The translations under genes and the position numbers were made by a program. Shown here one piece after another: positions 1-16,274 of a stretch of 16,274 bases of DNA (position 1 is the first letter of the stretch; the number at the start of each line of letters is the position of its first letter). The DNA comes from Paramicrosporidium saccamoebae KSL3 (taxonomy: Eukaryota > Fungi > Cryptomycota), in NCBI GenBank assembly GCA_002794465.1, contig MTSL01000082.1, forward strand, positions 1 through 16,274, written 5' to 3'. The notes under the pieces were generated by a model that saw only the letters and a program-made list of their open reading frames with translations, had not been told where the DNA came from and searched no databases.

Positions 1-653
1 TCCTTGACATCCAATTCGGCAAGCTTTTTTGCCGCGCTCACCATTTGCACCACATTCATCACCTGCTTGAACGCCCAGATCGGCGCTGAGAACACTGCCA
101 CTGCTAGCCACAACGGCACACTGTAACTAAAGATGTTGAACACGGGACCGTTCTCATATGCCAACATGTACAATGCCACGAAAAACGCCTCATTGGCTGC
201 ACACGCCACAAACATTACCTCCCGTTCCGTGTAATACAGCCTCAGTAGCCAATGGTGTTCCCTTCCCAACTTTTTGTGACTGGTCGCTCCGCCAGCAAGC
301 GTTGCATACATGTGCATATAATGACTGCTGAGGTCCAAACCAAGGAGCGACTGCCACAACAGACCGGTACGCGGATACACGACGCAAAGATGACATAAGA
401 GTCCAGCGGTGGTGGAGCGGTCAGTGACCATATCCAGAACAGCTCCCAAGCGAGAGCATTGACCCAGACGACGGGCAAAGAAGCCGTCGGCAACATCCAA
501 CAGACAGGAGAGAGCATAGAGGGGGAGGAAATGACGAGGTGTCGTGATTAAATAGAATGACAGCAGAGCAAGAATTATCCTCGAGTAGCCGATGAGATTG
601 GGGACAAAGAGATAAATGTCGCGTGTGTTCAGTGGCCTTGGTGGTGATGCCAT
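1..653 (-). CDS. PIS1: CDP-diacylglycerol--inositol 3-phosphatidyltransferase (phosphatidylinositol synthase), 3' end truncated by the window edge
   Basis: Missing from the ORF track because no stop lies in the window. Manual translation from ATG 653: MASPPRPLNTRDIYLFVPNLIGYSRIILALLSF...LLDVADGFFARRLGQCSRLGAVLDMVTDR...LDLSSHYMHMY...LRLYY...ANEAFF...FKQVMNVVQM. Contains the CDP-alcohol phosphatidyltransferase motif DxxDGxxARxxxxxSxxGxxxDxxxD and the PIS-typical VPNLIGYxR N-terminus. Confidence 0.96.
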   Translation of the reverse strand, partial: MASPPRPLNTRDIYLFVPNLIGYSRIILALLSFYLITTPRHFLPLYALSCLLDVADGFFARRLGQCSRLGAVLDMVTDRSTTAGLLCHLCVVYPRTGLLWQSLLGLDLSSHYMHMYATLAGGATSHKKLGREHHWLLRLYYTEREVMFVACAANEAFFVALYMLAYENGPVFNIFSYSVPLWLAVAVFSAPIWAFKQVMNVVQMVSAAKKLAELDVK

Positions 654-708
654 TTCCAAATTGAAAGTTACCAATAACCGATTTATTGTTAACAAGTGTA
701 TGGCTTTA

Positions 709-2280
709 CTATTTATGCTCATTGCGGTTAGTTTTGTACACGATTGGAGTCTTTGTCTTTTCCGATGAATTGGCAGGCGGATGCGTAACAGTCGACGAGG
801 GCGTAGCATTTGATGGGGGCGTAGAGGTCGGTGTGGACGATGTGGGCACAGTGGGCGTCTGAGTGGTAGTGTACTTTTTTACCTTGGCAGATTCCCCAAG
901 CGTGGCATTAGGAGCGGTCAGGACGGCTGTCGGTTGATAGTCGGACGCAGTCGGACTAAGAGGCTTCTTTGACTTTGGCAAAGCTGTCACAGATCCAGGA
1001 GTGTAGCCAGGCGCAGTTGGACTCAGAGGCTTGTTTGATTTAGGAGGAATAAGAGCTGCTGTTGGCTGGAATTCCTTGGCCACCGGACTAAGCGCAGGTT
1101 TGGGTTTTTGAGATGAATGCTTGTGGTCACCGGACTTTTTGCCCAGTTTCCCTTTTGTTGTGGTCGCCGGCTGCTTCAATTCTCCAAGAGATGCATCCGG
1201 CTTGGGATCGATAAAGAATACAGATGCTTCGTCTGATTCGGTGGGCTTCAATGTCTCAGCATTAGCGGGGCCACGGGACGCCGTCTTGGATTTGGTATCA
1301 TACCGCTTAGGTTCTGATGGCCTTGGTTTGGTATTGGCAGAGGTCTTTTTCCCTGGGTTCGTTTTGCTCGATGCCACAGGATTAGGATCCTTCTTCTTCT
1401 CCGACGGAGTGGTGGCAGACGGGTGTGGATCTGACAGTTTCTCACCGTCCCTCCTCGCCAACGGAGCGTCAGGAGCAGCCGATCCATGGTGGGTTCGGCT
1501 AGCCACATTCCCGGACGTAGATGGGGCATTTGATGGCTCCTCTGTGTTGGAGGTTGCTGGTGCTTTTTTGGTAAGAATTTGAACGGATTGTGGCTTTGTC
1601 TCCTTTGGGGCACGAGCCTTCTTCTTCCTACTCGTCTTTTCCTTTTTAGCGGCCTTGCGTGCCAAGATTGCCTGGTATTCTACAGTCTCCTCCGGCTCCA
1701 CAGTCTGCTTCAAATGATCCAGCAATGGAGTTGGTCTGGCCAACTTTTTGTCATATTTCCATGGATTGAGTTCCTTTTCTTTGGCAAGCATGGTCATTAT
1801 TTGTTCATCGAGGGGAATTGGCAAAGCCGTCTCGGACACTTGCAAGTCGGCCAAGAACTTTTGGAATTCTTCATCTACACATAAACGCCATACATATTTG
1901 CTTACCAGTATCAAGTGTTCCACATAGGGGATCTGTGACGTCGCTCTGCTCCTTTGGTGTGACCTGATACATAGCAAATTCTATCTGTAAAATGTGTTCC
2001 ATGCCACGCTCATCCACAAATGGCGTATCCTTCATCTTTTGTACAAAACTCAGTAGCGTATTAGCATCTTTAAAAGTAACAAATGCTCTGGCTGTACGCG
2101 GCGGCTTGGTTGAAAACCTAAATTCAAGTCGAGCTTGGAAGAGTACATTCCAGGAACCTTTCCTGGATGAAGCGATGCATAACTGATGTATTCCCACCAT
2201 GGCGCTAAGAATTCTGTAAATTGTGCAGAGGTTGTGGCGGGTGGGAGGTTCCTGATTACGAGCTTGCTGCGGAATGACAT
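709..2280 (-). CDS. UPF3: Nonsense-mediated decay factor UPF3 (Smg4/UPF3 RRM plus long low-complexity tail); exons 2280-2147, 2117-1906, 1874-709; about 503 aa
   Basis: Joins three track ORFs through two GT-AG introns. KLVIRNLPP...HPGK...ARAFVTF...DERGMEHILQIEFAMYQVTP...GTLDT-DEEFQKFL...PTPLLDHLK matches the Smg4/UPF3 RRM signature and the downstream conserved blocks. Confidence 0.88.
931..1095 (-). repeat. Three tandem 66-nt (22-aa) repeats in the UPF3 tail, each carrying a PAM2-like motif
   Basis: ALSPVAKEFQP (1095-1063), PLSPTAPGYTP (1029-997) and PLSPTASDYQP (963-931), with an exact 66-nt period. Confidence 0.85.
1875..1905 (-). other. UPF3 intron 2, 31 nt
   Basis: GTAAGC...TTTATGTGTAG. 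Removal gives GTLDT-DEEFQKFL in frame. Confidence 0.88.
2118..2146 (-). other. UPF3 intron 1, 29 nt
   Basis: GTACTC...TTGAATTTAG. Removal joins the KLVIRNLPP frame to the FSTKPPRTARAF frame. Confidence 0.72.
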
Positions 2281-2335
2281 GGCCAGCTAATGTCAACAAG
2301 TAGAGTAGGCGAAACGGAAGGGGTATGCCTGGCCG

Positions 2336-3643
2336 ATGACAGGACGTCCCCTTCCAGGTTTCATATACGATCCACAAACCAATAGATATTACCGAGAACA
2401 ACCGGCCTCACGCGTAACAACAGCATACGCTCAGATTGCAGCCAGAACACAGGAACGGACACTTGAGGCGGCCTTTGAGAGTGCCTATCAAAGCGTCTCG
2501 AGAAAGTATGTCTTTGATACCGCCACTTGGTCATTTACTGAATCCTTGAGTCAGAACTGTCGCCTGACAACTCAAAAGTTTCAAGATTTGCTACTGGGAA
2601 GAGTCCTTGGGCCCACAAATCTGCCAGTGGTTGTCCAGGCTGCCGCTGACCTTTATCCATCGACCGTCCCGGGTTCCGGACTCTTAAGGATTAGCGGAGG
2701 GTCTCGGATTAGAGGGGGAGCTTGGGCTAATGAAGGAGCCCGGATAAGCGAAACCAATTCGAGTAATGACAACAATCCGAGTAGTGAAGAGACTCAATTG
2801 TGCTCAGTCTCGTGGGATGGTCCTACTACGCGGGTTTTAGGTCGTCCGCTCCATGGATTTACTTTTGACGGTGTTATGGGCGCCTTTGTGTATCAACATC
2901 CATACGTGTCATTTGTGGCATCGACTGACCTGGGAGATGCAGTATATTTTGCCCATCTCTCTGAAAATCTTGAAGACTGCATCAGGTTCTATGGTATTGG
3001 GTCCCCCACCAATTCAAGATGTAGCCATCTCGCGCTATGTGATTCAGGAGAGGTTCTGGCCATGGTTGGAGAGCAAGACGTTTATTTCGTATCAACTACA
3101 AGTAACAATTGGTCTCCAGTGAAGCTGACCCCAACTGCCTCAAGGAACGAAGAGCTGGCTGCCAAAGCGGTTGGATTCCATTCAAACTCGCCCGACGGTC
3201 TATTGCTCTCCGTGGCAGGAAAGATTATGACCTTTAAGGACGGCCGACGTGCCGCTTCCTTTATTCTCCCCACTGGACGCGCTGCGTCTCAAATGTTCCC
3301 CGATGTGGAGAGGCAGACGCTATATGCCGAGACATTTCATAGTGAATTGTTCATGTTCGATTGGCGTTTTCCGAAAAAGTCCACGTTGGCCATCCAGTTG
3401 CCGGAAAGTCTAAAGTTCCATGGTCCCAAGTATAGCGTCGATTATGACCGTAATGTCATCTATTCGTCCTTTGGGCCGGCTGGAAAACTAGCAGCGTGGG
3501 ATGTGCGAAAGCTTTCCATGCCAATGAGTACTTTTTCCATTGGACGGCCGATTGGACAGCTCTGTCAGTCTCCAGACACGAAAAAGCCCATGGTCGTAAT
3601 TAGACCCTCACCGCCTCCACTACCTTTACCCATATCACAGTAA
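2336..3643 (+). CDS. DCAF4/WDR21-like WD40 protein (putative CUL4-DDB1 substrate receptor), 435 aa
   Basis: N-terminal LPGFIYDPQTNRYY resembles the DCAF4/WDR21 LPGF(Y/F)(Y/F)DPEKKRYF motif. C-terminal WDxR-like boxes (MFDWR, AWDVRK) are present. The WD repeats are divergent. Confidence 0.7.
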   Translation: MTGRPLPGFIYDPQTNRYYREQPASRVTTAYAQIAARTQERTLEAAFESAYQSVSRKYVFDTATWSFTESLSQNCRLTTQKFQDLLLGRVLGPTNLPVVVQAAADLYPSTVPGSGLLRISGGSRIRGGAWANEGARISETNSSNDNNPSSEETQLCSVSWDGPTTRVLGRPLHGFTFDGVMGAFVYQHPYVSFVASTDLGDAVYFAHLSENLEDCIRFYGIGSPTNSRCSHLALCDSGEVLAMVGEQDVYFVSTTSNNWSPVKLTPTASRNEELAAKAVGFHSNSPDGLLLSVAGKIMTFKDGRRAASFILPTGRAASQMFPDVERQTLYAETFHSELFMFDWRFPKKSTLAIQLPESLKFHGPKYSVDYDRNVIYSSFGPAGKLAAWDVRKLSMPMSTFSIGRPIGQLCQSPDTKKPMVVIRPSPPPLPLPISQ

Positions 3644-3692
3644 TGTACATTTATTAGACTGCCTACGGGTTAGAACTGTCCAATCTAGTGAA

Positions 3693-3791
3693 TGGATCAG
3701 CAGAAGCAGAGATCATTGCTGAGCGCCCTAGACACTAGGCATGTGTCCATTAAGCTACCAAGCTCATCCGCAAATTACACCATCATCTCCA
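3693..3791 (-). ncRNA. Box C/D snoRNA, U16(SNORD16)/snR87-like (guide for SSU rRNA Am436 yeast, Am484 human)
   Basis: C box AUGAUGG at 3786-3780. Guide GUAAUUUGCG (3778-3769) is complementary to conserved 18S CGCAAAUUAC. D' box AUGA at 3767-3764, D box CUGA at 3700-3697, terminal stem UGGA/UCCA, internal hairpin GGACAC/GUGUCU. The D'+5 rule selects the first A after CGC. Confidence 0.85.
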
Positions 3792-3844
3792 GTAGGATCA
3801 TACCATTCAGAAACTATAGATTAGAACCATTCAATACAGGGATG

Positions 3845-3919
3845 GGCTCAGAGAATTGTAGTTTCCTAACATGGGAGTTTCTAGTTTCATAGTCTCCTCA
3901 CTGCCCTCCATCATCATAC
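3845..3919 (-). ncRNA. Candidate box C/D snoRNA, target unresolved
   Basis: Perfect C box AUGAUGA at 3917-3911 and D box CUGA at 3851-3848. Possible C' box GUGAGGA. Weak terminal stem GGU/GCC. The D box sits 34 nt from the 3' splice site, as in the neighbouring snoRNA. Confidence 0.6.
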
Positions 3920-3983
3920 CTCTTATTTCTTTCCAGACGACACGTCGTGGTTGCGGTCTAAGAATTAGTAGAGTTCGCGATAA

Positions 3984-4070
3984 GCCCTCAGAGATCTTGG
4001 TGATAAGTTGTATGCATCAGCGACCCTGTCATAGGCCGTCAGAAGCGCGGATAAGATATAATCATTGGGC
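3984..4070 (-). ncRNA. Box C/D snoRNA, U24/snR24-like (guide for LSU rRNA Cm1437, yeast numbering)
   Basis: C box AUGAUUA at 4065-4059, D box CUGA at 3991-3988, terminal stem GCCC/GGGC. The guide CACCAAGAUCU before the D box is complementary to conserved LSU AGAUCUUGGUG, and the D+5 rule selects the C of GAUC. Confidence 0.85.
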
Positions 4071-4166
4071 AGCACCACTTACCTTTGCGGAACAAATTTT
4101 AGTTGACCGGGGATTTCGATCCTTTTAAAGGCAGCCGGTGATTGGTTAGGGAGAAGAGTTTGTGGG

Positions 4167-6040
4167 ATGCTATTTGGGACATTGTGGACGCTGTGGAGGG
4201 TGCTAGTGTCCCTTCCTGGCTTCCTAGCCGGCGGTAGGACGAGTGACGACATTAATGGATAGTGCTGTTTAGCGTGGGACTGGGCGGAATAGCAGTGTTG
4301 GCATACCTGTGGATATTTTGTACGGGGCCGCCATGCGGGATCCCGGAACCAGAGGAGGAAGAGGAGATTCGCAAAAAAACCATTGCCGGATGGGAACTGC
4401 CGTCCTCTGCAGAACACCATGAGGTACCCTTGGGAGAAGACTGAATGTAGGCGTATCGCTGCGGTTGGGTGTGTTTGCACATTGATTATTGCGATCGGCC
4501 ACCCGTCGATCTGGCACTGCTACAAAAGCTCAAGAATTCGCGACGAAACCGGCCAAGCAATGTGTATTTTCTAGTGCTAAAACACAACAGTCTCTTTCTC
4601 TATGAGAGTGAGGAACAGTTGCATTGTGCGGGCGTGGCAGTGATTGAGGGCTGTAAAATTGATCTATATCCACATACACTTTTGCTAGACGAGATATACA
4701 AGAAGGATTTTCCATTGCGGATTGTCAGCAATGGGGAAGCGCTATATGCAAACCGCTCGACAATATATCTATGGACGGCGAGCGCCAGCGAAAAGGAAGA
4801 CTGGTTGTTTGCACTCCGTCAGGCCGCAACAACAGCATCTGTAGCTATTACAGATCGGGCGGCAACACCCTATCTGCCTCAGAGCGATCCCAAATTGACA
4901 GATGCCATTTTCATGGAACGACTTAATAGATATGTCCGTGCACCGACAATGGACAAGTCGAGTCAATGGATTAATGCAATCATGGGCCGGCTATTTTTCA
5001 ACATGTTCCGGTCAAATGATTTAGAACGTTTCTTTCGGAAAAAATTTGAGCGCAAGGCGGCCACAATGCCAAAGCCCTTTTTCTTGGGGGATTTGGTGCT
5101 CAAGTCAGTGTTGGCCGGTCAATCCATGCCCATGTTTTCGCGGGGACAGCTGCATTCAGTGACAAATCAGGGCGAGCTGCTGGTTTCAGTAGATGTGCTA
5201 TATCCGGGCGGGTTTCGCATGCAAATTGAGACGGAAATCAAGTGGGACATTCCCCGGGTTAAAACGATCATTGTGCCTATTGTCATGTCCATCCATGTCC
5301 GCCGATTGGCCGGAAGGGCGTTGATCCGCATCAAGCCGCCTCCAAGTGACCGTCTTTGGTTGGGATTCTATGCACCGCCACAGCTGGAGGTGGACATTGA
5401 ACCGGTGGTGTCGGCCAAGGCCATTACATGGTCAGTGATCAAGACAGCCATGATGAAGCACATGCAAGACACAATGGCCGAGTTTGTAGTACTGCCCAAT
5501 ATGGACGATTTTAACATTCCGCCCCTCATAATTGGCGATTGTTATGGAGGGGAGAAACCCTTTGAGTTGGACTATATTCCTCCATCACTAATGTCAGAGA
5601 CGCAGAAACACGATCTGACGGCGCAGGGAATCTCCACAATGCGTTCCAGTCGAGGCCATTCTCCCGAGCAATTGGAAGGCATTTTCCGGGAACGCGGGTT
5701 GCTGTCGGGTAGTCACAGTCTGAGTGATTTGTCATTGGATGTGGATTTGGCAATGGATCCACTGACTTCGCAGTCATCCTCTCGCCAAGGTCTCTATGAT
5801 GAGGCGCGCAAGAGCGATCTACTAGCACAGGAGAAGAATGCAGATTCCTTTACCACGGCATCACCAGTGGACAATAGCTCGTCGGCCAACTCTTCACCCA
5901 CACGGACCACAAAAGAGGTGATTAGCAGTGTTCGACGATCCGTTAGCACTTTTTTCCGTACTCGTCATGTGACATTATTTTCGCGTGATCCTCCTGATGG
6001 GACATTGGCGGAGCACCTCAAGACGGAACATGTTGATTAA
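4167..6040 (+). CDS. NVJ2: Nvj2/TEX2-like membrane-contact-site protein (N-terminal TM anchor, PH-like domain, SMP lipid-transfer domain); exons 4167-4233, 4263-4423, 4451-6040; about 605 aa
   Basis: Spliced N-terminus MLFGTLWTLWRVLVSLPGFLAGVLFSVGLGGIAVLAYLWIF (TM segment). PH features GWVCL...YFLVLKHNSLFLYESEEQ...SEKEDWLFAL. SMP features WINAIMGRLF...RLWLGFYAPPQLEVDIEPVVS. Confidence 0.85.
4234..4262 (+). other. NVJ2 intron 1, 29 nt
   Basis: GTAGGA...ATTAATGGATAG. Supplies an ATG to the otherwise ATG-less TM exon. Confidence 0.8.
4424..4450 (+). other. NVJ2 intron 2, 27 nt
   Basis: GTACCC...CTGAATGTAG. Removes the in-frame TGA and joins the 4469 ORF frame. Confidence 0.85.
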
Positions 6041-6348
6041 ACAACCAATATATGCGTGATACATAGTGCGTAGTATTTAGTATGTGGTATATGGTGTGTG
6101 ATATATCGTATAAAAGGCAACCCAACTATACCAATGTACTATTGGTCAATGGCAATACATTTACTAACACTTATTATCAGCTTGTGTCTACTATTAATGG
6201 ACGCACCCTCCTAACTGTTAGGCTAATATCGTTGAGCATATAAACTAATAAATCATTCTCGCGCGTTAACGTGTATTAGCACCGCTTTTGTCCTCACACC
6301 AAAAGTAAATTCCTTATTGGTAGGTTAAGAATAAATAATTTGCATAGA

Positions 6349-8961
6349 ATGGCAACACTCCAGCTAGAAGCAACAGTGATGAACGAAATAGAACAGTACA
6401 TGCTAGAATGCAATCATCCAAAGTTGGAGCGGACGGCACGACGTCAGCGTCGGGCTAGGACATTGTCAGACGGTACGTTTGTGGGTGAGCGCTCATTTTA
6501 GCAATGGAACACTTTTTCATGGCGGAATGCGAGTTCCAGTCACGCCTCTTGAGCGCGGAACTGGACTTGGCAGAAGATGAGATGGAGGTGCCCAAGTTTG
6601 CTACCTCGTTGCTGGAAAAGGCTGTGCATGGCGTGCAAAGGGGCATCAAGGAAGGAAGCGGCGTTGAAAAGCTGGTAAACCATGAAACGCAATGGCTTAA
6701 TGGCGTAGTATAATTACTGTCTTCTGGGAAAGTTGCTAGTGTTCCAGGGAAAATACCAGGCGGCATTAGAGCAGGCCTTTCAGTACATTCCGGGAGAGGA
6801 GTTGTTGGGACTGTTCCGCTTGACAGACACAGAGGAGACAATCCGGGGGCCCACATTGGCTCAGATTGTGGGACTACAGACAAGTTATTGTAAGGGAGTG
6901 GCAATGGAAATGACAGGTCGGGCACGGGAGGCATTGGTGCCGTACTCTGATGTGTCAGACTTTTGTCGACGGTTTCCAGTGCCCATGGCGCTCAAGACAC
7001 GCGGATTAGCCCATTTTGTGGGGATGGCAATGTACCGCTACGGGATGCTGTGTTCCACCCTGACAGCAGATCCACGACCATTGCGGACGGCATTTGGAAA
7101 TGGCGGAACGACCTCTACCGGAACAATCCGCGGAAGATTGCTGTATGATGCGGCGGTGGCATTACGCATGTTTCTTGCATTTATGCCGTCCGCATATGGA
7201 ACAACACGTCATGCTGCTGCATTGATCCGCTACGTTGAAGCATTAGAGGGTCGATTCCGCGGCTCCATCTACCGAAACACCTTTGATCCTGAACAGTATA
7301 CTTTTACCCAGCAAACTGCAGAACGCTTCAGTCCCGAGACGATTGCCGAAGACGTAGTGTACTGCACTCAATTGCTAGAAAGTCTTCAGCCATTGCAGCC
7401 AGCTTCACGACATGATGCGCAGGCAGGCTCAGCCTCTGGACGGGTGCGCGGTGCATTGGCACGGCTTGCCCGTCACGGTGCCACTGAATCATTAGTGCGA
7501 ATGGCCAAAGCGTTGTTTTCACGATACGCCGCTGAGGCGTCCACGTACGGACGACTGTTGCTGGCGTGTGCCGCCGCCCGGAGACACGACGAGGCGACGC
7601 AGGCCGGCGAAATCTACGTGGCCTTGGGTGGACGAGAGCCATCAGTGCTACTGGTACTCATCAAATCATTGCTGCTCTTCCCCTCCAAGGCTCCTCTGGT
7701 GGTTGCATTGCTTGAACGTCATTCGACCCTATTGCCCACTTTCAGTCCGTTACTACAGATGCGCGGATTGGCCTTTCTCTCTCTGCAACGGAATGAAGAA
7801 GCAGTTGCTGCATTGGAGGCCGCTGTGGAGATTGATGACACTGATCCACAGGCTCATCTTATATTGGCTTTGGCCCATTTTGCTGCGGGAAATTGTCGGA
7901 TGGCTGAGCAGGCAGTAAAGTTGTCGCTTTCTATTGAGGAAAACCAACCATGTGCCTGGCTGCTATTTGCTGCCATCAAGTCAGCCCAGAAAGACTTTGA
8001 TACGTGTCTGTCCCTCTGCAACACGTTTCTGGAGAATTGCACCGTCTCCTTTGTGCCGATGGCGCTGCTCAAGACGGCTGTGCTCTGTTATTTGGGATTG
8101 CTGGAGGAGGCGGCTGGTGTAGTTGAATCGCTGATTGGCACCTGCACTGAACCCTCTGGTCCCGTCTTTGATCGTGACGGAATCCTAAGCGACGACGTCG
8201 AATCCGTTCCCAAGTTGGACCCCGCCCGCTTTCGAGCTCGTTTCTATCCCTCGGGCGAATCATCCACCACTGATTCCACCACGGTGGTAGTCTATCCCGC
8301 CCAGCGATTGGGACTGACAATGACCTCGTACAAAGAGGCCTTTCCCGATAGGGCGAATCAGGTCTTGGCCAGTAAGCTCACCCGAAGCGAACTCTTTCCC
8401 GAGGCCGTACTGCCTGCAAGCGATGTGATTGACTATTTGCGCACGCTTAGTATCTTATCAGCCTCTCACTCTGTGCTGCTTGCTCAACAGCTATGGTGTA
8501 CGTTGGGCGAGATCCGTATGGTCCAAAGAAAGCTCAAACTTGCAGAACTATGTGAACATGAGGCATTTGTTCTGAATGAACTTGATGTGGGTACATATGT
8601 CCTCAAGGGCCACATCCAGCTGGCTCTTGATCGCCATTCCATTGCACTCCAATGCTTCCAGTTGGGTTTGCAAATGGATCCGCGCAATATCGATTGTCTC
8701 CTCGGCTGTGCCCAATGCTATCTGCATATTGAGTCGCCCAACCAATTACATTTGGCCCTTCACATGGCCACCAAGGCTATGGAAGTTGATCCTACCAATA
8801 TCCCAGCCCTCTCCCTCTGTGCCGATCTGTCTCGAAAACTGAACCTCGATCGACGTGCTGGAGAATTGTATGAGCGTGCCATGGTCTGCGAGGAGACTGA
8901 TTCCATATTCCCCATGCAAAGCATTCTTCGTCTAATAACTGTGTCTCTGTCCGCGTATTAA
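6349..8961 (+). CDS. YPP1: YPP1/TTC7-like TPR scaffold of the PI 4-kinase (Stt4/PI4KA) complex; exons 6349-6472, 6502-6674, 6709-8961; about 849 aa
   Basis: Multiple TPRs. CLLGKLLVFQGKYQAA, DPQAHLILAL, AWLLFAAIKSAQKDF and LWCTLGEIRM...AELCEHEAFVL correspond to TTC7/Ypp1 blocks such as AWHLLALLxSAQK. Confidence 0.78.
6473..6501 (+). other. YPP1 intron 1, 29 nt
   Basis: GTACGT...CTCATTTTAG, phase 1, in-frame join to the 6504 ORF. Confidence 0.85.
6675..6708 (+). other. YPP1 intron 2, 34 nt
   Basis: GTAAAC...CTTAATGGCGTAG. Preserves the LLGKL TPR helix. A 28-nt alternative (6705-6732) is also frame-compatible. Confidence 0.68.
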
Positions 8962-9138
8962 TGTGTTAAGATCCTATACGATGTATAATAGAATTGCGCA
9001 TCTGCGCCATAGTATCATAGCATGTGTCGTAGGCTTTTTGGGAATTGACAACCCAATCCATTGCACTTGGCCCAATATAATGGTACTCACTACCTCTTAT
9101 TACCTTTCAAGACCGGGGCTTTCAACCATTTGCACAGA

Positions 9139-10209
9139 ATGCCACCAAAGGCAGCACAGCAGCAGAGTTCCAAAAAGTCCGAGGCCAAGGCAAAGGCCAA
9201 GACGATTGAGGACAAAACATTCGGTCTAAAGAATAAGAACAAATCGGCCAAGGTTGGAAAGTACATTCAGCAGGTCGAGACCCAGGTAAAGACGGGTGGA
9301 AAACGACACGATCCCGATGCCGAGGCACGGGCTGCATTGAAGGAGCGCAAGCGTGCCGAAGAAGAGAAGAAGGCTGAAATTGCTGCCCTCTTCAAACCGG
9401 TCGTGCAGCAAAAGGTTCCGCCCGGTGTCGACCCCAAGACTGTCGTCTGTTCCTATTTCAAGAGTGGCCAATGCCAAAAGGGAGATAAATGCAAGTTCTC
9501 CCACGACCTCACTGTCGAGCGGAAGGCAGCCAAGATTAATTTGTATGAGGATCGACGCGCTGAGGACGGCACGGAGGATGGCGAAGAACGCGAAACCATG
9601 CAGGACTGGGACCAGAACAAGCTGGAACAGGTAGTCGAACGGAAGCACCAAAAGGGAGCCAAGACTACCACGGACATTGTCTGCAAACATTTCCTGGATG
9701 CCATTGAAAAACAGGCCTATGGCTGGTTCTGGGAGTGTCCCAACGGCGGCGATTCCTGCAAATACCGCCATGCTCTACCGCCTGGTTTTGTGCTCAAATC
9801 TGCCAAGAAGGAGCGTCCCTCGGAACAGGAAGAGCTGTCTCTCGAAGAATTTCTCGAGACGGAACGGTATCGCATTGAGAAAAAGACTCCCGTCACTGCC
9901 GAATCCTTCCTCAAATGGAAGGCCGATCGGAAAGCCAAACAAGAGTTGGAGGAGCGACAGCGTGAAAAGGAGAAAGAGTCGCAGATCAAAGCAGGCAAGA
10001 TGTTGCATGCCAGTGGAAGAGATCTGTTCATGTACAATCCCGAAATGTTCATGGTTGATGACGACGAAGAGGCCATGGACGTGGATTACACTCGCCGCGA
10101 AGATGACGAAATGGAGGAGATTGCCAGTGAGGTGGTGGATGAATTGGTGGATGAAGACGCCTTTTTGGATGAAGATTTGGAGAATCTTGACATTGACGAG
10201 TTGGAGTAG
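9139..10209 (+). CDS. TMA46: Tma46/ZC3H15 (DFRP1) CCCH zinc-finger translation-associated protein, 356 aa
   Basis: True start MPPK at ATG 9139. Contains IEDKTFGLKNKNKS, QKVPPGVDPKTVVCSYFKSGQCQKGDKCKFSHDL, VCKHFLDAIE..YGWFWECPNGGDSCKYRHALPPG and an acidic tail. Confidence 0.96.
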   Translation: MPPKAAQQQSSKKSEAKAKAKTIEDKTFGLKNKNKSAKVGKYIQQVETQVKTGGKRHDPDAEARAALKERKRAEEEKKAEIAALFKPVVQQKVPPGVDPKTVVCSYFKSGQCQKGDKCKFSHDLTVERKAAKINLYEDRRAEDGTEDGEERETMQDWDQNKLEQVVERKHQKGAKTTTDIVCKHFLDAIEKQAYGWFWECPNGGDSCKYRHALPPGFVLKSAKKERPSEQEELSLEEFLETERYRIEKKTPVTAESFLKWKADRKAKQELEERQREKEKESQIKAGKMLHASGRDLFMYNPEMFMVDDDEEAMDVDYTRREDDEMEEIASEVVDELVDEDAFLDEDLENLDIDELE

Positions 10210-10337
10210 ATAATAAATCGTTAGTTGTGATGTTTTAAGTGGCAAGACTATTCCTGGTACATTATTGATATTTATTGCCAATTCATCCCATGGTTACTTA
10301 TTCTTGGCTCTTCCCATGCATATAGCTTTTCACATTA

Positions 10338-10685
10338 ATGCTGTCCATTGGTCGGATGGGACAGGCGGCCCGAGTGGTACTTCCTATACAACTGCGTCCC
10401 GATGGGCGGGTGCAGCTTCGCTTGCATGTCAAGCCAGGCGCTCGACAGACACAAATCACAGACATGACTGAAAATGCCATCGGGCTGCAGGTAGCCGCGC
10501 CGCCTCGCGAAGGGGCTGCCAACGAGGAGGTGGTACGTTGGGTGGCCAGTATCCTCGGACTGCGACCGCGTCAGGTTGAGCTAGTTGCTGGTCTCAAGTC
10601 GCGTGACAAGACTGTCCTTGTTGAGGGATTAGATGAAGTCGCCATCCGTGCGACATTACAAACTGAACTTGACAATAAACTTTAG
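10338..10685 (+). CDS. DUF167/UPF0235 (YggU/C15orf40-like) protein
   Basis: LHVKPGARQ...QVAAPPREGAANEEVVRW...GLKSRDKTV is the family signature. The start could be 10338 or 10356. Confidence 0.9.
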   Translation: MLSIGRMGQAARVVLPIQLRPDGRVQLRLHVKPGARQTQITDMTENAIGLQVAAPPREGAANEEVVRWVASILGLRPRQVELVAGLKSRDKTVLVEGLDEVAIRATLQTELDNKL

Positions 10686-10841
10686 CTGATTTAATGCAAC
10701 GCATGAATAATGCGTGCGAAATATGAAGCATTGCCGTTGTTATCGTTATTGCAATGTATTATGATGCCAAATTATTCTGTCATTACGCTCCATCACCGCT
10801 ATCCCATTGTTACACCCCACTAAACCATTGCTGTTCCATTG

Positions 10842-11951
10842 TCACGCTGCAGTACGCTTATCCTTCTTGGTGACTCGCACTGGTGCATCCAACAACTCTA
10901 GCAATTCCTTGCTCTTGACGGCCACGGCCGGCTTGACCGTCTGAATGTCGTATTTGTAGTCGGTAATCTTGAGAGGACCAGCGGGGAGCAAGACGGTGGT
11001 AAACATGACACGGGCCGTGAGGGCATCTTTCTTGTCCTCCAGCACCTCATAGGCATTGGTGACGCCATGTTGGGTGCATTCCAACAGTCCCATGCGCGCC
11101 TTGGTACTGTCCTCCAGTTGACGGATATGGAAGGCCATTGTGCCGAATCGACTACTCGCCTCACTGACCACCGCACGGGAAGTCTTGAGACGCAGTGAAT
11201 AAGTGTCACCGGTGCGACAGTAAATGTTTGTGCGGAGATTATCGTTGGGCTCGACCTTTCCCTCAGCCGACGAAATGGCCACATCCACCACAAAAACGTC
11301 ATAATTGGAAAAGACACAAGGCTGTACCATCTTGGCCTGCTGGTCTGACGGATTCACAATGATCATTTTGTCATGGGCCAAACGATCCTTGCTGACAGAG
11401 TGGGATATCATTCCCTCCACGAACGACACGTTCAGCTCACCCGTCAGCTTCTTTAGCGTTGCTGCCGTTTCCGCGCTGCTCTTACCATCGCGGATGAGAC
11501 GCAACGCTGCCTCTGCTGTCAGATGCGCCGCATGCACCAGGTCCGCCGCCAAACCAGTGGCCGGCTTATCCTTAGTGGCGCCTACTACCACAGAGCTTGC
11601 CACCAAGGCAGGGAAGCCGTCAATGTGCGCCCCCAACTCCACCTTGACCAAATCGCCCTCCTTCAATTGCACGTCGCTCTCGACGTCCATGGGGGAAAAG
11701 TGGCACAGCGTATTGTTCACTGACACACAGCAAGGAAAGGAAATTCCCTTAGACACGCCACGGTACACCTTTGTGGCCAACTGCGTCAATTCCTCGTCAG
11801 TGCGCACACAGATGGACAACGCCGAGGCTCCAGGACTAACCAAGGCCAATGCATAGGCCAAGGCCTTGTTGGCGAGCTCAGCTGCCGCCTGATACTTGTT
11901 AAGCACCTCCGACTGCGCTGGTGAATGTTCGCTCATGACTTCTGCCGGCAT
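10842..11951 (-). CDS. PA2G4: PA2G4/EBP1/Cdb4-like inactive peptidase-M24-fold ribosome-associated protein, 369 aa
   Basis: VLNKYQAAAELANKAL, KGISFPCCVSVNNTLCHFSP, VKVELGAHIDGF, LRLKTSRAVVSE...FGTMAF...KARMGLLEC, basic C-terminus. Confidence 0.92.
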   Translation of the reverse strand: MPAEVMSEHSPAQSEVLNKYQAAAELANKALAYALALVSPGASALSICVRTDEELTQLATKVYRGVSKGISFPCCVSVNNTLCHFSPMDVESDVQLKEGDLVKVELGAHIDGFPALVASSVVVGATKDKPATGLAADLVHAAHLTAEAALRLIRDGKSSAETAATLKKLTGELNVSFVEGMISHSVSKDRLAHDKMIIVNPSDQQAKMVQPCVFSNYDVFVVDVAISSAEGKVEPNDNLRTNIYCRTGDTYSLRLKTSRAVVSEASSRFGTMAFHIRQLEDSTKARMGLLECTQHGVTNAYEVLEDKKDALTARVMFTTVLLPAGPLKITDYKYDIQTVKPAVAVKSKELLELLDAPVRVTKKDKRTAA

Positions 11952-12081
11952 CAGTAATGGTTGTCGTCCGTGGGTGGGGATATGAAGAGCCAGGGACTGA
12001 CTTCATGGAAGGCGGTGGTATTTCTACGAAAGCGGCAATGATGTAATCTGAGCAATTAATGGCTTATCGGCGCTTTCGTTA

Positions 12082-12139
12082 TGGCTAAGTGGTGAATGTT
12101 TTAACTGTGGCTACATGGTAAAGGTTTTAATTGTGGTTA
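12082..12139 (+). repeat. Degenerate 26-nt tandem duplication in the AAR2-PA2G4 spacer
   Basis: TGGCTAagtGGTgAAtGTTTTAAcTG / TGGCTAcatGGTaAAgGTTTTAAtTG / TGGTTA. Confidence 0.7.
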
Positions 12140-12188
12140 AATGATTGATGTCATTGCGGCCAAACATTAGATTCAGATTTACATGGCT

Positions 12189-13127
12189 TTATGGATCTAC
12201 AATTATAGGCGCATACTCTCCACTATCGGCATCAGTTGTTAGGTCCCATCCAAATTTGGACATGATGAACGCAGAGAATGCAGATGCATGAGCCTGTAAA
12301 ACGGCAGTGTCCATGCAGTCTTGACAGAGAGCCTGGAACCATTGGAAGAGCCGATTGTCTCCAGCTATGCCGGTGCATTCAAAAAAGTCATCGGGACATT
12401 CCTGCAATTGGCCCTGGAGAATATTTAGGAATTCCATGTACAGTGGAGGATCCTCTTTGATCAGGGCGGAACATTGACACAACAGGGCGACAATGGCCCT
12501 CCATTGTTCAAAACCTTCGAAATTGTGACCCAATACCAATAAGACAAAGCAGAGTTGCAGTTCGGCCAATAGATCCATAGGACGGATCGAAAGGGTGCGG
12601 ATGACTGGCGTCCGGTCCAGTCCCGTCGGCCGGATTTCTCGTTCTGTAGGGATTTTCGTGAAATGCAAATCTATCGTCTCGTGGGAGGAATGATAGCTTG
12701 TGGCCATGGGGGTTATGGTCCCGCCTGGAACGATGCGGTTCAAAGTTTGTAGATTAAGCAGATTTGTCCAGTCCTGAAACCTCTGCATCTCCATCCTCTC
12801 CCACGGGAAGGGGCCCAGAAACCGATCCAACTCGTAAATGCTAAATTCCGGCTCGCCCATTGGCCTAAGCTGCTCGGTGGCGATATCCCACTGAAAGTAA
12901 AGTATTTCTTTCGGTTTGAAGAAGCGAAAAAAGCCTGTCAACGCTCCATTCCCCCCGCACTGGTAGTAGACAAAATGCAGACCTGGTGGAATCATCTTGA
13001 TCCCCTTGAACAACGGACCCACGGTCCAACTGACGCCGTCAATGCCCACTTCAAAATTCAGGGGAACCCCCATCATTAGTACAAAGGCACCCTCCTCAAA
13101 GCGTCTTGTAGCATCCTGCGGGTCCAT
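12189..13127 (-). CDS. AAR2: AAR2 U5 snRNP assembly factor, 312 aa
   Basis: ATG at 13127 (the track used an upstream GTG). EVGIDGVSWTVGPLFKGIKMIPPGLHFVY...GFF...LDRFLGPFP...LLAELQLCFVLLVLGHNFEGFEQWRAIVALLC...QLQECPDDFF. Confidence 0.95.
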   Translation of the reverse strand: MDPQDATRRFEEGAFVLMMGVPLNFEVGIDGVSWTVGPLFKGIKMIPPGLHFVYYQCGGNGALTGFFRFFKPKEILYFQWDIATEQLRPMGEPEFSIYELDRFLGPFPWERMEMQRFQDWTNLLNLQTLNRIVPGGTITPMATSYHSSHETIDLHFTKIPTEREIRPTGLDRTPVIRTLSIRPMDLLAELQLCFVLLVLGHNFEGFEQWRAIVALLCQCSALIKEDPPLYMEFLNILQGQLQECPDDFFECTGIAGDNRLFQWFQALCQDCMDTAVLQAHASAFSAFIMSKFGWDLTTDADSGEYAPIIVDP

Positions 13128-13141
13128 CCACACCAGGGCTC

Positions 13142-14115
13142 ATGTCCAGTCGTCCTGATGTCGTAGCCATGCTCAAGAGCGATGTTACCACCAAAATATG
13201 TGCTCCGATGGTGCGTTATTCGCGGTATCTATTGCAGAGAGTATAGTAAACAGATGTAGACTGCCGTTCAGACTGCTGGTTGCCGAATACGGCGCGGACG
13301 TTGTATATACGCCCATGATTATGGCCGATTCCTTCATTCACTCTTCCCTTGCCCGACACCACGAACTCCAACTCACCTGTCCTGCTCCACCCACTGTCGT
13401 CCAGTTTGCTGCACACACTCCCCATGAACTGGCCACGGCTGTGCAGTTGGTGGCACCGTATGTGGATGGCGTAGACTTGAATTGTGGCTGTCCACAAGGC
13501 TGGGCTGCCAAAGAAGGCATTGGGGCTGTCCTTATGCGGGATGCTGACTTGGTGTATCAGATGGTAAGACAGGCCGTCTCTGTGGCAGGACAGACTCCTG
13601 TGGCCGTAAAGATGCGCATCTTTGATGACGAGAAAAAGACAGTAGAATTGGCAAGACGACTAGAGACAGCGGGAGCTTCTTGGCTAACCGTTCATGGTCG
13701 GACACGACATCAGAAATCCAGCGAATCTGTCAACTATGCCATGGTCAAACTCATTAAACAGTCTGTCGCCGTCCCGGTGGTAGCCAACGGTGATGCATTC
13801 ACTCTAAATGATACAAAGGAGATTGCTCAATGCACCGGTGCGGATGGTGTTATGAGTGCCCGGGGAATCCTTGAAAATCCCGCCTTGTTCTCGGGCTCCG
13901 CCAAGACGCCCTGGGAGTGCGTAGACCGCTTCTGTGAATTGTCTGTGCAATATGGCAGCGCAAGTTCCATCTTCCATCATCATCTTTCTAAAATGACTGC
14001 CTCCGTCCTATCTTCTGGTGATCATCGAGTCCTCAACAGTCTCGCTAATGCTTGTATCCCCAGCATGATAGACTTTCTTGAACAGGTGCGTCCACAATAC
14101 AATCGGCTTTCTTAA
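13142..14115 (+). CDS. DUS4: tRNA-dihydrouridine(20a/20b) synthase DUS4-like; exons 13142-13224 and 13260-14115; about 312 aa
   Basis: Splicing a 35-nt intron restores the DUS4 signature KICAPMVRYSRLPFRLLV. Also YTPM, VDLNCGCPQ, TVHGRT, VANGD and DGVMSARGILENP. Confidence 0.92.
13225..13259 (+). other. DUS4 intron, 35 nt
   Basis: GTATCT...AAACAGATGTAG. Joins APMVRYSR to LPFR. Confidence 0.9.
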
Positions 14116-14125
14116 TGCGCTTTTA

Positions 14126-14605
14126 TTAGAGAATCGAAACTAATGCCCCCGCAAGGAGCGATGCACCTTGAACTAACCATCCACCAATGTACGTTCCCCT
14201 TAGACTCAACGAATAGCCCATATCCCACACCAAATGTCGTATCCCATTGAACGTGTGGTAGAAAAAGGGCGTTGCCAGCACAAATTTGCTGCCCGTGACC
14301 AGTGCATCCGGCGTGTTTGCCACGGTTGCCGCAAGACTTTCTGTAATAGCACCCGGCGCCGATATCCCGTAATACAAACCAAAGACGTACATGAGCGTGG
14401 CGAGACCAGCGCCCGTCATGCGATGGCCGATGGACATGAGTGATGTCAGTTGTAGGGCATAGATGGTCAAGTGTGGCGACAATGGACGGCGGGAGCTCTG
14501 CTCCTCCAGCTGCGGGGTCCGCTGTTCATGAACTCTGCGTACACTGCAGGTCCTAGCGACATAACTCTGAGCAAAACCACTCCCAATTCGTCGTAATGCC
14601 AGCAT
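14126..14605 (-). CDS. SDH3: Succinate dehydrogenase cytochrome b560 subunit (complex II), 159 aa
   Basis: Arg-rich mitochondrial presequence. RPLSPHLTIY..QLTSLMSIGHRMTG and FFYHTFNGIRHLVWD are SDHC motifs. Confidence 0.96.
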   Translation of the reverse strand: MLALRRIGSGFAQSYVARTCSVRRVHEQRTPQLEEQSSRRPLSPHLTIYALQLTSLMSIGHRMTGAGLATLMYVFGLYYGISAPGAITESLAATVANTPDALVTGSKFVLATPFFYHTFNGIRHLVWDMGYSLSLRGTYIGGWLVQGASLLAGALVSIL

Positions 14606-14613
14606 TTTGCCTT

Positions 14614-15153
14614 TTATTCTATTTCATTTTCTTTTCTACTTACATCATTGGCGGAGTTTGAGGGGGGTATTCCTGGTGTCGCTTCTGTCGAGGCTTTTAT
14701 TTCTCCTGTTGAGGCTAGTATTTCGCCCGTATCGACAGCTCGGATGGTATAGCCCTTCCCTGCATTGAGCATCGTTTCGTGTGGGGCCGGCAGGATGGGG
14801 GCATCTTTCCCAACTTCCCATTGCGTTGTTACCTGCGTAGGCACTGACATGTCCACAAACACCCGCGAGGACGACATGCGACGCAAGGGTCTTGCTCCTG
14901 GCGCAAATTCGGCCACATCACAGTTGGCTGCTACTATGGGTGTTGGCTTTGGGATGTCTTGGGCAAAGGCAACACGATCTCGGGGCGCAGCTACCGGAGC
15001 ACCGTCGACGCGATGTACTTTTTCTGGCAGGATCCGGTTTGTGGCCGTCATGATCTCGGCCGGGGTGAAGACTGGGTCTAGTTCCCCAGCAGGTGGTAGC
15101 GCAGGGCTTGCGCCACCAAGACTATGGTTTGGGATATTCATATAGCTGGTCAT
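14614..15153 (-). CDS. Hypothetical Pro/Ala-rich protein, about 179 aa from ATG 15153
   Basis: Long uninterrupted ORF filling a gene-sized gap. No family recognised. Contains RVAF and RRMSS motifs. Confidence 0.6.
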   Translation of the reverse strand: MTSYMNIPNHSLGGASPALPPAGELDPVFTPAEIMTATNRILPEKVHRVDGAPVAAPRDRVAFAQDIPKPTPIVAANCDVAEFAPGARPLRRMSSSRVFVDMSVPTQVTTQWEVGKDAPILPAPHETMLNAGKGYTIRAVDTGEILASTGEIKASTEATPGIPPSNSANDVSRKENEIE

Positions 15154-15766
15154 CGGCTCTTTTTTCAGAGACTGTACTTTATTCGCCAGCGAGACAGCAA
15201 CAATCCTCAATTGGTTAGACTTGACCAATCATAGCGCACTGTAAACAAACTGTATTGTTCATTTCCGTGTTCCATCCTAATGATTGTTTGAGAGCGCGGT
15301 ACTGACTCAAGCACTTGATTAAAAAGTACAAAACACAATAATTTGGGCAAGTATACAGCCTACAAAGTCGTCTAGCCAAAGACTACAACTCTGCATTAAA
15401 AATCTGACAGCCAATCAAACACATACTATGTTTAGGTTAGCCAGCTGGCGAATGGGACACAGTATAGCATCAGATTGTGGTAAAGTCCCATACTTAGACA
15501 GACTTCATTTGGAAACTGAATTTAAGTAATAATAAAGCATTTGTGCTGGAAGCTATTTTGGAAAATACTTGTGTTTTTGGGGTGAGTGTCTTATGGGAGG
15601 CACTCTGAAGTGGGACCACTAATCATAGGCGGGTGCTGTTTAATAATCTTTCCTGCTTGTTATTCGCTAAATCGGGAACACTGAACTTTTTAGATACCAT
15701 CTTTTCCTATATAAGCAAATGAAACTATTGCTACTATAAGATCTTGCAGGAGCACATTAATGGTTT

Positions 15767-16274
15767 ATGAAGGTGTTTCTGGCGTTCCTCCCATTTGTGT
15801 TGGCGGCCAAGTTGGATGTGCGCCGCGTCAAGACTCTTCTCCCAGAAGATGCGAGTGATGCCGAGCACAGCAATGCATCAATAGGAGTGTCTACCCTCAT
15901 AGAACGTGGCACAGAACTGGGCCTGGAGCAGCTGAACACTGAGCTTGGAAAAGCACTGGGGGAGGGTATCAATGTGCTGGATGCATCAATCATCATGACC
16001 AACAGTCCAATTTTCCAGACTGACCAACTGCCTGTCATCAAAGAGGCAATGAAGAAGAAATTTTACAGCTATCTGAAATGCATGCTGAACGCCAGTTTTC
16101 CCTGGTGGCAGAATGAGAATGATCGTCACTGGTTTCTGGCATTGTCATACAAGGCGCGCTGGTATGACAGAGAGTTGTGGACTGCACATCGACCAACTTT
16201 ATATTGGAGAGATCACATGGATGCGGCAATTAAGGCGGACAATTTGGCATTCACACTATCTCGTCCCAGAACAT
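15767..16274 (+). CDS. Hypothetical secreted protein with N-terminal signal peptide, 3' end truncated by the window edge
   Basis: Not in the ORF track because there is no stop. Open for 169 codons: MKVFLAFLPFVLAA-KLDVRRVKTLLPEDASDAEHSNASIG...KCMLNASFPWWQNENDRHWFLALSYKARWYDRELW. Confidence 0.8.
   Translation, partial: MKVFLAFLPFVLAAKLDVRRVKTLLPEDASDAEHSNASIGVSTLIERGTELGLEQLNTELGKALGEGINVLDASIIMTNSPIFQTDQLPVIKEAMKKKFYSYLKCMLNASFPWWQNENDRHWFLALSYKARWYDRELWTAHRPTLYWRDHMDAAIKADNLAFTLSRPRT

Follow-up and report, generated by a model that had tools for sequence, protein, structure and literature searches.

A lineage-restricted tandem array of PAM2-like motifs in the predicted disordered tail of UPF3 from Paramicrosporidium saccamoebae

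UPF3 proteins bind UPF2 MIF4G-3 and act in NMD, and the question raised by one locus of Paramicrosporidium saccamoebae (Rozellomycota), a parasite of amoebae, is whether a UPF3 could also carry docking motifs for PABP in its tail. The locus lies in the window analysed here, the 16,274 nt of contig MTSL01000082.1, where a first-pass annotation had described a UPF3 gene with three PAM2-like motifs. That the host protein is a UPF3 was confirmed by a match to Pfam Smg4_UPF3 (PF03467) at aa 4–172 (1705..2271, minus strand; 109.3 bits against a cut-off of 24, E=2.8e-31), and 358 homologues were found at E≤1e-3. The AlphaFold2 pLDDT was 90–98 for aa 1–100 and 71–93 for aa 101–200, and the N-terminal region is modelled as a compact RRM-like fold with a beta-alpha-beta-beta-alpha-beta order, followed by helices up to aa 199. 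A homologue search with the whole protein as query, apparently swamped by low-complexity words, returned only P0001 and P0002, and a search with the N-terminal domain alone gave no matches.

The gene was modelled from genomic sequence as three exons on the minus strand encoding 503 aa, with two introns of 29 and 31 nt. Exon 1 (2147..2280, ATG at 2280) encodes MSFRSKLVIRNLPP...GKVPGM, and its N-terminus matches MSFRSKVVIRNFP... of the syntenic orthologue. Excision of intron 1 (2118..2146; 29 nt, GT..AG) puts GKVPGM in frame with FSTKPPRTARAFVTF, at an intron position common to the orthologue (between GKVPHS and FSAKPSRNARAFVSF). Exon 2 (1906..2117) is given by the gene model and the Pfam domain match, and removal of intron 2 (1875..1905; 31 nt, GTAAGC..TAG) yields DPLCGTLDTDEEFQKFL, a junction that fits the family-wide DPxxGT[IL]ExDxxYxxFL. 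Exon 3 (709..1874, stop codon 709–711) is a single ORF covering the end of the UPF3 domain and the entire tail. The motifs had been said to share an exon with the PTPLL block, and this proved correct: the conserved UPF3 stretch ...KKLARPTPLLDHLKQ... and all three repeat units lie in one minus-strand ORF (709..1977). The deposited model, PJF19069.1 (425 aa), is without exon 1 and has a 49-nt intron 2 that removes CGTLDTD; it likewise assigns the tail to the UPF3 product. A 24-nt GT..AG segment at about 873–896 was considered as a further intron and rejected, the segment being kept as protein in a sister species (AKVKKYTT / AKVIKYTT). The main text of Quandt et al. 2017 (PMC5701793) makes no mention of introns, NMD or polyadenylation.

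Tail residues 373–438 form three 22-aa units with a period of exactly 22 aa, as had been claimed for 931–1095, a range that spans the three 12-residue cores. On the minus strand, unit 1 (PKPALSPVAKEFQPTAALIPPK, aa 373–394, 1104–1039) contains the core PALSPVAKEFQP (aa 375–386, 1063..1098), unit 2 (SNKPLSPTAPGYTPGSVTALPK, aa 395–416, 1038–973) the core KPLSPTAPGYTP (aa 397–408, 997..1032; Tyr10, Gly9) and unit 3 (SKKPLSPTASDYQPTAVLTAPN, aa 417–438, 972–907) the core KPLSPTASDYQP (aa 419–430, 931..966; Tyr10, Asp9). The repeat is visible in the protein only: Tandem Repeats Finder detected no DNA-level tandem repeat, and in pairwise comparisons the units are 32–55% identical as protein and 39–61% identical as DNA. 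The three copies derive from one duplication and are therefore not three independent events.

All three units fit xxLxxxAxx[FYW]xP, with Phe or Tyr at position 10, as well as an ELM-type LIG_PAM2_1 expression. The strict form xxLxxxAxxFxP, in which Phe10 is reported to be invariant and essential (PMC6486636), is fitted by copy 1 only; in copies 2 and 3 the residue there is Tyr, in agreement with the F-to-Y substitutions described for them. Copy 1 has all the defining positions (L3, A7, F10 and P12), so its earlier description as a near-perfect PAM2 holds by pattern, and it shares K8 and E9 with Paip2 and ataxin-2 and S4-P5 with Tob and PAIP1 (PMC6486636, PMC5118804, PMC7430666). The anchors in the crystal structure of a fungal Pab1 MLLE with PAM2 are Leu and Phe (PMC11572963), and in Leishmania Glu and Phe are important and Asn6 is dispensable (PMC6379680); Val6 of copy 1 should therefore be tolerated. 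A literature search found no validated PAM2 with Tyr10. A phospho-site switch had also been suggested, of which the sites themselves stand, as Ser-Pro at motif positions 4–5, together with a precedent in Tob1/Tob2, where phosphorylation regulates PABP binding (PMC7430666).

The Pfam PAM2 HMM (PF07145, gathering threshold 20 bits), which the first-pass annotation had proposed as a check, was negative for all copies, with no match at E≤10 for the whole protein, an 81-aa block or any single copy. Among the controls, Paip2 scored 34.6 bits, ataxin-2 31 bits and Tob1 18.6 bits, so that the Tob1 peptide (ALSPNAKEF...) falls below the Pfam cut-off too. Versions of copy 1 engineered with a single non-anchor substitution scored 18.2, 14.6 or 17.8 bits and one with two substitutions 21.1 bits, which implies a score of about 11–12 bits for native copy 1. 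Given this calibration by known peptides and engineered variants, copy 1 is a near miss of the HMM and not unrelated to it. Of the other motif readings considered, PxLxP is confined to copy 1, and neither the PAM2L FxY core nor a GW182-type PAM2 is present; no known motif other than the PAM2 type was found to fit all three copies. A phmmer search of PDB sequences with the block gave chance matches only (antibody Fab, coatomer); most PDB PAM2 peptides fall below the 20-residue limit. When the tail was shuffled with its composition preserved, the probability of at least one match was 0.002–0.006, and there were no motif matches in the other ORFs of at least 100 aa in the window (about 7.6 kaa). 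On the scale of a proteome, a PAM2-type expression finds chance matches in roughly tens of proteins, which counts against the PAM2 reading.

The motifs sit within the predicted disordered tail (aa 200–503, about 300 aa; 712..1623, minus strand), for which AlphaFold2 gave pLDDT values of 39–52 and no secondary structure; within it, the repeat region (aa 370–440) had a pLDDT of 41–48 and was likewise without secondary structure. The tail consists of 85% disorder-promoting residues (14% Pro, 13% Thr, 12% Ser and 11% Ala) and contains nine aromatics. A disordered setting is typical of PAM2 (PMC6379680).

The sister species, known from metagenomic sequence (P0003/L003), retains each of the three cores, whereas its linkers have diverged, and its tail is 69% identical overall to that of P. 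saccamoebae. Specifically, LSPVAKEFQPT of copy 1 is unchanged, copies 2 and 3 read KPLSPIAPGYTP and KPLSPIAPDYQP, and L3, S4, P5, A7, [FY]10 and P12 are kept in all six motif instances of the two species. The linkers have 16 amino acid changes in 36 codons and the cores 4 in 36, all four falling on x positions (Fisher p=0.003), with eight synonymous differences in each. This comparison with one sister sequence indicates a tighter selective constraint on the cores than on the linkers, a constraint that does not point to any one binding partner. Further blocks conserved between the two tails are VQILTKK, KRYDTKS.TASRGPAN, VFFID.KPD and VKKYTT.

The array is restricted to one lineage. The syntenic distant orthologue P0001 is without the motif, which is therefore not part of core UPF3 function, and the 150 other UPF3 homologues examined, P0001 among them (60,384 residues), gave no consensus match and one ELM-type match. 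The survey of orthologues that had been called for thus found no other carrier of the PAM2 consensus, and a literature search turned up no description of PAM2 in a UPF3, in line with the earlier statement that such an architecture was unreported. A homologue search with the tail block gave no matches, and an alignment-based metagenome scan found no relatives. The degenerate pattern KPxLSPxAKEFxP, run against metagenomes, gave two bacterial matches (L004 and L005) that were judged to be chance. The sister contig is not in that collection, since neither scan recovered it.

Judged from sequence, the 66-residue block is most probably an array of short linear motifs of PAM2 type that is specific to the lineage and maintained by selection. 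It lies in a genuine UPF3, its likeliest receptor being MLLE, and we give this reading about an even chance. Rather unlikely, though the most serious competitor, is a conserved motif array with a partner other than PABP, made up of proline-directed phospho-sites read by a phospho-binding module or of docking sites for another termination or NMD factor, the PAM2 likeness of copy 1 being coincidental. KP(x)LSP is indeed the most invariant stretch over the six instances, P-L-S-P fits the MAPK-type PxSP, copies 2 and 3 deviate from PAM2 at positions 8–9 as well as 10, and the negative HMM result and the other conserved blocks, which make the tail look generally like a chain of short motifs, point the same way. 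A kinase site alone, however, leaves unexplained why A7, an aromatic residue 10 and P12 recur with constant spacing in every instance; copy 1 reproduces AKEF.P exactly, and the alternative motifs tried do not account for all three copies.

We regard it as improbable that the block is without function, a low-complexity segment rich in Pro, Ser and Thr that was recently duplicated, matches PAM2 by chance and resembles the sister sequence only through short divergence. The composition of the tail favours such patterns, the distant orthologue does without the motif and the whole tail is still largely identical between the two species; against this, the contrast between cores and linkers arises within the same 72 residues at equal synonymous counts, the units are old enough to have diverged to the DNA identities given above with their consensus positions kept, and the shuffle probability is low. 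Least probable by far is a gene-model artefact in which the tail would lie outside the UPF3 protein, owing to a missed intron or to its belonging to another gene. The model does derive from genomic sequence and departs from the deposited one at the 5' end, but a single unbroken ORF takes in the motifs together with the conserved UPF3 domain end (NPWKYDKKLARPTPLLDHL), the deposited 425-aa protein includes the tail, and P0003 keeps the region as protein to a common C-terminus, including the sole GT..AG candidate.

If the block is a PAM2-type array, it would have arisen by tandem duplication within the Paramicrosporidium lineage, with selection holding it in the disordered tail of UPF3. The likeliest receptor would be the MLLE (PABC) domain of the cytoplasmic poly(A)-binding protein, and an MLLE-bearing PABP is expected in P. 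saccamoebae because PABPs of fungi (PMC11572963) and kinetoplastids (PMC6379680) are known to have the domain. Leu3 and Phe10 (or Tyr10) would enter the two hydrophobic pockets flanking MLLE helix 3, the binding mode of known PAM2 complexes. Copy 1 would be the probable high-affinity site and copies 2 and 3 probably weaker sites giving avidity or rebinding, comparable to the two cooperating PAM2s of Tob2, while the Ser-Pro at positions 4–5 may offer a handle for a proline-directed kinase. The PABP reading gains from the fact that UPF3 acts at translation termination, where PABP is a known antagonist, and from the finding that PAM2 peptides, when tethered, suppress NMD on their own (PMC5118804). 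Any effect on NMD is speculative, and could consist in the loading of UPF3 onto polyadenylated mRNPs or in rivalry with other MLLE ligands, eRF3 among them. That UPF3 competes with eRF3, or is tethered to the poly(A) tail, is pure conjecture. In its most far-reaching form, which we consider doubtful, the proposal would have the NMD activator docked on poly(A)-bound PABP at the 3' end of every polyadenylated mRNA through a multivalent, phospho-tunable array of three PAM2s, or have eRF3 displaced from PABP, with poly(A)/PABP serving instead of or besides the EJC as the platform for sensing the termination site.

With regard to the EJC, the canonical EJC-binding motif is of metazoan and plant type, and yeast is without it. 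The motif [RK]P....[YFW].P had no match in P. saccamoebae UPF3 and occurs at the corresponding place in 49 of 130 homologues. The claim that no EJC motif is present was therefore right as to the canonical RNKDRP....Y.P and incomplete in that a conserved KTKTPIVYKTN (aa 488–498; 727..759, minus strand), identical in P0003, occupies the equivalent position. This candidate degenerate EJC-binding-type motif grades into canonical forms via relatives (e.g. ...LRPQPIVYKT), and [IV][YF][TSK][TSK] is found near the C-terminus in the nearest homologues. Its presence weakens the proposal that UPF3 is tethered to poly(A) in place of the EJC.

PABP near the terminating ribosome is the best-documented NMD antagonist and UPF3 a core activator, and the weighing of the two is debated ('faux 3' UTR' versus EJC models). 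If the binding is true, a decay activator would be linked directly to its main antagonist, providing a natural experiment on whether surveillance is promoted, inhibited or relocated when UPF3 touches PABP directly. A motif class that is mostly single-copy would gain a regular tandem array of several PAM2s, which is rare in it, and a reduced parasite genome would supply an example of a conserved pathway being rewired by short linear motifs. We know of no other UPF3 with such an array of PAM2-like motifs.

Compared with canonical UPF3/UPF3B, the P. saccamoebae protein has the same N-terminal Smg4_UPF3 domain, Lys-rich helical segment, disordered tail and Tyr-containing motif near the C-terminus, but this motif is KTKTPIVYKTN in place of R.RNKDRP....Y.PG, and the PAM2-type consensus sets it apart from the 150 homologues surveyed. 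For the Tyr10 of copies 2 and 3, a parallel is the PAM2w of LARP4, in which the 'invariant' Phe10 is replaced by another aromatic and MLLE binding is retained (PMC6486636), although there the residue is Trp and the motif is single and also binds RNA. Upa2 of Ustilago maydis is a fungal multi-PAM2 protein whose four motifs bind Pab1, and was called exceptional as nearly all PAM2 proteins have one motif (bioRxiv 10.1101/455378); unlike UPF3, it is a 2121-aa endosomal mRNA-transport scaffold with dispersed motifs, and the dispensability of its PAM2s for its tested function advises caution in functional claims on the UPF3 array. eRF3 (GSPT1) is a termination factor with multiple PAM2s that bind PABP MLLE, an interaction central to models of PABP antagonising NMD (PMC5118804, PMC7430666), yet its PAM2s overlap and bind in a mutually exclusive manner, and it promotes normal termination whereas UPF3 promotes NMD. 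Tob1/Tob2 differ in that the host is a BTG-domain deadenylation adaptor and not an NMD factor, with two motifs, Phe10 in all of them and no regular 22-aa tandem array. They nevertheless resemble UPF3 in that PAM2s occur as separate multiple copies within a long disordered C-terminal region, and in the Ser at motif position 4, found in the second Tob PAM2 and in all three UPF3 copies; the two PAM2s of Tob2 are synergistic, and PABP binding can be tuned up or down by phosphorylation (PMC7430666).

Paramicrosporidium saccamoebae is a rozellomycotan and an intranuclear parasite of amoebae. Its UPF3 gene was modelled here on the minus strand as three exons (2280-2147, 2117-1906 and 1874-709) encoding a 503-aa product. 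The two GT..AG introns are very short (29 nt, 2118-2146; 31 nt, 1875-1905) and the reading frame is kept only with both splices. The junctions read GKVPGM/FSTKPPRTARAFVTF and DPLCGTLDT/DEEFQKFL, and both agree with the distant syntenic orthologue P0001 (GKVPHS/FSAKPSRNARAFVSF; DPLCGTLEEGEGDFQRFL) and with the family consensus. The position of intron 2 is apparently kept in a metagenomic sister species, whose gene call P0019 translates through the intron as GTLDTGKQISMAFMGR; at locus L002, that of P0001, intron 1 is ~93 nt (1738-1831) and intron 2 is absent. The deposited protein from the genome project (PMC5701793; WGS accession MTSL00000000) is PJF19069.1 (PSACC_01114; UniProt A0A2H9TMX3, “UPF3 domain-containing protein”, 425 aa); it begins at Met73, an internal ATG at 2035, and is therefore 5' truncated, and its 49-nt intron removes the family-conserved CGTLDTD. 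It includes the whole tail. With exon 1 and the 29/31-nt introns (window 1875-2280, minus strand), the 503-aa model regains the full Smg4_UPF3 domain, which Pfam places at aa 4-172 (109.3 bits, E=2.8e-31). In an AlphaFold2 model from a 32-sequence input, aa 1-100 form an RRM-like beta-alpha fold (pLDDT 90-98) followed by helices up to aa 200 (pLDDT 71-93), and the remainder to the C-terminus is predicted without secondary structure (pLDDT 39-52).

This tail carries three 22-aa units at an exact 22-residue period (aa 373-394, 395-416 and 417-438; window 1104-907, minus strand), in one unbroken ORF with the ...RPTPLLDHL... block of UPF3. Against the consensus of PAM2, the ligand of the PABP MLLE domain, xxLxxxAxxFxP, in which Phe10 is described as invariant and essential (PMC6486636), copy 1 (PALSPVAKEFQP) matches at every defined position and shares with Paip2 and ataxin-2 the Lys-Glu pair ahead of Phe. 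Glu, Phe and Pro have been named as essential conserved residues (PMC5118804), and the crystal structure of a fungal Pab1 MLLE-PAM2 complex shows PAM2 anchored by two residues, Leu and Phe (PMC11572963). In Leishmania the residues that matter include Glu and Phe but not Asn6 (PMC6379680), so Val6 of copy 1 should be harmless; Ser4 of the copies is common to PAIP1 and the second PAM2 of Tob1/Tob2 (PMC7430666). Copies 2 (KPLSPTAPGYTP) and 3 (KPLSPTASDYQP) keep L3, S4, P5, A7 and P12, but position 10 is Tyr and position 9 is Gly or Asp. An ELM-type PAM2 expression that allows [FY] fits each of the three copies. The first-pass annotation had correctly described a UPF3 protein with three units of this period in the exon of the PTPLL block, a near-perfect copy 1 and F-to-Y variants in copies 2 and 3, and its interval 931-1095 encloses the three 12-residue cores.

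In a scan that the same annotation had proposed, neither the whole protein nor any copy on its own matched the Pfam PAM2 profile (PF07145, cut-off 20 bits) at E<=10; control peptides from Paip2, ataxin-2 and Tob1 scored 34.6, 31 and 18.6 bits. Copy 1 with one non-anchor change reached 18.2 (V6N), 14.6 (S4N) or 17.8 bits (Q11V), and the S4N+V6N double variant 21.1 bits, from which native copy 1 is estimated at ~11-12 bits. On that estimate it narrowly misses a model in which LNPNAKEFVP-type sequences prevail. In composition-preserving shuffles of the tail, the probability of at least one match was 0.002-0.006, by expression used. Among 150 other UPF3 homologues (60,384 residues) there was one ELM-type match and none to the PAM2 consensus, and the remaining ORFs of the window matched neither. 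In a whole proteome some tens of chance matches to such an expression would still be expected, so the case is carried by how well copy 1 fits, by the host protein and by conservation.

When 1.84 billion representative proteins were searched exhaustively with phmmer, 358 UPF3 relatives were recovered. The best match, P0003, a 275-aa sister-species fragment (971-bp contig, JGI metagenome 3300042204), is 69% identical to the UPF3 tail and has all three motifs (KPVLSPVAKEFQPT, KPLSPIAPGYTPGS and KPLSPIAPDYQPAT). In a codon comparison over the 72-residue block, the 36 core codons showed 4 amino-acid changes, all at x positions, and the 36 linker codons 16 (Fisher p=0.003), with 8 synonymous differences in each class; L3, S4, P5, A7, the aromatic at 10 and P12 never vary among the six motif instances of the two species. 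As judged from this single species pair, the comparison shows purifying selection on the motif pattern. With 39-61% nucleotide identity, the units have drifted too far apart for a tandem repeat to be recognised in the DNA, and the duplication is therefore old. No PAM2-like sequence was found in P0001 (Logan SRR27341044; UPF3 domain ~50% identical), whose locus shares the gene order unknown 434-aa gene, UPF3, phosphatidylinositol synthase, and the orthologue survey suggested earlier found none in the remaining homologues either; the array is therefore an addition specific to this lineage and not something that UPF3 had ancestrally. Searching for more relatives with the tail block, the N-terminal domain and in metagenomes found nothing. 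Another lineage-specific UPF3-tail addition is the classical RRM (PF00076) ending the tail of the Hirsutella minnesotensis homologue P0002 (HIM_00308, 631 aa).

The disordered-predicted tail (712-1623, minus strand) is a chain of short blocks whose sequence is also conserved in the sister species, including VQILTKK (1564-1584), VFFID (1207-1221), KRYDTKS.TASRGPAN and AKVKKYTT; eight of the nine aromatic residues lie in conserved blocks, Y182 being ahead of the aligned fragment. Blocks resembling VQILTKK and VFFID also occur in distant UPF3s (e.g. ..KVLKNPER.., ..KIMARPK.. and SKVFFIDRTK in P0040). Downstream, UPF3 adjoins a CDP-alcohol phosphatidyltransferase (phosphatidylinositol synthase-like; 3-653, minus strand) that reaches the contig end, in the same order as in L002. 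On the other side of UPF3, and transcribed divergently from it, is a 435-aa ORF (2336-3643, plus strand) without a Pfam family, syntenic with the 434-aa gene of L002 (22% identity) and deposited as a 446-aa model unlike the plain ORF. The deposited 297-aa succinate dehydrogenase cytochrome b model (14126-15141, minus strand) combines a 159-aa Sdh_cyt ORF (14126-14605) with a portion of the 204-aa ORF upstream of it (14614-15228), for which Pfam gave no match; either the N-terminal extension is unusually long or the gene model is a merger.

The canonical EJC-binding motif [RK]P....[YFW].P (e.g. RIRNKDRPSIEIYRPG), present in 49 of 130 homologues, is absent from P. saccamoebae UPF3, as the first-pass annotation had stated. 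The protein ends in ...SEKTKTPIVYKTNRNEHK, a block identical in P0003 that includes KTKTPIVYKTN (aa 488-498; window 727-759, minus strand). In the equivalent position P0001 has kept I-I-Y-S-K, a C-terminal [IV][YF][TSK][TSK] recurs in the nearest homologues (...ATRVYTS, ...TTVVYTT, ...KVKIYSP), and ...LRPQPIVYKT of the homologue P0009 is intermediate between KTKTPIVYKTN and the canonical form. Judged by these forms, the tail probably keeps the EJC-binding motif in a degenerate version, KTKTPIVYKTN. The proposal of PABP contact in place of the EJC finds no support; contact in addition to the EJC is equally possible.

The PABP-docking interpretation was upheld in part. The best-supported reading of the motifs is that copy 1 at least would be a ligand for the MLLE domain, with copies 2 and 3 as added weaker, possibly regulated sites. 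That copy 1, at the least, functions as a PABP ligand seems about as likely as not, and the full scenario, in which docked UPF3 would rewire NMD, appears unlikely. An MLLE domain is expected in the P. saccamoebae PABP from those documented in fungi (PMC11572963) and kinetoplastids (PMC6379680); the ataxin-2 homologue reported in this species (PMC12898128) is not decisive on this point. When short PAM2 peptides are tethered 3' of a stop codon, they bring in PABPC1 and NMD is suppressed (PMC5118804); a UPF3 with PAM2 motifs could therefore be anchored to the poly(A) tail, vie with other ligands of MLLE, or become sequestered.

Multiple PAM2s have precedents. Upa2 has four, called exceptional, but its assayed function did not require them (10.1101/455378), which advises caution on the function of the array. 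eRF3 has two overlapping motifs. In Tob2 the two motifs work in synergy; PABP binding is strengthened by a phosphomimetic at Ser4 of the second motif and weakened when JNK drives phosphorylation of the disordered region around it (PMC7430666). In the literature searched no UPF3 with PAM2 was described, in line with the original claim of novelty; PAM2 itself is among the short linear motif classes already known, and what is new is its regular three-copy array and its host protein, UPF3.

Follow-up and report, generated by a model that had tools for sequence, protein, structure and literature searches.

A compact multi-intron gene of Paramicrosporidium saccamoebae is a probable non-coding host of three intronic box C/D snoRNAs

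The analysis of contig MTSL01000082.1 of Paramicrosporidium saccamoebae KSL3 (assembly GCA_002794465.1), a stretch of 16,274 nt that is called the window here and along the whole of which all positions are counted, very likely reveals a gene transcribed by RNA polymerase II from the minus strand, from about 4104 to 3630, that would serve solely to deliver three box C/D snoRNAs (s1, s2 and s3) from its introns. The predicted host gene occupies about 480 bp in total, and its joined exons would form an RNA of about 100 nt. At the sequence level, the locus displays the characters of a UHG-type host gene, with at least two introns holding one snoRNA each between canonical splice signals, both in the window and in one related genome (L001), and with a spliced RNA that lacks a meaningful reading frame and whose exons are less conserved than the snoRNAs. 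The relatives used for comparison throughout are contigs of uncultured fungi, found by following homologues of the SMP-domain protein encoded next to the locus. The analysis shows directly how the locus is built, that the snoRNAs and their synteny are conserved, that RNA stems covary, and that the guides are complementary to sites mapped as methylated in other species; that the gene is transcribed and spliced, how the snoRNAs are processed, whether they accumulate as small RNAs, and methylation in the host organism are predictions from sequence.

The gene was parsed on the minus strand into a series of very short exons and longer introns. Exon 1 (4083..4104, about 22 nt, with a putative 5' end) is without an ATG and ends AAAG/GTAAGT at the exon/intron boundary. 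Intron 1 (3958..4082, 125 nt, GTAAGT ... TACTAAT-TCT-TAG) is followed by a 38-nt non-coding exon 2 (3920..3957), by intron 2 (3814..3919, 106 nt, GTATGA ... TTCTAAT-CTA-TAG), by the 10-nt micro-exon TTTCTGAATG as exon 3 (3804..3813), and by intron 3 (3663..3803, 141 nt, GTATGA ... TTCTAAC-CCG-TAG), while the terminal exon (3630..3662, with a putative 3' end) carries AATAAA at 3655-3650. These intron lengths, like all other figures that a preliminary description of this DNA had given for 3650-4130 on the minus strand, were reproduced; its view that the 38-nt and 10-nt exons are devoid of coding capacity and followed by AATAAA agrees with our frame check, in which the longest frame in the joined exons is ATG-GCA-GTC-TAA. 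It had also placed one C/D unit in each intron, and three conserved box C/D snoRNAs were indeed located, one per predicted intron. The last base of the D box (3988, 3848 and 3697) lies 30, 34 and 34 nt from the acceptor G, as had been described, and the branch A is equally placed in all three introns, 7 nt from the acceptor G.

The splice signals at the snoRNA introns exceed chance expectation. Donors of the GTAAGT or GTATGA type lie 12-13 nt upstream of each snoRNA, and the branch and acceptor pattern CTAAY-N3-TAG lies 26-31 nt downstream. Across both strands of the 16.3-kb window, this pattern has five copies where about one is expected, three of them being those found 26-31 nt after the snoRNAs, and the donor pattern GTA[ATG]G[TA] has 24 copies in 32.5 kb, including the three that precede the snoRNAs by 12-13 nt. 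The same signals fit the genome's own intron grammar, as given by two verified tiny introns on the plus strand in the neighbouring SMP-domain gene. One of these (4424-4450, 27 nt) restores the conserved ...YRCGW... frame, and the second (4234-4262) is 29 nt long; both use similar branch and acceptor spacing, and both are kept, in more diverged form, in a relative with a 92% identical protein. The N-terminus of the SMP-domain protein is cut off by prokaryote-style gene calling. A candidate 34-nt intron at 6675-6708 (plus strand, GTAAAC...CTTAATGGCGTAG) would link an upstream frame to the TPR-protein ORF 6733-8961, which suggests that the TPR-protein gene also has a tiny 5' intron. With lengths of 27 and 29 nt and a candidate of 34 nt, the earlier estimate of only about 27-35 nt for protein-gene introns is borne out.

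The sole conserved CCAAT/TATA block sits upstream of s1 and recurs in L004, L005, L006, L009, and L014. On the minus strand, it comprises a CCAAT box at 4141..4145 (CCAATCA is also present at the same relative place in L006, L009, and L014) and a TATA-like element TTTAAAAGG at 4121..4129 (found as (C/A)TTAAAAGG or ATAAAAGG in L004, L005, L009, and L014), both with a putative promoter role, together with a CCC(C/T)GGTCAA(C) block, here CCCCGGTCAAC, at 4102..4112, which is conserved in all five of these relatives. This last block follows the TATA-like element by about 25 nt and is the probable transcription start region, and it is from the conserved promoter-like arrangement of CCAAT, TATA-like element and CCCCGGTCAAC that an exon 1 of about 22 nt is predicted.

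The host gene is closely packed between its neighbours. The SMP-domain (NVJ2-like) gene starts on the plus strand at ATG 4167 and therefore stands head-to-head with the host gene, the two lying within about 65 nt, so that the two promoters must overlap. At the other end, ORF 2336-3643 (plus strand, 435 aa), called 'DCAF4' in the preliminary description, gave no match to Pfam at E <= 0.01, which leaves that name unconfirmed; its stop codon at 3641-3643 converges on the host gene and lies 7 nt from the AATAAA of the opposite strand, and the 3' ends of the two therefore probably overlap. Farther along the window, the AT-rich intergenic gap 6040-6450 (GC 0.40) has several splice-like motifs as well as a perfect palindrome, CCTAACTGTTAGG, near 6209-6221, and no RNA family was found in it by Rfam. 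The window also encodes a conserved tRNA-dihydrouridine synthase, whose best named relatives are 47-50% identical (chytrids, Mucoromycota, Zoopagomycota, and also Saitoella) and whose closer matches are metagenomic or Logan proteins.

The assignment of s1, s2 and s3 to the box C/D class is drawn from their boxes, stems and antisense elements. The Rfam check proposed earlier returned only sub-threshold matches, with none at the gathering score anywhere in the window, and an E-value scan of the whole window with Rfam revealed no further snoRNAs. All three RNAs carry CUGA D boxes and terminal stems of 3-4 bp; their C boxes are variants that keep both GA dinucleotides or match the family consensus, and the boxes are invariant in 7-8 genomes. 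Directly upstream of D or D', antisense elements 10 nt long or more were found for the s1 D, s1 D' and s3 D' guides on fungal rRNAs and for the s2 D guide on Arabidopsis 25S, and each of the four positions that they select has been mapped as an Nm site in at least one eukaryote (PMC8053127, PMC8817022). We predict s1, s2 and s3 to be guides for fibrillarin-dependent 2'-O-methylation at LSU C1437, LSU G2236, the Um144 equivalent and SSU A436.

Targets were sought on the complete rDNA units of Ogataea polymorpha (L012) and Diversispora epigaea (L013). The rRNA genes were reached by searching with a spurious antisense-LSU ORF and delimited with Rfam, and sites published for yeast and Arabidopsis served to calibrate the numbering. 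The shuffled-guide control was scored with a G-U penalty, the version with unlimited G-U pairs being uninformative. The partial unit L011 and the Rhizophagus irregularis rDNA (L010) were left out of the scan; in L010, runs of N at 9657-9972, 11050-11639, and 12403-13827 (2.3 kb in total) cover much of the LSU.

The first snoRNA, s1 (3984..4070 on the minus strand, 87 nt, terminal stem GCCC/GGGC), is a double guide of U24 and U36a type. From its 5' end, it presents a non-canonical C box AUGAUUA (4065-4059), the D' guide UUAUCCGCGCUU (4054-4043) followed by the D' box CUGA (4042-4039), a C' box (4019-4014), and the D guide UCACCAAGAUCU (4006-3992) followed by the D box CUGA (3991-3988). It was found in 8 relatives with both guides invariant, and the hairpin between D' and C' covaries (RNAalifold). 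Against Rfam, it scores 30.9 bits with SNORD24 (RF00069), for which the gathering score is 41, and its 5' half scores 25.7 bits with plant snoU36a (RF01302), again below the gathering score. On the LSU, the D guide forms 13-14 Watson-Crick pairs and 1-2 G-U pairs, a result equalled by 0 of 100 shuffled guides, and its position 5 selects C1437, the U24 site. The D' guide forms 12 bp with LSU AAGCGCGGGUAA and its position 5 falls on G2236 (yeast numbering), which corresponds to Arabidopsis Gm2237, a mapped Nm assigned to U36; the portion of the yeast methylation table available to us holds no entry for this site. Yeast A2220, at one point considered as the D' target, was dropped, as numbering calibrated on the Ogataea LSU gives G2236, equal to Arabidopsis G2237.

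The comparison with known families reveals that s1 shares one half with each of two of them. Like U24 (SNORD24, RF00069; yeast snR24), it has a D guide that matches the family D guide and selects LSU C1437; unlike U24, whose D' guide aims at A1449/G1450, it carries a plant U36a-type D' guide for G2236 and is thus U24-like at one site only. With plant U36a (RF01302) and Arabidopsis U36, its 5' half shares the unusual C box UGAUUA, the guide UUAUCCGCGCUU and the CUGA, with D+5 selecting the Gm2237 equivalent, whereas the 3' half of U36a is an A2221 guide and that of s1 an unrelated U24 guide. The preliminary identification as a U24 for LSU Cm1437 is therefore retained for the D guide, which reaches C1437 on real rRNA, but not for the molecule as a whole, which is not a plain U24 given its plant-U36a-type guide for G2236.

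The middle unit, s2, is a single guide with a 63-nt core at 3844..3906 on the minus strand, possibly reaching 3841-3912 with an extended stem (63-72 nt). It has a non-canonical C box GUGAGGA (3901-3895), an 11-nt D guide ACUACAAUUCU (3862-3852), the D box CUGA (3851-3848) and the terminal stem GGGC/GCCC. Its Rfam matches are weak. The guide and boxes are invariant in 7 genomes, and L009 carries a single compensating change (GC to AU) in the terminal stem, beside a U-U mismatch. A canonical-looking ATGATGA at the start of intron 2 (3917-3911, minus strand), overlapping the donor GTATGA, was considered as the C box of s2 and rejected; it is absent from the relatives and is probably coincidental.

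Positions 2-11 of the s2 guide pair perfectly (10 bp) with G141-U150 of Arabidopsis 25S, with position 5 on U144, which is a mapped Nm (MethScore of about 0.9) assigned to SnoR36. On the Arabidopsis sequence, s2 selects the same uridine as SnoR36, and the two are likened by target only. In the rRNA of Ogataea and Diversispora, the best pairing of the D guide is 8 bp, with none above chance; the fungal near-match that comes closest, at U143 of the Diversispora LSU, involves the same nucleotide, and this stretch of LSU domain I varies moderately. A plausible target of s2 is then the LSU domain-I uridine equivalent to Arabidopsis Um144, as read on Arabidopsis 25S. This target predicts that the host LSU domain I reads GAAUUGUAGU; with an Ogataea- or Diversispora-like sequence at that place, s2 would be an orphan or have another target. 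The putative D' guide of s2 has no rRNA target above chance and is not claimed as functional. No equivalent of s2 was found in the Neurospora snoRNA sequence list, and a literature search by its guide sequence gave nothing relevant.

The third snoRNA, s3 (3694..3790 on the minus strand, 97 nt, terminal stem GGA/UCC), resembles snR87/U16. It presents a non-canonical C box AUGAUGG (3786-3780), the D' guide GUAAUUUGCG (paired part 3778-3769) followed by the D' box AUGA (3767-3764), an internal hairpin that includes 3747-3743 paired with 3735-3731, and the D box CUGA (3700-3697). The D' guide forms 10 bp with CGCAAAUUAC and selects SSU A436, the snR87/U16 site (PMC5824354, PMC8817022), so that the U16/snR87 guide for SSU Am436 named in the preliminary description does reach A436 on real rRNA, in accordance with the published site tables (PMC8817022, PMC8053127). 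The internal stem covaries, with compensatory changes at 9 of 27 predicted pairs, all within that stem (RNAalifold). The D' guide GUAAUUUGCG for A436, the covarying internal hairpin and a C box whose last base is not A are shared with snR87/U16 (SNORD16, RF00138; fungal family CD_10), from which s3 differs by its Rfam score of 21.5 bits (E = 0.3), below the gathering score of 45. The snR87 family targets 18S-436 via D' in all fungal lineages except Microsporidia and has been traced to the root of the fungi (PMC5824354). For the D guide of s3, there was no rRNA target above chance, and it is not claimed as functional.

It is the comparison with relatives that shows decisively that the snoRNAs are real. 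The order s1-s2-s3 is found in the same gap between the same flanking genes in six related genomes (L001, L003, L004, L005, L006/L007, and L009). The synteny for which a test had been proposed earlier is thereby established, and the three-snoRNA combination, which had been described as unfamiliar from other species, proves to be shared by these six. Identity to the window is 77-82% for the snoRNA bodies, with boxes and guide elements invariant among the relatives, but only 27-57% for the exons, intron flanks and promoter-side sequence; for the exons alone the range is 31-54%, and exon 2, with a mean of 33%, is variable in length. A metagenome scan with an invariant 22-mer of s3 reached a single contig, L009, which is genomic and not a transcript. 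In the close relative L014, the contig reaches only s1 and ends just after intron 1, and it is therefore silent on s2 and s3. L008 keeps s1 together with an s3-like unit and lacks s2. The s3-like C/D RNA of this AT-rich relative (L008:4040-4151, minus strand) has the same boxes and stem, with the D' guide GAAAAGUUGCG in place of GUAAUUUGCG; either a switch of target or decay could account for the change.

The intron structure, in turn, varies between relatives. Donor and branch/acceptor signals equivalent to those of intron 1 flank s1 in L001, L003, L008, L009, and L014, and motifs resembling AATAAA come after the final acceptor in L001, L003, and L009. The three-intron parse is kept in L001 with a middle exon of 17 nt; in L003, the middle exon measures 20 nt and the donors are weak (GTAGCA, GTACCA). 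In the s2-s3 spacer of L005 (L005:4209-4352, minus strand), the AG that comes first after the branch is immediately followed by the next GT, giving a zero-length exon on the simplest parse, and in L009 (L009:172-214, minus strand) there is neither donor nor acceptor between s2 and s3, and no exon, with both snoRNAs intact. The small internal exon thus measures 9-20 nt in relatives as parsed, is possibly zero once, or is absent. As it is variable or missing, one snoRNA per intron, the arrangement noted in the preliminary description, is not a constant of the locus.

Taken together, we propose that transcription would start some 25 nt past a conserved promoter with CCAAT and TATA-like elements, shared head-to-head with the SMP-domain (NVJ2-like) gene, and that splicing would then remove the three introns. 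Each lariat would be debranched and trimmed back by exonucleases to the snoRNP formed on the C/D boxes and terminal stem, and the spliced exon RNA of about 100 nt, without a reading frame, would probably be discarded. Counting against this explanation are the non-canonical C boxes, although relatives conserve them, the failure of any Rfam family to reach its gathering score, and a 10-nt internal exon, which is sterically awkward for recognising both flanking splice sites at once.

Variation among the relatives also bears on a different route, in which a single polycistronic precursor is not spliced at all and, in the style of S. cerevisiae and plant clusters, the snoRNAs are released by RNase III-type cuts in the spacers and exonuclease trimming, the splice-like motifs being relics or idle. 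With the absence of splice signals around and between s2 and s3 in L009, where both snoRNAs stay intact, and with the poor donors of L003, part of the cluster is evidently processable without one intron per snoRNA. The loss of splicing signals around fungal snoRNAs, termed 'de-intronization', is moreover documented (PMC3596301, citing Mitrovich 2010). We nevertheless regard this route as unlikely in P. saccamoebae, given that the window introns have strong donors and equally spaced CTAAY-N3-TAG, accounting for three of the five such motifs in 32.5 kb, and that L001 retains the three-intron parse.

The very short micro-exon, whose size and presence differ among relatives, would also suit a mixed mode, in which intron 1 is spliced while the 10-nt exon is mostly skipped, leaving s2 and s3 in one 257-nt lariat (3919..3663) to be parted by an endonuclease or by stepwise (recursive) splicing. 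There are precedents, namely juxtaposed introns with lost exons and stepwise splicing in fungal snoRNA clusters (PMC3596301) and alternative exon skipping in Neurospora snoRNA hosts (PMC2780460). Both splice sites around the 10-nt exon are, however, of consensus quality in the window, and we judge such a mode very improbable there. Finally, a protein-coding region, or three independent snoRNA genes with their own promoters, is hardly credible: mechanical ORFs do overlap the region (3871-4128, plus strand; 4079-4480, minus strand), but they have no Pfam match, only the snoRNA bodies are conserved while indels occur elsewhere, and the 53-77 nt spacers between the snoRNAs hold no promoter-like element and are too short for separate promoters, the one conserved CCAAT/TATA block standing upstream of s1.

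The removal of three introns with one snoRNA each, which we continue to favour for the window, places the locus beside host genes of other fungi. UHG-like non-coding multi-intron snoRNA host genes are experimentally established in Neurospora (PMC2780460), and such genes, some with internal exons that are tiny or missing, have been catalogued in Ascomycota, Basidiomycota, and Zygomycota (PMC3596301). With these hosts (Neurospora crassa clusters I-V; Candida, Euascomycetes, Archiascomycetes, Basidiomycota, and Zygomycota), the window locus shares short introns with one box C/D snoRNA each and canonical splice signals, exons that are short, poorly conserved, without an ORF, and tiny or lost, and an intron presence that varies between relatives. 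It differs from them in its s1-s2-s3 content, which is not among the clusters named in the consulted passages of the two papers, in its compactness, with about 480 bp, a 10-nt internal exon and ordinary introns of 27-34 nt, and in being predicted from sequence.

The mammalian UHG and GAS5 genes are alike in that it is their introns that yield the product, while the exons join into a non-coding RNA; they are unlike in that there is no homology and the window introns are far shorter. Vertebrate intronic snoRNAs sit much farther from the branch point than the roughly 20 nt seen in the window.

Neither the type of host gene nor its layout is new, both being well known in fungi (PMC2780460, PMC3596301), and no concept is changed by the locus. 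Non-coding snoRNA hosts that have several introns and tiny or lost exons have been described before in a wide range of fungi, and the window locus adds a member. What sets it apart is the hybrid U36a/U24 double guide, the plant-type Um144 guide and a very compact host among introns of about 30 nt. Guide-element recombination between snoRNAs is itself a documented theme (PMC2780460).

For genome annotation, the locus adds three RNA genes, predicted to be functional, and one non-coding host gene where protein-centred annotation leaves a gap or spurious small ORFs; the earlier expectation that such annotation would miss it is illustrated by the gene calls on related contigs. It also extends the fungal host pattern of one snoRNA per intron to a lineage with unusually small introns, and it offers four testable rRNA methylation sites, of which the Um144 and Gm2237 equivalents are absent from the yeast site lists consulted. 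More tentatively, and with somewhat less than even confidence, we suggest that this lineage keeps two rRNA guides that, in the sources consulted, are assigned only in plants (LSU Um144 of SnoR36 type and LSU Gm2237 of U36 type), the second of them fused with the U24 guide for C1437 into a new double guide, and that the locus is an extreme minimal host gene. If this is true, the Um144 and Gm2237 sites would predate the plant-fungus split and would have been lost at least in the yeast lineage, and the locus would provide a natural test of the smallest exon that still separates two snoRNA-releasing introns.
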